Assembly (NCBI GenBank): GCA_964621195.1
Contig: CAZULJ010000002.1
Location: forward strand, 19,665-83,664
Reading direction: 5' to 3'
Length of the DNA stretch: 64,000 bases
DNA from: an uncultured Candidatus Saccharibacteria bacterium
Lineage (GTDB): Bacteria; Patescibacteriota; Dojkabacteria; SC72
The position numbers and the translations under genes are program-made. The notes beneath the pieces were generated by a model, which had not been told where the DNA came from, made no database searches, and saw only the letters and a list, made by a program, of their open reading frames with translations. Shown here one piece after another: positions 1 to 64,000 of this stretch (position 1 is the first letter of the stretch; each line of letters starts with the position of its first letter).

Positions 1-600
1 TCCAACTTCTAGGATCCTTACCGTAGGTTCCCTCTCTATGCTCTCTGCTAATATCTTTGTATCAATCAAAACACCATCTTCATAGTAACTGAGCACCTTC
101 TGCTTCTTAATACCCAATACTCCCTCCTGAGAGGTATGCTCTTCCCCCTTTATATATTTATCTGTTTTAATAACCTTTGTTTCGAATGGGATATCTGAAA
201 GGATCTCCTCTATTACTGTTTCAGTTTTAATAACTCGAATAAGACTACCATTGACTATGTTGTTTGTACTGACAATAATTTTTTCTCCACCGTCTAAAGG
301 TATTTTGTATTCAGACAGTATCTTGTAAATATCTATCTCAGTTGTGAACACATCATATACGAACTCTCCCTTCTTTATCGTCAACAGCTTTGGTCTTCTT
401 GAACTTCTCTCCACCTCTGGGTTGGTATCATATACTAAAGCCAACAGGGTGGTATTCTTTCCCTCGGAGATATTGGAATTTGCGAATACCATATGGTTAG
501 ATCCATACAGCAATGCGATAGAAATAACTCCTACCGTAGTCAAAACCAATTTCGCTATATTAGATTTACTTGATCGTTTGTTCGCTTCTTTCATATACAT
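1..600 (-). CDS. G5/DUF348-domain cell-wall associated protein (YabE/RpfB-like), partial; C-terminal part lies beyond window start
   Basis: Manual reverse-strand translation from ATG at 598-600 gives MYMKEANKRSS..., a hydrophobic N-terminus, then DUF348-like segments and a G5-like motif (IRVIKTETVIEEI..IPFETKVIKTD..GEEHTSQEGVLGIKK). No stop before position 1, so it is absent from the ORF track. Confidence 0.55.
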   Translation of the reverse strand, partial: MYMKEANKRSSKSNIAKLVLTTVGVISIALLYGSNHMVFANSNISEGKNTTLLALVYDTNPEVERSSRRPKLLTIKKGEFVYDVFTTEIDIYKILSEYKIPLDGGEKIIVSTNNIVNGSLIRVIKTETVIEEILSDIPFETKVIKTDKYIKGEEHTSQEGVLGIKKQKVLSYYEDGVLIDTKILAESIEREPTVRILEVG

Positions 601-699
601 TGCTTCTCTCCTAGTGATGTTTCGCTAGGGTTTCAGAAAAGTATAGCATGATTGCCAAAACATGTGTAAAATGAGAAAGCATAGTTTAATGATATACAA

Positions 700-2130
700 A
701 TGAAAAACATATCTAAAATACTACTGTATATAGGAGTCATAGTTTTGAGTGGATTTTTACTCTCTGGTTGTACACCATCAGATGAACAACTTGCCCAATA
801 TGATCAGTTAGTCAAAGATGCAGATCTCCTAATTGAAGGTAGGGAGTACTCTTCCGCAATTGTAAAGCTTACCGAGGCAGCAGAGTTGGTTCCTTCAAAA
901 GCAGATGCATACCGTAGAATTGTTGATTTGTTGATACTAAAAAACAGATTAGATGATGCAAAGACTCTTGTAGATGAATCTGCGAGTAACCTCTCGGATA
1001 CTGATAGGGGAGACCTATATGTGGATATCGGGAAGGCATATTATGAACGGAGAGAATATGTTAAAGCATTAAATAGTTTCGAGCTTGCAAAGGCGGGTTT
1101 TTCTGATAATGAATCAATTACTCTTTCTACCTCGAAGGTATACCTTCAGCAAGGAGAACTTGAGAAAGCTAAGAATTTACTAAACAGAGATTGGGGAGAT
1201 GAATATCTCTTGGAGGGTAAGCTTCTCTACTCATATCTTCTTGGTGTTAGTGATACAGGAAAGGCACTAGAAGCTATTTCAGATATACAGCCATCAGACG
1301 AATGGAACGATGCTTACTCCGAATGGAAAGATGTTCTGAATTCACTGAATGAGGACATCCTCTACAATGCCGCAAAAATATCAAAAGTATACATAGAGGA
1401 GGGATATCCATATCTTGCTATACAAGTTCTTTCTCCTCTTGAGGAGCAAATGGATGAATATATTGATGGAAAGTATCTTTTAGGAAAGGCTTATTATGAG
1501 AATGGTAAATATCAAGAAAGCCTTGATACTCTGGTAGGTGTTACCTCCTTCAGTGACTTAAATACTCATCTTTATTGGATAATTGCTAGGGATTACTATC
1601 TCCTAAATGATATAAATCAGGCATTCTCATACTACGAAAGTGCTTTATCATATGCAGGAGACACTCCAGATATAAAGTTGTACCAAGAGTATTTAGATTT
1701 GCTTTTTGAAAACAACCAAACAACAAAAGCAGAGGAAGTATTAAGTAAGGCATCGAAAGAATTTATTGAACCATGGATAGATCTGTACTACATACAGCTG
1801 TCATATCTTATAAAAGAGGATGAAAAGATCGCCTACTATATAGATAGGATTGAATACGAGGAGTTGGAGGGAGATTACAGGAAAGAGTATCTATACTGGA
1901 GCTCTAAAATCTCTATGGAGAATGGTGAGTTAGAGGATGCCAAAAGATCCCTGGATCTTTATTGGGAAATTGATAAATATGACCCAATGTACAATCTCCT
2001 TATGGCTCAACTGAGATTTCTAGAGGGTAATCTTGAAGAATCTAGAACATTTGCTAAAAAGTCTATAGAGTATGATACGCAGAGAGTGGTAACAGATGAA
2101 GCTCAAAAGCTATTGGCGAGGATTGATTAG
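700..2130 (+). CDS. TPR-repeat lipoprotein (signal peptide with LSGC lipobox)
   Basis: N-terminus MKNISKILLYIGVIVLSGFLLSGC is a lipoprotein signal. The body is full of TPR-like helix pairs (KAYYE..G.Y..A...F). Confidence 0.55.
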   Translation: MKNISKILLYIGVIVLSGFLLSGCTPSDEQLAQYDQLVKDADLLIEGREYSSAIVKLTEAAELVPSKADAYRRIVDLLILKNRLDDAKTLVDESASNLSDTDRGDLYVDIGKAYYERREYVKALNSFELAKAGFSDNESITLSTSKVYLQQGELEKAKNLLNRDWGDEYLLEGKLLYSYLLGVSDTGKALEAISDIQPSDEWNDAYSEWKDVLNSLNEDILYNAAKISKVYIEEGYPYLAIQVLSPLEEQMDEYIDGKYLLGKAYYENGKYQESLDTLVGVTSFSDLNTHLYWIIARDYYLLNDINQAFSYYESALSYAGDTPDIKLYQEYLDLLFENNQTTKAEEVLSKASKEFIEPWIDLYYIQLSYLIKEDEKIAYYIDRIEYEELEGDYRKEYLYWSSKISMENGELEDAKRSLDLYWEIDKYDPMYNLLMAQLRFLEGNLEESRTFAKKSIEYDTQRVVTDEAQKLLARID

Positions 2131-2199
2131 TTTGTTATAATCCCCATTGCGTATGTAACCCTAATATCCCATTAGGCCTTAAATTTTATTATTAACTAT

Positions 2200-4296
2200 A
2201 TGCAAACCTATGATGTTAAAATGGCTTTGGAACAGATCAGAAATATTGGAATAATTGCACACATTGATGCTGGAAAAACAACAACAACTGAAAGACTTCT
2301 TTACTTTACTGGTCAAATTCATAAGATAGGTGAGGTTCATGATGGAGCTGCAACAACAGACTTCATGGAACAAGAGAGAGAAAGAGGTATTACAATCCAA
2401 TCTGCAGCTGTAACATGTTTCTGGGATATGGATGGTAAGAGGTATAGAATCAACATTATTGATACTCCAGGACATGTAGATTTCACTGCAGAAGTAGAAA
2501 GATCACTACGTGTATTGGACGGAGCAGTAGTTATCTTTGACGGAAGAAAAGGTGTAGAGCCACAGTCTGAAACTGTATGGAGACAAGCTAGCAAGTATAA
2601 GGTTCCAAGAATTTGTTTTATGAACAAGATCAACCTTATCGGTGGAGACTTTGAAAAGAGTTTCGGAACTATCAAATCAAGATTAAGCAACAAGGCTGTA
2701 GCAGTAACATTACCAATTGGTAGAGAGAGTGAATTACATGGACATGTAGATCTTGTAGAAATGAAAGCATATACATATACATCTGTAGACTCAGAGGAAC
2801 TAACAGAGATTGAAATTCCAGAAGAGCTAAAAGCAAAGGCAGATCAATACAGAGCTATATTAGTAGAAACTCTAGTAGAATTGGATGATGCTTTAATGGA
2901 GAAATATTTCGAAGGAAGGGAAATTACAACAGAGGAGCTTAAGGCTGCACTTAGAAAGGGTACATTGGAAAGCAAGATCTTCCCAGTTCTTGGTGGAGAC
3001 TCTAGATCACCAATGGCAAAAATTCTCCTAAACTATATAACCCTTTGTCTTCCATCACCTTTAGATGTACCTCCTGTACAAGGAGACCACCCAAAGACTG
3101 GAGAAGAAATCGAAAGAAAGCCTGATGAGGCAGAACCATTTGCAGGATTAGTTTTCAAGATTGTAAATGATCCTCATATTGGTAACCTTTCTTACTTCAG
3201 AGTTTACTCTGGTACTATCAAGTCTGGTACATATGTTCTAAATACTACAAAAGGTATTAGAGAAAGAGTAGGAAGATTGGTACTTATGCACGCTGATGAA
3301 AGGGAAGAAGTAGATGCTTTAAGGGCAGGTGATATTGGTGCAATAGTTGGATTAAGGGAATCTGTAACAGGTGATACCATTTGTGAAGAGGGTCATCCTA
3401 TAATTTTGGAACAGATCACATTTGCAGAACCAGTTGTATCTCAGGCAATAGAGCCTGCAACAAAATCCGATGAAGAAAAGATGGCAGAAGTATTAGCAAG
3501 ACTTGTAAAAGAAGATCCTACATTTAAAGTAGAAACTAATCACGAAACGGGTCAAACTATTATCTCCGGAATGGGTGAGCTACACCTTGAAATTATGGTA
3601 GACAGAATGAAGAGAGAATTCGGTGTTGTTGCAAATGTTGGAAAGCCTCAGGTTGCATATAGAGAAACTGTTAAGGGTGTATGTGAGCAAGCAGAAGGAA
3701 GATATGTTAAACAGTCTGGTGGTAAGGGTCAGTATGGACACTGTTGGTTAAAGATTGAGCCGAATGAACAAGGAAAAGGTTTTGAATTTATTGATGCAAT
3801 CAAAGGTGGAGCTATTCCTAGAGAGTATATTCCTGCAGTACAAAAGGGTGTTGAAGACGCATTGAAGGCTGGAGTTGTTGCTGGTTACCCAGTTGTAGAC
3901 ATTAGGGTTACACTTTTTGATGGTTCATATCACGAGGTAGACTCCTCTGAGGCAGCATTTAAAGTCGCAGCATCTATGGCATTCAAAGAAGGCTGTAAGA
4001 GAGCCAATCCAGTATTACTTGAACCAGTAATGGATGTTGCAGTTGAAGTTCCTCAGGAATATATGGGTGATATAACTGGTTCCTTAAGTAGTAAGAGAGG
4101 CCAAATCCAAGGATCAGAAGATATCGGTAACGGTATTACTGTTATAAATGCATTAGTTCCTCTTTCTGAGCTTTTTGGTTATACAAGCGAGTTGAGATCT
4201 TTAACTAGTGGTAGAGGAAGTGCAAATATAGAGCCATCCCATTATGCAGAGGTACCAAGAAATATAGCTGAAGAGATTGGGGGTGGTAAAGCGTAA
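2200..4296 (+). CDS. fusA: translation elongation factor G
   Basis: NIGIIAHIDAGKTTTTERLL, DTPGHVDF, NKID-like G motifs; 698 aa full-length EF-G architecture. Confidence 0.95.
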   Translation: MQTYDVKMALEQIRNIGIIAHIDAGKTTTTERLLYFTGQIHKIGEVHDGAATTDFMEQERERGITIQSAAVTCFWDMDGKRYRINIIDTPGHVDFTAEVERSLRVLDGAVVIFDGRKGVEPQSETVWRQASKYKVPRICFMNKINLIGGDFEKSFGTIKSRLSNKAVAVTLPIGRESELHGHVDLVEMKAYTYTSVDSEELTEIEIPEELKAKADQYRAILVETLVELDDALMEKYFEGREITTEELKAALRKGTLESKIFPVLGGDSRSPMAKILLNYITLCLPSPLDVPPVQGDHPKTGEEIERKPDEAEPFAGLVFKIVNDPHIGNLSYFRVYSGTIKSGTYVLNTTKGIRERVGRLVLMHADEREEVDALRAGDIGAIVGLRESVTGDTICEEGHPIILEQITFAEPVVSQAIEPATKSDEEKMAEVLARLVKEDPTFKVETNHETGQTIISGMGELHLEIMVDRMKREFGVVANVGKPQVAYRETVKGVCEQAEGRYVKQSGGKGQYGHCWLKIEPNEQGKGFEFIDAIKGGAIPREYIPAVQKGVEDALKAGVVAGYPVVDIRVTLFDGSYHEVDSSEAAFKVAASMAFKEGCKRANPVLLEPVMDVAVEVPQEYMGDITGSLSSKRGQIQGSEDIGNGITVINALVPLSELFGYTSELRSLTSGRGSANIEPSHYAEVPRNIAEEIGGGKA

Positions 4297-4451
4297 GGAA
4301 TTTATCTAAAGATGTACGAAATGTTAATTAAATACTTGCATATCTCACATCTTTTTGATAATATTCAACGCAGGTTTGCTTATTAAAAATAAGTAAACGT
4401 TTATTACGGTATTAAACAATATATTTTATATAAATTATTTATTTTATATTC

Positions 4452-5618
4452 ATGGCAGAGTTCACAAGATCAAAGCCTCACATGAATATCGGAACCTTAG
4501 GTCACATTGACCACGGTAAGACGACATTGGTTCGTGGTATTCTAAACGCATTTTCAACAGAAAGTGCAAAAATGATTGATAAGTTAGACAAGGATCCAGA
4601 TTCAAGAGCTAAATCTATTACTATTTCTGTAGCTCACGTAGAATTTGAGACTGAAAGCAGGCACTATGCATTAGTAGATTGCCCAGGTCACAAAGACTAT
4701 ATCAAGAATATGATCACTGGTGCTGCTCAAATGGACGGCGCAATATTAGTAGTATCTTCTGATGATGGTGCAATGCCTCAAACAAAAGAGCACTTACTTC
4801 TTGCAAAGCAAGTTGGTGTTCCTAAGATTGTAGTATTCATCAACAAGTTTGGAGATGCTGATGATGAAATCTTAGAGCTTATCAAAGCAGACATCCAAGA
4901 TCTTTTGGGGAAATATGGATATGATTCAAATGCTCCAATCGTTGTTGGAAATGCACTTAAGGCTCAAAATGGTGATGAGGAAGGTCTTGCATCCGCAAGA
5001 GAACTACTCAAAGCTGTAGATGAGTATATCGAGTTACCAGAAAGAGATGTTGAGAAGCCATTCTTAATGCCTATCGAAGATGTATTCTCTATTGAAGGTA
5101 GAGGTACAGTTGTAACAGGTAGAGTTGAGAGAGGTGTAATAAATCTTGGTGAGGAGGTTGATGTATTAGGAATGGGAAGAAAGCCACAGAAGACTGCTGT
5201 AACAGGAATTGAAATGTTCAACAAATCAATGAAAGAGTGTCAAGCAGGTGATAATGTAGGTATTTTACTAAGAGGATTCAAGAGAACTGATGTAGAAAGA
5301 GGTCAAACTCTTTCCAAGCCAGGTAGTGCTGAAGCTCATACAGAGTTTAAAGCAGAGGTATATATCTTAAGCAAAGAAGAGGGTGGAAGGCACACTCCAT
5401 TTGTAAGTGGATATAAGCCACAGTTCTATATCAGAACTGCAGATGTAACTGGTGAGGTTGTTCTTCCTGAGGGCGTAGAAATGGTTGCTCCCGGAGATAA
5501 CACACAGTTGAATGTTACATTGCTAGCTCCAGTAGTATTGGAGAAAGGTCAAGGTTTTGCAATCCGCGAGGGTGGCCAGACTGTAGGTAAGGGAATTGTT
5601 ACCGAAATTATTAAGTAA
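4452..5618 (+). CDS. tuf: translation elongation factor Tu
   Basis: [32 protein letters not shown] motifs; 388 aa; follows fusA as in the str operon. Confidence 0.95.
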
Positions 5619-5687
5619 GAATTGGGTTGGGGGAGTGGGTAAAACCCACTCCCTTATCTTAAGTTTAATTTAGCTCTTTAAGATAGA

Positions 5688-5999
5688 ATGAGTGATGCAA
5701 CAGCAAAAATTCGAGTAAAGTTAAGAGGATATGATGCAGTTGTTTTAGATAAATCTGCTAAAAGTATAATAGAGTCTGCAATTAGTACAGGTGCAAAGGT
5801 TGCAGGCCCAATACCTCTACCAACAAGGAAGAGGAAGATCGCAGTTAATAGGTCAACATTCATCTATAAGAGTTCAATTGAACATTTTGAGATAGGAACT
5901 CACAAAAGAGTTATAGACATTATCGATCCAACACCAAAGACAATAGATGCACTACAGCACTTACAAATGCCTGCAGGTGTAGAGATCGAAATCCAATAA
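5688..5999 (+). CDS. rpsJ: 30S ribosomal protein S10
   Basis: KIRVKLRGYD...GPIPLPTRK..IDIIDP S10 signature; first gene of S10 operon order. Confidence 0.9.
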   Translation: MSDATAKIRVKLRGYDAVVLDKSAKSIIESAISTGAKVAGPIPLPTRKRKIAVNRSTFIYKSSIEHFEIGTHKRVIDIIDPTPKTIDALQHLQMPAGVEIEIQ

Positions 6000-6019
6000 T
6001 AAATATATATTTAAAAGAA

Positions 6020-6604
6020 ATGAAGGCTATATTAGGAATAAAAAAAGGAATGACAAGGATATTCGATGGAGAGAAATCCATTCCTGTAACCATTGTAGAT
6101 GTTAATGGTTGCAAGGTTTCCAAAATCGAAGGAGAGAAGGTAGAGCTTGGCTTAGGAAAGAAGAAGAATGCAACAAAGGCATTAGAAGGACAGTACAAGA
6201 AATTGGGCTTTGTTCCTATGTATAGAAAGGTATTTGAAGGTGTTACATTGGAGAATTTGGAAGTAGGCAAAGATATCGAATCTGTAAGTTTTGTGAAAGG
6301 TGACGTTGTAAATATAAGTGGAGTATCAAAGGGTAAAGGGTTTGCTGGTGTTGTAAAAAGATGGGGTTTTAAAGGTGGTCCTAGAACTCACGGACAATCA
6401 GACAGATTGAGGGCTCCCGGCTCTATTGGTGCAGGTGCAGATCCAGGTAGGGTATTTAAGGGTACAAGAATGGGTGGAAGAATGGGAAGTGAGAATATTA
6501 CAGTTAAGAACAAGAGAATCGTAGATGTTAAGGAGACATATCTTTTAGTAAGTGGACCAATCCCTGGTTCTAATGGAGATTTAGTCGCAATATTTAGTGA
6601 ATAA
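6020..6604 (+). CDS. rplC: 50S ribosomal protein L3
   Basis: GxKKGMTRIFD...VKRWGFKGGPRTHGQS motif; position after rpsJ. Confidence 0.9.
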   Translation: MKAILGIKKGMTRIFDGEKSIPVTIVDVNGCKVSKIEGEKVELGLGKKKNATKALEGQYKKLGFVPMYRKVFEGVTLENLEVGKDIESVSFVKGDVVNISGVSKGKGFAGVVKRWGFKGGPRTHGQSDRLRAPGSIGAGADPGRVFKGTRMGGRMGSENITVKNKRIVDVKETYLLVSGPIPGSNGDLVAIFSE

Positions 6605-6609
6605 TTGAG

Positions 6610-7215
6610 ATGGCAAATACAAAGACAAAAACAACAGTAAAAGAAGTATCATTAAATCCAAAGGTATGGGAAGTTCCATACAGTGCAGATTTAATAGCAC
6701 AGGTTCTTTATGTGTTTTTTAACAACGAAAGAAAAGGAACTTCTGCAGTCAAAGGTAGGGGAGATGTAAGTGGTGGTGGTAAGAAACCTTGGAAGCAAAA
6801 GGGAACTGGAAGAGCAAGAGCTGGATCTATCAGATCTCCACTTTGGGTCGGTGGTGGTGTTACATTCGGACCAATTAATAGAAATTGGAAGAGAAGTATA
6901 AATAAGAAGATGGTAAAGAAAGCCACAAGCATGATTCTTTCCAAGAGGTTAGCAGATAACAATCTTACATTTGTAGATATTGATACAGATAAGGAGTTAA
7001 AAGATCTTAGAAATACACTTTCTAAGGGAATTGATAGCAAGACATTAATTATTGCTGGTAATGAGAATATCTCATTAGCTCTTAGAAATATCCCATCTAT
7101 AAATGTAATAGATCCAATGAAAGTTAATGTAAAGAATATTGTAAATGCAAAGAAAGTATTAGTTGATAACGAATCAGTTAAGATTTTGGAAGACAGATTA
7201 ACAAATGGAAAGTAA
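6610..7215 (+). CDS. rplD: 50S ribosomal protein L4
   Basis: KPWKQKGTGRARAGSIRSPLWVGGG motif; operon position. Confidence 0.9.
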   Translation: MANTKTKTTVKEVSLNPKVWEVPYSADLIAQVLYVFFNNERKGTSAVKGRGDVSGGGKKPWKQKGTGRARAGSIRSPLWVGGGVTFGPINRNWKRSINKKMVKKATSMILSKRLADNNLTFVDIDTDKELKDLRNTLSKGIDSKTLIIAGNENISLALRNIPSINVIDPMKVNVKNIVNAKKVLVDNESVKILEDRLTNGK

Positions 7216-7498
7216 AAATATAGTTATAAAACCAGTTGTATCTGAGAAAAGCTATACACTTGCTAATGCTAGTAATAAATATACCTTCTTGGTGGAAAAT
7301 ACTGTTAACAAGATTGAAATAAAAAAGGAAGTCGAGAGTAAGTACAAAGTTACCGTTGAGGGTGTAAACATAGTTATTAGACCTGGGAAGATGAAAAGAG
7401 ATTGGAAGAGTAACAAAAAGAGTAGAAAGAGTGATGTTAGAAAAGCTATCGTAACCTTGAAAAAGGGAGATAAAATTGATGAATTCTTAAATATTTAA
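7205..7498 (+). CDS. rplW: 50S ribosomal protein L23
   Basis: Small basic protein, VSEKSY..YTF.V...KIEIK pattern, between L4 and L2. Confidence 0.8.
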   Translation: MESKNIVIKPVVSEKSYTLANASNKYTFLVENTVNKIEIKKEVESKYKVTVEGVNIVIRPGKMKRDWKSNKKSRKSDVRKAIVTLKKGDKIDEFLNI

Positions 7499-7500
7499 TA

Positions 7501-8349
7501 ATGGCAGTAAGATCATTTAAAGCAACAACTTCTACACGTAGAGGAACAAAGTTAGAGGATAGGTCATATCTTGAGAAAGACTCAGGACCTAGAAGTTTGA
7601 CTCTACCTAAGAGAAAGATCACTGGTAGAAATAACCAGGGTAAAGTAACTATTAGGCACAGAGGTGGTGGAGCAAAGAGAAGAATGAGAATTATAGACTT
7701 TAAGAGAGATAAGTTTGATATTGAAGCAAAGGTTTTAGGTTTGTATTTTGATCCTAATAGGACTGCACATTTAGCACTTTTACAGTATGTAGATGGAGAG
7801 AGAAGATATATAATTGCACCTAAGGATATTAAAGCTGGTGACACAGTTATCTCTGGTGAGAAAGTAGATGTATTGCCTGGTAATGCTATGAGGATAAAGA
7901 ATATTCCATCAGGAACAATTGTACACTGTGTCGAAAGTAGGGTTGGAATGGGGGCATCATTTGGTAGATCTGCTGGTCAAGAGATTGTTGTACAGGGTAT
8001 AGATCCTACAGGTAAATATTCTCAGATAAAGCTTTCTTCGGGAGAGATAAGATTAGTACCTGCAGATGCTATGGCAACTGTAGGACAGGTTGGTAACGAA
8101 GATAAGTTAAATGTGAAGCTAGGAAAGGCTGGTAGAAAGAGAAACTTAGGTTGGAGACCAGTAGTTAGAGGTATGGCTATGCACGCAGTAGAGCATCCAC
8201 ACGGTGGTGGTGAAGGTAAGGGATCTATTGGTGAAGCAAAAGATATTTGGGGAAATAGAATTGGTACAAGAACTAGAAAGAATAAGAGAACCGAAAGATA
8301 TATAATTAAGAGAAGAAGGTCTAAAACAAGGCCTTTTGCAAAGAAATAA
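7501..8349 (+). CDS. rplB: 50S ribosomal protein L2
   Basis: GRNNQGKVTIRHRGGGAKR...HPHGGGEGK signature. Confidence 0.95.
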   Translation: MAVRSFKATTSTRRGTKLEDRSYLEKDSGPRSLTLPKRKITGRNNQGKVTIRHRGGGAKRRMRIIDFKRDKFDIEAKVLGLYFDPNRTAHLALLQYVDGERRYIIAPKDIKAGDTVISGEKVDVLPGNAMRIKNIPSGTIVHCVESRVGMGASFGRSAGQEIVVQGIDPTGKYSQIKLSSGEIRLVPADAMATVGQVGNEDKLNVKLGKAGRKRNLGWRPVVRGMAMHAVEHPHGGGEGKGSIGEAKDIWGNRIGTRTRKNKRTERYIIKRRRSKTRPFAKK

Positions 8350-8366
8350 TTTATTGATTAATTGGT

Positions 8367-8672
8367 ATGTCAAGATCGCTTAAGAAGGGACCATTTGTAG
8401 ACAAAAATGTAAAGAAGAAAGTAGATAAAGCTTTGGAAAGTGGAAATAGAAAGCCTATTAAAACATGGGCAAGAGCATCTACAATTACACCTGAGATGGT
8501 AGGATTAACATTCGCTATATATAACGGTAAGAAGCACGAGGAGGTTTTAATAGAAGAATCAATGATAGGTCACAGGTTAGGAGAATTTTCTCAAACTAGA
8601 AAATTCAAAGGTCACGCTAAGAAGGGTAAATTAGCAAAGGTATATGGAAGTAGCGGTAGATTTGAAGAATAA
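8367..8672 (+). CDS. rpsS: 30S ribosomal protein S19
   Basis: SLKKGPFVD...[43 protein letters not shown]. Confidence 0.9.
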
Positions 8673-8689
8673 AATAATAGAAATATTTA

Positions 8690-9031
8690 ATGGAAGTTAA
8701 AAGTACAAAAGTAAAAGTAAAGAATATAGCACAGTCACCACAGAAACTTAGGTTAGTGGCAGATTTGATCAGAGGTAAGGAAGTTGAGAATGCATTGGAT
8801 ATTCTACAATTTACAAATAGGAAAGGTACAAAAGTTTTAAAGGATGCTCTTCTAAGTGGTATTGCAAATGCTAGAGAGCTATTTGGAGTTGATAAGTCTG
8901 AACTTAAGATCTCACATCTATCAGTAGATGGAGCACCTACTCTTAAGAGAGTTAGATTTGCTTCAAAGGGTAGAGTTTCTAGAATAAGTAAGAGAAGATC
9001 ACATATTAATTTAGAGTTAACAGTAAAATAA
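8690..9031 (+). CDS. rplV: 50S ribosomal protein L22
   Basis: Operon position between S19 and S3; KLRLVADLIRGK...SKGR..RISKRRSHI pattern. Confidence 0.85.
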   Translation: MEVKSTKVKVKNIAQSPQKLRLVADLIRGKEVENALDILQFTNRKGTKVLKDALLSGIANARELFGVDKSELKISHLSVDGAPTLKRVRFASKGRVSRISKRRSHINLELTVK

Positions 9032-9675
9032 TGGGAAGAAAGGTTAACCCAAATGCAATTAGAATGGGTTTGAATAAAACTTGGAATTCGGTATGGTATG
9101 CAAGAAAAGCTAATTTTGCAACTATCTTCGCAGAAGATATGAGAATCAAAAAGATAGTATCCGAAAAGATGAAGGATGCAGGAATTGATAAAATCGGTAT
9201 TAATAGAACATTAAACAAAATAGAGATAGAGGTGTATGTTGCAAGACCTGGAGTCGCAATCGGTAGAGGTGGAGAGGGAATTGATATTTTACAAAAAGAT
9301 CTATCTAGAAAAGCACAGAAAGAGGTTGAATTAAAAATTCGTGAAGTTAAGAAATCAGATCTCTCAGCATCAATTATCGCCCACTCAATTGCAGAAGGAA
9401 TACAAAGAAGACAACCATCTAAGCTACTTGTTGCTAGTGCAAAAGAGAAAGCTATGATGGCAGGTGCAAAAGGTGTAAGAATTTGGGTATCAGGACGTAT
9501 TAACAACGCAAGTCAGGCAAGAACAGTTAAGGTTACTGCAGGATCTGTACCAGCTCAAACATTAAAAGCAGATATCGATTATGCAGAGGCAACAGCAAAA
9601 ACATTAGATGCAGGACTTATGGGTATAAAGGTATGGATATACAAGGGAGATAAAACAAATATTGAAGAAGAATAA
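9031..9675 (+). CDS. rpsC: 30S ribosomal protein S3
   Basis: MGRKVNPNAIRMG...KH domain...GAKGVRIWVSGRINNA signature. Confidence 0.9.
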   Translation: MGRKVNPNAIRMGLNKTWNSVWYARKANFATIFAEDMRIKKIVSEKMKDAGIDKIGINRTLNKIEIEVYVARPGVAIGRGGEGIDILQKDLSRKAQKEVELKIREVKKSDLSASIIAHSIAEGIQRRQPSKLLVASAKEKAMMAGAKGVRIWVSGRINNASQARTVKVTAGSVPAQTLKADIDYAEATAKTLDAGLMGIKVWIYKGDKTNIEEE

Positions 9676-9697
9676 TATATATAGAATTTAAACTACT

Positions 9698-10111
9698 ATG
9701 TTACAGCCTAAGAAAAGAAAATACAGGAAAGATTTTAGAGGAAAGATGGGTGGCATTGCTACTGTTAACAGTACTATTGCTTTCGGTGAGCACGGTCTAA
9801 AGTCAATGCAATGTGGTTGGATAAAATCCAGAGAGATAGAGGCTGCAAGAAGAGCAATAGCAGGTCATATAAAGAGAAAAGGAAAAGTTTGGATTAAGAT
9901 ATTCCCACATAAGCCATACACACAGAAAGGTACAAATAGTAAGATGATCGCTGGAAAGGGAGAAGTAGAGGGATATGTCGCAGTTGTAAGACCAGGAACT
10001 ATGCTTTTTGAAATAAGTGGTGTAGATAGAGATACTGCAATGGAAGCAATGAGATTAGGAGCACAGAAACTATCTGTTCAAACTAAATTTGTATCTAAAA
10101 AAGAGAATTAG
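9698..10111 (+). CDS. rplP: 50S ribosomal protein L16
   Basis: MLQPKKRKYRK.FRG...AFGE.GLK...WI...EAARRA signature. Confidence 0.9.
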   Translation: MLQPKKRKYRKDFRGKMGGIATVNSTIAFGEHGLKSMQCGWIKSREIEAARRAIAGHIKRKGKVWIKIFPHKPYTQKGTNSKMIAGKGEVEGYVAVVRPGTMLFEISGVDRDTAMEAMRLGAQKLSVQTKFVSKKEN

Positions 10112-10169
10112 GCTTGAGCTAAACCCATATTATTGGTAGAATACTAGCCGTTTTACATAGATAAAATAT

Positions 10170-10433
10170 ATGAAAAAGGAAATGACAACAAACGAACAGA
10201 ATACTGGAAAAAAGAGGGAGTTGGAAGGTGTTGTTGTAAGCAACAGTATGCAAAATACAGTAAGGGTAAGGGTAGATACTACTCACTCACATCCTGTATA
10301 TAAGAAAGTTGTAAGTAAGAAAAAGATATTCTTCGCTCATACTCAAGAAACTTTAAACGTTGGTGATAAAGTAGTAATTAGAGAATCTAGACCTTACTCT
10401 AAGAATGTTAAATGGGTCGTTGTAACTGAATAA
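10170..10433 (+). CDS. rpsQ: 30S ribosomal protein S17
   Basis: [17 protein letters not shown]...HP.YKK......F.AH...LNVGD.V.IRESRP.SK.KWVV. Follows L16 directly, with no L29 gene in the 58-bp gap. Confidence 0.85.
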
Positions 10434-10435
10434 AA

Positions 10436-10804
10436 ATGATACAAAAAGAAACAATAGTAACAATTGCAGATAACAGTGGAGCAAAACTAGGAAAGGTAGT
10501 TGGTATTCCTGGTTACTCAAAAATCAGATATGCTGGCTTAGGTGATGTTGTAAAGGTTGCAGTTCAAAAGGTACTTGCTAATAGTGCAGTAAAAAAGCAT
10601 GAAGTATTAACTGCAGTCATTATAAGAACACATAAGGAAACTAAAAGAGCTGATGGTTCATATATTAGATTTGATGACAATGCTGCTGTTGTAATTGATA
10701 ACAAGAAAGCACCAAAAGGAACAAGAATTTTTGGACCAGTAGCAAGAGAGTTGAAGGAGAAGGGTTTCGATAAGATAGTATCTCTAGCTCCAGAAGTATT
10801 GTAA
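10436..10804 (+). CDS. rplN: 50S ribosomal protein L14
   Basis: [17 protein letters not shown]...[27 protein letters not shown] signature. Confidence 0.9.
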
Positions 10805-10820
10805 TTTAAGGATTAAAACG

Positions 10821-11195
10821 ATGAAGATTAAAAAGGGCGACACAGTAAAAATACTATACGGAAAAGACTCTGGTAAGCAGGGGAAGGTTGTACTTGTTGA
10901 TATTAAAAAGAGCAAGTTGGTAGTAGATGGTTTAAATATGTTCAAAAAGCATGTTAAGGGAGATGGAAGAACTAAAACATCCGAGATTGTAAATATTGCA
11001 AAAGCTATGGATGTCTCTAAGGTAATTCTCGTATGTAATAACTGTGGAAAGACAACAAGAGTAGGAATAAAAAGAGAAGGTGAGACTGTAACAAGAGTAT
11101 GTAAAAAGTGTGGAAAGAATATTGAAATCGTGAAAGAAGTCGAGAAGAAAGAAAAAGAAGAAAAGAAAGTAACTAAGAAGAAAACTACTAAGTAA
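10821..11195 (+). CDS. rplX: 50S ribosomal protein L24 with C-terminal CxxC...CxxC zinc-ribbon and lysine-rich tail
   Basis: KOW-type N-terminus KIKKGDTVKILYGKDSGKQGKV; C-terminal CNNCGK-x17-CKKCGK, then a K/E-rich tail. Confidence 0.85.
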   Translation: MKIKKGDTVKILYGKDSGKQGKVVLVDIKKSKLVVDGLNMFKKHVKGDGRTKTSEIVNIAKAMDVSKVILVCNNCGKTTRVGIKREGETVTRVCKKCGKNIEIVKEVEKKEKEEKKVTKKKTTK

Positions 11196-11197
11196 AT

Positions 11198-11752
11198 ATG
11201 GCAAGGCTAAGAGAAGAGTATAACAATAGAATAAGAGGTGAGATGATGAAAGAGTTCGGATACTCCAATATTATGGAAGTTCCTACTCTTAAAAAGATAG
11301 TAGTAAATGTTGGAGCAGGAGCTGCAGTAAAAGAAGCAGAAGCACTGGAAGATATTGTAGGAATAGTTACACAAATTACAGGTCAGAAGCCAGTAGTAAA
11401 CAAAGCAAGAAAGGCAGTCGCTGCATTTAAGATTAGAGAAGGTATGGATATAGGAGTCTCTGTAATCTTAAGAGGAGATAGAATGTGGGAGTTCTTTGAT
11501 AAACTGGTTAATGTAGTATTCCCAAGAGTCAAAGACTTTAGGGGTTTAGATCCAAAGGCTTTTGATGGAGCTGGAAACTACTCAATAGGTATTGAAGATC
11601 ACACAGTATTTCCTGAGATTGACGCAAACAACATTAGAAGAGTAAGAAGTTTACAGGTAGTTATTGTAACAACAGCAAACGATGATAGAGGTGGAAAGTT
11701 ACTTTTAGATAAATTTGGGTTCCCATTCAAGAAAGATGTCAACAGAAGCTAA
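11198..11752 (+). CDS. rplE: 50S ribosomal protein L5
   Basis: RL.E.Y......L...FGY.N.M.VP.L.KIVVN.G...DF.G....AFDG.GNY..GI.D pattern. Confidence 0.9.
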
Positions 11753-11930
11753 GGAGCACAAAGCTAGACAATTAAAGAACAAATCAAAGTTTAAAACTAG
11801 AGTCTATAATAGGTGTGAGCTTTGTGGTAGATCTAGAGGATATATGAGACACTACGGAATATGTAGGGTTTGTTTTAGAAAATTAGCAAGTGAGGGTCAG
11901 ATCCCTGGTGTTAAGAAAGCTATTTGGTAG
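11736..11930 (+). CDS. rpsN: 30S ribosomal protein S14, zinc-binding Z-type
   Basis: [38 protein letters not shown]; start chosen at the second in-frame ATG (MSTEAK...), ~60-aa Z-type length; overlaps the rplE 3' end. Confidence 0.8.
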
Positions 11931-11968
11931 AAATTATGTAATTTTTGGTAATTTATTAAATATATACA

Positions 11969-12346
11969 ATGAACGATTTAGTAGCAGACTTTCTTGCTAG
12001 AATGAAAAATGGAATACAAAGGAAAAGGGAAACAGTAATGGTTCCTTCTACTAAAATGAACATGGAAATCTTGAAAGTTTTGAAGCAGGAAGAGATGATT
12101 GAAGATATGAATGAAACAGAAGAAGGAATTGAAGTATTGCTTGCATACGATGATGGAGAGCCAGTTGTAACCCAATTTCAAAGAGTTAGTAGCCCAGGAC
12201 AAAGAATATATGTAAGTAGTAAAGAGATAGTTCCAATAATGAATGGTAGAGGTATATCAATAATCTCTACATCAAAGGGATTAATGACAGGCTCTATGGC
12301 TAAGAGTAAGAACTTAGGTGGTGAATTAATCTGTAAAGTTTGGTAA
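11969..12346 (+). CDS. rpsH: 30S ribosomal protein S8
   Basis: DFLARMKNG...ISTSKGLMT...GGELIC.VW signature. Confidence 0.9.
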   Translation: MNDLVADFLARMKNGIQRKRETVMVPSTKMNMEILKVLKQEEMIEDMNETEEGIEVLLAYDDGEPVVTQFQRVSSPGQRIYVSSKEIVPIMNGRGISIISTSKGLMTGSMAKSKNLGGELICKVW

Positions 12347-12894
12347 TACAAATGTCTAGAATAGGTCAAGAACCAATCAAAATTGAAGAAGGAGTACAGG
12401 TAAATATAGAAGGATCTAAGGTATTGGTATCTGGTTCTGGGAAAGAAACAGTAATTGAATTACCAGAAGAACTTAAAGCCGAGATCAAGGATGGAGAGAT
12501 ATTAGTATCAAGATCCAATGATGAAAAGTTTACAAAGTCTGTACACGGTACATACAGAGTCTTACTATTTAATGCAGTAAAGGGAATCAAGGAAGGATTT
12601 GAAAAAAGATTAGAACTAGTTGGTGTAGGATACAGAGCAAGAATGGAAGGAACTACATTAGTTATGAGTTTAGGATGGAATCACCCTGTGAAGGTTGAGA
12701 GTCCTGAAGGTATAACTATTGAAGTACCAGAGGAAACAAAGATCGTAATAAAAGGACACGACAAACAGCAAATCGGGCAGCTTGCTGCAAAGATAAGAGG
12801 TATTAGAAAGCCTGAGCCATATAAGGGCAAAGGAATTAGATATGAGGGTGAGTATGTAAGAAAAAAGAGTTCTAAATCTGGAGTAGGAGCATAA
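12340..12894 (+). CDS. rplF: 50S ribosomal protein L6
   Basis: SRIGQEPI.I..GV.V......V.V.G.KG pattern, two-domain length; operon position. Confidence 0.85.
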   Translation: MVIQMSRIGQEPIKIEEGVQVNIEGSKVLVSGSGKETVIELPEELKAEIKDGEILVSRSNDEKFTKSVHGTYRVLLFNAVKGIKEGFEKRLELVGVGYRARMEGTTLVMSLGWNHPVKVESPEGITIEVPEETKIVIKGHDKQQIGQLAAKIRGIRKPEPYKGKGIRYEGEYVRKKSSKSGVGA

Positions 12895-12910
12895 TTGTAA
12901 AAAAACGAAA

Positions 12911-13240
12911 ATGAAACACACTAAAACAGAAAAAAGAGAAAGAAGAAAGATGCATATAAGGAAGAATGTAAACGGTACAGCACAGAAGCCAAGAGTCTTC
13001 GTTTTTAAGAGTAACAAATTCTTCTATGCAGGTGTTGCAGATGATGAAAAGAGTATTGTATTAATGAGTAAACTTGCAAAGAAGAAAGAAGAGGAGATTG
13101 TAAAGATGGCAAAAGTATTTGCATCAGAATTAAAAAAGAAGAAAATAGAGGTTGGAGTATTTGATAGAAGTGGATATAGATATCATGGATTAATAGCTTC
13201 TTTCGCAGAGGAACTAAGAAATAATGGAATTAAGATTTAG
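12911..13240 (+). CDS. rplR: 50S ribosomal protein L18
   Basis: Basic N-terminus, VFDRSGYRYHG...A.A..R..G pattern; between L6 and S5. Confidence 0.8.
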   Translation: MKHTKTEKRERRKMHIRKNVNGTAQKPRVFVFKSNKFFYAGVADDEKSIVLMSKLAKKKEEEIVKMAKVFASELKKKKIEVGVFDRSGYRYHGLIASFAEELRNNGIKI

Positions 13241-13252
13241 TTTGAATAAGTA

Positions 13253-13885
13253 ATGTTTGATAAAAGTAAAACTCAAAAAGAAAGACCAAGTTATGACAAG
13301 AAGACTGTTTCTATAAGAAGAGTCGCAAAAGTAACTAAGGGAGGAAAGAGACTAAGATTTAGTGCAATGGTAGTTGTTGGAGATCATAATGGCTCTGTAG
13401 GAGTTGGCTTGGGTAGAGGAGTAGACACAAAGAGTGCAGTAGAGAAGGGAGAAAGAACAGCTGCAAAGAAAATGAGAAAGATACAATTAGCGGGAGATAC
13501 AATTCCTCATGAGATTACACAGAAAGAAGGAGCTGCGAAAGTATTACTAAGACCTGCAAGGCCAGGTACTGGTGTTATCGCAGGTTCATCTGTTAGAACA
13601 GTATTGGAATTAGCAGGAATAGAGAATGTATATGGTAAGTTACTTGGTACTACAGATGCAATTGCATCTGCATATGCAACATTTGAAGCATTGAAGGCAC
13701 TTCGAAATGGAAGAGTACTCTCAAAGATGAAGAATATGAGAGATAGAGTTGAAGCAAAGAAAGAAACAGATAAGGAGAGAAAAGTTAAGGAAGACAAAAA
13801 GAGAGCAGCAAAGAGAGCAGAAAAGAAGGATAATCGTAAGAAGGATTTTAAACCTAGAAGAAATACAGAAAAGAAAACCAACTAA
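13253..13885 (+). CDS. rpsE: 30S ribosomal protein S5 with long K/R/E-rich C-terminal extension
   Basis: VAKVTKGGKRLRFSAMVVVGD..G.VG.G.G...D...A..KG; C-terminal ~60 aa lysine-rich tail. Confidence 0.9.
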   Translation: MFDKSKTQKERPSYDKKTVSIRRVAKVTKGGKRLRFSAMVVVGDHNGSVGVGLGRGVDTKSAVEKGERTAAKKMRKIQLAGDTIPHEITQKEGAAKVLLRPARPGTGVIAGSSVRTVLELAGIENVYGKLLGTTDAIASAYATFEALKALRNGRVLSKMKNMRDRVEAKKETDKERKVKEDKKRAAKRAEKKDNRKKDFKPRRNTEKKTN

Positions 13886-13903
13886 AGTTATTAAATCAGT
13901 AAT

Positions 13904-14347
13904 ATGTACTTAGAAAGTATTCCAAGAAGAAAAAATAGAACAGGAAAAGCTAAAAGACTCGGAAGAGGGTATGGATCTGGTGTCGGTGGTCATACCTCTA
14001 CAAGGGGAACCAAAGGTCAGAAATCCAGATCAGGACATAAGTCTCTTCTATTCTTTGAGGGAGGTAACGTACCATTCTTTAGGAGAATGCCAAAGAAGAA
14101 GGGTTTCAACAACTCTGGAAAGATTGAAGCTACAGCTATTAATCTTAACATCCTAGAAGAGAACTACAAAGCTGGTGAGGTTGTTACATTGGAATCATTG
14201 AAAGAGAAAGCTCTTATCTCCAAAAAGACACAGTCTGTAAAGATCTTAGGATCTGGAGAAATCACAAAGAAGATATCTATCGAAAGTATCCCTGCATCAA
14301 AGGCAGCACAGGAGAAAGTATTGAAAGCAGGGGGTACAATAAAGTAA
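13904..14347 (+). CDS. rplO: 50S ribosomal protein L15
   Basis: RLGRGYGSGVGGHTSTRGTKGQKSRSG signature; follows S5 directly, with no L30 gene between. Confidence 0.9.
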   Translation: MYLESIPRRKNRTGKAKRLGRGYGSGVGGHTSTRGTKGQKSRSGHKSLLFFEGGNVPFFRRMPKKKGFNNSGKIEATAINLNILEENYKAGEVVTLESLKEKALISKKTQSVKILGSGEITKKISIESIPASKAAQEKVLKAGGTIK

Positions 14348-14358
14348 CCTCTATACAA

Positions 14359-15633
14359 ATGAACAAGTACATTGAGATCTTCCTTAGAATTGTTAAAACA
14401 GAGGAGATTCGAAAAAAAATTATATTCTCACTAGTAATACTTTTAGCATACAGATTGCTAGCTGCGATCCCTGTTGCAGGAATCCCTGCAGATGCTATCA
14501 AATTACTCTTTGAAGGAAGCAACTTCGGAGATCTCCTTTCAACAGTATCTGGTGGTGTACTTGAAACAGCATCCATTGCAGCAATAGGTTTAAGTCCATA
14601 CATCAATGCCTCTATTGTATTCCAACTATTAGGTTCTGTTGTTCCTAAGATTGAAGAGATGAGGAATGAGGGTCCAGAAGGAAGAAGAAAGATAAGTATG
14701 TATACAAGACTCCTTACAGTACCATTTGCAATTATGCAGTCTTTCGTAATATATTCCACTTTACGAGGTTTTGGTTTAATAGGGGAGCTTTCTCCACTAG
14801 AACTTGTAGTTATGGTATCTACCTTGACCGCAGGGTCTGTTGTAGTTATGTGGTTTAGTGAACTGACATCAGAGAGTGGTTTAGGTGGCGGTTCATCATA
14901 TTTGATATTCTTGGGCATTATTGCTGGTATCCCTGGTACTTTAAGATCAAACTTTACTCAATTAGATAGTATTGAGAAGGTAGTGTTCTTGCTAATGACT
15001 TTGGTATTGATAGTATCTGTCGTATATATTACAGAGGCACAAAGGAAGGTAAAAGTTCAGTATTCAAGAAGAGTCAGGGCTGGAGGTTCAATGGATAGCT
15101 ATATACCAATAAAAATTGTGCAATTCGGGGTAATGCCAGTAATCTTTGCCGTATCACTGCTCTCTTTCCCACAATTAATAGGTAAATTCATATTAAGTAG
15201 GGATATGAGTGATCGGGTGATTGAATTTACTACAAAAGCAATGGCACTAATAGATAATCCATATTTCAACAATATAGTTACATTCCTCTTAATAGTAGGT
15301 TTCTCCTTCTTCTATCTTACTGTTGTATTTAAAACTGATGAACTAGCAGAGAACCTACAAAAGCAGGGGGGCTTTATCCCAGGTATTAGGCCAGGAAAGA
15401 ATACCTCTGAGTATCTGCGAAAAGTTGCATTCAGACTAGCATCACTTGGTGCAATCTTCCTAGGATTAATCTCAATTTTACCTTCTGTACTAAATCCATT
15501 ACTCTTCCCAAATGGTAATGTTGTACCAATAATTACAGGAACGGGACTTCTAATTATGGTAAATGTAGTTCTCGATGTTAGAAGACAAGTAGAATCGATG
15601 ATTGTTGTTCGTGATTATGATCGATACCTCTAA
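14359..15633 (+). CDS. secY: preprotein translocase subunit SecY
   Basis: 10-TM profile, GI.PYI.ASI..QLL, plug and hinge regions; operon position after L15. Confidence 0.9.
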   Translation: MNKYIEIFLRIVKTEEIRKKIIFSLVILLAYRLLAAIPVAGIPADAIKLLFEGSNFGDLLSTVSGGVLETASIAAIGLSPYINASIVFQLLGSVVPKIEEMRNEGPEGRRKISMYTRLLTVPFAIMQSFVIYSTLRGFGLIGELSPLELVVMVSTLTAGSVVVMWFSELTSESGLGGGSSYLIFLGIIAGIPGTLRSNFTQLDSIEKVVFLLMTLVLIVSVVYITEAQRKVKVQYSRRVRAGGSMDSYIPIKIVQFGVMPVIFAVSLLSFPQLIGKFILSRDMSDRVIEFTTKAMALIDNPYFNNIVTFLLIVGFSFFYLTVVFKTDELAENLQKQGGFIPGIRPGKNTSEYLRKVAFRLASLGAIFLGLISILPSVLNPLLFPNGNVVPIITGTGLLIMVNVVLDVRRQVESMIVVRDYDRYL

Positions 15634-15682
15634 TAAAACTCTTGTGCTATTATTATCTAGTTAATATGTCCTTACATACATT

Positions 15683-16330
15683 ATGAAAACAATTCTCTTT
15701 CATGGTCCTTCAGGAAGTGGTAAAGATACCCAAGTTGAGCTATTAAAAGACAAGCACGAATTTGAAGGTATTGCTACTGGGGATATGTTCCGATCAATGT
15801 ATAAGCAGGCTGATTTAGAGGCCATAAAGGCATATAACTATTGGTCTAAAGGGCAATGGGTTCCAAATGACCTAGTATACAGCATGCTTAATAAATGGAT
15901 CTTACAGTTTGATAAAGAGAAGAACTGGGCTTTCATCTCCGTTGTAAGGGATCCTGGACAAATCCCTATGTTTGATAAGACACTAGAAAGTGTTGGAAGG
16001 AAGTTAGATCATTTTATTCACTTTACGCTCTCTGAGGAGGCTGCTATAGAGCGAATGTCTCTTAGGTGGGTATGTCCAAATTGTGATAGTACATACCATG
16101 AAAAATATAAAATAGAGAGTGTGAAAGGATACTGTGATAAGTGTGGAACAAAGCTTGTACAAAGAGAAGATGACCAACCTGATAGAATCAGGAACAGGAT
16201 AAGAGAATACAACAGAACAATAGCACCAATACTCCAAACTTACAAAGAGAGAGGCATTTTAATCGAGATTGATGCAACTCCTAGTATTGAAGAGATACAT
16301 AAAGAAGTAGTACTAAGACTGGGGTTGTAA
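15683..16330 (+). CDS. adk: adenylate kinase with zinc-binding lid
   Basis: P-loop HGPSGSGKDTQ; lid CPNCDSTYH...CDKCG; operon position after secY. Confidence 0.85.
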   Translation: MKTILFHGPSGSGKDTQVELLKDKHEFEGIATGDMFRSMYKQADLEAIKAYNYWSKGQWVPNDLVYSMLNKWILQFDKEKNWAFISVVRDPGQIPMFDKTLESVGRKLDHFIHFTLSEEAAIERMSLRWVCPNCDSTYHEKYKIESVKGYCDKCGTKLVQREDDQPDRIRNRIREYNRTIAPILQTYKERGILIEIDATPSIEEIHKEVVLRLGL

Positions 16331-16409
16331 AAACTTTCTCTTTTTGATATGCTTAACTCGTCTTTGTAGAGTTTTGACTATATTTCAAGGGAAAAATAGC
16401 ATTAAATCT

Positions 16410-16438
16410 TTGAAAAAAGCTAACACTTTTGATATAAT
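16410..16438 (+). promoter_or_regulatory. consensus sigma70-type promoter (TTGAAA-17bp-TATAAT) upstream of infA
   Basis: TTGAAA at 16410-16415, 17-nt spacer, TATAAT at 16433-16438, ~26 nt upstream of the infA ATG. Confidence 0.5.
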
Positions 16439-16464
16439 GCTCAGGACTCTATTTAGTTACAAGG

Positions 16465-16707
16465 ATGTCATTTATGGCTGTAGATACAAAGAAAGTTTAT
16501 GAATTTGAAGGTGAGGTTAAGGAATGTTTGCCAAATACAAAATTTCTAGTAGAAATTGATGTAAATGGTACTAAGCATGAGGTAATAGGTTACCTATCTG
16601 GAAAGATGAGAATGCACTACATTCGAATCCTTGAAGGAGATAAGGTGAGAATAGAAATGACCCCGTATGATAAGACGCAGGGTAGAATAACATATAGAAT
16701 GAAATAA
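16465..16707 (+). CDS. infA: translation initiation factor IF-1
   Basis: S1-like OB fold; GEV.E.LPN..F.V....G......SGKMR...I.ILEGDKV..E.TPYD...GRI.YR. Confidence 0.9.
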
Positions 16708-16709
16708 AA

Positions 16710-16826
16710 ATGAAAGTACAGGCTTCAGTAAAAAAAAGATGTGCAGATTGTTACACCGTTCGTAGGAAAGCTCGTGTATATGTCTACTGTAAAAAGAATC
16801 CTAAGCATAAGCAGAGACAGGGTTAA
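16710..16826 (+). CDS. rpmJ: 50S ribosomal protein L36
   Basis: Hand-translated 38-aa ORF below the ORF-track cutoff: [38 protein letters not shown], with the C-x2-C...C...H-type L36 pattern; located between infA and rpsM. Confidence 0.85.
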
Positions 16827-16858
16827 TATAATATATAACTGTATTTAATTAAGATACT

Positions 16859-17242
16859 ATGGCAAGAGTCGCAGGAATAGAAATACCAAATGATAAGAGA
16901 TTATGGGTCTCTTTGATGAGTTTGTATGGGATAGGAGAGAAATCATCTAAAAGTATTTGTGAGAATGTTAAAATAGATGGTAATACTTTTGTTAGAGATC
17001 TTAATGAGGCACAGTTAGATATTTTAAGAGCTTACTTAGATCAGAATTTCCAAGTAGAGGGTGAATTGAGACAGAAGATCTTTAGAGAGATTAAGAGATT
17101 GAAAGATATCAAGAGTTATAGAGGAATTAGACACAAATTGGGATTACCAGTTAGAGGTCAGAGGACAAGGCATAACGCTCATACAAGAAAAGGTAAGAGT
17201 AGGCCTGTCGGTGGTTTAAATCGTAAATTAGAAAAGACTTAG
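16859..17242 (+). CDS. rpsM: 30S ribosomal protein S13
   Basis: [14 protein letters not shown]...YGIG...[14 protein letters not shown]. Confidence 0.9.
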
Positions 17243-17248
17243 CATAAT

Positions 17249-17632
17249 ATGGCTACAAATATTAAAAAGAAAACAAAGAAGAGTGTTACAACAGGTATTG
17301 TTACTGTACAATCAACATTCAACAATACAATTATCTCTATAACAGATACTGAGGGTGAAGTGTTAGTACAGGGAAGTCCAAGCGTAGTTGGATTTAAGGG
17401 TGCAAAGAGAAGTACAGCATTTGCTGCTACAAAGGCTGCAAATGATGCTGCAGAGAAAGCAATCAAAAAGTATGGATTAAGAGAAGTAAAGGTAATTGTT
17501 AGCGGACCAGGAGCTGGTAGAAATGCTGCAGTAAAAGGTTTGGATTCTGCAGGTTTAAAGATAACAACATTGGTAGATAGAACCCCTATTCCTCATAACG
17601 GATGTAGGCCAAGAAAGTCTCCAAGAAAGTAA
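17249..17632 (+). CDS. rpsK: 30S ribosomal protein S11
   Basis: TFNNTIISITD..G.V......G..GFKG.KRST.FAA...A...A.....G.....V.V.GPG.GR..A...L. Confidence 0.9.
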   Translation: MATNIKKKTKKSVTTGIVTVQSTFNNTIISITDTEGEVLVQGSPSVVGFKGAKRSTAFAATKAANDAAEKAIKKYGLREVKVIVSGPGAGRNAAVKGLDSAGLKITTLVDRTPIPHNGCRPRKSPRK

Positions 17633-17656
17633 TTAATAATATTTGAATTAGTTTAA

Positions 17657-18268
17657 ATGGGTAGATATACAGGACCAAAAGAAAGATTAAGTAGACGAGA
17701 GGGTGTAGAGTTACACCTTAAAGGTTCAAGATCATTTTCTGAGAAGAGTGGTCTAAAGAGAAAGCCTTTTGTCCCAGGACAGCACGGTAGTAAAAGAAAG
17801 GCAAGACTTTCCAACTACGGATTACAGTTAAGGGAGAAGCAGAAGGTTAAGAGAACATATGGAGTTAGAGAGAAGCAGTTTAAGAATGTATATCTTGAGT
17901 CTGATAGAAGATCAAAGGTATACAATACAGACAAAGGTCTTGAACTTTTAAGATTGTTAGAATTAAGGGTGGACAACGTTTTGTATCTTGCAGGGTTAGC
18001 TCCATCAAGATCTGCTGCTAGGCAGTATGTTGTTCACGGTCATGTACTTTTGAACGGTAAGAAATTTACAGTTCCTTCTGCAGAATTGAAAGAAGGAGAT
18101 TCTTTAGAAATAAAAAAGGCTAAGCTTGCTCCAACTGAAAAATTGTTCCCAGTCCCAGAGTGGATTGAATCAAAAGAGAACAAGGCGGTTGTTTCAAGAT
18201 TACCAATTAGAGACGAAATTGATGAGGGTATTCGTGAGAACCTAATCATCGAGTACTACTCTAGATAA
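17657..18268 (+). CDS. rpsD: 30S ribosomal protein S4
   Basis: MGRYTGPK.RLSRREG..L; S4 RNA-binding domain LE.RLDNV...GLA.SR..ARQ.V.HGH. Confidence 0.9.
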   Translation: MGRYTGPKERLSRREGVELHLKGSRSFSEKSGLKRKPFVPGQHGSKRKARLSNYGLQLREKQKVKRTYGVREKQFKNVYLESDRRSKVYNTDKGLELLRLLELRVDNVLYLAGLAPSRSAARQYVVHGHVLLNGKKFTVPSAELKEGDSLEIKKAKLAPTEKLFPVPEWIESKENKAVVSRLPIRDEIDEGIRENLIIEYYSR

Positions 18269-18288
18269 TAATTTGTTTTTTAAACACA

Positions 18289-19254
18289 ATGGAGGCATTT
18301 AAAGATATAAAGGTAACAATTAAGGAAGAAGAGGGAAATATTGGTCTCTACGAGATCTCACCACTTCCAAGGGGATATGGTCATACATTAGGTAACGCAA
18401 TAAGAAGAATACTTTACTCTAGCTTAAAAGGCTCTGGAGTTACAAGTGTAAAGTTCAAAGGAGTAAAGCATGAATTCTCAACTATAGAGGGAGTAAAGGA
18501 AGATGTTACAACAATAATCCTTAACCTAAAGCAGGTGAAATTTAGAGTAGACTCGGACGATGTTAAGACATGCAAGATTGTTGCAAAAGGAAAGGGAGTT
18601 GTTAAAGCTTCAGACATTGATGTAGAAGCAGGAGTTACAGTTACAACTCCAGATCTAGTAATTGCAAATATTTCTGATGATTCTGGAGAATTAGTAATTG
18701 AAATGACTGTAGAATCAGGAATAGGATATAGAGATGCTAGAAACGTAGATAGAGCAGAAGTTGGAATTATCCCACTTGACTGTGACTTTACCCCTATTGA
18801 GAAAGTAAGTATGAGTGTTGAACAAGCACGTAAGGGTCAGGAAACAGACCTAGATGCAGTAGTAATTAGTGTTGAAACAGATGGCAGTATTACACCAAAA
18901 GATGCACTTTTAGAATCCGCAAAGATATTACAAGAATTTGCTGGAAAAGTAATGATAGCAATGGGAGTATCAAAGAAAGAAGTAGAAGAAAGAGTTGAAG
19001 AGATCAATCAGGTTGAAGTAGCACCAGAGACTGTAGAAGTATATGACGAAGCGAATGACCTTAGAATAGAAGATCTTCCAATCTCAAAGAGATCCAAAAC
19101 TGGATTACTCTCCGGAGGATATAAAACCTTGGGAGACCTAAAGAGTGTTACTGTAGATGACCTACTTTCACTTTCAGGTTTTGGTAACAAATCTCTAAAT
19201 GAAGTCGTAGAGCTTCTTAATCAATATGGAATTAACATCAAGAGTGAGCAATAA
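18289..19254 (+). CDS. rpoA: DNA-directed RNA polymerase subunit alpha
   Basis: PL.RGYGHTLGNAIRRIL.SSL.G; N-terminal assembly domain plus C-terminal domain; operon position. Confidence 0.9.
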   Translation: MEAFKDIKVTIKEEEGNIGLYEISPLPRGYGHTLGNAIRRILYSSLKGSGVTSVKFKGVKHEFSTIEGVKEDVTTIILNLKQVKFRVDSDDVKTCKIVAKGKGVVKASDIDVEAGVTVTTPDLVIANISDDSGELVIEMTVESGIGYRDARNVDRAEVGIIPLDCDFTPIEKVSMSVEQARKGQETDLDAVVISVETDGSITPKDALLESAKILQEFAGKVMIAMGVSKKEVEERVEEINQVEVAPETVEVYDEANDLRIEDLPISKRSKTGLLSGGYKTLGDLKSVTVDDLLSLSGFGNKSLNEVVELLNQYGINIKSEQ

Positions 19255-19256
19255 AC

Positions 19257-19772
19257 ATGTATAAAAGGATTGGAATCAAAAAATTAGGAAGAACAACTGC
19301 ACATAGAAAGGCTTTGATCTTTAATCTATTAAGATCTCTTGTAGAGAGTGGTTCTGTTAAAACAACAACTGCAAAAGCAAAAGCTTTGAAGGGTCAAATG
19401 GAATCATTAATAGTGAAAGTTAAATCTTCTGGAAATGTAGACCTAAGTACAAGAAGAAGTTTACAAGATATTCTTGGTAACACAGCATTGGTACAGAAGT
19501 TTGTAGAAATTGCAAAAAAAGAATCAACAACAATAACTATAAAGAAAGTTGGTTTTAGAGCAGGTGATAACTCCGAGGTATCTTTGGTTGAGATAAAGGG
19601 GTTAGCTAAAAAGGAAGGAAAAAAAGAAGTCAAAGAGAAGAAGGAAGAAAAAGTAGTAGTTAAGAAGGAAAGTACAAAGAGAAAACCTATTGATGCAGGA
19701 AAAAAGAAATCAATAACAAAAGTTGTTGCTCCTGTAAATAAAGAAAGAGCAAAATCTAGATCTGGTTTATAA
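19257..19772 (+). CDS. rplQ: 50S ribosomal protein L17 with lysine-rich C-terminal extension
   Basis: LGRTTAHRKALI.NL...L...G.V.TT..KAK core (~115 aa) followed by a K/E-rich tail. Confidence 0.85.
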   Translation: MYKRIGIKKLGRTTAHRKALIFNLLRSLVESGSVKTTTAKAKALKGQMESLIVKVKSSGNVDLSTRRSLQDILGNTALVQKFVEIAKKESTTITIKKVGFRAGDNSEVSLVEIKGLAKKEGKKEVKEKKEEKVVVKKESTKRKPIDAGKKKSITKVVAPVNKERAKSRSGL

Positions 19773-19791
19773 TTTATATTCGTAAATAGAG

Positions 19792-20226
19792 ATGAAGTAC
19801 AAGACTCAATGGACTAAAAAAGAAGATATAAAGAGAGAGTGGTATGTTGTAGATGTGAAAGATCTAATACTCGGTAGAGTAGCAACACAAGTAGCATCAC
19901 TTCTCATTGGAAAGGGAAAACCAGAGATTGTTCCTAATGTTGACTGTGGAGACTATGTAATAGTTGTTAATAGTGATGAGATCAAATTAACAAGAGGAAA
20001 AGAAAACAAGAAGGTTTACTACAACTACTCTGGTTATCCAGGTGGTTTGAAAGAAACTGTTTTCAAGGATCAAATTAGAAAAGATTCTACAAAGGTAATA
20101 ATTGATTCTGTTAAGAATATGTTACCAAAGAACAAAATGAGAGACTTGAGAATGGCAAGATTGTTTGTATACAAAGGCTTGGAGCATAAGCATCAAGCTC
20201 AAAGTCCAAAAGAGTATAAATTTTAA
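19792..20226 (+). CDS. rplM: 50S ribosomal protein L13
   Basis: W..K.....W.VVD.....LGR.A...A..L.GK.KP......D.GD.V.V.N. Confidence 0.85.
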   Translation: MKYKTQWTKKEDIKREWYVVDVKDLILGRVATQVASLLIGKGKPEIVPNVDCGDYVIVVNSDEIKLTRGKENKKVYYNYSGYPGGLKETVFKDQIRKDSTKVIIDSVKNMLPKNKMRDLRMARLFVYKGLEHKHQAQSPKEYKF

Positions 20227-20237
20227 TTACAGTATTA

Positions 20238-20636
20238 GTGAGTAAGGAGAAATTTTTTGAAGGTATCGGTCGAAGAAAAACATCTACATCCAGAGTAAGA
20301 ATATATGCTGGAGATAAAGCAAGTACTGTCAATGGGAAATCCGTTGATACATATTTCGCAAGTGTACCCAGAGCAATGGAAGAGATAAACAAAGCATTGA
20401 ATGTAACAGGACTAGAAGGGAAATTTTACTTTACTGCAAAAGTTTCTGGAGGTGGTCTCTCTGCACAGGTTGACAGTGTATCTTTGGGATTTGCAAGAGC
20501 ACTTTACTCCATGGATGAGACTCTAAAATCACCATTAAGAAAAGCTGGATTAATTACTAGAGATCCAAGAGAAGTTGAGAGAAAGAAATATCATCAGGTT
20601 AAAGCTAGAAAGAAACCTCAGTTCTCAAAACGTTAG
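20238..20636 (+). CDS. rpsI: 30S ribosomal protein S9
   Basis: GRRK.S..RV......G....NG; C-terminal ...RDPREVERKK.G...ARK..QFSKR. Confidence 0.9.
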   Translation: MSKEKFFEGIGRRKTSTSRVRIYAGDKASTVNGKSVDTYFASVPRAMEEINKALNVTGLEGKFYFTAKVSGGGLSAQVDSVSLGFARALYSMDETLKSPLRKAGLITRDPREVERKKYHQVKARKKPQFSKR

Positions 20637-20643
20637 TATTTGG

Positions 20644-20670
20644 AAAGCACCGCAAGGTGCTTTTTTTTTC
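20644..20670 (+). terminator. rho-independent terminator closing the ribosomal super-operon
   Basis: GCACC-GCAA-GGTGC hairpin followed by a 9-T run, immediately after the rpsI stop. Confidence 0.7.
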
Positions 20671-20713
20671 TTTAATTGTTATTCTATTTTTGAATAACTT
20701 ATCCATTAAAAAA

Positions 20714-21736
20714 ATGAAAATAAAACCTTCACATTTATATTGGCAAATCCCTGTAATATTCATAGGAGTAGCTTCTTTCCTTTACCTACTCTTTTCAATG
20801 TTGCCAGAATATACAATACTCAGAAATGTCTTCCCTACTAAAGAGAAGAATACTATCAGTGAAGAAACAGAAACTGAGACAGAAACAGAAACATCGAATA
20901 ATGTTGAAGAAGAGAACGAAGAAGAGCAAGCGGAAGATACAGAAGGGATAGAAAAATATGAAAGTTTCCAACAATATTTAGTAAAAGAATCAAATTCTAT
21001 AGCAAATATTTATTACGACCTTATTTTAGATACGAAGAAAAAAGAGTTTAATTTGGAGATAGAAATCTTTGCTAATCTTACAGAGGAGAAATTATCTTTC
21101 TCAGGATCTTATGATATTGATGAAGAAGAGAATATTATGTCTCTATCTTTGCCCGTCAATTTATGGAAAAGCGAATACAAAATAATAGGGGATGAAAACA
21201 AAAGACTAGAGGTATTAATCTCAGAACCTAATAGAGATTATCCTGTAGGTCCTTATGCATCATTTCTAGAAGATATTCTTCCTAAATCTGGCCTAACCTT
21301 TATTTCTCGACAAAGGAATGAAGTTGAAAGCTGTGATAAAGAATTTCCTGAGGATGGTATACCCTATGATGCTGCCTATGATCAAGGCTATTTCAATACT
21401 AAACAAATTAAAGATGAGTCCTCAGATGTCATGTGTTATAGAGGTGGTACTGTGATCCTTGTTGTTAAGAACCAAACTTTTGTATTTATGTATAACCTCG
21501 ATTGTAAATCTTGTACAAGCTATTTCTATGGAACATACAATATTGTAAACAACAAAGTTGTTGTTTCATATGATAAGAAGAAATATGGGAACTTAGGCAA
21601 TATACAATTCGATATTGTAAAATTCACGGAACCATTCGGAAATATGGAAGTATCATATCTTCGATATTCTGGAGATACAGTACCTTCCATTGATCTATCA
21701 AAGGGTGATATCTTTCCAACAATGCGACCGGATTAA
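20714..21736 (+). CDS. membrane-anchored hypothetical protein with acidic (ETETETETE / EEENEEE) low-complexity linker
   Basis: Start moved to MKIKPSH because the ORF-track start overlaps the terminator. One TM helix, then an acidic repeat, then a globular Cys-containing domain. Confidence 0.45.
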   Translation: MKIKPSHLYWQIPVIFIGVASFLYLLFSMLPEYTILRNVFPTKEKNTISEETETETETETSNNVEEENEEEQAEDTEGIEKYESFQQYLVKESNSIANIYYDLILDTKKKEFNLEIEIFANLTEEKLSFSGSYDIDEEENIMSLSLPVNLWKSEYKIIGDENKRLEVLISEPNRDYPVGPYASFLEDILPKSGLTFISRQRNEVESCDKEFPEDGIPYDAAYDQGYFNTKQIKDESSDVMCYRGGTVILVVKNQTFVFMYNLDCKSCTSYFYGTYNIVNNKVVVSYDKKKYGNLGNIQFDIVKFTEPFGNMEVSYLRYSGDTVPSIDLSKGDIFPTMRPD

Positions 21737-21802
21737 ACATCATTGTGTATTCTAAAATAGAAAGTGATAATATATTAATATATAACTTGTGAATCTTTTA
21801 AA

Positions 21803-22657
21803 ATGAAAAAAACTCTCTTTTGGATTTTACTTTCTGTGGGAATATTAGGAGCTTTTGTTGTACCTCTTCTCTTCTTTGTTAACAACAAGACCGAAACTCA
21901 AGATGAAATAGGTGGGTATATGCCTGCACCATATGAATCTTCTGACTATTCAAGAGCAACAGACTCATATCAAGAATCTCCTACATACAACAATTCTGAG
22001 GGATCTAAAATACAAAAAAGAGGGAGTATAAATATACTAGTGAACAGTATTGACGATATGGTGAGTACTCTTTCTCCAATAACTTCTAAGTACGAAGGAG
22101 AGGTAACAGATATATACGATTCTGGAAGAGGTAATGACAGAGTACTAACACTGACGATAAAAGTACCTGTTGATAATTTTGAAACATATTACAGTGAATT
22201 AAGAAAATTGGATGGTGAGGTAACATATGCAAATATTGGTACAACAGATCTTACTGAACAGTATATTGATATTACATCTAGATTAGAGAACCTTAGAGAG
22301 GTTGAGGCACAAATAATCGAGATTCTAGATAAAGCAAATACCGTTACAGATATACTTGCAGTTCAAAAAGAACTAAATAATGTTAGGGGAGAAATTGAAA
22401 GCTATGAAGCACAAAAGAGATATTTTGATAGCCAAACCGACTATTCATATCTTTCTTTAACATTGAGTATAGATAAGGAAGGATTAAATATCTCTGATGA
22501 ACCATGGAAGCCATTGGGAGAGTTTAGAGCTGCATTAAATGCTTTAGTTTCTGTACTAAAAACTTTAGTAAATTCTACAATCTGGATATTAGTATTCTCC
22601 CCTGTAGTACTAATACCTTTTGGGATAGTGTTAGTAATTAATAAAAGGAAGAAATAG
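21803..22657 (+). CDS. membrane protein with N- and C-terminal TM helices and central coiled-coil (DUF4349-like)
   Basis: MKKTLFWILLSVGILGAFVVPLLFF TM, a coiled-coil region (LENLREVEAQI..LNNVRGEIESYEAQKRY), and a C-terminal TM WILVFSPVVLIPFGIVLVI. Confidence 0.35.
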   Translation: MKKTLFWILLSVGILGAFVVPLLFFVNNKTETQDEIGGYMPAPYESSDYSRATDSYQESPTYNNSEGSKIQKRGSINILVNSIDDMVSTLSPITSKYEGEVTDIYDSGRGNDRVLTLTIKVPVDNFETYYSELRKLDGEVTYANIGTTDLTEQYIDITSRLENLREVEAQIIEILDKANTVTDILAVQKELNNVRGEIESYEAQKRYFDSQTDYSYLSLTLSIDKEGLNISDEPWKPLGEFRAALNALVSVLKTLVNSTIWILVFSPVVLIPFGIVLVINKRKK

Positions 22658-22699
22658 GATGATTGTATGAGTGCCGTGGGGGTGATATAATACTCATGT

Positions 22700-22978
22700 A
22701 TGGCAAAATATACTGATAGAATACAAGTGAATGTATCTAATGTCCTTAGGGATAGAGTAATTTCCGAGGCAAAAAGGATGGGAATAACTGTTCCTGAATA
22801 TATTAGGTATGCCCTATTGAATGAGTTGGAAAGTAGTATCGAAGTTGATGAAATAGATAGAGCATTACTAAAAGATTTGCCAGAAGCAATAGAGGATGTT
22901 ACGAGTGGCAGAGTTCTTGAGGCTAGGACTCCTGAAGAAGCAATAGCAATTATGCATAGCTTCGATGAAGATGTTTAA
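22700..22978 (+). CDS. ribbon-helix-helix type II antitoxin
   Basis: N-terminal beta-alpha-alpha pattern (RIQVNVSNVLRDRVISEAKRMGITVPEYIRYALLNEL); 14-nt overlap with the downstream RelE-like gene. Confidence 0.55.
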   Translation: MAKYTDRIQVNVSNVLRDRVISEAKRMGITVPEYIRYALLNELESSIEVDEIDRALLKDLPEAIEDVTSGRVLEARTPEEAIAIMHSFDEDV

Positions 22979-23255
22979 GGTAGAACTCTCTCAAAGCTTT
23001 CTTAAGAAGCGTGCTAAATTAGTAAAGGGGAATCCTTCTCTTGCGGTTAGATATGAGAAATTCTTCCGTAGTTTTATGCTAGATCCTTATTATCCGAGTT
23101 TAAAGACGCATAAGGTGGAGATAACCAACTTCGGTCTAGTATATAGCTCTAGGGTCACTGGCGATATTCGTATTCTTTGGAAGAGTATCGGAAATAATTC
23201 CATTATTATACTTACTACTGGTGGACATGAGGGGAAATCTTCTGTTTACAAGTAG
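22965..23255 (+). CDS. RelE/ParE-family type II toxin
   Basis: 96 aa; C-terminal HKVEITNFGLVYSSRVTGDIRILWKSIGNNSIIILTTGGHEGKSSVYK matches the RelE/ParE core (..g.yR..y.v.....i.il.igHR.d.Y). Confidence 0.6.
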   Translation: MKMFKVELSQSFLKKRAKLVKGNPSLAVRYEKFFRSFMLDPYYPSLKTHKVEITNFGLVYSSRVTGDIRILWKSIGNNSIIILTTGGHEGKSSVYK

Positions 23256-23273
23256 TATCTAGTATAATATATA

Positions 23274-23570
23274 GCGTAAGTATCATATACGATCGCGCTA
23301 ATTAATAATTAGTGAGGAAAGTCCGGACTCCATGTTGTCTCACATAAGAGATGGGTGCCAACGAAAGTTGGGAGGGAGTGATCTTTCGGAGAAAAGGGCA
23401 GCAGAGAGATATACCGCCTAAGTTTCTTAGGTAAGGGTGAAATGGTGGTGTAAGAGACCACCGGGTATTACAGTAATGTAATATCGCGTGGTAACCCCCC
23501 CTGGAGCAAGGCTTAGCCGCATAGATAGATGATCGTTTAATACAGAATCCGGCTTACTTGATACTTACGC
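23274..23570 (+). ncRNA. rnpB: RNase P RNA (bacterial type A, compact)
   Basis: P1 helix GCGTAAGTATCA (23274-23285) pairs with TGATACTTACGC (23559-23570). Universal motifs GGAAAGTCCGGACTC, AGGGTGAAATGGTGGTGTAAGAGACCACC and ACAGAATCCGGCTTA are present. TATAAT at 23263-23268 sits just upstream. Confidence 0.85.
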
Positions 23571-23595
23571 ATTAAAATACAGGACACTAGAAAAC

Positions 23596-23904
23596 ATGAG
23601 TATAGAAGATGAGATATCTGAGGATAGTTTCGGAGATGAGGATGATGATTTTGACAAAGAACTAGACCAAGAGGTAATTATGGACTTAGCAATGGACTAC
23701 ATATGGGGGGAGGTAACAGATGATAATCCTTCCAATGAAAACGGTCTTTCAGGTTTAGAACAGGTAATAGCATATGCTTTTGATCTTGGCCAAGATGACA
23801 AGGAAGCAATCAAGAAGTTTAAGTATGGAGTATTCGCCAGAGTTTCAGAACTTAATGGAGGGTGTGATATGAGTGATTCAGAATTTTTCTCCTTGCAGGA
23901 CTAA
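23596..23904 (+). CDS. small acidic hypothetical protein
   Basis: ORF with a strongly acidic N-terminus (EDEISEDSFGDEDDDFDKELDQE); no recognisable domain. Confidence 0.35.
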   Translation: MSIEDEISEDSFGDEDDDFDKELDQEVIMDLAMDYIWGEVTDDNPSNENGLSGLEQVIAYAFDLGQDDKEAIKKFKYGVFARVSELNGGCDMSDSEFFSLQD

Positions 23905-24861
23905 TTCTTTTCCAATTCCATTTATAAAATCTTTCTCTTTTATTCTTTTCTTTCCCTCTATTTGTAAATTCTTTATCCTCAAAGACATCTTTCTATCCTT
24001 CGTAGAAACAAGAAATTTCTCATCTCTTACATAAAGAGACCCTGGTTTCAAGTTAGAACCAACATTAACAAGTTCAGCTTCATAAATCTTTAGCATCTTT
24101 CCCTGTAAAGATTTTACAGTACTCTCTTGTACAATAAACCAAGCAATTGGCCAAGGAATCATAGCTCTAACTAACCTTTCGATATACTCTGGTTCCATCT
24201 TATCCCAAATAATCTCTGCATTTTCTTTTGAAATATCCTTTTGCCAACAGTAAGTAGCTTTAGAATCCTCTTGTTTTGTAGGTTTAATATCACCATTAAT
24301 CCATCTCTCTAATACATCCCCCAAAACCTCTGCAGATTTTCTTACCAGCCTTTCTCTTAGAGATAGGTTGGTGTCGTTTTCTAAGATTGGTTCTTTGTAT
24401 ACCTCTAAAACATCACCTTCATCTAGACCTTGCGACATTAGCATGATGGAAATACCTGTTTCTTTCTCTCCATCAAGAATAGCCTTTTGTATAGGGACAG
24501 CACCTCTGTATTTAGGAAGAATAGAGAAATGAACATTAACTGCTTTGTACTTAGGATATTCCAAGAAAAACCCTGGTACTATTTCCCCAAATGCTTTACA
24601 TACAATTAGCTCTGGTTTAAAAATCTCTAAAGCTTCAGAATATTTTTCTTTGTTCTTCTCAGTATGAAATACCTTAATACCATTCTCAAGAGCATACTCT
24701 TTAACTTTAGAAGGGGTTAAGATTTGTTTCCTACCAACCGGCTTATCTGTTGTAGTAATTACTCCTACAATATCAAACCTTTTATCTTTATCTAGAGCCT
24801 TAAGTGTCTCCACTGATTCCCAGTCTGTTCCAAGAAAGAGAGTTTTGATTGATTTTTTCAT
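23878..24861 (-). CDS. fmt: methionyl-tRNA formyltransferase
   Basis: N-terminal formyltransferase fold (IVGVITTTDKPVGRKQILTPSKVKEYA...HFSILPKYRGA.PIQ) plus a C-terminal Fmt domain. Confidence 0.85.
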   Translation of the reverse strand: MKKSIKTLFLGTDWESVETLKALDKDKRFDIVGVITTTDKPVGRKQILTPSKVKEYALENGIKVFHTEKNKEKYSEALEIFKPELIVCKAFGEIVPGFFLEYPKYKAVNVHFSILPKYRGAVPIQKAILDGEKETGISIMLMSQGLDEGDVLEVYKEPILENDTNLSLRERLVRKSAEVLGDVLERWINGDIKPTKQEDSKATYCWQKDISKENAEIIWDKMEPEYIERLVRAMIPWPIAWFIVQESTVKSLQGKMLKIYEAELVNVGSNLKPGSLYVRDEKFLVSTKDRKMSLRIKNLQIEGKKRIKEKDFINGIGKELVLQGEKF

Positions 24862-24925
24862 GGCATAATTTTACTTTAATAGTAAGAAAAATGCCACCAA
24901 ATGTAATATAATAGCGATACGAAGC

Positions 24926-25966
24926 ATGAAGATATCAGAATTTAAATACAACTTACCAGAGGAATTAATTGCAAAATATCCTCCTAAGAAAAGAGGTACA
25001 TCGAACTTGTTAGTACTTGATAAAGAGAGTGGAGAAATCACTCATAGGAAGTACTTTAACATTCCAGAATATGTCCAGAATGGAGATATTGTTGTATTAA
25101 ATGAAACTAAAGTAATAAATAGTAGAACATTTTTTTTGACACCAAAAGGTAAGAGAGTGGAAGTACTCTTCTTAGAAAATATTGGAAATGACATATGGTA
25201 TGTCCTCATCGGTAGAGCTAGAAATGTAGAGATTGGAGATATTTTAAAAAATGAAGAAGGGGAGGAAATACAAATACAGGTTAGAGAGAGGAAAGATAAT
25301 GGTTTTGTAGTTCTTTTTACTGAAGGTTCAAGCCAGGTTCTTTTTGATAAATATGGACATACTCCTCTTCCACCATACATGAAAAGAGAAGACGAGAAAA
25401 GTGATAGGGAGAGGTACAATACTGTTTTCTCAAAGATAGAAGGTGCAGTGGCAGCACCAACTGCGAGTCTTAATCTTACAAATGAAATATTAAATGAAAT
25501 AGAGAAGAAAGGAGCAAATATTGTAAAGGTAGAGTTGAGAGTTGGATGGGGAACCTTCGCACCGATAAGAGAGGAAGAAATTGAGAACCACAAGATACAT
25601 ACTGAGTATATAAATGTATCTCAAGATGTGGCAGAAGCTATTAATAGCAGAAAAGGAAAAGTATGGGCATTTGGAACAACAGTGGCAAGAGCACTTGAAA
25701 GTGTAGCATATGAACAGAATGGAAAATATCTTCTTAAAGAATATTCTGGATATACCTCCCTTTACATATATCCTGGATATAAATGGAAAATTGTAGATAA
25801 TCTTGTTACTAATTTCCATATGCCAGATTCTTCTCTAATTCTTCTGGTTAGTTCTTTTGCAGGTAAGGATAATATACAAAGGGCATATGTAGAGGCAATA
25901 AGTAGAAAGTACAAATTCCTTAGCTATGGAGATAGTATGTTAATAGGAGGTAATTTTAGTAAATAA
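24926..25966 (+). CDS. queA: S-adenosylmethionine:tRNA ribosyltransferase-isomerase
   Basis: MKISEFKYNLPEELIAKYP...HTPLPPYM..R.....D...YNTVF....GAVAAPTA.L. Confidence 0.85.
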   Translation: MKISEFKYNLPEELIAKYPPKKRGTSNLLVLDKESGEITHRKYFNIPEYVQNGDIVVLNETKVINSRTFFLTPKGKRVEVLFLENIGNDIWYVLIGRARNVEIGDILKNEEGEEIQIQVRERKDNGFVVLFTEGSSQVLFDKYGHTPLPPYMKREDEKSDRERYNTVFSKIEGAVAAPTASLNLTNEILNEIEKKGANIVKVELRVGWGTFAPIREEEIENHKIHTEYINVSQDVAEAINSRKGKVWAFGTTVARALESVAYEQNGKYLLKEYSGYTSLYIYPGYKWKIVDNLVTNFHMPDSSLILLVSSFAGKDNIQRAYVEAISRKYKFLSYGDSMLIGGNFSK

Positions 25967-25967
25967 A

Positions 25968-27023
25968 GTGATGAATTTAGATATTCTGAAAGAAAAATAT
26001 TTCTTTATGCCAGATGCTACTAGAGGGGCAGTAAGATATTTAACTACAAAACAGCTAAAGGAAACGAATACAGAAGCTATTGTTACCAATACTCTCCATT
26101 TATTGATTCATCCAGGACCTGATGTAATACAGGAATTGGGAGGCATAAAGAAGATGATGGGATGGGATGGGATTGTCTTTACTGACTCTGGTGGTTTCCA
26201 AGTATTTTCGCTAATTCACTCTAAGAAATGGAAAGGTAAAGTACATGAAAATGGTGCTACTTTTAAATCCCCAAGGGAGGGGAATGTATATGAATTAACT
26301 CCTGAGAGTTCAATAGATATTCAAATGAAAATAGGGAGTGATGTTTTAGTTTGTTTGGATGATTGTAGGAAGACGGATTTAAATAGAGATGAAGCAGAGC
26401 AATCTGTAGAGAGGACGATAAAGTGGGCCAAAAGATGTAAAAATCACTTTGAAAAGGAATATGGTGGAACAGTAAGAACAGGAAAACTCCTGACATGTGT
26501 TGTACAGGGAGCGAACTTTCCTGACTTGAGAGAAAAATGCGCGAAAGCATTAGTAGAAATAGGGTTTGATGGCTACAACTTTGGAGGGTTTGTAGTCGAT
26601 AGTGAAGGAAAGCTAGTGGAGGATGAGATGTCTGCTGTAATAGAGAATGTTCCAAAAGATACCATTAGGTATGCAATGGGTGTAGGAAAACCAGAAGATA
26701 TTCTTAAGGCAGCTAAAATAGGTTTTAATCTCTTTGATACAGTATTAGTTACTCGTAATGCAAGACATGGAACACTGTATACATCTGAAGGTGAATTAAG
26801 GATTGGAAATGGTGAAATGGCTTTAGATAAAAGACCAGTAGATCCTAATTGTCATTGTGAATGTTGTTCAAATTATTCAAGAGCATATATTCATCATATG
26901 ATGAAAAATAGTGAGGCAACTGCATTGACTTTGGCAACGATACACAATCTCACACACTATCAGTCTTTAATTGAAAATTTGAATAAAAACATTGCTTCGT
27001 CCCCATTTTTTCTGTACACTTAA
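25968..27023 (+). CDS. tgt: queuine tRNA-ribosyltransferase
   Basis: TDSGGFQVFSL, zinc site CHCECCSNYSRAYIHH; follows queA. Confidence 0.85.
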   Translation: MMNLDILKEKYFFMPDATRGAVRYLTTKQLKETNTEAIVTNTLHLLIHPGPDVIQELGGIKKMMGWDGIVFTDSGGFQVFSLIHSKKWKGKVHENGATFKSPREGNVYELTPESSIDIQMKIGSDVLVCLDDCRKTDLNRDEAEQSVERTIKWAKRCKNHFEKEYGGTVRTGKLLTCVVQGANFPDLREKCAKALVEIGFDGYNFGGFVVDSEGKLVEDEMSAVIENVPKDTIRYAMGVGKPEDILKAAKIGFNLFDTVLVTRNARHGTLYTSEGELRIGNGEMALDKRPVDPNCHCECCSNYSRAYIHHMMKNSEATALTLATIHNLTHYQSLIENLNKNIASSPFFLYT

Positions 27024-27034
27024 TTTAAGTGTAA

Positions 27035-30000
27035 ATGAAAAATACTGCTCTAGTGAGAAAAACAATATGGTTGTTTATTGCCTTGATTGTATCCCTCTTC
27101 TCTTGGGTTTCTCTTGGTCGTGTATTTGCAGCTAACCCTACCCCTGTTCTTGGCTCTGCCGTAGTACTAAATACAGGTAATTACATTTTCTTTACCTCTG
27201 AAATATATGGTGCTAATGTTGTAATCTCAGAACCAGATGCTGGTAATAGCAATATTAGAACTATATCTGGATATGCTTGGTCGCAAGATTTAGGTTGGAT
27301 TAAGTTTTCACAAGGTGAAACTCCTGGAGTATTTGTTGACTACACGACGGGAAATGTTTCCGGCTCTGCCTATGTAATTAATACAGGCAATATATTGGAT
27401 TTCTCAAATTACGGTAGTAATACAGTCGTTGATACTACAACAGGTATATTTTCAGGTTATGTATGGTCGCAAGATATTGGGTGGATAGAGTTTGGAAACA
27501 ATGTCTATGTAGCTGACACTTTGCCACCTACCAATGTTAATACTGTAGCAGGATACACCTCGGATTCAAAAGCGAAAAGTATTACCTCAAGTGAAGTCCT
27601 AGTGTATAACCATACTTTGCCATACTTTGAATGGGAGACTCCAATTGATCCAAGCACACAATCTCATGGTTATCAATCAAGTGGTATTTCTGGATACTAT
27701 GTATATTGGGGACCAAGCTCTACTGCAATACCATCAAGTTCTGGAGTATTCCAAGAGGAAAACTATATAGCACCCTCTGTCTCTGAAAATCAAACTTACT
27801 ATCTTAGAATACAATCAGTTGATAATCACGGGAATATATATACAAATGAAGATCAAGATTACACGTTCTTTGTTTACAAAGCAGACTTACTCAATCCAAC
27901 AAATGTAAAATATATAACTACACCAAGTGGAACATTTAGTAATATAGAGGAGATGTTTTTTAGCTGGCCTAGTGCTGCTAATGTGATCAGTTCTGATGAA
28001 AACGGAATTCTAGGATGGCAGTACAGTCTTAATGGAATAGACAATTGGAAAGGTACACTCACAAGTGAAAGATTTGATTTCGAATACATTCCTTTCGAAG
28101 ATACAACATATATACACTATCTTACTAATGAGAAAGATTCTGCAAATGTAATTATAGGGAACAACATAATCTATTTTAGAAGTATAGATAATGCAGGTAA
28201 TTTCAGTGATTATGTAACAGGAGGGATCTCATACGGAGGTATGGCTCCTCAGTTTCCTACTGAATCAGTAGTGAGTGTATCTCCAGAAACAAATACCTCT
28301 AATGAATTCTCTATAACTTGGCCTAATGCTACTGCACAAGAAGGAAGAACCATACTGCGTTACTACTATATGATTAACACTACACCACCATCGACATACG
28401 AAACTCTCTCTAGTAATAGCTCCCTGTATATCCCAGTAGAAGGCACATCAGTATCTACAAGGATGCTAAGAGGATCTATAAAGGGGGTTAATACAGTATA
28501 CGTTGTTGCGGTTGATAACCAATATGGGTACTCTCAAAGTAATGCGATTACGGGGACATATACTTTGAACAGTACACTGCCAGACCCTATTTTAAACCTT
28601 TCATTGGCAGATACATCTATAAAAAGTGTACAGCTCTGGAGAGCTTCCCTTAACTGGGAAGAACCAGCATATAAAGGAGATGGCGATTTAACATATACAA
28701 TACAAAGAAGCACTGATGGTACGACTTGGGCTACTGTTGGCACTACAAAAGGCCTCTCATATACAGATACTCTACCTGAAAGCAGGCGTTACTATTACCA
28801 GGTAGGAGTCTCAGACTCTACAGATGAAAGTACAAACAATCCTACAATGTCCTCAGTAATTAACTCAATGATACAAGGTCGATATACAGAACCTGCAGAA
28901 ATAGTTTCTAACGTAGTACTTAAAAATATCAGTACAAGACATGCAACAATATATTGGACTACTAACAGAGAATCTGACACCAAAGTTATGTATGGCACCT
29001 CTAGTGGCATGTATTTCAAGGAGGAGGCATATATGTCTGAACAGACCAAAAATCATGAGATAAAGTTGAATAACTTGGAACCAGATACAACATATTACCT
29101 TATTGCAAAATGGACAGATGAAGACGGTAATACTGGTTCTACACAAGAAATATCTTTTAGAACAGACCCAATGCCAAAAGTATTTTCTTCCAAAGTGGAG
29201 AGAGTAGGCCTTGACTATGCAATGGTAACATTCGAGGTGTATGGTGCAACAAAGGCATCTGTTTTGTACGGTAAAAATCTCTCATATACAGATCTAAAAG
29301 AAGTTAATACCTCTGTTACAAGAAGTAAATACTCAGTAATAATCGATGGCTTGCAGGATGGAACAATATATAACTACAAAATACGTTTAACAGATATAGA
29401 AGGATATATTTATGATTCTATAGAAAATCATTCTTTCACAACTCCTCCTAAACCAAATGTTTCAAATGTTCGTATTCAGGAACTAAGGGAAGTTACAAGT
29501 CCTACAGTATTATTTAGTTGGGAATCTAATGCAAAGATAAATTCTATTATCAGATATAGAGAAAATACAGAGGGTTCAGGTGAAATGGATAAAATAGATA
29601 TGGAATATCTCGCAGGTTTACATGAGATGGAAATATCAGGATTAAAATCCGAAACTCAGTACTTAGCATATGTAGAAGGTCTTGATGAGTATGGCAACAA
29701 AGCGATATCAGAACCAATATATTTTACAACTCAAACGGATACTCGTCCTCCAAAGATATTCAATATAAAAGTTGAGGAAGATTTGATGAGTAGAACTGTA
29801 CAAAATGATAGAACCAGAAGTGCACAATTAATACTAACATGGGAAACAGATGAGCCTTCTACAGGTAGGGTCGAATATGGGGAGGGATCCACAGGTATTT
29901 ACTCTTCAAGTTCAAAAATAGACCAAGACTTAAGAACAAAACACTTAGTAATACTTTCTGGTCTTACTCCATCAAAGGTATATAGTTTACAAATAGAATC

Positions 30001-30121
30001 ATCAGATCATTTTGGCAATACGTCAAAATATGGCCCACTAGTATCTGTAACCCCTAAGGCAAGTGCTACAGTTCTTGAAACGGTACTTAATTCAATTTCA
30101 AAAATATTCAGGATATTCTAA
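27035..30121 (+). CDS. giant secreted/surface protein with fibronectin-type-III-like repeats and duplicated SGY(A/V)WSQD(L/I)GWI(K/E)F motifs
   Basis: Signal peptide/TM MKNTALVRKTIWLFIALIVSLFSWVSLGRVFA. Two copies of GYAWSQDLGWIKF / GYVWSQDIGWIEF. Multiple ~100-aa W/Y-containing beta-sandwich-like modules (..TIYWTTNRESDTKVMYG.. and ..VTFEVYGATKASVLYGKN.. are typical FN3/purple-acid-phosphatase-N-like). Confidence 0.6.
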   Translation: MKNTALVRKTIWLFIALIVSLFSWVSLGRVFAANPTPVLGSAVVLNTGNYIFFTSEIYGANVVISEPDAGNSNIRTISGYAWSQDLGWIKFSQGETPGVFVDYTTGNVSGSAYVINTGNILDFSNYGSNTVVDTTTGIFSGYVWSQDIGWIEFGNNVYVADTLPPTNVNTVAGYTSDSKAKSITSSEVLVYNHTLPYFEWETPIDPSTQSHGYQSSGISGYYVYWGPSSTAIPSSSGVFQEENYIAPSVSENQTYYLRIQSVDNHGNIYTNEDQDYTFFVYKADLLNPTNVKYITTPSGTFSNIEEMFFSWPSAANVISSDENGILGWQYSLNGIDNWKGTLTSERFDFEYIPFEDTTYIHYLTNEKDSANVIIGNNIIYFRSIDNAGNFSDYVTGGISYGGMAPQFPTESVVSVSPETNTSNEFSITWPNATAQEGRTILRYYYMINTTPPSTYETLSSNSSLYIPVEGTSVSTRMLRGSIKGVNTVYVVAVDNQYGYSQSNAITGTYTLNSTLPDPILNLSLADTSIKSVQLWRASLNWEEPAYKGDGDLTYTIQRSTDGTTWATVGTTKGLSYTDTLPESRRYYYQVGVSDSTDESTNNPTMSSVINSMIQGRYTEPAEIVSNVVLKNISTRHATIYWTTNRESDTKVMYGTSSGMYFKEEAYMSEQTKNHEIKLNNLEPDTTYYLIAKWTDEDGNTGSTQEISFRTDPMPKVFSSKVERVGLDYAMVTFEVYGATKASVLYGKNLSYTDLKEVNTSVTRSKYSVIIDGLQDGTIYNYKIRLTDIEGYIYDSIENHSFTTPPKPNVSNVRIQELREVTSPTVLFSWESNAKINSIIRYRENTEGSGEMDKIDMEYLAGLHEMEISGLKSETQYLAYVEGLDEYGNKAISEPIYFTTQTDTRPPKIFNIKVEEDLMSRTVQNDRTRSAQLILTWETDEPSTGRVEYGEGSTGIYSSSSKIDQDLRTKHLVILSGLTPSKVYSLQIESSDHFGNTSKYGPLVSVTPKASATVLETVLNSISKIFRIF

Positions 30122-32265
30122 TGAAAAATAGTGAATTAATAGTTATTAAAAATATTAATAAGAGTTTTCCTGTTGGTGATAGGATAAATACAGTATTAAA
30201 AGATATATCTTTTAATATTAACAAAGGAGAGTTAATTACAATATTCGGCCCTTCTGGATGTGGTAAGTCCACACTACTACATATAATAATGGGTATTGAA
30301 AGGCCAGAATCTGGTTGTATAAAAATCTTCGGTATTGACTTATGGAAGATGAATGCAGATGACAGATCTGATATGAGGAAAAGAAACATAGGTGTTGTAT
30401 ACCAACAACAGAATTGGATTAAATCTCTTAGTATAATAGAGAATCTGGCCTTAACCTCCCAGTTACTTGGTTTCAATAAAAAGGACTCTATAAAAAAAGC
30501 AGAAGAAAGTATCTTATTAGTAGGTCTTAATGGATATCGAGATAAATATCCCTCCGAGCTATCTTCCGGTGAACAACAAAAAGCAGGTCTTGCAAGGGCT
30601 ATTATATCTAATCCGCAGGTTATAATAGCCGATGAACCTACGGGAAATCTAGATACAAAGAGTGGATATGATGTTTTAAATATACTGCAAAAGCTTGTGA
30701 GCCAAGGTAAGACAGTTGTTTTGGTTACGCACAATCCAGAATATCTTGAACATTCTGATAGGGTTGTGATTATGAAAGATGGGAATATATTAGATATTGT
30801 AACTAAAACAGGAAACACAAGAGATATTGTTGAAAGAAAACTCTTAGAAGATACGCCAAAACATACTAATGGCAATGATAGTCCTAATATTAAAATAGTT
30901 GAAGAAAATGACTATCCTGAGAGAAGTATCTTTACAAGATTTCAGCAAAATATCTCACTAATAATAAAATTCTTCATAGAATCTACCATTGTATTTATAA
31001 ACATCCTATTACTAAAATTTAATAAAGGAGAGATCCTAGATAGGTATGTAGGTAGTAAAAACAAAAAATTCTCAAAAGAAATAGGAAGCATCTATCTAAC
31101 GGAACTCTCTCTCAAGAATCTCTTCTATAAAAAATTCAGAACAATAATTACAATACTAGGAGTAGGTTTAGGGACTGGATTTGTATTACTTTTGCTTTCA
31201 CTTGGGTATGGCTTGGAAAAGGTAATTCTTGATGAAATAACAGAAGTAAAGGATCTTAAACAATTAGAAGTATTTCCAAAAGTAGGAAGTCTACTAACCC
31301 TTGATCAAGAACTCATAGAGAAAATTAAAAATGTTCCAGGAGTAGAGAAAGTATATAAAGTTAAGAGTATACCTGGCAGAATAAACTATGAAGGCTCAAG
31401 TACTGATGTTGTTTTGTATGGTATTGAAAGTGGCTATTTAGAGGATAGCTCAACAAAAAAAATAGAAGGAGAATATATTATTAAAACTTCCGATAATATG
31501 GATATAATGCTTAATAATGAATACCTGAATGTTCTTGGTCTTAAAAAAGATGAAATTGTTGGTAAGAAAATTGAGCTAGAAGTTGTAAAAACTATACCCT
31601 CAGATGAAACAAAGCAAGAGCCCCTCTCTTTAAAGATTGTAGGAATAGTAGAAGATGATTCCCCCCCAGTGGCATATATGAAAATAGAAGAAGTTATAAA
31701 ATACTCTACACAGGATTACTCACAAGCAACAGTAATTATTAAGGATGATTCTGTAATAGATAATGTCAGAAGGCAAATAGAATCCCTTGGCCTAGAATCC
31801 TTCTCTATCATGGATACAATAACCCAAGTAGAAACACTATTTACATATGTAAGGTATGGATTACTTCTCTTTGGAATAATAGCATTTAGTGTTGCATTTT
31901 TAGGAATGGTAAACACTTTAGTAGTATCACTCCTAGAAAGAACTAGGGAAGTAGGCCTTATGAAAATAGTGGGTATGAAGAAAGATGAGATAATGACAAT
32001 CTTCATTACCGAATCTATGTTCATTGGCTTCCTTGGAGGATTAATAGGTATTGCAGCTGGTTATGTAGGAGGTCTTTTCGTCTCTCTACTTGTATATATA
32101 CTATCGATATCTCGAGGAGTTGATTTTGTTAATATTTCATACATACCTTGCTCTGTTGTTATTCTTGTTGTCGTATGTACTACACTTCTTGGATTCTTTA
32201 CGGGGTTGTATCCTGCTAAAAGAGCAGTAAAGATACCTCCTCTTAATGCTATGAGGTACGAATAA
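30121..32265 (+). CDS. fused ABC transporter ATP-binding protein / FtsX-like permease (MacB/LolCDE-like)
   Basis: Walker A GPSGCGKST, signature LSSGEQQK, Walker B VIIADEPTGNLD; C-terminal 4-TM FtsX-like permease with a large extracytoplasmic loop; start overlaps the upstream stop (TAATG). Confidence 0.8.
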   Translation: MKNSELIVIKNINKSFPVGDRINTVLKDISFNINKGELITIFGPSGCGKSTLLHIIMGIERPESGCIKIFGIDLWKMNADDRSDMRKRNIGVVYQQQNWIKSLSIIENLALTSQLLGFNKKDSIKKAEESILLVGLNGYRDKYPSELSSGEQQKAGLARAIISNPQVIIADEPTGNLDTKSGYDVLNILQKLVSQGKTVVLVTHNPEYLEHSDRVVIMKDGNILDIVTKTGNTRDIVERKLLEDTPKHTNGNDSPNIKIVEENDYPERSIFTRFQQNISLIIKFFIESTIVFINILLLKFNKGEILDRYVGSKNKKFSKEIGSIYLTELSLKNLFYKKFRTIITILGVGLGTGFVLLLLSLGYGLEKVILDEITEVKDLKQLEVFPKVGSLLTLDQELIEKIKNVPGVEKVYKVKSIPGRINYEGSSTDVVLYGIESGYLEDSSTKKIEGEYIIKTSDNMDIMLNNEYLNVLGLKKDEIVGKKIELEVVKTIPSDETKQEPLSLKIVGIVEDDSPPVAYMKIEEVIKYSTQDYSQATVIIKDDSVIDNVRRQIESLGLESFSIMDTITQVETLFTYVRYGLLLFGIIAFSVAFLGMVNTLVVSLLERTREVGLMKIVGMKKDEIMTIFITESMFIGFLGGLIGIAAGYVGGLFVSLLVYILSISRGVDFVNISYIPCSVVILVVVCTTLLGFFTGLYPAKRAVKIPPLNAMRYE

Positions 32266-32282
32266 ATTTTAAATAAATAGTT

Positions 32283-33137
32283 ATGAAATTAACAAGATTA
32301 GAAAAAATTTTAATAGTTTTAATAGTTGGTATATTAGCTAGTACCTTTGTAATAACTAAGGTTCTTGCAGAACAAAGTACTGGTACTCCAAACTCTGAAG
32401 TCAATTCTGTGATCAAGGATGTATACGAGAATCTAGTTAATTTAGAGTATGGATCCGAGACAGGATCTAATGGCCCTATGTGGAACAGAATAATATCTTC
32501 TAGCTTATGGGTACCAGAGGGTACTATTACAGAGGCAGATGTAGTAAATGGTAAAACATTTTTTAATAGTAGTAGAGTAGAAAAAACCGGTACTTTAGAT
32601 TTTCCAAAATACGAAGATATGTCTTTACAAGCAAAAGACTATAGAGATTCAAGTGCCTCTACTACTTGGAGCTCTTGGACCTTGACAAGTGGTGCTGCTA
32701 CAACAGGTGTATACAAAGATAATAGGACGGGGTTATATTGGAGTGCAATGCTGGGTTCTGCAAATTCATTTACAAACGAATTTACAATAGCATCGTGCCC
32801 CTTTTTTACAACGGTACCTAGGGGTGATTATAACGGTGGTAATGTAAATTGTGGTAATGCTATAAATACCTGTGCAACTCTATCCCTTGATTTAAATGGT
32901 GACTCAACTCCAGAAACTAAATGGTACTTACCAACACAAGCAGAACTTATGCAGGCATATTTAAATGGTATAAACTTATCTACCAATACTACATGGGTAA
33001 CAGGGAATAATTTTTGGTCCAGTACCGAGAATCAGTCTACTAATACGTACGCATGGAACGCCTACCTTAACGGTGGCTATACCGCTATCAATAATAAGAT
33101 TACAAGTTATTCAGTTCGTTGTGTCCACAGGGATTGA
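32283..33137 (+). CDS. DGR target (variable) protein: pilin-like N-terminal hydrophobic segment plus C-terminal DUF1566 (Lcl-C / C-type-lectin-fold) domain carrying the VR
   Basis: N-terminus MKLTRLEKILIVLIVGILAS. C-terminus WYLPTQAELMQAYLNG....FWSST..........AWNAYLNGGY.....K.....VRCVHRD matches the DUF1566 pattern (W.LPT..EL..L...YWSS........aw.v.f..G........VRCVR). The last 41 codons are duplicated downstream as the TR. Confidence 0.8.
   Translation: MKLTRLEKILIVLIVGILASTFVITKVLAEQSTGTPNSEVNSVIKDVYENLVNLEYGSETGSNGPMWNRIISSSLWVPEGTITEADVVNGKTFFNSSRVEKTGTLDFPKYEDMSLQAKDYRDSSASTTWSSWTLTSGAATTGVYKDNRTGLYWSAMLGSANSFTNEFTIASCPFFTTVPRGDYNGGNVNCGNAINTCATLSLDLNGDSTPETKWYLPTQAELMQAYLNGINLSTNTTWVTGNNFWSSTENQSTNTYAWNAYLNGGYTAINNKITSYSVRCVHRD
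33012..33133 (+). repeat. DGR variable repeat (VR), 122 bp, at the 3' end of the target CDS
   Basis: 108/122 identity to 33511..33632 with no indels; all 14 mismatches occur at TR adenines. Confidence 0.85.
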
Positions 33138-33510
33138 TAGGAGGGTTCTAGTATAAGTATATAGGGTTGTCCGCCCTGTCTGTAATTGATATCCCATTAA
33201 ACTTGTTTTGCTGAACCCGATTAGCCTAGCAGTGAAAATGTAGAACACAGTCTTAAATCTATAGGTCTCTAGGTCGCTGAACTCTTGGAGAGTATAATAT
33301 CTGCTAGGCAATTTAAATATTGAAATGTCTATTTTGATATGTGATTATGACTTATGCAGGATCTTACATTCTCAACCTTGTTTTAGGCTCTGGTTTGTAA
33401 GGGGGGCGTAATATATAATCCTACTTGCTATACCCATTGGGTACTAAGATTCAAAAAGTCTTTTTATAAAATCAGACTTTTGGTGAGTAATATAAATTAG
33501 CAAGTTTCCG

Positions 33511-33632
33511 TTTTGGTCCAGTACCGAGAATCAGAATAATAATACGAACGCATGGAACACAAACCTTAACAATGGAAATACCAATAACAATAATAAGATT
33601 ACAAGTTATTCAGTTCGTTGTGTCCACAGGGA
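33511..33632 (+). repeat. DGR template repeat (TR), 122 bp, Asn-codon (AAY)-rich
   Basis: Non-coding copy of the VR. In target frame it reads FWSSTENQNNNTNAWNTNLNNGNTNNNNKITSYSVRCVHR; VR differs only where the TR has A. Confidence 0.85.
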
Positions 33633-33641
33633 GAATATATT

Positions 33642-33992
33642 ATGCCTCATGCAAGTAATACTTTATATTTAACACTATATAAATTTATACAGTATTTGTA
33701 TTGTGTTGTTCGCAATTTCCCCAAAGAGTACAAATATACACTTGGTGCAGATATTTTAAATCTCTCTTGGAAATCTCTTGATTATATTATTGTCGCTAAT
33801 TCGGTTAGTAACAAGGAGAAGAAAAAATATCTTGAAAAGGCAGTAGCTGTGTTTCTTAGTCTTAAATATAGATTAAGGCTCTCTAGTGATTTAAAACTGT
33901 TTAACAATAAGAGGTATGCGTATGTTCTAGAAAACTATCTTGAAATAGAAAAAATATTAAACGGTTGGCTTGCTTGGTCTAAAAGACAGTAG
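33642..33992 (+). CDS. avd: DGR accessory variability determinant (Avd; four-helix-bundle / 23S-rRNA-IVS protein family)
   Basis: ~116 aa; FPKEYKYTLGADILNLSWKSL..I..ANS......K.YLEKA......L.Y.LRLS.DLK resembles Avd / S23 ribosomal-IVS proteins (FPKeEkygLtsQi.Raa.Si.sNIaEG); start taken at the MPHASN ATG just after the TR. Confidence 0.7.
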   Translation: MPHASNTLYLTLYKFIQYLYCVVRNFPKEYKYTLGADILNLSWKSLDYIIVANSVSNKEKKKYLEKAVAVFLSLKYRLRLSSDLKLFNNKRYAYVLENYLEIEKILNGWLAWSKRQ

Positions 33993-35162
33993 ATTATTCT
34001 GAGGTTCGATATATTCTTTCAGTTTACCAAAGTGTTTGTTGTAGAGGTTGTTTCTTAGTAGGTAAGAATTACTCCATTTCAAGTGTCCAAATGTAGAATT
34101 AATGCTTGTACAAAGAGCCTTAATATCTTTTTGAGTGATATTTTCCCCTAGAGGTATTCTTTCTTCCATACAGAGCTTTCTGTTTATTAGGTATCCTTTG
34201 TTAAAGTAGTATAGCTTTCTTTCTAAATTTGCTAAAACCCTGTTTCTACACAGTGTGAATCTTGGTTTAACTATGTATCCCACAAAGTCTATTCCTTGGT
34301 ATACACTTCCATATTTTGTTTTGTTGCTCTTGATTTTTAATCTAAGCCTTTTTTGTAGGAATAACTCTACCTTTCTTTTGATAATTTCTAAGGTATCTAT
34401 ATCTTCTGAGAGAAATAGCATATCGTCGGCGTATCTCAGATAGTATTTTACCTCTAGTTTCCTTTTAATATATTGATCTACTTCATTTAGATATAGATTT
34501 GCGAAGAATTGCGAGGTTAAGTTACCAATCGCAAGTCCTTTACCTTTCGGTATTGTGAACAGGCTTTTATTCTTTGGAAGGCTACCTATTATTTTGAAAC
34601 TGCCTTTCTTTTTATAATTACTACATGGGTCATGGAATATAATTTTTGAGATTAGCCATATCAAATCTGCCTTGTCTTTTTTGTTGAAATTAAGGCGGTT
34701 TATTTCCTTTTTGAGAATTCTATAAAGTATTTCCTTGTCTATTGAATAAAAAAAGCTCTCAATATCGAGTTTAAGATAGTACGCCTGTTTGGTATTGTTA
34801 TGAGTAATTTTTTTTATAAACCGTTTCAATCTCCTTATGCCCAGGAGAGCTCCTTTGTTTTTTCTACAAGCAAGAGAGTCGTATATAAATTTTTTGTCAA
34901 TAGGTCTTTCAATATGATTAATAAGCAGGTGGTGTACAATCCTGTCTCTAAAACTTGCCGCAAAGATCTCTCTTGTAGTGGGATAGGTAATTACAAAGCA
35001 CTGAGACTTACCTATTGTATACCTTCTGTTAAGAAGTTCTTCATGGAGAATGTAAAGATTGTTTTCAAGAGATTCTTCAAACTCAGAAGCATATTTGCAA
35101 TTTCTTTTTCCTTTTCTGCATGCAGAGTATGCTTGAAGAAGTGATGATAGTTCAAAAACCAT
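33957..35162 (-). CDS. DGR-type reverse transcriptase
   Basis: RT domains with YADDMLF (motif 5) and IGNLTSQFFANLYLN (motif 4 with SQ, as in DGR RTs, instead of the QG of group II intron/retron RTs). 401 aa. Adjacent to TR and avd but on the opposite strand, overlapping the avd 3' end by 36 bp. Confidence 0.8.
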   Translation of the reverse strand: MVFELSSLLQAYSACRKGKRNCKYASEFEESLENNLYILHEELLNRRYTIGKSQCFVITYPTTREIFAASFRDRIVHHLLINHIERPIDKKFIYDSLACRKNKGALLGIRRLKRFIKKITHNNTKQAYYLKLDIESFFYSIDKEILYRILKKEINRLNFNKKDKADLIWLISKIIFHDPCSNYKKKGSFKIIGSLPKNKSLFTIPKGKGLAIGNLTSQFFANLYLNEVDQYIKRKLEVKYYLRYADDMLFLSEDIDTLEIIKRKVELFLQKRLRLKIKSNKTKYGSVYQGIDFVGYIVKPRFTLCRNRVLANLERKLYYFNKGYLINRKLCMEERIPLGENITQKDIKALCTSINSTFGHLKWSNSYLLRNNLYNKHFGKLKEYIEPQNNLLSFRPSKPTV

Positions 35163-35623
35163 ATCGCGATATATTATATAAATGGTATAGAGTAAGTATC
35201 TTGGGCCTAATAATACTTGGGAACCTATGCAAAATTATAGTGAATCTGCAATTCTTAACTATGAAGATCTTAACAGTTCAAGATTGTTACATCTGATATG
35301 AAGAGTTTTTAAAAGACATACAGATATATTACAGGAAAAAGTTGAAATAAACTCTTCCCGATTGTTGTTAACTATGTTGATTTGTATATTAGGGGCAATA
35401 GCTAGAAAGTAAGCTCTAAAAATGATATCATTACAAAGTCCTTGATAACCATGTTTTGTGGTTGGTAAAGAAATATTAAAGAATAATTGATTAATGAACA
35501 TTTTGAAAAATATATATACTAAAAAATATATACTACAAGAACTCTTTGATGTAGGAGATCGTAATTAGATCTTCCTATTTTTCTTCACCAAAAAAGGATG
35601 AATAAATTTTTAACAATACTCTT

Positions 35624-37144
35624 ATGGAGTTAATTATTGGTATTGTTGCAACACTCGTCGGAGGTATTTCTGTGTTTTCCTACCTCAAGTATGTACAGAA
35701 GTGGGTAAATATTAAGGATATTCCCGAGGAAGAAGTAGAGAGAGTTGCAAACAAGATAATCGGTAACAAGATAGCACAAACCGAGAAAGAATTAGAAGAA
35801 AACAAAAGAAGGGCAGAAGATAGACTCCGCGAACTTCGAAAAGAAACTCAGGAGCATGAGGAACTTCTTCTTGATAGGGAGAAGAAATTAAATGAGAGAA
35901 CTAAGATGCTCGATCAAAAAAGTGAAGAACTCGAGAGTGCTTCTGAGAATGTAAAGAAAATGCAAAGAGGTCTTGAAAATACAAGGAATCAATTGAAAGA
36001 AGAATTGGAAAGGATTTCAGGATTAACTCAGGATGAAGCAAGACAGAAACTTATGAGTCAGGTTGATGAGGATATCAAAAACTATGAAGCTAAGAAAATT
36101 AGGCAGGCAGAGAAAAGAGTAGAAGAAGTAGCAGAGGAGAAGGCAAGGCATATTCTTGTTGAATCTATGCAAAGAATTGCAACTGACTATGTAGGTGAAA
36201 CTACTACGTCTTCTATTAAAATTGAAGATGATAAAGTAAAGGGTAGAGTTATTGGTAAAGAGGGTAGAAATATCAGGGCATTTGAAAAGCTTACCGGTGT
36301 TGACGTTATTGTCGATGAATCTCCAAATACAATAGCTCTTTCATCTTTTGATCCTTTGAGAAGAGAGATTGCTTCTGTTGCACTTACCAAATTGATTGGT
36401 GATGGAAGAATTCATCCAGGATCTATCGAAGAGGCTATTAGAAAGGCAAAGAATGAGATTTCAATTGAAATAAAAAAGAATGGTCAAATTCTTGCAGAAG
36501 AAGCTGATTGGCCAGGTATAGATATCGGATTGTTAAAGCTTATTGGTAAGATGAAATATAGAACTAGTTATGGGCAGTCCTTAATGTCTCACACTATCGA
36601 AATGATGAGAATGGGAGAAGTTCTAGCTGCAGAAGTTGGAGCTGATGTAGGTCTTGTTAAAAAGGCATGTCTATTACATGATGTTGGTAAGGTATTAACT
36701 CATAAGATTGAGAGTCCTCATCATCATATTTCTGGTCAGGTTGCTCGTAAATATGGTTTAGATGAGAAATTGGTGAATGCAATTGAAGCTCATCACTTGG
36801 ATATTGAACCACAATCTGTTGAAGCTGTATTGGTATATATTGCGGATGCAATCTCTGGTGCAAGACCAGGTGCAAGAAAAGATAGCTATGAACAGTATAT
36901 TCAAAGGATTGAATCTTTAGAGAATGTTGCAAAGGAATTGGCTGGAGATAAGATTGAAGAGGTGTTTGCTATTAAGGCTGGTAGAGAATTAAGAATAATT
37001 GTTAAACCTGCTTTGATATCTGACGATGAAATGACTGTACTTGCAAAGGATATCGCGTCTAGTATTGAGAAGACTCAGAATTATCCTGGTAATGTAGAAG
37101 TTACATTAATCAGAGAAACTAGAGCTATTGAGGTCGCAAGATAG
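35624..37144 (+). CDS. rny: ribonuclease Y
   Basis: N-terminal TM, coiled coil, KH domain (GRVIGKEGRNIRAFE..TGVD), HD domain (HSIEVA-like ...LLHDVGK...HH). Confidence 0.85.
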   Translation: MELIIGIVATLVGGISVFSYLKYVQKWVNIKDIPEEEVERVANKIIGNKIAQTEKELEENKRRAEDRLRELRKETQEHEELLLDREKKLNERTKMLDQKSEELESASENVKKMQRGLENTRNQLKEELERISGLTQDEARQKLMSQVDEDIKNYEAKKIRQAEKRVEEVAEEKARHILVESMQRIATDYVGETTTSSIKIEDDKVKGRVIGKEGRNIRAFEKLTGVDVIVDESPNTIALSSFDPLRREIASVALTKLIGDGRIHPGSIEEAIRKAKNEISIEIKKNGQILAEEADWPGIDIGLLKLIGKMKYRTSYGQSLMSHTIEMMRMGEVLAAEVGADVGLVKKACLLHDVGKVLTHKIESPHHHISGQVARKYGLDEKLVNAIEAHHLDIEPQSVEAVLVYIADAISGARPGARKDSYEQYIQRIESLENVAKELAGDKIEEVFAIKAGRELRIIVKPALISDDEMTVLAKDIASSIEKTQNYPGNVEVTLIRETRAIEVAR

Positions 37145-37191
37145 GTAACTTCTAGTAGTCATTACTACAGGGCAATGATTAGAGTTATTAA

Positions 37192-37220
37192 AAGGGAGGA
37201 AAATAAATCCTCCCTTTTTG
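37192..37220 (+). terminator. rho-independent terminator after rny
   Basis: GGGAGGA-AAATAAA-TCCTCCC hairpin followed by TTTTTG. Confidence 0.65.
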
Positions 37221-37588
37221 TTCTTTCAGAAAGGCTTTTGATCAAATATTGTCCTAGAAAAATAGGGGGAGTTGAAAACGTTAGAATATATTGTAGACAT
37301 CCAAAAACGCTGGTAGAAAAGCTTTTTCTGGTAGTTTGCTCATGAAACCTTGTGATATCAATATGAATTGCTTCACGGAGTTAATATCTTATTCACAAAT
37401 ATTACCCAATCTTGAGGGGGAAACTCTTGACAGTAAAAGCTTTTTAGTAGCTACGGATGAAAAATCCTATAACAATAAGGTTCTTGATGTGACCCTTTAT
37501 TTACGCTATTTTAATCATGTGGTAGCACGAATCGGATGATATCAGGATTCGTGGCACCCGTATCTCTAAGAAAGGAGGTTTTAAACAC

Positions 37589-37861
37589 ATGTTAAAGAAA
37601 GATTTAGTAGAGAGAGTTGCAAAAGCTGCAGGTCTTACTAAGAAGCAAGCTGGTGAGGCTGTTGATGCATTATTTGATGCAATCACAGGATCTCTTAAGG
37701 CTGGTGATCCTGTTTTACTAACAGGATTCGGTAAGTTCGAAGTAAGAGAGAGAGCTGCTAGAACAGGTATCAATCCTAAGACTCTTGAGAAGATCAAGTT
37801 ACCAGCATCCAAGGTTCCTGCCTTTAAAGCTGGAAAAGCTCTTAAGGTTGCTGTTAAGTAA
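37589..37861 (+). CDS. hup: DNA-binding protein HU
   Basis: [26 protein letters not shown]...[22 protein letters not shown]...I...A...P.FKAGK.LK; AGGAGG RBS 8 nt upstream. Confidence 0.9.
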
Positions 37862-37902
37862 GCAATTTCTGCCGGCATTTCTCTCTAGACGAGAGAATTA
37901 GA

Positions 37903-37930
37903 AAACCTGGGTTCCTGACCCAGGTTTTTC
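37903..37930 (+). terminator. rho-independent terminator after hup
   Basis: AACCTGGGT...ACCCAGGTT hairpin followed by TTTTTC. Confidence 0.7.
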
Positions 37931-38005
37931 TATTTAAATGGTAGTCTTTATCTTTAACTAGTTGCATGATACTATTTATCAAATATATGATTTCTACTAC
38001 TGCTT

Positions 38006-39397
38006 GTGAGGAAATTTTTTATTCCAAGTAAAGAGAATAGGTACAAGCCATACTTGCTTAGAAAAGCTGCGCTATCTGTTTACACTATTCTTCTTCTCGT
38101 TGTAAATATGTTTGGTGGTCTACTTGGTATCCCAGAAGCAATGGCAAGCTCGATAACTTCTGCCAACATTATTCAGCTCACAAATCAACAAAGAGCAGCC
38201 GCAGGTCTCAATACTCTTAATTCTGACTCAAGGCTTGCTGCAGCGGCTCTAGCGAAGGCTAACAACATGTTTGAACAGCAGTACTGGGATCACTTCGGGC
38301 CCAATGGGGAATCTCCTTGGATGTTTATCTCTGATGCTGGTTATCAGTATGTATATGCCGGAGAAAATCTTGCAAAAGGCTTTAGAACTGCAGAGGGTGT
38401 TCACGAAGCTTGGATGGCCAGTCCAACCCACAAGGAGAATATTATGAGTGGGAATTACAAAGATATTGGAGTTGCAGTTGTAGAAGGAGTATTACTCGGT
38501 AAAGAAACTATTCTTGTTGTTCAGATGTTTGGAAACTTAACGACACAAACTTTCAAAGCAGAAACACCTGTTAAAGCAGAAACTACAAAACCATCTACAC
38601 CGAAAGCAAATATTGTAGATACCGGAGAAATAAAATCGATAAGTATTACAAGTCCAAAGGTTGGGGATTTACTTAATGATGCAAATGTAAATATCCATGG
38701 TACTACAGAAAATGTATCAGGATCATACTCAGTAGAAATATTAAATCACAACACTGTAGTTGGCGAGGTAGGAAGTACTGGAAAAGAGTGGGAGTATGAC
38801 AAAGGATCTGATTGGGAAGAGGGAGAACAGAAAATTGTTGCTCAGATAAAGGGCACAGATGTTCGTTCTTCAGAAGTCAGTTTCGTAGTAGACTCTACCC
38901 CTGCTGAGATAGAGGCACAATCTATAACGGTGAAGAGAACTGAAACAGAATATGAATTAAGTTTTGTAATACCGGAAGAAGCAAAATCTATACAATTGGT
39001 GACAGGAGACAAGACCTTTGATCTTGTTATCGATGAAGAGGGTTTTGCAGTTCTTGGCATATCCAAGAATGATATAGGAGAGAAATCTGTGTTAATAATT
39101 TCTGACAAAGCAGGTAATATTTCAGAGATTGATATCTCTGAATACTTTATGGACGAAGATGAGTCAGTAGTATATACCCCAGATCTTACCCTTTGGGTTC
39201 GTAATATGGTTGGTACTACAGATGGAATTAGCTTGGCAATTGTCTCCTTTGTCTTTATACTTTTAAGCATAGAGGTGTATGTATACTGGAAGAAAGGATT
39301 GTTAGGAAAGAATGCTGGTGGCTTGTTTACACTAGGTGCATGGTGGTTAATTATTTTAGTAGGTGTCTTTAAAGGATTCGGAGGAGTTATTAATTAA
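38006..39397 (+). CDS. membrane-anchored CAP/SCP (YkwD-like) domain protein with beta-rich middle region and C-terminal TM
   Basis: LTNQQRAAAGL..L..D..L...A...A..M......DHFGPNGESPW......GY.Y.YAGENLA.GF.TAEGVHEAWM.SPTHKENI....Y..IGVAV is the CAP/SCP signature; TM helices at both ends. Confidence 0.65.
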   Translation: MRKFFIPSKENRYKPYLLRKAALSVYTILLLVVNMFGGLLGIPEAMASSITSANIIQLTNQQRAAAGLNTLNSDSRLAAAALAKANNMFEQQYWDHFGPNGESPWMFISDAGYQYVYAGENLAKGFRTAEGVHEAWMASPTHKENIMSGNYKDIGVAVVEGVLLGKETILVVQMFGNLTTQTFKAETPVKAETTKPSTPKANIVDTGEIKSISITSPKVGDLLNDANVNIHGTTENVSGSYSVEILNHNTVVGEVGSTGKEWEYDKGSDWEEGEQKIVAQIKGTDVRSSEVSFVVDSTPAEIEAQSITVKRTETEYELSFVIPEEAKSIQLVTGDKTFDLVIDEEGFAVLGISKNDIGEKSVLIISDKAGNISEIDISEYFMDEDESVVYTPDLTLWVRNMVGTTDGISLAIVSFVFILLSIEVYVYWKKGLLGKNAGGLFTLGAWWLIILVGVFKGFGGVIN

Positions 39398-39411
39398 ATA
39401 CTGCCCAAAAA

Positions 39412-40203
39412 GTGAAGAGGAAATTCGAGATTAAAAGTGAAGTGCTTTATCTTTTTCTGATTACCGTTATTACGGTATATTTCTCGTACACTACTCATAT
39501 TCCCGGTATTGTATATCTTTATGCTGGTGGATTAGGGCTAATACTTCTTCTAACCTGGTTTGTTAGAGCTTTTGCTCTCTACTCTGGTAGGAGAATATCC
39601 CAATACAGTGAAGTGATACAACGAATCTCTCTTAAGGAAAGATCCTTTTCCTACTTTGTTCTACCAACAATCTTCTATCTCTCTTTACTTTTATACCTTT
39701 ACTACAATACCTCCTTTGTTATGGACTTGGTACTAATAGTGGTTGCATCTTTACAAATCTTAATACTTTTTCTCAACGTTAAAAGCTCTCTTAGTAAGGT
39801 ATACACAATAGCTAGTCAAACCAGAGCAGTATTTGACTTTGTTTGTATCTCAACATTCTTTCTTCTGATGAGTGTGTATATTAGGTTGGGACTTGAACTG
39901 ACACTCTTCCTACCATTGGTATTTATTACATCATTGATACTATTCTGGTTTGATATTAAAGTTCACTCCAGAGAAAGCCTCTCTGGATTACTCCTTTCCG
40001 TAGTATCCTCACTTTTCGTCAGTATATTTTCTTGTTCATTCTTCTTAACTAATATATTTGTTATACCAGCAGTTAGTACATTAGCTTTTTACTTGATACT
40101 CTCGTTGTGGAATATTCGCTTTTCAGGTAAGGTTAAACTAGCAGACTATATTGTACCTTTCTTGTACTCAATACTTGCATTAATATTAATTCTAAACATA
40201 TGA
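39412..40203 (+). CDS. polytopic integral membrane protein, hypothetical
   Basis: ~8 predicted hydrophobic helices; no motif recognised. Confidence 0.4.
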   Translation: MKRKFEIKSEVLYLFLITVITVYFSYTTHIPGIVYLYAGGLGLILLLTWFVRAFALYSGRRISQYSEVIQRISLKERSFSYFVLPTIFYLSLLLYLYYNTSFVMDLVLIVVASLQILILFLNVKSSLSKVYTIASQTRAVFDFVCISTFFLLMSVYIRLGLELTLFLPLVFITSLILFWFDIKVHSRESLSGLLLSVVSSLFVSIFSCSFFLTNIFVIPAVSTLAFYLILSLWNIRFSGKVKLADYIVPFLYSILALILILNI

Positions 40204-40904
40204 AAAAGAGCATAGTTTTAAAAGTAGGTGGATCAATTCTTTATGATCATCTTCTAAATATTAACTTCGACCTATTTCGTAGGATTAAGAAATGGTATTG
40301 GGAGGCAAAGAACGATTATGAAAATATTGTATTAGTAACTGGTGGAGGTGGTATCTCTAGAAATATGCAGGAGAAAGTTATTGAAGATATTAAAGGTGAT
40401 GAAGGCCTTCATAGTATAGCAATGTCACTAACCCAAACGAATGCAACTATACTAGCCTCTTACCTCGAGGACAAAGAAATATTTGTACCTCAAAAATTAG
40501 GAGATGCATATGAATTTCTTAATACAGCTAGTGGTAAATATATGGTCAGTGGAGGATTAAAGGTAGGGTGGAGTACTGACATGGATGCTGCAGTTTTTGC
40601 AGATATTCTTTCAGCAGATAGGGTGCACAAGATCTCAAATGTAGATGCTATCTATGATAAAGATCCAAAGGAATTCTTTGAAGCCAAAGCAATACGAGAT
40701 ATGTCTTGGCAGGACTACTTCGAAGTATTTTCAATTTTACCTGGCCAATCTCATACCCCTAACGCACATATACCTGTAGACGCTCAATGTTCTGTATATT
40801 GCGAGAAGAAAGGGATATCCTTCCATGTAACTGGTGGTAAGCTTCTTGATGAAATAGAGGAGATAAAAGATATACTTGATGAAGGAACTTTCTTACACCC
40901 CTAA
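40200..40904 (+). CDS. amino-acid-kinase superfamily protein (isopentenyl phosphate kinase / archaeal-type UMP kinase-like)
   Basis: IVLKVGGSIL...VLVTGGGGISR glycine-rich kinase motifs; 234 aa. Confidence 0.45.
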   Translation: MKKSIVLKVGGSILYDHLLNINFDLFRRIKKWYWEAKNDYENIVLVTGGGGISRNMQEKVIEDIKGDEGLHSIAMSLTQTNATILASYLEDKEIFVPQKLGDAYEFLNTASGKYMVSGGLKVGWSTDMDAAVFADILSADRVHKISNVDAIYDKDPKEFFEAKAIRDMSWQDYFEVFSILPGQSHTPNAHIPVDAQCSVYCEKKGISFHVTGGKLLDEIEEIKDILDEGTFLHP

Positions 40905-40906
40905 AG

Positions 40907-41377
40907 CTACTTAACGCTTACTATTACGCATGATGTAGAACCAGCTGGTGTTTCTATTGTTAGTTTATCACCCTTCTTTTTTCCCATTAATGAACTACCA
41001 ATAGGGGATTTGTATGAGATCTTTGCTTCTAATGGATTAGCTTCATCTGTACCAACTATATCGAATGTCTTTAACTTTCCACCTTGGCATTCTATTGTTA
41101 CCTTTGATCCAATATCTACTGTCTCCTTATTTTTCTTTTCAACTACCTCTGCTCTGTCTAATCTCTCTTTAATCTCTAGAATCCTATCTTCATTGTTCTG
41201 GAAGTCATCTATAGCAATTGAGTAGCCATCATTCTCTCTTAAATCTCCTTGGCTACGCATTTGATTGAGGGTATCTTGAAGTTCTGTTCTAATCTTGCCC
41301 TCTCTTCTCTCAAGTTCTTTCTTTAGTTTCTTAAAACCCTCTTCTGTGAGCAGTACTTTTCTTTTTGTTCCTGCCAT
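40907..41377 (-). CDS. greA: transcription elongation factor GreA
   Basis: LT.EG...L..EL..R.......I......QGDLRENDGY..A.....F...RI..I...L..A.V; C-terminal FKBP-like domain. Confidence 0.85.
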   Translation of the reverse strand: MAGTKRKVLLTEEGFKKLKKELERREGKIRTELQDTLNQMRSQGDLRENDGYSIAIDDFQNNEDRILEIKERLDRAEVVEKKNKETVDIGSKVTIECQGGKLKTFDIVGTDEANPLEAKISYKSPIGSSLMGKKKGDKLTIETPAGSTSCVIVSVK

Positions 41378-41512
41378 CGGAATGAATATAAAGTTATATT
41401 TCGTCGAATGATATATTTAATTATATGCATTGTCAATTGTTTAAAAGGCTTCAGATTTGTAGTAAAATGCATACTAATACTGAATTTTGTGGTAAAATTC
41501 TAACCGCACTAT

Positions 41513-41584
41513 GCCGCTATCGTCTAACGGTTAGGACACATGATTCTCAATCATGTAATCGGGGTTCGATTCCCCGTAGCGGTA
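41513..41584 (+). tRNA. tRNA-Glu (anticodon CUC)
   Basis: Hand-folded cloverleaf: acceptor GCCGCTA/TAGCGGT, anticodon stem CATGA/TCATG, loop TTCTCAA (anticodon CTC at 41546-41548), T-arm CGGGG-TTCGATT-CCCCG, discriminator A; a genomic CCA follows. Confidence 0.8.
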
Positions 41585-41597
41585 CCATTTTACAAAT

Positions 41598-42275
41598 ATG
41601 ATTACTTTCGATTTAATAACAATATTTCCAGATTCTTTAGAAGCTTACATTGAGAGTAGCATCGTTAAAAGGGCTCAAGAAAAAGGTCTCGTAAAGATAA
41701 CGGTTCATAATCTAAGGGATTGGAGCAGTAGCAAACATAGAACTGTGGATGATACTCCCTATGGTGGTGGTCCAGGCATGGTCTTTATGATAGAGCCAAT
41801 ATTTAATGCCCTAAAGGAATTGAGGAAAGTAAACTCACTTGTATTTCTTACTTCCCCCAAGGGAAAGAAGTTAACACAGAGTACACTATCGAACCTCTCG
41901 CAATCCCCAGATGCTCACTATATTGTCCTTTGTGGTCACTATGAAGGATTCGATGAAAGGATACATGAGAATTTAGTAGATTATGAATTCTCAATAGGGG
42001 ACTATGTCCTCTCTGGTGGGGAGTTACCTGCACTAGTTTTAGTAGATGGGATCACTAGACTTATTCCAGGAGTTTTGGGAAATGAAGATTCTTTGGGCTC
42101 TGAATCTTTTACCGATGATGTCTTAGACTATCCACAATATACAAAGCCCTCTGAATTTAATGGCTGGAAAGTACCTGATGTTTTACTCTCAGGAAATCAT
42201 AAACAGATTGAACAATGGAGAAAAGAGATGTCCCAAAAGGAGACATTAGAGAAGAGACCAGATCTGAGTAAATAG
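41598..42275 (+). CDS. trmD: tRNA (guanine37-N1)-methyltransferase
   Basis: F.IITIFP......Y...SI..RA...G...I..HNLRD.......HR.VDD.PYGGG.GMV; SPOUT knot motifs. Confidence 0.85.
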   Translation: MITFDLITIFPDSLEAYIESSIVKRAQEKGLVKITVHNLRDWSSSKHRTVDDTPYGGGPGMVFMIEPIFNALKELRKVNSLVFLTSPKGKKLTQSTLSNLSQSPDAHYIVLCGHYEGFDERIHENLVDYEFSIGDYVLSGGELPALVLVDGITRLIPGVLGNEDSLGSESFTDDVLDYPQYTKPSEFNGWKVPDVLLSGNHKQIEQWRKEMSQKETLEKRPDLSK

Positions 42276-42344
42276 TTTGCCCTTGTTTCGACTATCTAAA
42301 TATTATACACTCTTATTAGAAATACTTAATCAATTTCCCTCACC

Positions 42345-42815
42345 ATGAAGAAAGAAAGTTACAAGATAACGGAAGAGAAGAAGTTTGAACTAATAAAGGA
42401 ACTTGAAAAGCTCCAGAATGAAACTCTAAAAGAAATTGCTGATAGATTAGAAGAGTCTAGAAAAGAGGACTTAAGTGAAGATGACATACAGCTTGGGGAG
42501 ATTCTTGAAGAGAAGGAAGTAGTTGAAAGAAGAATAGAGGAAATTAGTGAGATCCTTGATAATGCAGAAATACTTGGAGAGAAAGATTACTGCGAGCCAT
42601 ATCAGGTTTCTCTTGGTTCAACAGTAAAACTCAAACAAGGTAAAAGGATATTCGATATAAAGCTGGTATCTTCTTTGGAGACAGATCCAGAGAAAAACTA
42701 CATATCAAATAAGTCGCCATTAGGAAGGGTATTACTAAAATCAAAATCTGGAGATACCGTAAAGGTAAAGATTAGAGGTAATGTAACCGAATACAAAATA
42801 CTCGACGTTTGTTAA
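42345..42815 (+). CDS. GreA/GreB-family transcription factor paralog
   Basis: N-terminal coiled coil with EDLSEDDIQ acidic tip; C-terminal YISNKSPLGRVLLKSKSGDTVKV (GreA C-domain SP.G.AL.G...GD.V.V). Confidence 0.7.
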   Translation: MKKESYKITEEKKFELIKELEKLQNETLKEIADRLEESRKEDLSEDDIQLGEILEEKEVVERRIEEISEILDNAEILGEKDYCEPYQVSLGSTVKLKQGKRIFDIKLVSSLETDPEKNYISNKSPLGRVLLKSKSGDTVKVKIRGNVTEYKILDVC

Positions 42816-42835
42816 AAAATTCTTTCGACTGTAAA

Positions 42836-42871
42836 GAGGGGCGTCCGTGGAGGGTCGGGCGCCCCTTTTTG
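42836..42871. terminator. GC-rich hairpin, probable bidirectional terminator between greA-like (+) and glyQS (-)
   Basis: AGGGGCGTCCG...CGGGCGCCCCT stem followed by TTTTT on the + strand and an A/T-rich tract on the - strand; it is a GC island in an AT-rich genome. Confidence 0.65.
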
Positions 42872-44161
42872 CTATATTATAGATTCCAAATCTTCGATAT
42901 TAACTCTTTTTTGTTCCATGGTATCCCTATCTCGTACTGTAACCGTATTGTTTTCTAAAGTCTCATAGTCGATTGTAATACAGTTTGGTGTGCCGATCTC
43001 ATCTTGATATCTATACCTCTTTCCAATATTCCCTCTATCATCCCATACTACTTTGTGATTATCTGCGAGTAACTCAAATACCTCTCTTGCCTTACTTGAT
43101 ATTTCTTCCTTGTTACCAACCAATGGGAATATTGCAGCTTTGTATGCAGCAATTTCTGGATGAATCTTGAGAACAGTTCTGATATTACCATCTCCCAAAT
43201 CTTCCTCCTCGTATGCATCGAAGAGTAACATTAAGAGTGTCCTATCTACACCTCCTGAAGTTTCTACAATCCATGGGGTATATTTCTCTCCTGTTTTTGG
43301 ATCTGTATATTTCAATTCTTTACCACTAAACTCACTATGTTGAGTTAAATCGTAGTCACTTCTCCAGTGTATACCCTCATTCTCTGCCCATCCCCAAGGA
43401 GATAGATACTCTACATCAAAGGCTCTCTTTGCATAGAAGACTAATTTTTCTTTAGGATGTTCATAGAAACGTAGATTCTCGCCCTTCCGATACAGCTCTT
43501 TGTAAAACTTCATTCTTTCCTCTTTCCAATACTCAAACCACTTCTCCATATCATCTGGATGTACAAAGAATTGAAGATCCCATTGCTCAAACTCTCTACT
43601 TCTGAATGTAAGTTTTCCGGGGGTAACCTCATTCCTAAAAGCTTTACCAATCTGTGCAATACCAAAAGGAATCTGTTGTCTTGTAGAATCTACTACATTC
43701 ATAAAATCAAGATATATTGTTTGACATGCTTCTCCTCTTAGATATGCATCCATCTTCTCTCCTTCAACAACTCCAACCTCTGTTTTAAAAAGCATGTTGT
43801 ATTTTCTTGATTCTGTAAACTCTGTACCACCACACTTAGGACATTTCTCCTCAATATCTTCAGGTCTAAATCTTTGATGACATTTCTTACATTCCACAAC
43901 CTCATCAGCAAAACCTTTAACATGCCCTGATGCTTCCCAAACCTTTGGATGTGTAATTATTGTTCCATCTATACCAACTACATTCTCCCTTCTATCAACA
44001 ATATTTCTCCACCAGTATCTCTTTAAATTATTCTTCATCTCTACACCAACAGGACCGTAATCATAGAAGCCACCTATACCTCCATATATCTCAGAGTTTG
44101 GAAATATTATTCCTCTTCTTTTCGCTAAGGCTGTAATCTTTTGGAGTAGGTCTTGTGACAT
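42872..44161 (-). CDS. glyQS: glycyl-tRNA synthetase (alpha2 homodimeric class II type)
   Basis: MSQDLLQKI..LAKRRGIIFPNSEIYGG..GFYDYGP.G; class II motifs; zinc-knuckle insertion CKKCHQRF...CPKCGG. Confidence 0.85.
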   Translation of the reverse strand: MSQDLLQKITALAKRRGIIFPNSEIYGGIGGFYDYGPVGVEMKNNLKRYWWRNIVDRRENVVGIDGTIITHPKVWEASGHVKGFADEVVECKKCHQRFRPEDIEEKCPKCGGTEFTESRKYNMLFKTEVGVVEGEKMDAYLRGEACQTIYLDFMNVVDSTRQQIPFGIAQIGKAFRNEVTPGKLTFRSREFEQWDLQFFVHPDDMEKWFEYWKEERMKFYKELYRKGENLRFYEHPKEKLVFYAKRAFDVEYLSPWGWAENEGIHWRSDYDLTQHSEFSGKELKYTDPKTGEKYTPWIVETSGGVDRTLLMLLFDAYEEEDLGDGNIRTVLKIHPEIAAYKAAIFPLVGNKEEISSKAREVFELLADNHKVVWDDRGNIGKRYRYQDEIGTPNCITIDYETLENNTVTVRDRDTMEQKRVNIEDLESII

Positions 44162-44240
44162 ATATATTTTTACTTATTTAAACGACCAATTATACAATAT
44201 TCTTTACCCATTAAGAAAATTTCTGCTATATTATACATAG

Positions 44241-45101
44241 ATGAAAAAGAGTGATGTTACAAAACTTGTCCTGTTCATTGATTTTCAGTTAGCCATCCTT
44301 CTAGGATTAGTCCTTTACAACGGCTTTTCTAGTATCACTAAAACATCTGAACCTCAACAAGATGTCCTAGGTGCAGAATATATTCCAGAAGACAGGGAAT
44401 TTACAATATCAGTTTGTCATATTGAAAACTGTGTATATCTCTCTAGCTTAGATGTAACCAAGGAGGGAAATATTGACAAGGGTCTTGTATACCAACTAGT
44501 TTTAGAGAAAGTTTTCCCATACTTTGAGGACACATATGGTGGTAAAGGTTTCGCTTCAAATCGTGGAGGTTCCTTTGTCTATTGGAAGGAAGATATACGA
44601 CCTGATCTTTCAAATGTTTTCGATGAGGTTTATAAATCATTTAAATCTGGATTAGATACAAATGTTGAGATATCACTTCGAGATATGCCAAGTACAGATG
44701 GAAAGTACGCTACTAAGTATATCGAGATAGATAACTCTAGGCAGAAGCTTTTTGTATGGAATAACGGGGTAGTTGAAAAAGAGATATTACTTTCTGGACC
44801 CAAGGAGGGATATGAAGTATATGGAGTATTTCCAATTGTAGATAAAGGGTTAAATCCTAAAGCTCCTACTGGGGACTATATGCCCTACTGGATGGCTTTC
44901 TACTATTCTGCCTCCCAAGATTCTTGGTATGGACTTCACGGTTTAATATGGTGGTATGATTCTAATGGTAGAGCTGTATACGAGCCAGAGAGTAATATTG
45001 GTATTAGAAAGAGTGGAGGATGTATACGTATGGTGGAAGAAGATGCGAAATATCTGTACGAAGCTTTTCAAAAGGGTGATCTAATCCTTCTGCATGAGTA
45101 A
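44241..45101 (+). CDS. L,D-transpeptidase (YkuD-domain) protein with N-terminal TM
   Basis: C-terminal catalytic region ...YGLHGL......G...SGGCIRM...DAKYLYE....GDLIL.H matches the HxxxxS/C...GCIRM LDT signature. Confidence 0.7.
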   Translation: MKKSDVTKLVLFIDFQLAILLGLVLYNGFSSITKTSEPQQDVLGAEYIPEDREFTISVCHIENCVYLSSLDVTKEGNIDKGLVYQLVLEKVFPYFEDTYGGKGFASNRGGSFVYWKEDIRPDLSNVFDEVYKSFKSGLDTNVEISLRDMPSTDGKYATKYIEIDNSRQKLFVWNNGVVEKEILLSGPKEGYEVYGVFPIVDKGLNPKAPTGDYMPYWMAFYYSASQDSWYGLHGLIWWYDSNGRAVYEPESNIGIRKSGGCIRMVEEDAKYLYEAFQKGDLILLHE

Positions 45102-45217
45102 AACTGTTTAAAAAACTTTCTGTTTAGTAAATTTCAAAATATTCTTTTAACAAAGGTCTTTCTCTTTGTATCCGGTTATTGATATAATCGCAGTATATTA
45201 ATTTATTCACCATTACT

Positions 45218-46762
45218 ATGGAAGATGCTCAAAGGAGTGATCTGGTTGGACAGAGAGAATTAAGACTTGAGAAGATTGAGCAGCTAAAGAAACTTGGTAT
45301 TAATCCATATCCTGCTAGATCTAACAAAACGAATACGATAGGGGAGATAACTAACTCGTATGAGCAATTTGAAGGTAAGAACGTATGTCTTGCTGGTAGG
45401 ATTAGAGCATGGAGGACCCATGGTAAGCTAATATTTCTTGATATTAGTGATCAGTTTGCAAATATCCAGGTGATGATAAAGAAAGATTCCTTAGTTGGAG
45501 AAAACAGCAATGGAACTCTGTCCTGGGATCAATTAGATTTACTCGATCTCGCAGACTTTGTTGAAGTATCTGGTAGTATCGGTAAGAGCAAAAGAGGTGA
45601 GATATCTCTGTTTTGTGAAGGTATTAGATTGTTAAGTAAATCTCTAAGGCCTATTCCAAGGAAGTTAAATAGCAAGGAACAGATGTTTAGAAGAAGATAC
45701 TTGGATTTGATAATTAACGAAGATAGGAGGAGGATGTTTGAAAGGAAGGCAGCGTTTTGGCAAGTTCAGAGAGATTTCCTTCGTAAAGAGGGCTTCATAG
45801 AAGTTGAAGTGCCAGTATTAGAACCTGTAACTGGTGGAGCGGATGCAAGACCATTTGTTACACACCACAACGCTCTTGATCAGGATTTCTTCCTAAGAAT
45901 TTCTACAGAGTTGTATCAGAAGAGATTGATAGGGGCAGGTTTTGAGAAGGTATATACATTGGGTCCAAACTTTAGAAATGAGGGAATGGATGATGAACAT
46001 TTACAGGAATATTATCAATTAGAATGGTACTGGGCATATGCCGATTTTAGAATGAATATGGAACTTGTAAGAAAACTTTTCATTGAGATTGCAGAGAAAG
46101 TCTATGGAAAGACAGAGTTTACAACCAGAGGACATACCTTTAATCTGGCAGATAAATGGGAAGAGATAGACTATACAACTGTAATTAAGGAAAGGTTTGG
46201 AATTGATATCTTCAAAGATTCTGATGAAAAAATATTAGAAGTAGTAAAAAAGAACAATATTGAATTGGATGGAGATATTAACAGAAGCAGATTGATAGAC
46301 AACCTTTGGAAAGTCATTAGAGCAACTATCTCTGGTCCTGCATTCTTGATCAATCAACCAGTATTTATCTCCCCATTAGCAAAAGCTCATGAAGAGAATC
46401 CTGAACTAACTGAGAGATTCCAAGTAGTTATAGCTGGTAGTGAATTAGGTAACGGATATTCAGAAATTAATGACCCTGTAGACCAATTAAATAGATTCTT
46501 AGAGCAACAGGAGCTAAGAGATTCCGGTGATCAGGAAGCTCAAATGTTGGATATAGATTTTGTAGAGATGCTTGAATATGGTATGCCACCTACGAGTGGA
46601 TATGGACAGAGTGAGAGAATCTTCTGGTTTATGGAAAATATATCTGGAAGAGAAGGTACTTTCTTCCCACAGATGAGAGTTGAAGTTGATTCAACAACAA
46701 AGAAAATCTATGGAGAGAAGCTTTCAAAATACTTAAAGCTAAAAAGTAAAAAGAAAGTTTAA
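45218..46762 (+). CDS. lysS: lysyl-tRNA synthetase (class II)
   Basis: N-terminal OB anticodon-binding domain, NPYP..., class II motifs 2/3 (FRNEGMD..H..EF...E.Y.AY; GSELGNGYSE..D). Confidence 0.85.
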   Translation: MEDAQRSDLVGQRELRLEKIEQLKKLGINPYPARSNKTNTIGEITNSYEQFEGKNVCLAGRIRAWRTHGKLIFLDISDQFANIQVMIKKDSLVGENSNGTLSWDQLDLLDLADFVEVSGSIGKSKRGEISLFCEGIRLLSKSLRPIPRKLNSKEQMFRRRYLDLIINEDRRRMFERKAAFWQVQRDFLRKEGFIEVEVPVLEPVTGGADARPFVTHHNALDQDFFLRISTELYQKRLIGAGFEKVYTLGPNFRNEGMDDEHLQEYYQLEWYWAYADFRMNMELVRKLFIEIAEKVYGKTEFTTRGHTFNLADKWEEIDYTTVIKERFGIDIFKDSDEKILEVVKKNNIELDGDINRSRLIDNLWKVIRATISGPAFLINQPVFISPLAKAHEENPELTERFQVVIAGSELGNGYSEINDPVDQLNRFLEQQELRDSGDQEAQMLDIDFVEMLEYGMPPTSGYGQSERIFWFMENISGREGTFFPQMRVEVDSTTKKIYGEKLSKYLKLKSKKKV

Positions 46763-46799
46763 ATCTTTCAGTTCAATTTATACAAAATAGGTCCATTCA

Positions 46800-47177
46800 A
46801 TGGATTCGATAAAAGATATACTTAAAAGTCTCAATACCCCCAAGGGAGAAGAGGAGAAGCCCCAAGGAGAACTCTTCGATACTCAGAAATACTCAAAGAA
46901 GAGGGTCTTGATTAATGATAAGCATAAGTATATATCCAAGGAGTATCAGTATTATGGATTAAGCATTGCAGGTAAGCTTGGAGATCAAAAGAGGGTAACT
47001 ATGTATATAAAGTGGGCAAAAGAAAAACCAAGAGTAATACTAGAACAGGCTTTTAGTTTTGCAATTGATTATCCAAGTGCAAAAGACAGAAGTAGAATCT
47101 TTATGTGGAAGGTAAGGGAGCTAGAGAAAGAAAGAGAGGCTAGGAAGGCTTCTGGGAAGAAAGATACTGATGAATAG
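46800..47177 (+). CDS. hypothetical protein
   Basis: 125-aa ORF; no recognisable motif; 38-bp convergent overlap with the downstream gene. Confidence 0.35.
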   Translation: MDSIKDILKSLNTPKGEEEKPQGELFDTQKYSKKRVLINDKHKYISKEYQYYGLSIAGKLGDQKRVTMYIKWAKEKPRVILEQAFSFAIDYPSAKDRSRIFMWKVRELEKEREARKASGKKDTDE

Positions 47178-48150
47178 TATCTAGAACCTTTTGTGAAGCT
47201 TCTGGCCCATCTGAGGCTTCTACTCTAGCCGCAGCAGAGTATTCATGCCCACCTCCTCCAAGTAGAACAGCTATTTCACTAACCTTTTGATATCCTTTTG
47301 TACCTCTAAAGGATACTTGCCAAATATTCTCTTTGTAGTACGAGGGCTTTACTACAAAGCCCCAGTGTATTCCATGTATATTCCTTATTATTCTATCTCT
47401 GACATGCTGCTGTGCATTGTTTACACCTGTTTTTGTAAGACCTAAATCATCAATATCTTGTTTGGAAATGTATGTATATGCCATATCTTCCTCCAGGGTT
47501 ATATTTTTAAGAAATATCCTAAGAGGCTCTATTGTGTCAAATGGGAATTTACTGTTCTTGTATGTAAAATCCTCAATATCAAGATTATGTACTCTTCTAA
47601 GTTTACCCATCATTTCGTAAGTATCGGGGGTTGCATTCTCGTATAGGAATCTTCCTGTATCTGAAACTATACCGATCTGGCCAAGCTTAGAGATATCCTC
47701 TGTAATCTTAAATCTCCATCTCTCCATCTCAAAGCAAACACTTAGTACCTGCTCTGTTGCAGAACTCATATTGTTGTTAATACTTAGATCCGCCTCAATA
47801 TCCTTTGTATCATGATGATCTATACTGACAAGAGTAGCTTTGGATGTTTGTATATTGTCATGGTGAGTTGTACAAAGGTCTAATTTCCCAGAATCGGTCA
47901 TAATGATTAGGTCTTCATCTCCACTTAGAATCTCCTCTACGACTTCAATCTCTTGCATATGAGGAATGTTTTGTGTTGGCATTTGTCTTGCTTTGAATAC
48001 CACCTTTTTCTTTGAGTAGTAGGTATTTAGGAATTCTTTAAGAATTAATGCACTACAAAATGCATCGAAATCCGGTCCTTTATGTGTCAGTATGAGTATA
48101 CTCTTCGATCTTTGTATTAATTTCTTTAGCTCTGAGGTTTCTTTTTTCAC
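47140..48150 (-). CDS. DHH/DHHA1-family phosphoesterase (NrnA-like nanoRNase / pAp phosphatase)
   Basis: ILILTHKGPDFDAFCSALIL (DHH motif I), DHHD (IDHHDTKD), C-terminal GGGH (LLGGGGHEYSAAARV) DHHA1 motif. Confidence 0.7.
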   Translation of the reverse strand: MKKETSELKKLIQRSKSILILTHKGPDFDAFCSALILKEFLNTYYSKKKVVFKARQMPTQNIPHMQEIEVVEEILSGDEDLIIMTDSGKLDLCTTHHDNIQTSKATLVSIDHHDTKDIEADLSINNNMSSATEQVLSVCFEMERWRFKITEDISKLGQIGIVSDTGRFLYENATPDTYEMMGKLRRVHNLDIEDFTYKNSKFPFDTIEPLRIFLKNITLEEDMAYTYISKQDIDDLGLTKTGVNNAQQHVRDRIIRNIHGIHWGFVVKPSYYKENIWQVSFRGTKGYQKVSEIAVLLGGGGHEYSAAARVEASDGPEASQKVLDTIHQYLSSQKPS

Positions 48151-48351
48151 TAGAGTAAGTATACCAGAAAAGATATTTGTGTAATATTGCTCTCCTTGAT
48201 AAATGCCTTGTTGTGGTAATATAATACAATATGTATATACAAGGGATATTTTCTAATAGTATGTCCTCCTTTTCATCTGTCCACCTCGGTGGACATATAT
48301 ACTTTTAAACAAAATTAATTTCCAATTTAAATTAGATAAATATATAGACAG

Positions 48352-49629
48352 ATGTTAGATATTAAAAGAATCATAGAAGACAAGGAGGGAGTAAAGAAGG
48401 CACTCTTAAAGAGGGTTGCACCAGAGGATTTAAACCTTGATGAAATAATCGAGTTGTATGAGAAAAGAAAGGAATATGTTAAGAAGTTTGAAGAGAAGAG
48501 ATCAGGACAAAATAGCTTCAATAGTAAGATGGCTACCGTAGAAAAAGGATCAGAGGAGTTCTTAAAGTTAGTGAAGGAGTTAAAAGAACTTGCTACTGAA
48601 GTTAAGGAATTAGAAGAGAAATTGAAAGAGTTAGATGAAGAGCTAAAAGAGAAGCTTGAAGTATTACCAAATATTCCTGATGAAGATGTAGTTGCTGGTG
48701 GTAAAGAGAACAATGAGGTTGTTAAAACAAGTGGTGAGAAACCACAGTTTGATTTTGAGATAAAGGATCATGTTCAGCTTGGGCAGGAACTTGGGCTATT
48801 TGATTTTGAAACAGCATCTAAGATGTCTGGTTCAAATTTCTCTATGTATAGGGGTTTAGGAGCAAGATTAGAATGGGCCTTAATCAACTACTTTATAGAT
48901 GAACATATCAAGGATGGGTATGAAATGATCATACCACCACATATTGTAGGTGAGGAATCTGGTTACTGTGCGGGACAGCTTCCTAAGTTCAAAAATGACG
49001 TGTATTGGTTAGAGGATGAAGATCAATTCCTTATTCCTACTGCAGAGACTGTTTTAACAAATATATATAGGGATGAGATTTTAAATGAGGAAGATCTTCC
49101 AAAGAAGTTCTTTGCATATACCCCCTGCTATCGTAAGGAAGCAGGTAGCTATCGTGCAAATGAGAGAGGATTGATACGTGTTCACCAATTTAACAAAGTT
49201 GAGATGTACCAATTTACAAAAGAGGAAGATGCCGAGAAAGCATTAGAAGAGTTAGTTGCAAAAGCAGAGAAACTCGTAGAAGGCTTAGGATTGCATTACC
49301 ATACTACAAAGCTTGCCGCAGCAGATTGCTCTGCAGGTGCAGCAAAGACATTTGATGTAGAGGTCTGGTTACCAGCAATAGGGCAGTACTATGAAGTAAG
49401 TTCAATCTCAAATGTTAGAGAGTATCAATCAAGAAGAGGGAATATTAGATACAAGAGTAAGCAAGAAAACAAAACAAAGTTTGTTCAGACATTGAATGCT
49501 TCTGGTCTTGCTACAAGTAGACTTATGGTAGCTATCGTAGAAACATATCAGCAAAAAGATGGTTCAATTGTAGTTCCAGAGGTTTTAAGAAAATATATTG
49601 GAGTAGATAAGATAGAGAAGGGAAGGTAA
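48352..49629 (+). CDS. serS: seryl-tRNA synthetase
   Basis: N-terminal coiled-coil arm; class II core FRKEAGS.....GLIRVHQF.KVE; TFDVEVWLP..G.Y.E.SS.SN...YQSRR. Confidence 0.85.
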   Translation: MLDIKRIIEDKEGVKKALLKRVAPEDLNLDEIIELYEKRKEYVKKFEEKRSGQNSFNSKMATVEKGSEEFLKLVKELKELATEVKELEEKLKELDEELKEKLEVLPNIPDEDVVAGGKENNEVVKTSGEKPQFDFEIKDHVQLGQELGLFDFETASKMSGSNFSMYRGLGARLEWALINYFIDEHIKDGYEMIIPPHIVGEESGYCAGQLPKFKNDVYWLEDEDQFLIPTAETVLTNIYRDEILNEEDLPKKFFAYTPCYRKEAGSYRANERGLIRVHQFNKVEMYQFTKEEDAEKALEELVAKAEKLVEGLGLHYHTTKLAAADCSAGAAKTFDVEVWLPAIGQYYEVSSISNVREYQSRRGNIRYKSKQENKTKFVQTLNASGLATSRLMVAIVETYQQKDGSIVVPEVLRKYIGVDKIEKGR

Positions 49630-49635
49630 GTAGAT

Positions 49636-50211
49636 ATGAACTATTTTCTGGGCTTTTTCCCAGATGAGAAAGCTAACTACAAAATACGAAAGGTAGTAGG
49701 TGAGGTTGGTCGGATATTTAAGGACTTTGATATCCCTGTCCGATGGGTTAAGCCTGAAACTTATCATATCTCAATATATTTGATAGGAGAGAAACTAAAC
49801 CCAATCTCTCAATTTTTTCTATCTAGGAAAATCAGGAAGATTGAATTCAAACCATTTGAAATTTCTTTTGGTAAAGTACGCTTAGGTATATCTAGGAAAT
49901 ATAAAGAATTAGTATATATTGATCTTAGTGATGGAGGGGAAGAGCTTAGGGAGCTCCTCCATCGCCTAAGGTATGAGCTCCGTGGTATTGATAACTCTAC
50001 TTTCGTTCCTCACCTAACTATCGGTAGGGTGAGTAAAGATCTTTCAGAAGAGGAGTATAGAAATCTTGTAAAAGATATTCAAAATATTTCAGATGATTTA
50101 AATATCCCAGAGATATCTTTTACTGTAAATGAGATGTATCTTGTAAAAAGTAAGGATGGGGATTATTCCTTACTTATGAAATTCGATGCTAGGTCCAACA
50201 TGCTCTCATAG
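49636..50211 (+). CDS. thpR: RNA 2',3'-cyclic phosphodiesterase / 2'-5' RNA ligase (2H family)
   Basis: Two H-x-(S/T)-x motifs: YHISIYLIGE and PHLTIGRV. Confidence 0.65.
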   Translation: MNYFLGFFPDEKANYKIRKVVGEVGRIFKDFDIPVRWVKPETYHISIYLIGEKLNPISQFFLSRKIRKIEFKPFEISFGKVRLGISRKYKELVYIDLSDGGEELRELLHRLRYELRGIDNSTFVPHLTIGRVSKDLSEEEYRNLVKDIQNISDDLNIPEISFTVNEMYLVKSKDGDYSLLMKFDARSNMLS

Positions 50212-51044
50212 CTATTTACATATACGCAATTCTTGTTTCTTCTAAACCAAGTCCTCTGTCTTTTAGCATATCGAAGGGTGTTTGTTACTATCTCTTTTTT
50301 TACCTCTTCTAATGTACAATCTTTTCTGAAATATTTCTCAAACTCTCTATACCCAATACTATTCAATCCTTTATCCTCATACCGGTATCCCATTTCTAAA
50401 AGTTTTCTATTTTCATCCTCTAATCCATCTTCAAACATTTTGTTCACTCTTTTTTCTATCCTCTTTCTTAGTTCTTCTTTTTCAATATCCAAAACAAAAT
50501 AGATGCTATTTAAATCTTTCCCTTTGTTTTGATCTATTGAATTCTTTTGTATTGCTCTAATAAGTCTATGAGGATTCTTTTTGTCACTTTCGGTCATTAG
50601 TTCTAAGAAAGGTGTTGCTCTTTCTTGAAGCTCTTCCAAAGAAAGATTCGAAAGATCTGATTCGTGGTTGTTCTCATTTAGATCATAATTAAATACCACA
50701 CTATCTATATACAAACCTGTACCACCAACTATGATTGGAATACCTTCCTCCCTGTCTAATATTTTTTGTACTTCTTGTTGATATTCGAATAGGGTAAAGG
50801 GATCTTTAGGATCCACAATATCATAGAGGAAGTGTCTTACATCTGAGATTATCCATGTACCATCTTCTAAGACTTTATCAGGTAAGGGTTTTGCTGTACC
50901 TATAGATAGATGTTTGTACACCTGTCTTGAATCTCCATTGATAATATATCCACCAATATCTTTGGCTAACTGTATAGCTAGGTTGGATTTACCAGATGCG
51001 GTAGGTCCTGCAATTACAATGATCTTACCTTTGTAATCTATCAT
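50163..51044 (-). CDS. miaA: tRNA dimethylallyltransferase
   Basis: P-loop IIVIAGPTASGKSNLAI.LA...GG.IINGDS.QVYK.L.IGTAKP. Confidence 0.85.
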   Translation of the reverse strand: MIDYKGKIIVIAGPTASGKSNLAIQLAKDIGGYIINGDSRQVYKHLSIGTAKPLPDKVLEDGTWIISDVRHFLYDIVDPKDPFTLFEYQQEVQKILDREEGIPIIVGGTGLYIDSVVFNYDLNENNHESDLSNLSLEELQERATPFLELMTESDKKNPHRLIRAIQKNSIDQNKGKDLNSIYFVLDIEKEELRKRIEKRVNKMFEDGLEDENRKLLEMGYRYEDKGLNSIGYREFEKYFRKDCTLEEVKKEIVTNTLRYAKRQRTWFRRNKNCVYVNSYESMLDLASNFISKE

Positions 51045-51553
51045 CTAAGTATATATCTTGAGATTCCATATGTTGCCCAGATACTCCCTATGCATGATAT
51101 TACACTTGATACTAGTATCGCTTGTGTTTGTACTGATACAAAGAGAAATATTGAGCTAGCTAAAAGTAGAAGGAATATTGTTTGTTTAGCAGTATCAGTA
51201 AAATATTCGAGTCTGATTTTTTCCAATGTAAAGTTCTTCTTATGTATCTTGTGTACATAGAATCCTACAAATATTCCTAGATTACTAACGAGTAGTATGG
51301 AGGTTAATATTGGGACAATTCTAAATACTTCTGTAATCTCGATTTTAAAGAGAACATTTAAAAGTACAAGGCTTAATACATTTAACATTGCTGCTATTGC
51401 GAAGGTGATGGAGGAAAGTATAAGGAGGTTTCTGTTTTTAGACATAAAGTATATGCCAATTTGTGATACAAGAAAGATCCCTCCAAGGAGGACAATCTCT
51501 TGTACTTTCTCATATGTACTCCAGCTATTTATTAAGTCTGTTAATATTGTCAT
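51041..51553 (-). CDS. small polytopic membrane protein, hypothetical
   Basis: 4-5 hydrophobic helices; translationally coupled to the upstream membrane gene (4-bp overlap). Confidence 0.4.
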   Translation of the reverse strand: MTILTDLINSWSTYEKVQEIVLLGGIFLVSQIGIYFMSKNRNLLILSSITFAIAAMLNVLSLVLLNVLFKIEITEVFRIVPILTSILLVSNLGIFVGFYVHKIHKKNFTLEKIRLEYFTDTAKQTIFLLLLASSIFLFVSVQTQAILVSSVISCIGSIWATYGISRYILR

Positions 51554-52803
51554 ATCTTTAATATACTTCTTACTTTATATGTATAGAATCGGGCAATTTG
51601 CTCGGATATATTCCCTAGGATTAGTAGTAGGAATAGGTGAGAGGCAAATATTTTGGCATATCCTGTTCCGAGTATTGCTACGATAGAGGCTATTAAAGCA
51701 AGTAGCACATTCACTATTATCCTTGACTCTGAGTTCTCTGTAGTAATCCTTAAAACAGCAATCATTGTTATTACCTCTATTGCAAGAATGAATGTATCTA
51801 TTGGCAATGAGGATATCTTTAGGTATGCGACCCAAAGTGAGATTGTTAACATTGTTGTTAATCCTGCAACTATGAGAGTCTTTTTATCCGTTTTGTCTAT
51901 TAGTAGTAGGTATGCATATATTACTACCGTTGCAATTATCACACCTTCAAGAATCTTTACATAGTCAGCCTCGATATCTTCAATTGGGACTTCTTGTTGA
52001 TTTACTAAGGTGTATGAGACAGGCACAACCCCTGAGTTATAAAGAATATTTATTAATTCGGCCTCTTTTTTCTCTGTCGTTGATACTGGTAATGCAAATA
52101 TTAATGGCTCTGTTGCAGGTATCTGTATTGGTGTAACAAATCCATCTATAGAAACGCCTACTTCTACACCCTTGTTGTCACTTAGAAATGTATTCCACTG
52201 TTTGTTCCAAGGCCAAGTTTTAAATAGGGCAAAGTAAGAGTACTCATTTGCGGAGTTTCTTAATTTTGTTACATAGATATTTCTAAAGGAGGATCTATCA
52301 AAGGAAGTTTCAGTATAGTTTTCTTCTAAATATATTGCGTATGGATTCTCTGGATCTTCGAAGTTTACATCAGGATTCCTTGTTACAACGGTTATTTTAA
52401 AAGGGCTTCTTACTAACTCATCAACATATTCTTGTGGCAGGGAAGACTGGATTAAAATTGAGATATACTCTTTTTCATTTTCAGCAAATCTACTCATATC
52501 TACTTTCTCTACTCCAATCTTGGTGAGTCTTTTGTAAAGTACGGACATTATCTGATCTATTTCTTTATCCTTCGTTGATGACTTTGCATTATCAACTTCA
52601 AGTGTGTACTCTTTTGCCCAGTAGAGCTGGGATTTAGTTTGTAAGTCATATGTAACATTTGAAGATACCCTTTCAGTTAATGGTAGGGCGATCAATATAG
52701 ATACTAAGATACCTGAGGTTAGTAATATTACTCCTAAGTAATTTAACAAATATCTAATATCAATCTTTGGTAATCTAATCTTGTTGAATTTTATTTTTTT
52801 CAT
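51550..52803 (-). CDS. membrane protein with N-terminal TM, large extracytoplasmic domain and C-terminal TM bundle, hypothetical
   Basis: Topology resembles SecD/SecF-like or RND-accessory architecture, but no diagnostic motif was seen. Confidence 0.4.
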   Translation of the reverse strand: MKKIKFNKIRLPKIDIRYLLNYLGVILLTSGILVSILIALPLTERVSSNVTYDLQTKSQLYWAKEYTLEVDNAKSSTKDKEIDQIMSVLYKRLTKIGVEKVDMSRFAENEKEYISILIQSSLPQEYVDELVRSPFKITVVTRNPDVNFEDPENPYAIYLEENYTETSFDRSSFRNIYVTKLRNSANEYSYFALFKTWPWNKQWNTFLSDNKGVEVGVSIDGFVTPIQIPATEPLIFALPVSTTEKKEAELINILYNSGVVPVSYTLVNQQEVPIEDIEADYVKILEGVIIATVVIYAYLLLIDKTDKKTLIVAGLTTMLTISLWVAYLKISSLPIDTFILAIEVITMIAVLRITTENSESRIIVNVLLALIASIVAILGTGYAKIFASHLFLLLILGNISEQIARFYTYKVRSILKI

Positions 52804-52805
52804 GG

Positions 52806-53378
52806 TTATATAAGGTCTGTATCTTTCCCAATTACAATAATTTTGTCATTAAGAAGTGCATTCATCAAAATAGGGTCTTTCTTTCTCCTACCGAATTCAT
52901 AATCTTCGGCTTTCATAGCAGCATATTTAATTACTTTCCCTAACTCTTTCTCTAAGGTATTCATAGTTGATGTTAGATCTTTTATCTTCATATCTCCTAT
53001 AAATAGCATATCTAAATCTGTTGTTTGATCATGCTTTCCCTTAAACAGGTTCTCTGTGACTATTGCAACAGTTATTCCATCAACCTGTAAAAGTCTACTG
53101 TAGAGAAGTTTACCTAAGTCAGATTCTTTGAAAAATATTGCTCTAAGTTCCCAAATAATAGGGCAGCTCTTATCTATTGTGTATACAATCTTGTTTCCAT
53201 CCTTAACAGACTTGAGTATACCTGCTGCTTTTAGATTAAGTAGCTCTCTTCTTACAGCATTGATCTCTTCACCCAATTCTCTAACCAATCCTCTTACGTG
53301 ATAGTTTGCTTTTATATTGAGCATATACTTCTCAAGGATTCTTATTCTTACTTTTGAAATAAAAAGATTTTTTAGCAT
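52806..53378 (-). CDS. winged-HTH regulator fused to nucleotidyltransferase-like domain
   Basis: N-terminus IRILEKYMLN...VRGLVRELGEEINAVRRELLNLKAAGIL (wHTH); C-terminus DLDMLFIGD (NTase G/S-x9-13-D-x-D-like). Confidence 0.45.
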   Translation of the reverse strand: MLKNLFISKVRIRILEKYMLNIKANYHVRGLVRELGEEINAVRRELLNLKAAGILKSVKDGNKIVYTIDKSCPIIWELRAIFFKESDLGKLLYSRLLQVDGITVAIVTENLFKGKHDQTTDLDMLFIGDMKIKDLTSTMNTLEKELGKVIKYAAMKAEDYEFGRRKKDPILMNALLNDKIIVIGKDTDLI

Positions 53379-53442
53379 AGCCCTTGTAATATAAATATAT
53401 ATTAAATAGGCCTAGTATATTAGACTAGGTCCATGGGGCATT

Positions 53443-54717
53443 TTATTGTTCAATTATAGCAAATTTTCCTTCAGAGCGAGCGAGAGCACTAATCCATATT
53501 CTTCCTCTGTTAAATTGTACCTCATTTCCATCGCTATAATAATAGGTTGTACGATCTGTTCTACTAATCTTTTCCCATGTCCCTTCTGTAATTTTCCCAT
53601 CCATTAGAAATACCGCTTTACCTTTCCCTATCGTATCTTGAATAATTCTTCCTTTATCGTCGTAGCTTGGACTCATATTTATTTCTTGCACTATTAGATT
53701 CTTTGCATATACCTGTGTATTTGTTTCTTGATCTAATGCTGCCTGTTTACCAACCTGTAGCATATAGCTGTTGGTCTTGCTGTCATAGGTCCATACCGTG
53801 TCATATAGGCCACTGTTGTTTATTCTTTGATGGAATACAATACTAATTTTACTCTTCTCTCCTCGCTCATTTACAGGAGCATCATTTTTGAACTTCCATG
53901 ACTCTATCTTAGGGAAAGAATCCCAGTTCATATCTTCTGCATACTCCCATGCATTTGTAATTGAGGAATATTCATTGTGTGGTGCATATCTTCTCCCATC
54001 ATTCCATCTCCATGCCCCTATAGTAGCAATCTTCTTAATCTTGTAGGATGCTATATTCCCACAAGCATCTGTTTTCGGATCTTCGGTTTCTGCGCAACCA
54101 TCATATATGAATAGAGGATCGTAAGGGCTTAACCATTCTAAGTAATACTGTCTCGCACTCCTTATCGGTCCTACCTTTGCTGGAGCTTCACTCCAAAATA
54201 TTGCTAAATATCTTGTAATTCCAGATTCTGCTAATGCTTCATATACAACATCTGCACTATTTAATCCCGATTGTGGTCTTGCCTCTGCATGATTGTTTAT
54301 CATTACTGCCACTGGTCTATTTTTTTTCAACTCATCGATCTCGGTCTTAGTAAACAGTAAACCATTAATTGGGCTTACTTCAGTCTTAGGTTCCTGTGGA
54401 GATATCGTAGGTGTACTTGGTAGTAGGTACTCTTTAGATTTTGAAATTAGGTATTCGCTATTTAAACTTATTACCTCAGAAGGATTCTTAAACGGTTCTG
54501 TTTTGTATATTCCAAAGTAGTAGAAGGCAGCAATACCAAGTAATACTGTAAATCCAAAAGCTATGAGTAAAAGGGTTACTGTCTTGGATGATATCCTTGG
54601 TTTCTTTTTTATAGCATCTGCCTCTACATTTGGTACTATATTCTCAGGTACTTCTTCCCTCTTGATACTTTCCTCTTTAGGGATATTCTTTTTCGCAGAT
54701 ATGGTTATCTCTTTCAC
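53443..54717 (-). CDS. DUF3048-domain secreted/membrane-anchored protein (YerB-like)
   Basis: RPVAVMINNHAEARPQSGLNSADVVYEALAE.GITRYLAIF matches the DUF3048 N-terminal signature; N-terminal TM. Confidence 0.6.
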   Translation of the reverse strand: MKEITISAKKNIPKEESIKREEVPENIVPNVEADAIKKKPRISSKTVTLLLIAFGFTVLLGIAAFYYFGIYKTEPFKNPSEVISLNSEYLISKSKEYLLPSTPTISPQEPKTEVSPINGLLFTKTEIDELKKNRPVAVMINNHAEARPQSGLNSADVVYEALAESGITRYLAIFWSEAPAKVGPIRSARQYYLEWLSPYDPLFIYDGCAETEDPKTDACGNIASYKIKKIATIGAWRWNDGRRYAPHNEYSSITNAWEYAEDMNWDSFPKIESWKFKNDAPVNERGEKSKISIVFHQRINNSGLYDTVWTYDSKTNSYMLQVGKQAALDQETNTQVYAKNLIVQEINMSPSYDDKGRIIQDTIGKGKAVFLMDGKITEGTWEKISRTDRTTYYYSDGNEVQFNRGRIWISALARSEGKFAIIEQ

Positions 54718-54821
54718 TTTGAGTAAAGGTAATAGATATACTTAATATATAATTTACCATTTGATGTATACAATGTTAAATCTATCTATGTTAATATCTA
54801 AATATATTAATATGAAGGGAT

Positions 54822-55856
54822 TTGAAGATGAAATATAGACATATTTTTTACATAATACTGATTGTATCCTCTGGCTTACTACTATCTGGTTGTACCAAAA
54901 AGGATCCAGCCTATGATACCTCCAAGATAGATATTGTTGATTCAGAAGAGAAAGAAGAGGTCGAGAACCAAGAAGAAGAGGTTGATGAGTTACCCGTCGA
55001 TTCTACAGATCTAGGATCGCTATCTAATCCTGAAGAATTTACAAGAAAGAGTCAAAGTATTGGTGCAATCTCAGAATCGGAATACACTCTTGAGTCTTTA
55101 GAAGCTACTCAAGCTAATGGATATCACGATTTTAAGTTTAGAATTTCAACTGCATCTGAGACTCCAGTCTTGCCACTTTTCACAGTCGATCCTGTGTTAG
55201 ATAAGGGGGTATTTAGGGTAACAGTAAAAAATGTAGTAACTGATAACAGTGGTATTGCATATCAAACCAGCAAATTGGTAGAGAAGGGCGCTATCACTGG
55301 AATATATAGGGCGGTTACATCACAACCAAAAACTTCTGTATATGAGATTGGGTTTTTAGGTATAAATAACGTAAAGCTCGACTATCTAGAGAATGATCTA
55401 AATAGTTGGGATGTATCTGTAAAGGTTTCATACGATCTTAAATATTCTCCTCCAAGTATAGATTTCGGTAGTACTGAGTTCAGTAGCGATGCACAAAGTA
55501 TTGAAGGTATGACATCTTCGGATGGAGCGAGGGTATCCTCATACTCATACAGTGTTACAGGTGGTGTCTTAAAATTTGTATTTTCTGTTGCTAGTGGTGC
55601 ATCTAACCCTATTCCCTCTGTAGAGGCAGCTTACGATGATATGAATATCTTGGATGTTAGATTTACATCTTTGCTTTCAGATAAAGTATCTACTTGGGGT
55701 AATACAATTACTCTCCCTGGAGGTATTGTTGTTAATGTATCGAGGATTGGTGAGGTTAGTAGTTACAAATTTGGAGGTATTGGTGCTGCAAGGGCTTTTA
55801 AGCTAAGTGCGACTCAGAGTCCTAATCAAGTAATAGTTGAGATTAAATTGAATTAA
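54822..55856 (+). CDS. lipoprotein, hypothetical (acidic linker then beta-rich domain)
   Basis: Signal with LLSGC lipobox; EEKEEVENQEEEVDE acidic linker. Confidence 0.45.
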   Translation: MKMKYRHIFYIILIVSSGLLLSGCTKKDPAYDTSKIDIVDSEEKEEVENQEEEVDELPVDSTDLGSLSNPEEFTRKSQSIGAISESEYTLESLEATQANGYHDFKFRISTASETPVLPLFTVDPVLDKGVFRVTVKNVVTDNSGIAYQTSKLVEKGAITGIYRAVTSQPKTSVYEIGFLGINNVKLDYLENDLNSWDVSVKVSYDLKYSPPSIDFGSTEFSSDAQSIEGMTSSDGARVSSYSYSVTGGVLKFVFSVASGASNPIPSVEAAYDDMNILDVRFTSLLSDKVSTWGNTITLPGGIVVNVSRIGEVSSYKFGGIGAARAFKLSATQSPNQVIVEIKLN

Positions 55857-55859
55857 TCT

Positions 55860-56270
55860 ATGCAAGATTTCGCTGTTGTTTGGGATATCAATGGGGTTAT
55901 ATTTAAGAATTACTCTTTAGATAAAGATACATTAGGAATTGTAAAGGAACTTTTCTCTGTTGGTTGTAAGCAGTATGTATGTACAAACACACGCATAAGT
56001 AGGATGGATTCTTTGGAAAAGTTACTACATAGTTTTGGATATTTTGAGGAGATCTTTAGTAGTGCAAGACTTGGTCTCACTAAGCCAGACTGTCGTGTAT
56101 ATGAATATCTCAAGGAGAATATTCCTTACAAGACTTTGTATTTCATTGATGATTCTCCACAAAATATTGCAGTAGCAAATGAGATGGGTCTGTATGGTAT
56201 AAGGTATACATCGGATATTAATCTAAAAGAAGACTTTAAATTATTAGGAATATATAAAGATGATAAGTAG
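55860..56270 (+). CDS. HAD-superfamily hydrolase, short single-domain form with variant motif I (D-I-N)
   Basis: Motif I AVVWDINGVIF, motif II VCTNT, motif IV YFIDDSPQNI. Confidence 0.5.
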   Translation: MQDFAVVWDINGVIFKNYSLDKDTLGIVKELFSVGCKQYVCTNTRISRMDSLEKLLHSFGYFEEIFSSARLGLTKPDCRVYEYLKENIPYKTLYFIDDSPQNIAVANEMGLYGIRYTSDINLKEDFKLLGIYKDDK

Positions 56271-56841
56271 AGATAGAGCCCAGGAGTTAATTGATAAGTA
56301 TATATCAACACCATGGCTTAAATTACATATGAGAGAAACAGAAGTAATATTGCAAGGGGTTGCAAGAGAGTTGGGTGAAGATCCTAACTCTTGGGGTATT
56401 GCAGGATTCTTGCATGATCTTGATTTTGACTACGTAGGTAAAGATCCTGCAAGGCATGTTGTAGAGTTCGACGATATCTTAAAAAAGGAGGGACTAACAG
56501 TTGGTAATGATATCTCTGAAGAGATGTATCATGCTATCAAGTCTCACTATGAGGATAACCCAAAGGTGGAGCAAAAAAGAGAATCTAAGTTTGATTATGC
56601 ATTGGCAGCTGCAGAAAATCTAAGCGGTTTTCTAGTTGCATGCGCTTTGGTTATGCCAGATAAAAAGATTTCTTCTGTTCAAGTAGATTCTATAATTAAA
56701 AAACTAAAGAAGAAAGATTTCGCAAAGGCAGTAAACAGGGAGTATATCTATGATATTGATAAAACGGGTATTTCCTTAGAGAGATTTATAGAAATTGCTT
56801 TAAAAGAAATGAATGATATTGCTGATGAAATAGGGCTTTAG
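56260..56841 (+). CDS. HD-domain phosphohydrolase
   Basis: H...GFLHDLDFDY (HD motif); ~190 aa all-helical. Confidence 0.55.
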   Translation: MISRDRAQELIDKYISTPWLKLHMRETEVILQGVARELGEDPNSWGIAGFLHDLDFDYVGKDPARHVVEFDDILKKEGLTVGNDISEEMYHAIKSHYEDNPKVEQKRESKFDYALAAAENLSGFLVACALVMPDKKISSVQVDSIIKKLKKKDFAKAVNREYIYDIDKTGISLERFIEIALKEMNDIADEIGL

Positions 56842-57440
56842 TATAATTCTTTCATCGGGGTGTAGTTCAGATGGCTAGAACGCTTGCATGGGGTGCAAGA
56901 GGTCGCACGTTCAAGTCGTGTCACCCCGATTTCCTCCTTGTTTATGTTATAAACAAATACCCACCCATATTTCTTTCTATCGAAGACTCTCTCAAGCTTT
57001 TTGTTCTGTTTAAATCCTCCTACTTGTATAAACTGTGTTTCCCACCAAGCTCTTGTCGCAAGGGTTCTGTGTGTTTCATCATCAATTATTTGTCTTTGTA
57101 CTTCTTGATTGTTAACTACTCTTGGGCTATCAATTGTAGGAATTATTGCATAGAATAGACCATTATTTTTAATTATCCTTCTTATTTCTTTCAGAGCCAT
57201 TCCTATCTCATCTGCTTCTATATGTTCTAGTGTATGATGTGATGTGGCAATATCAAGGAGATCTGTTTTTAATTTGATTTTTTGTAGGAAGGATTGAACT
57301 CTTTTTACTCTAAATCTTTTAGCCTCTTTTGCTATATATTTACAAGAATCTACAGCATAGACCTTAACTTTAGGTAACTGTTCCTTAATAGCTGCAGCAT
57401 AGAATCCTGGCCCAGAGCCCAAGTCTGCATACCGAGACAA
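56838..57440 (-). CDS. class I SAM-dependent methyltransferase; boundaries doubtful (possible pseudogene or mis-called ends)
   Basis: Motif I DLGSGPG lies only 6 aa from the called Met. The frame stays open ~92 codons further upstream (to 57716) with no ATG/GTG/TTG. The C-terminal 25 aa are antisense to tRNA-Pro. Confidence 0.35.
   Translation of the reverse strand: MSRYADLGSGPGFYAAAIKEQLPKVKVYAVDSCKYIAKEAKRFRVKRVQSFLQKIKLKTDLLDIATSHHTLEHIEADEIGMALKEIRRIIKNNGLFYAIIPTIDSPRVVNNQEVQRQIIDDETHRTLATRAWWETQFIQVGGFKQNKKLERVFDRKKYGWVFVYNINKEEIGVTRLERATSCTPCKRSSHLNYTPMKELY
56856..56929 (+). tRNA. tRNA-Pro (anticodon GGG)
   Basis: Acceptor CGGGGTG/CACCCCG, D-arm TAGTTCAGATGGCTAGAA, anticodon stem CTTGC/GCAAG with loop ATGGGGT, T-arm GCACG-TTCAAGT-CGTGT, discriminator A; no encoded CCA. 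Confidence 0.8.
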
Positions 57441-57817
57441 CTTGTTCTCTAGAATATATTTTGTTACATTTGTAATGTCGCCTTTGTATTTCTCTTTTCT
57501 TGATTCGAAGGTATATCCTTCTTGGTAGGCATTGTGATTATCGGAAAAGTACTCATCAGTATTGTAATATTTTTTCGTGTTAAAAAGATTGTTTGATAGA
57601 GAGAATGCATAGCTTGATTCACCATCTTCGAACCTTAGGTGTGGAAGATATGCTCTTGGGATATATATTTTCTTAAATTTTACTAGATCTTTTTCCTTAT
57701 GGTAGATCGATTTTATCTATTCTCGGTGTGTAGATTAAAAGCTGCTGGGGGTGACGGCCATTATATTACATATTTAGAGATATTTGAAATGGGATACAAA
57801 GTATTGTAATTTTATAT

Positions 57818-58486
57818 GTGAAGGTGAATATAAAAAGAAATAAAAAAATCATACCTCTGCTATTTTTTGTAATACTGCAATCCAGCAATACAATCGCTTT
57901 TGGGAATCAACCGGATCCTCCCGAATTTCATCCTAACCTTGAGAATATTGAGTACGTTGATACTGAAATACTTGTTGAAGATATCCAAGATGATACTTTG
58001 GGGTTGGGAACAAAAGATATCGCTATAGATGCAAATGATAATATTTTTACCCTCGGAGATACATCATATGATTACGGTTATAATATTGGAATTGACAATA
58101 CGAGAGACTATATCTATATCGCTGGGGCTGTTGGTAGTGCATTGGATATGAATCCCGATCCTTTTCAAGAGGATATAAAGGCGAATGGAGGTGCATATCT
58201 TGCCAAATTTGATATGACAGGTGAATATCTGTGGTCAAATGTTTATGCTACAACAGTAAACTACGGTTTTGTTGCTGTTAAAGAGAGTACTGGTATTGTT
58301 TATTACTCTGCACTGGTTAGTAGTGGAACGATAGATTTTGTTCTGAATGGTAAATATCAACTAGAGAGTTTAGATACTGATTTGTATATAGAGAATTCAT
58401 CTAAGCTTGTGTTCAAAGGAAAAGAGAATGGTGTGTCTGAAATAAAGCCTAATATTGTAATTAGAAGTAATTCTACTAGACCATGA
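57818..58486 (+). CDS. secreted beta-propeller-repeat (SBBP-like) protein
   Basis: Signal peptide MKVNIKRNKKIIPLLFFVILQSSNTIAFG; repeats of the D.YIAG.VGS..D......GG.AYLAKFD.TGE.LWS pattern typical of SBBP repeats. Confidence 0.5.
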   Translation: MKVNIKRNKKIIPLLFFVILQSSNTIAFGNQPDPPEFHPNLENIEYVDTEILVEDIQDDTLGLGTKDIAIDANDNIFTLGDTSYDYGYNIGIDNTRDYIYIAGAVGSALDMNPDPFQEDIKANGGAYLAKFDMTGEYLWSNVYATTVNYGFVAVKESTGIVYYSALVSSGTIDFVLNGKYQLESLDTDLYIENSSKLVFKGKENGVSEIKPNIVIRSNSTRP

Positions 58487-59577
58487 GCTTAGCTGATATG
58501 AAGATATTAATCTGTTGTGGTACTCGTCCAAATTTTATTAAATTGGCCCCCCTTTATCACGAAGGTGTTAAAAGAAACCATGACATACAGATATTACATA
58601 CTGGGCAACATTACGACATTAATCTAAATCAGATATTTTTCTCTCAACTTGGTATACCAGAACCAAACGTAAATCTAAATATTGAAAGAGGAGGAGAGTA
58701 TGTTAAAGAAATTGCAAAATCTGTAGAGCTATTTCTGGAAGAGAATAGATATGACTATATATTTGTAATTGGAGATGTGGATTCTTCATTGGGTTGTGCG
58801 GTTGGTGCAAAGAACTCGTCGCACAAGGTTGTACATATAGAGGCAGGACTGAGAAGTCATGATATGGATATGCCAGAAGAGAGAAACAGAATTGAGATAG
58901 ATAAGATTTCAGATATCAAGTTCGTTTCTGAGCCTGATGGGATTGTTAACCTAAAAAATGAGAATCTTTATTCAGATGAAGACACATTTCTAGTTGGCAA
59001 TGTTATGATTGATACCTTCGTATCAAATATATCCAATATAGAAGGGGTAGATTTAAAAGATGAGCTTGATCTGGAGAAAGGTACTTACTGTATTGTTACA
59101 GTGCATAGGCCTTCTAATGTAGATGTAAGGGAGCGATTAAAATCTCTACTAAGCTATCTAGATTCTCTGTCTAAAGATATTAAGGTTCTGTTTCCTATTC
59201 ATCCACGAACATTAATGGCAATTGAGAAGTGTGGTCTTTCGAAGTTATTGAAAAATATAATTGTGACTGAGCCTTTAGGATATTTTGAATTCCTTAATCG
59301 AGTACAGAATGCGAGGTATATGATTACGGATTCTGGAGGGGCTCAAGAAGAAAGTATGCATTTGAGGATTCCTTGCATTACAATAAGATCTTGTACTGAA
59401 AGACCTATTACATTGAGATATGGTACGAGTTTTCTTGCTGGTGAGGATATGAATCTACTTAGATATTACTCTAAGTTAGCCTGTGAAGGTAGGCTGGAAT
59501 CTAATCGTAGGGGTGGGTATGAATTGTGGGATGGGCAGGCTACTCGTAGGATTTATTCTGTTTTGGAAAGTTTATAG
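58483..59577 (+). CDS. wecB: UDP-N-acetylglucosamine 2-epimerase (non-hydrolysing, WecB/MnaA family)
   Basis: KILICCGTRPNFIKLAPL......HTGQHYD...........LN.ERG; H.EAGLRS; DSGG.QEE. Confidence 0.8.
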   Translation: MSLADMKILICCGTRPNFIKLAPLYHEGVKRNHDIQILHTGQHYDINLNQIFFSQLGIPEPNVNLNIERGGEYVKEIAKSVELFLEENRYDYIFVIGDVDSSLGCAVGAKNSSHKVVHIEAGLRSHDMDMPEERNRIEIDKISDIKFVSEPDGIVNLKNENLYSDEDTFLVGNVMIDTFVSNISNIEGVDLKDELDLEKGTYCIVTVHRPSNVDVRERLKSLLSYLDSLSKDIKVLFPIHPRTLMAIEKCGLSKLLKNIIVTEPLGYFEFLNRVQNARYMITDSGGAQEESMHLRIPCITIRSCTERPITLRYGTSFLAGEDMNLLRYYSKLACEGRLESNRRGGYELWDGQATRRIYSVLESL

Positions 59578-59785
59578 GAAGCTATGGGCCTTCCTGGCTG
59601 TTCCAGCAATTATTCGTAGGTCAAATATTCTGCTTGGTGTCTCATAGTCGGGGCTTGCATTCTCTTGAATGCTCTTGTGTAGGGTTCGTACTTAGTTTTA
59701 AGCTATCTATATAGCTTATCTATAACATTAAAATGCTGGATTTTTTAGCATTCTTATCCTAGCATATAGTTATAATTAAATTGTC

Positions 59786-60199
59786 ATGTTTATAACTATG
59801 ACAAACAGAGATAGAGCAGTCTTGCTTTCTATATTCATTTCAGTATTCGGTTTTTCCCTCCTCAATGTAGTTAATCCATTAGATCGACAATTGGGTAAAC
59901 CATTTGTTGTAACATCAGAATATATTTCCAAAGTCCCTCTCATGGATGAGGAGTATTCGTATGATTATAACTTTGATATTGATAGACGGTACAGTAGATT
60001 TGATTCAAGTAAATCAAAATTAGTAAATATGCTAAGTATATCTATGGGAATATCTACTGAAGATGTTCAAGAGGCCTTAGAGGCTGGTATGAAGCCTTCA
60101 GAGATGCTTGCAGAGGAGGGTATACTTCTTTCTGATCTTGAGGAGGATTTCAATTTTGAATTAGTAGGGGAGAGAGAGTTTGTTAGATTTAATTCGTAG
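59786..60199 (+). CDS. hypothetical protein with N-terminal TM
   Basis: ORF only; N-terminal hydrophobic helix. Confidence 0.3.
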   Translation: MFITMTNRDRAVLLSIFISVFGFSLLNVVNPLDRQLGKPFVVTSEYISKVPLMDEEYSYDYNFDIDRRYSRFDSSKSKLVNMLSISMGISTEDVQEALEAGMKPSEMLAEEGILLSDLEEDFNFELVGEREFVRFNS

Positions 60200-60255
60200 C
60201 GCATAACAATTTACTATAAGCCCCAACTGGTGTATAATCCCACCAGTAAGTTGTT

Positions 60256-60447
60256 TTGGTAAATAATATGTACGAAAACCCTGGTTCCGTATTGGGAGCT
60301 TCAACTGCAGCTATAATCTTGCCTGCGACAGCTAGTGCAATAACTGGAATTGACTATTTACTCCTCCTAGGAGCATTCTTAGTCTTTTTAGTAGTATACA
60401 ATCTTGCAGTAAAAGCTATCTCATATTTCCTTTCTAAGAGAGGATAA
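60256..60447 (+). CDS. small hydrophobic protein (2 TM), hypothetical
   Basis: 63 aa, two hydrophobic segments; 8 bp upstream of the GT2 gene. Confidence 0.3.
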   Translation: MVNNMYENPGSVLGASTAAIILPATASAITGIDYLLLLGAFLVFLVVYNLAVKAISYFLSKRG

Positions 60448-60455
60448 TCAGTATT

Positions 60456-61721
60456 GTGAATATTCATAATATTGTTCTAACAACCTCTCTTGTAATTTCA
60501 GGAATTGCAATCTTCAGATACTTTGTGTATCTGATTTTTGCACCTTTGTATGAATTCCAAAGAATTTTGATATTAAAAAGCTCAAAGAAGAAATCAAAAA
60601 AACAGATTGAGAAATCTATGAAGATATCTGTAATAGTTCCTGCATGGAATGAGGAAGTTGGTATTTCAACATCAATATCTTCGCTATTGGAGAGTAGCTA
60701 TAATAACTTGGAGATAGTTGTTGTAAATGATGGGTCTACAGATTCAACAAATCGCATAATTCGAAGTTATTTGAGGAAGAAGAATGTAGAGGGCAAGAAT
60801 CTAAAAGGCAAAAGTATCGTATATATAAATAAGAGAAAGAATGCAGGGAAGGGAGCTGCTCTAAACTCTGGTATAAAACGTAGTTCTGGGGATATTATTG
60901 TAACAATGGATGCAGATACTAAGTTTGAAAACGATGCATTATACAATGTTGCACGATATTTTCAGAATAAGGATATAGATTGTGGAGTTGGCAACGTAAA
61001 AGTTTCAAATACTAAGAGTCTATTGGGATTAATTCAGCAAATTGAATATACATTTGGTTTTTACTTTAAAAGGATGCACTCAGTTCTTAATTGTGAATAC
61101 ATAATTGGGGGAGCCTTTGGTGTTTATAGGAGGAATATTTTCGATAATTACGGTTACTTTGATGAGAAAAACAAGACTGAAGATATTGAGTTCTCGACAA
61201 GATTGAGCTCATATGGCTTGAAGTGCTTTTTCATGGAGGATGCGATTGCTTATACAGAGGGTGCCTCGAGTCTAGATGGCTTGTTAAAGCAAAGGACAAG
61301 ATGGAAGCGAGGGAGGATTGATACCTTCCTGCGATACCTTAATCTCTTTTTTAGTCTTGAGAAGAGACACAGCAAGGTTCTCTCATGGTTTGTTCTTCCA
61401 TTGGCTCTTGTTGGAGATTTTGAACTTCTTTTGTTTCCTATACTTTTTCCATTGATCATGTTCTATACCTTTGATTTTGGTAGCTTCAATTACTGGATTT
61501 CGTGGATAATATTTTTCTCATTTGTTGTTCTATTATCTTATCTCTTTGGCTCTAAGAGGAATGCTTTGCAAAGCATTCTGTTAATACCGGTCTTTTATTT
61601 TCTTGCCTTTATACTTGTTTTTACTGAAATCTATGCCATGTTGAAGTCAATATCCTTGCTTATTAAAGGTAAGGATATTGTTTGGCAAAGGTGGGAGAGA
61701 AAGGGGGTGGAAAATGTATAG
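60456..61721 (+). CDS. processive family-2 glycosyltransferase (PgaC/IcaA/cellulose-synthase-like, QxxRW)
   Basis: ISVIVPAWNEE (DXD region), VVVNDGSTD, TMDADT, QRTRWKRG (QxxRW); N-terminal TM and C-terminal TM bundle. Confidence 0.75.
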   Translation: MNIHNIVLTTSLVISGIAIFRYFVYLIFAPLYEFQRILILKSSKKKSKKQIEKSMKISVIVPAWNEEVGISTSISSLLESSYNNLEIVVVNDGSTDSTNRIIRSYLRKKNVEGKNLKGKSIVYINKRKNAGKGAALNSGIKRSSGDIIVTMDADTKFENDALYNVARYFQNKDIDCGVGNVKVSNTKSLLGLIQQIEYTFGFYFKRMHSVLNCEYIIGGAFGVYRRNIFDNYGYFDEKNKTEDIEFSTRLSSYGLKCFFMEDAIAYTEGASSLDGLLKQRTRWKRGRIDTFLRYLNLFFSLEKRHSKVLSWFVLPLALVGDFELLLFPILFPLIMFYTFDFGSFNYWISWIIFFSFVVLLSYLFGSKRNALQSILLIPVFYFLAFILVFTEIYAMLKSISLLIKGKDIVWQRWERKGVENV

Positions 61722-62334
61722 AAGTATATTAAAAATTTCGATACTATTACTTTTCTTCGTTGGATTCGGTTATCTATCGTCTAGAGTTGTTTCTTATGTG
61801 GAAAGTAATATTCGTCTATGGGAAAGGATTGAGGCGTATGTAAACAGTAGGGAGGGAGTCATCGAAGAGGAGTTAATTCTTGTTAGTGTCGAGGAGAAAG
61901 TTGAAATAGAGGAGGATAATGTGAATTTGGGGGTACCAGTAAGTATAAGGATTGAGAGTGTAGGTATCGATTTGGAGGTAAAAGAGGGTATCTACGATTA
62001 CGAGGAAAGGGTTTGGACAATAACAAATGGCTATGCATATTGGGCAAATCTCTCAGACTCAATATTTCAGAAAAATTCTAATACCGTAATATATGCTCAT
62101 AATCAGAAGAACGAGTTTGGGAAATTAAAAAATATTAATATAGGAGATAAGATTGTTGTAACTACAGACTCTGGGAATACCCTTGTGTTTGAATATTTCT
62201 CCGATAATATTGTAGATCCAAATAACTCCTCTGTAATTTTCGAAGAAGTTGATGTTTCTAGACTCGTCCTTATTACTTGTAATGGTGTGTTTAGTGAGGA
62301 TCGTAGGATTTTGTATGCACGATTAGTTGATTAA
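61714..62334 (+). CDS. sortase-family transpeptidase
   Basis: N-terminal TM, catalytic His (VIYAHN), LITCNG Cys motif, downstream Arg (RRILYARL); start set at MYRSILK (8-bp overlap with the GT2 stop). Confidence 0.65.
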   Translation: MYRSILKISILLLFFVGFGYLSSRVVSYVESNIRLWERIEAYVNSREGVIEEELILVSVEEKVEIEEDNVNLGVPVSIRIESVGIDLEVKEGIYDYEERVWTITNGYAYWANLSDSIFQKNSNTVIYAHNQKNEFGKLKNINIGDKIVVTTDSGNTLVFEYFSDNIVDPNNSSVIFEEVDVSRLVLITCNGVFSEDRRILYARLVD

Positions 62335-62400
62335 TATTCTGGTTGATATATTCTCATATTTTTGAAAAAATGGAATATATATAAATTGAGAGGCTAGAAT

Positions 62401-62604
62401 ATGAAAGTTTCTATAGATCAAACAAAGTGTGTAGCTTGTGGCTCATGCGTAGCTATTTGTCCTGAAGTTTTTGAAATGAAAGAGGATGGTACTGTTGATG
62501 TAAAAGCTGAGTGGAAGGGAAAAGAAATACCAGAGGAGTTACAAGCTAAGGTTCAGGAAGCACATGATATGTGTCCTGCAACAGCCATTGTAATAGAGTC
62601 TTAG
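62401..62604 (+). CDS. single-cluster [4Fe-4S]/[3Fe-4S] ferredoxin
   Basis: C.ACGSC...CPEVF....DG......CPATAI; 67 aa. Confidence 0.75.
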   Translation: MKVSIDQTKCVACGSCVAICPEVFEMKEDGTVDVKAEWKGKEIPEELQAKVQEAHDMCPATAIVIES

Positions 62605-62605
62605 T

Positions 62606-63196
62606 ATGTCTAAGCATCCAGAAAAGATACTTTGTATACAGAGTGAAAAACTCTTTAGGTTGGGTAAATGGAATGGTCTTAAAACAGAAGACTTAGATTC
62701 ATACTTGAAGATTCTAAGGGAGGAGAGTGAATTTAGGGTAAGGGATGAGTTGGAATTAGATACCTCATACAAGCAGATAATTGGCCAGGTATTACTTAGA
62801 TACAATGGTAAATATTTCTTACATAAGCAGGTTAACAGGACAGAGGAGAGATTAAACTCTCTTTGTCCTTTACCATTGGGTGGTCATATTGAGGAGTTTG
62901 ATATTGTAGAGGGTAGGGATATATTTGAGATTGCATTGGATAGAGAATTGCATGAAGAAGCAGAGGTTAATTCTAAGATTGTTAAGAAGGAGTTTTTGGG
63001 TCTTGTATATTTGGAGGATGAGAATCCTGTTAATCATGTTCATGTTGGTCTTTTCTATATATATGATTTGGATGGTATGGACGTACATATTAGAGAAGAA
63101 GGGTTAGAAGATATTGGCTTTGTTAGTTTGGAGTATCTTAAAAACAACAAAGAGACTCTTACATATTGGAGTCGTATAGTTATATATCATTTATAA
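62606..63196 (+). CDS. Nudix-like hydrolase
   Basis: Nudix-box-like GGHIEEFD-x10-LDRELHEEAEV (GX5EX7REUXEEXGU, with E in place of the final G). Confidence 0.45.
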   Translation: MSKHPEKILCIQSEKLFRLGKWNGLKTEDLDSYLKILREESEFRVRDELELDTSYKQIIGQVLLRYNGKYFLHKQVNRTEERLNSLCPLPLGGHIEEFDIVEGRDIFEIALDRELHEEAEVNSKIVKKEFLGLVYLEDENPVNHVHVGLFYIYDLDGMDVHIREEGLEDIGFVSLEYLKNNKETLTYWSRIVIYHL

Positions 63197-63200
63197 ACGT

Positions 63201-63629
63201 ATGGATGATTGTATATTTTGTAAGATTGTAAAAGGTGAGATACCTTGTTACAAGATCTATGAAGATGAATACTTCTTAGCATTTTTAGATATCTCTGAAT
63301 TTACACCTGGTCATACATTAGTAATTCCTAAAAAACATTACCGATTTATATGGAATGTAGATGATATTTCAGGATATGCTCAGGCTGTAAAAAAGATCTG
63401 TTCCCACTATACTGAAGTATTAGGTTACAAGTATGTAGATACACTTTCTTTTGGTAGGATGGTTCCTCATGCTCATATACATCTTGTCCCTCATAACAAT
63501 GGGGAAGGTGGTTGGGAGGATTCTTTGAATAAAATTTGTGAGATGCAAGATGATGAGAGTAGAAGATTAACTCCGCAGAGAGGAAAAGATGCGATGGAGA
63601 AGTTCAAACTACCTGTCGAAGAATTGTAA
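63201..63629 (+). CDS. HIT-family (histidine triad) protein
   Basis: CIFCKI..GEIP...IYED....AFLDI...PGHTLVIPK.H; HAHIHLVPH triad. Confidence 0.8.
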   Translation: MDDCIFCKIVKGEIPCYKIYEDEYFLAFLDISEFTPGHTLVIPKKHYRFIWNVDDISGYAQAVKKICSHYTEVLGYKYVDTLSFGRMVPHAHIHLVPHNNGEGGWEDSLNKICEMQDDESRRLTPQRGKDAMEKFKLPVEEL

Positions 63630-64000
63630 GATCTCTGTCATATATTCTGTATCTACATCGAAGTGTGTTTTCCCTTGAAGGGTTACTAACTCAATATCAT
63701 GCCCCCATGTTTTCATACTGTTTACGAAATTTACAACACTACTGTATGGGACATTAACGTCTGCATTACCATGCCATATCTTTATATCAATATCTGCTAT
63801 CTTACTTGCCCTTGTTTGATTCCACTCAGAAGTCCTTGTTGTAGGTGCAAGTAGTGCTATCTTAGATATCATTTCAGGATACTCTGATGCAAAGTTCATA
63901 GTGGGTAACCCGCCCATGCTAAAACCGAGTAGATATATCTCTGAGCTAACAAAGTAGTTCTCATCTACCCAAGATTTTAAATTAAGAGTATCCCTTATTG
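63609..64000 (-). CDS. alpha/beta-hydrolase (carboxylesterase/peptidase S9-like), C-terminal part; N-terminus beyond window end
   Basis: C-terminal fragment ...GGLPTM.FAS.YPE.ISK.ALLAP......W......IW.HG..D..VPY...........G........G..H; the reading frame stays open to the window edge. Confidence 0.45.
   Translation of the reverse strand, partial: IRDTLNLKSWVDENYFVSSEIYLLGFSMGGLPTMNFASEYPEMISKIALLAPTTRTSEWNQTRASKIADIDIKIWHGNADVNVPYSSVVNFVNSMKTWGHDIELVTLQGKTHFDVDTEYMTEILQFFDR

Follow-up and report, generated by a model that had tools for sequence, protein, structure and literature searches.

[quoted passage not shown] The same passages list Shewanella, Vibrio and Photobacterium as the hosts of the inverted Group 4, which is gammaproteobacterial and is presented there as a single rare inversion event (PMC3521204). 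Cassettes of this kind were also recorded by Yan et al. in 2019, whose RT-inverted pattern G5 is among the next most abundant after the prototypical one (PMC6642488), and inverted-RT cases are explicitly handled by MyDGR (PMC6602519). According to the part of Wu et al. (2017) that concerns cassette types, TR and RT may be on different strands, and B3, written TR-(avd)-RT, is the main type in CPR. Two other systems are relevant here. In the Bordetella phage BPP-1, the spacer Sp, located 3' of the TR, holds the priming and protein-binding RNA elements (bioRxiv 10.1101/2023.10.23.563531), and the Bordetella DGR has been reconstituted in E. coli (PMC12875486). In Trichodesmium erythraeum, the TR RNA has its own mapped transcription start and accumulates as a discrete and abundant non-coding RNA of 265 nt, separate from the RT mRNA (PMC4143802).

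The stretch of DNA analysed here (hereafter the window, 64,000 nucleotides) contains a cassette in which the reverse transcriptase (RT) gene lies on one strand and the TR, the VR and the target gene on the other, as in Schillinger Group 4 and Yan G5, and this layout is kept in the clade. The first-pass annotation had placed the RT at 33957..35162 on the minus strand, opposite to TR and avd, and the ORF calls confirm these coordinates: the target gene, VR, TR and avd are on the plus strand and the RT alone is on the minus strand. They also bear out the reported overlap of the two 3' ends, since avd ends at 33992 and the RT at 33957, which makes a convergent overlap of 36 bp. What did not survive the comparison with the catalogues is the view that the layout is non-standard and worth documenting as such, since inverted DGRs have been known since 2012 and RT-inverted cassettes are present in later catalogues; the locus is a further member of the class described in 2012. 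RT, avd, TR and VR occur in one copy each within the 64-kb window, where no second RT, avd or TR was found. The features are as follows.

32283..33137, plus strand: DGR target gene, 284 aa (ORF; Pfam PF07603).
33012..33133, plus strand: VR, the final 41 codons of the target gene (match to the 122-nt TR).
33320..33348, plus strand: predicted sigma70-like promoter for the leader-TR-avd transcript (consensus scan, alignment).
33356..33510, plus strand: structured 5' leader RNA with helices P1-P4, adjoining the TR (covariation, covariance models).
33403..33422, plus strand: leader strand J (GGGGCGTAATATATAATCCT), 5' half of a long-range duplex (RNAduplex).
33511..33632, plus strand: TR (repeat comparison with the VR; near-identical in orthologues).
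33629..33648, plus strand: strand J', 3' half of the long-range duplex (RNAduplex, covariation).
33642..33992, plus strand: avd (accessory variability determinant), 116 aa (Pfam bAvd).
33957..33992, both strands: 36 bp in which the coding 3' ends of avd and RT overlap convergently (ORF calls).
33957..35162, minus strand: DGR reverse transcriptase, 401 aa (ORF, Pfam, structure-database match).
35163..35623, no strand: intergenic gap that separates RT from RNase Y, two divergent genes; the RT promoter presumably lies here (sequence).

Both proteins of the cassette carry the marks of DGR components. The RT matches Pfam RVT_1 (1.1e-19) and its best match among solved structures is chain 8ub7_A (328 aa, 'Reverse transcriptase', E 6e-32), which we take to be the Bordetella phage bRT. 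The YADD and IGNLTSQ motifs noticed at first reading were both located (coding positions 34422..34433 and 34509..34529, respectively) and aligned with those of this chain, IGNLTSQFFAN standing opposite IGSLTSQLFAN and YADD opposite YMDD. The protein thus has the two features of the DGR clade of RTs, namely a motif 4 ending in SQ (I/L/V-G-x-x-x-S-Q) and a YxDD box, and none of the NCBIfam models for retrons, group II introns or DRT matched it at cutoff. It has more than 3600 homologues, the nearest being from Dojkabacteria/WS6. The avd product is assigned to Avd by Pfam bAvd PF22296 (1e-17, 65 bits for a cutoff of 40); it also matches NCBIfam DivGenRetAVD (2.6e-18), with a score of 66 bits that is under the 80-bit cutoff of that model.

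The target protein is composed of an N-terminal hydrophobic anchor and a C-terminal Lcl_C/DUF1566 domain (PF07603, 6e-13) that bears the VR. DUF1566 adopts a lectin-type fold, and on this family knowledge the VR lies at the C-terminal end of the target within a variation-tolerant fold, as in other DGRs. TR and VR, both of 122 nt, differ at 14 positions. Each of the 14 is an adenine in the TR, and 12 affect the first or second position of a codon. This adenine-specific pattern is repeated in the four orthologues described below, whose TRs are nearly identical and whose VRs differ at TR-adenine positions. From the cluster that the target forms at 90% identity we compared eight proteins, which were thus selected by protein identity (at least 90%) and not by cassette layout: mean column entropy is 0.07 bit over residues 1-249 versus 1.29 bit over VR residues 250-276, and 21 of the 27 VR columns are variable versus 26 of the 249 columns upstream. 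The element therefore appears to be active, in the sense that near-identical target proteins vary almost only inside the VR; such diversity among relatives is a record of past activity in the lineage and not of activity in this genome. Altogether, the locus is a complete and apparently active DGR. In this genome the final 45 nt of the TR match those of the VR without a difference and divergence begins straight after GGGA, a pattern from which the functional boundary of the IMH, the 3' limit of mutagenesis, cannot be set by sequence alone. Neither an inverted repeat nor a GC-rich hairpin was found after the VR; the part of Wu et al. (2017) that treats this element reports a hairpin after the VR in only 34% of DGRs.

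As the first-pass annotation had deduced from the opposite strands, the TR RNA and the RT mRNA must come from different promoters, and a conserved sigma70-like promoter is indeed predicted 8 nt ahead of the conserved leader start. The consensus scan proposes TTGAAA, a 17-nt spacer and GATTAT with TG before it, and in the alignment the same -35/-10 spacing is found 7-9 nt before an invariant GC leader start in related loci (L081, L082, L083, L001, L002, L085, L031, L007 and L086). The number of promoter-like sites that the scan gives for the region is not above shuffle expectation. From the conserved spacing and leader start we infer that the TR has an independent transcription unit, with a predicted promoter activity and a predicted start. 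On the minus strand, a TATAAT at 35173..35178, 10 nt from the RT ATG, is common to the closest relatives only, which are also the only ones among which the 200 nt upstream of the RT can be aligned. It is not among the sites reported by the promoter scan, and as a candidate RT promoter it is suggestive but unsupported.

The leader that this promoter would serve is a structured RNA. RNAalifold gives 37 pairs, 22 of them with compensatory changes. In a MAFFT-only alignment of 14 related sequences, 86.9% of the pair counts are paired versus 37-50% in slid controls, and with 28 sequences the value is 92.6% versus 36-46% in controls; alignments made with a covariance model are biased towards the structure of that model, and the MAFFT-only alignment is the more independent test. 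Folded alone, the leader has a weak z-score (-1.65), and the fold of the 300-nt RNA reaches z = -3.0; it is the covariation together with this 300-nt fold that supports the structure. The leader covariance models R1 and R2 match 58 of the 165 loci that were surveyed, belonging to ten cassette layouts and including non-CPR phyla. Where a TR was mapped, the leader model lies on the TR strand in every case (45/45, across ten architectures) and its match ends at most 12 nt from the TR in 38 of these 45 loci. The position of the leader relative to the TR thus appears never to change while avd and RT move around it. An Rfam scan of positions 32000..36000 with E up to 1 returned one chance-level miRNA match and no known RNA family.

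Strand J of the leader can form a long-range duplex with J', which consists of the final 4 nt of the TR and the 16 nt downstream and contains the avd Shine-Dalgarno sequence GGGAG (33629..33633) and the avd ATG (33642..33644). Both folds computed for the 300-nt RNA, MFE and centroid, contain the pairing, and the inverted-repeat search lists it as I12. In the MAFFT-only alignment, compensatory changes affect 8 of the 18 pairs of this duplex (helix 3), for example CAT/ATG in the window versus CAC/GTG in L031. Within 420 nt downstream, the best partner of J is at +108 to +147 in 21 of 28 loci, an offset that approximates the TR 3' end for TRs of about 120-165 nt, by general TR lengths and not by locus-by-locus TR ends. 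According to the predicted folds, the duplex would cover both the ribosome-binding site and the start codon of avd. We also considered a J-like copy located after the avd stop (34000..34017) as a partner of J'; the two can pair in the window and likewise in L081 and L082. L083, L002, L085 and L003 have lost the pairing, and this candidate was rejected as a lineage-specific coincidence.

The inverted layout itself is widely kept. The same gene order was found in four independent assemblies of syntenic orthologues (Logan DRR438537, JGI 3300010223, JGI 3300040971 and ENA ERZ27315057) whose RTs are 68-87% identical, and the avd orthologues called in independent assemblies are likewise 116 aa long; these closest orthologues were obtained by exact-protein look-ups, the listed matches of the metagenome scan being mostly distant relatives. 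The layout is also that of L001, L002, L003, L005, L031, L035 and L085, genome-collection loci titled Dojkabacteria, Woesebacteria or otherwise. The 36-bp overlap is repeated in L081-L085, L002 and L003, and elsewhere the overlap measures 39 bp (L001), 97 bp (L005) or 110 bp (L035). In the 165-locus survey, architecture tracks an approximate neighbour-joining tree of the RT, with sister clades showing RT> avd> <TR, RT> <TR <avd or the co-directional TR-avd-RT. On the loci compared, the inverted arrangement is the rule for the clade of this RT and not an oddity. The first-pass annotation had named a mis-assembled inversion, that is a flipped or mis-joined segment with breakpoints near 33950 and 35200, as the finding that would undo its reading, and such an artefact now seems very improbable: the four independent assemblies (one Logan, two JGI and one ENA) agree in both order and 36-bp overlap, the arrangement recurs in more distant MAGs, the junction lies inside two intact overlapping ORFs, and no strong inverted repeats bracket the RT gene. 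That the RT segment could be an invertible, phase-variable switch between a co-directional and an inverted state is suggested by the unusual orientation alone and is hardly credible, since the inverted repeats are all AT-rich, 71-88% complementary and none of them brackets the RT gene, re-inversion would destroy the overlapping 3' end of avd, and a single state is seen in every independent assembly.

Two further explanations bear on function. The inversion might have uncoupled the RT from the TR, leaving either a relic or an RT that is not the working partner, diversification being then dead or ensured by an RT located elsewhere. The contig is about 158 kb long, of which the window indeed covers no more than 64 kb, one locus (L086/L110) has a second RT gene nearby, and the relative L031 seemingly has a truncated RT ORF and yet keeps avd, leader, TR and VR. 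However, RT, avd, TR and leader remain intact and together across RT identities of 60-100%, the TR/VR differences are at adenines without exception (14/14), the VR is hypervariable among the near-identical proteins of the target's 90%-identity cluster, and the window holds a single RT, avd and TR, so that we regard this explanation as quite unlikely. The convergent overlap has also been considered as a regulatory device, in which complementary 3' ends or polymerase collisions would couple or limit the two units and thereby tune mutagenesis. Nine loci, with RT identities as low as about 60%, have an overlap of exactly 36 bp, and bigger ones exist in L005 and L035. The terminator scan found no terminator for either transcription unit and no terminator-like site between avd and RT on either strand, and the two transcripts must therefore overlap; in line with the first reading, any complete avd mRNA is antisense to the final 36 nt of the RT coding sequence. 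The conservation of the overlap can nevertheless be explained by double coding constraint, CPR genomes are compact, and this DGR lineage does not depend on the overlap, since other layouts serve in its sister clades. A regulatory role for it is thus a doubtful proposition.

The reading that we prefer, and consider probable, is that of a functional chromosomal DGR of a Dojkabacteria-like CPR bacterium, made of two convergent transcription units, in which a cis RNA module is served by a trans-acting RT and Avd. Briefly, the plus-strand unit would be transcribed from the promoter at about 33320..33348, giving from about 33356 an RNA composed of the 155-nt leader, the 122-nt TR and the avd ORF, and the minus-strand unit would be the RT gene, with transcription starting between RT and RNase Y. 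The RT and Avd proteins would act in trans on the leader-TR RNA, the TR would be copied with adenine-specific errors, and the cDNA would replace the VR at the 3' end of the gene for the Lcl_C-domain surface protein, 370 nt upstream. The RNA needed in cis would apparently be the leader and about 20 nt after the TR: pairing of J with the 3' end of the TR and the adjacent flank would shut the TR in a loop, and nothing farther downstream seems to be needed. Because the cis elements seemingly end about 20 nt past the TR, avd and RT would be free to sit on either side and on either strand. A promoter and a folded leader belonging to the template RNA itself are probably what allows the inverted RT to be tolerated and stably inherited.

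As to the function of the leader, which we infer from its structure and position, a broader proposal can be made only tentatively. The leader domain may replace the 3'-side Sp of BPP-1 in RT-Avd binding, in the positioning of the TR 3' end and possibly in cis priming. The self-contained promoter-leader-TR module would then free RT and avd to move or invert, the duplex hiding the avd start would make each transcript either a template or an avd mRNA, and the DGR RNA of this widespread RT lineage would be a permutation of the Bordetella paradigm. An Sp-equivalent element may also lie inside the avd coding sequence.

The locus is thus a well-documented, clade-wide and evidently functional case of a class known since 2012, and it supports the view that in DGRs the template RNA is transcribed separately and is served in trans by RT and Avd. 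What it adds is a testable reason for the plasticity of DGR layouts, promoter, leader, TR and about 20 nt of 3' flank forming an apparent compact autonomous module. If the leader is the functional counterpart of the Bordetella Sp RNA, there would be at least two DGR RNA topologies, with a bearing on the priming mechanism and on DGRs engineered as programmable mutagenesis tools, and annotation pipelines could orient and delimit TRs with a leader model.

Among the systems cited above, the inverted DGRs of Schillinger et al. had led to the conclusion reached here, namely separate transcripts for RT mRNA and template RNA; those elements are gammaproteobacterial, whereas the present clade is CPR and has avd between TR and RT, overlapping the RT 3' end. 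With B3 of Wu et al. and G5 of Yan et al., the latter being an RT-inverted prototype, the cassette has in common that TR, avd and RT follow each other in this order and are not all on one strand. In B3 as that part of Wu et al. writes it, however, avd is reversed and TR and RT are co-directional, whereas here it is the RT that is reversed and avd that runs with the TR, so that the locus is not a B3 cassette; the layout TR> <avd RT> was found in none of the 165 surveyed loci.

The components shared with BPP-1 (mtd-avd-TR-brt) are an RT with the SQ motif 4, the Avd four-helix bundle, adenine-specific TR/VR differences and a VR that ends a lectin-fold target gene. BPP-1 is fully co-directional, whereas the order here is VR-TR-avd with the RT on the other strand. 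In BPP-1 there is no gap between avd and TR and a 144-nt spacer Sp separates TR from brt, whereas relatives with the canonical order have median gaps of 200 nt from avd to TR and 17 nt from TR to RT. The main structured RNA is 3' of the TR in BPP-1, and here the conserved, covarying structure is 5' of it, so that the organisation is not of the BPP-1 type; past about 20 nt, the 3' flank of the TR is avd sense sequence in this cassette and different sequence in the sister clades. The leader model found no match in the BPP-1 cassette. Compared by pairing only, the covarying 18-bp J:J' duplex resembles in outline the 'cPRT Stop' duplex described in BPP-1 by Handa et al.; in the latter the upstream strand is immediately 5' of the TR and its partner is within Sp, whereas J precedes the TR by about 90 nt and is paired with a strand that takes in the TR terminus. 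Finally, the DGR of Trichodesmium erythraeum is cyanobacterial; its TR follows the RT, there is no overlap of convergent genes and its many targets are remote. It provides a precedent for the independent transcription of a TR.

The 64-kb window contains one complete diversity-generating retroelement (DGR), whose components, with the predicted RNA elements discussed below, are the following:

32283..33137, plus strand: target gene, 284 aa, with a Lcl_C/DUF1566 domain (Pfam, 6e-13)
33012..33133, plus strand: variable repeat (VR), 122 nt at the 3' end of the target gene
33320..33348, plus strand: predicted sigma70-like promoter (TTGAAA, 17 nt, GATTAT preceded by TG)
33356..33510, plus strand: predicted four-helix leader RNA, 155 nt, with covariation, directly 5' of TR
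33403..33422, plus strand: strand J, between leader helices P1 and P2, pairing with J'
33511..33632, plus strand: template repeat (TR), 122 nt, pairing with VR
33629..33648, plus strand: strand J', made of the final 4 nt of TR and the 16 nt that follow, pairing with J
33642..33992, plus strand: avd (accessory variability determinant), starting 10 nt past TR; Pfam bAvd 1e-17, exceeding the curated cutoff
33957..35162, minus strand: reverse transcriptase (RT), 401 aa, Pfam RVT_1
33957..33992, both strands: convergent avd/RT overlap, 36 bp, set by the two stop codons

The TR and VR differ at 14 positions, all at TR adenines and 12 of them in codon position 1 or 2. The avd product scored 66 bits against the NCBIfam Avd model, under the 80-bit cutoff of this model. 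Among solved structures the RT matches chain 8ub7_A best (328 aa, E 6e-32), taken here to be the Bordetella phage bRT; in this alignment IGNLTSQFFAN faces IGSLTSQLFAN and YADD faces YMDD. The coordinates and motifs reported in the first-pass annotation, which placed the RT on the strand opposite to TR, VR, avd and target with a 36-bp overlap with avd, were thus borne out. A profile search of all the window ORFs found no second RT (considered earlier as a possible functional partner) or avd, and no extra TR copy was found in the window.

The three RT homologues most similar to the window RT, at 87, 82 and 68% identity, were looked up by exact protein match, which gave orthologue contigs in four independent assemblies, a Logan, an ENA and two JGI ones; the avd/RT overlap is 36 bp in all four, which refutes the mis-assembled inversion envisaged at first. 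The three longer contigs keep the synteny of a giant fn3 protein, a MacB-type ABC transporter, the Lcl_C target, avd, the reversed RT, RNase Y and HU; the fourth (L082) stops just beyond RT. No inverted repeats bracketing the RT gene were found in the window. The inverted RT is neither an artefact nor confined to the genome of the window. Among the loci surveyed, the overlap measures 36 bp in nine, 39 bp in L001, 97 bp in L005 and 110 bp in L035. Upstream, a 1028-aa fn3-repeat surface protein, the MacB-type transporter (ABC_tran + MacB_PCD + FtsX) and the DGR target (27035..33137, plus strand) are in conserved synteny in the orthologue contigs L081, L083 and L084; the target has a hydrophobic anchor at its N-terminus, and may be part of a surface or export module.

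RT, avd and TR/VR were annotated in 165 loci (the window, 80 genome loci and 80 metagenome loci among the matches listed, and the four orthologues), the strand being assigned according to whether TR/VR mismatches favour A or T. The prototypical order VR> avd> TR> RT> and its multi-VR variants form the majority; the layout of the window, RT> <avd <TR <VR, was found in 11 loci, RT> <TR <avd <VR in 11, VR> TR> avd> RT> in six and RT> avd> <TR <VR in four. In the RT phylogeny that had been proposed, built as an approximate neighbour-joining tree, layouts cluster by RT relationship in contiguous blocks, and the layout of the window extends to all relatives whose RT is between 100% and approximately 50% identical, in loci whose titles name Dojkabacteria, Woesebacteria and 'Saccharibacteria'. 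In the sister clade RT> <TR <avd <VR (L009, L013, L014, L092, L095, L096, L098 and L104), just 3-52 nt separate the 3' end of TR from the stop codon of the oppositely oriented RT gene (330 nt in L105), so that RNA running past TR would be antisense to the final part of the RT coding sequence; the leader model R2 described below places the leader between avd and TR in L013, L092, L096, L098 and L104. In one RT> avd> <TR <VR element (L110:2006-2845, also L086), a second DGR-type RT gene lies about 1 kb past VR, and TR/VR are therefore flanked by two RTs. In locus L031 of a Patescibacteria MAG, the RT ORF (6084-6956) is seemingly truncated or frameshifted, and a VR with adenine variants is retained together with avd, leader and TR; either decay of the cassette or faulty assembly may account for this.

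The TRs of the orthologues are near-identical and every VR has its own changes at TR-adenine positions. In the 90%-identity cluster of the target protein (8 sequences), mean column entropy is 0.07 bit for residues 1-249 (26 variable columns) and 1.29 bit for the VR residues 250-276 (21 of 27 columns variable). These variable VR columns correspond to TR codons AAT, AAC, ACA and ACG. This pattern suggests that the DGR works, or did recently. Q251 (33033..33035, TR codon CAG) and S275 (33105..33107, TR codon AGT) have adenine-bearing TR codons and are invariant in all eight proteins; they are likely structural residues held by selection. In the 82%-identical orthologue L082, the TR/VR match ends after 64 nt (2562-2625 region); its VR is without an 18-nt (6-codon) block in the alignment, and its target has 275 aa against 284.

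The 373-nt gap between target gene and TR holds the promoter-like and leader elements. Sequence conservation starts at an invariant GC 8 nt downstream of the predicted promoter, whose -35/-10 geometry is repeated in relatives with RT identities as low as about 47%. RNAalifold predicted 37 pairs from ten leader sequences, and compensatory changes occur in 22 of these. When 14 leader-TR-flank sequences were aligned with MAFFT alone, 86.9% of cells were paired, against 37-50% in the slid-partner control, and 31 of 50 pairs had two-sided changes; 28 model-aligned sequences gave 92.6% against 36-46%, in an alignment biased towards the model structure. The second-round covariance model (R2) matched 58 loci, for example L081:7655-7808(-), L017:1070-1244(+) and L016:1388-1568(+). 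In the 45 loci with an independently mapped TR, which belong to ten layout classes and include canonical cassettes titled Nitrospirae, Desulfobacteraceae and Proteobacteria, the match is always on the TR strand, and it ends at most 12 nt from the TR 5' boundary in 38. No Rfam family matched the leader, and we found no mention of a large structured domain 5' of TR in the DGR literature cited here.

J and J' form an 18-bp duplex present in both MFE and centroid folds of a 300-nt RNA (z = -3.0). The strands covary: GGGGCGTAAT/ATTATGCCTC in the window becomes AAAGCCCAAA/TTTGGGCTTT in L007, and CAT/ATG becomes CAC/GTG in L031, where GTG is the start codon and CAC is in the leader. Over 420 nt searched downstream, the best partner of J falls at +108 to +147 in 21 of 28 loci, which approximates the position of the TR 3' end as estimated from TR lengths of about 120-165 nt. 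In the layout of the window, the Shine-Dalgarno (GGGAG) and ATG of avd are inside J', so that folding of the template RNA and avd translation would be mutually exclusive; a given transcript may be used either as template or for avd translation, never both simultaneously. For the window, L081 and L082, a J-like sequence just past the avd stop (34000..34017, plus strand) can pair with J'; this pairing is absent from L083, L002, L085 and L003 and is probably coincidental.

Since the leader keeps a fixed place 5' of TR across ten layouts, leader, TR and short flank appear to be an invariant unit, around which avd and RT could relocate. This fits a model in which the RT-Avd complex acts in trans and the template is transcribed on its own; the Trichodesmium TR RNA provides direct evidence of such a transcript (PMC4143802). 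No terminator-like site was found between the convergent avd and RT, and their transcripts are therefore expected to overlap. The promoters and RNA ends given here are sequence predictions, and an effect of the 36-nt antisense overlap is hypothetical; double coding constraint alone could explain why the overlap is conserved, and sister clades do without it. The conserved leader-TR RNA module offers a testable explanation of DGR cassette plasticity.

The first-pass annotation considered the architecture non-standard and worth documenting, which holds relative to the Bordetella phage BPP-1, but the class is not new, since 'inverted' DGRs, whose RT lies on the strand opposite to TR, VR and target, were published in 2012 by Schillinger et al., who concluded that a single transcript for RT mRNA and template RNA is unnecessary (PMC3521204). 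Wu et al. (2017) agreed and counted 48 layouts (PMC5758913), and Yan et al. (2019) placed G5, which has an inverted RT, in the group of patterns next in abundance after the prototype G1, itself more than 20 times as frequent as G5 (PMC6642488); layout catalogues thus already cover the inverted RT. MyDGR and a 2024 MAG survey likewise recorded DGR components on different strands. The DGR of the window has a layout of a known kind; in its CPR clade, this layout is conserved and the element appears active.

In the prototype BPP-1 (mtd-avd-TR-brt), avd adjoins TR and a 144-nt spacer (Sp) separates TR from brt. Sp forms a primer:template duplex and a 'cPRT Stop' duplex with the segment immediately upstream of TR, and its stem-loops bind Avd and bRT (bioRxiv 10.1101/2023.10.23.563531). 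The leader model had no match in the BPP-1 cassette. The 62 canonical-order relatives of the window RT (among loci L001-L164) have a median avd-to-TR gap of 200 nt and TR-to-RT gap of 17 nt, the reverse of BPP-1 (L166, 1756..3407; 0 and 144 nt). Their non-coding space is thus upstream of TR, opposite to BPP-1, which suggests that DGR RNA exists in two topologies. Handa et al. predicted duplexes linking TR-upstream and TR-downstream sequences in 207 DGRs, CPR included (bioRxiv 10.1101/2023.10.23.563531), and J:J' may be a case of these TR-flanking duplexes.
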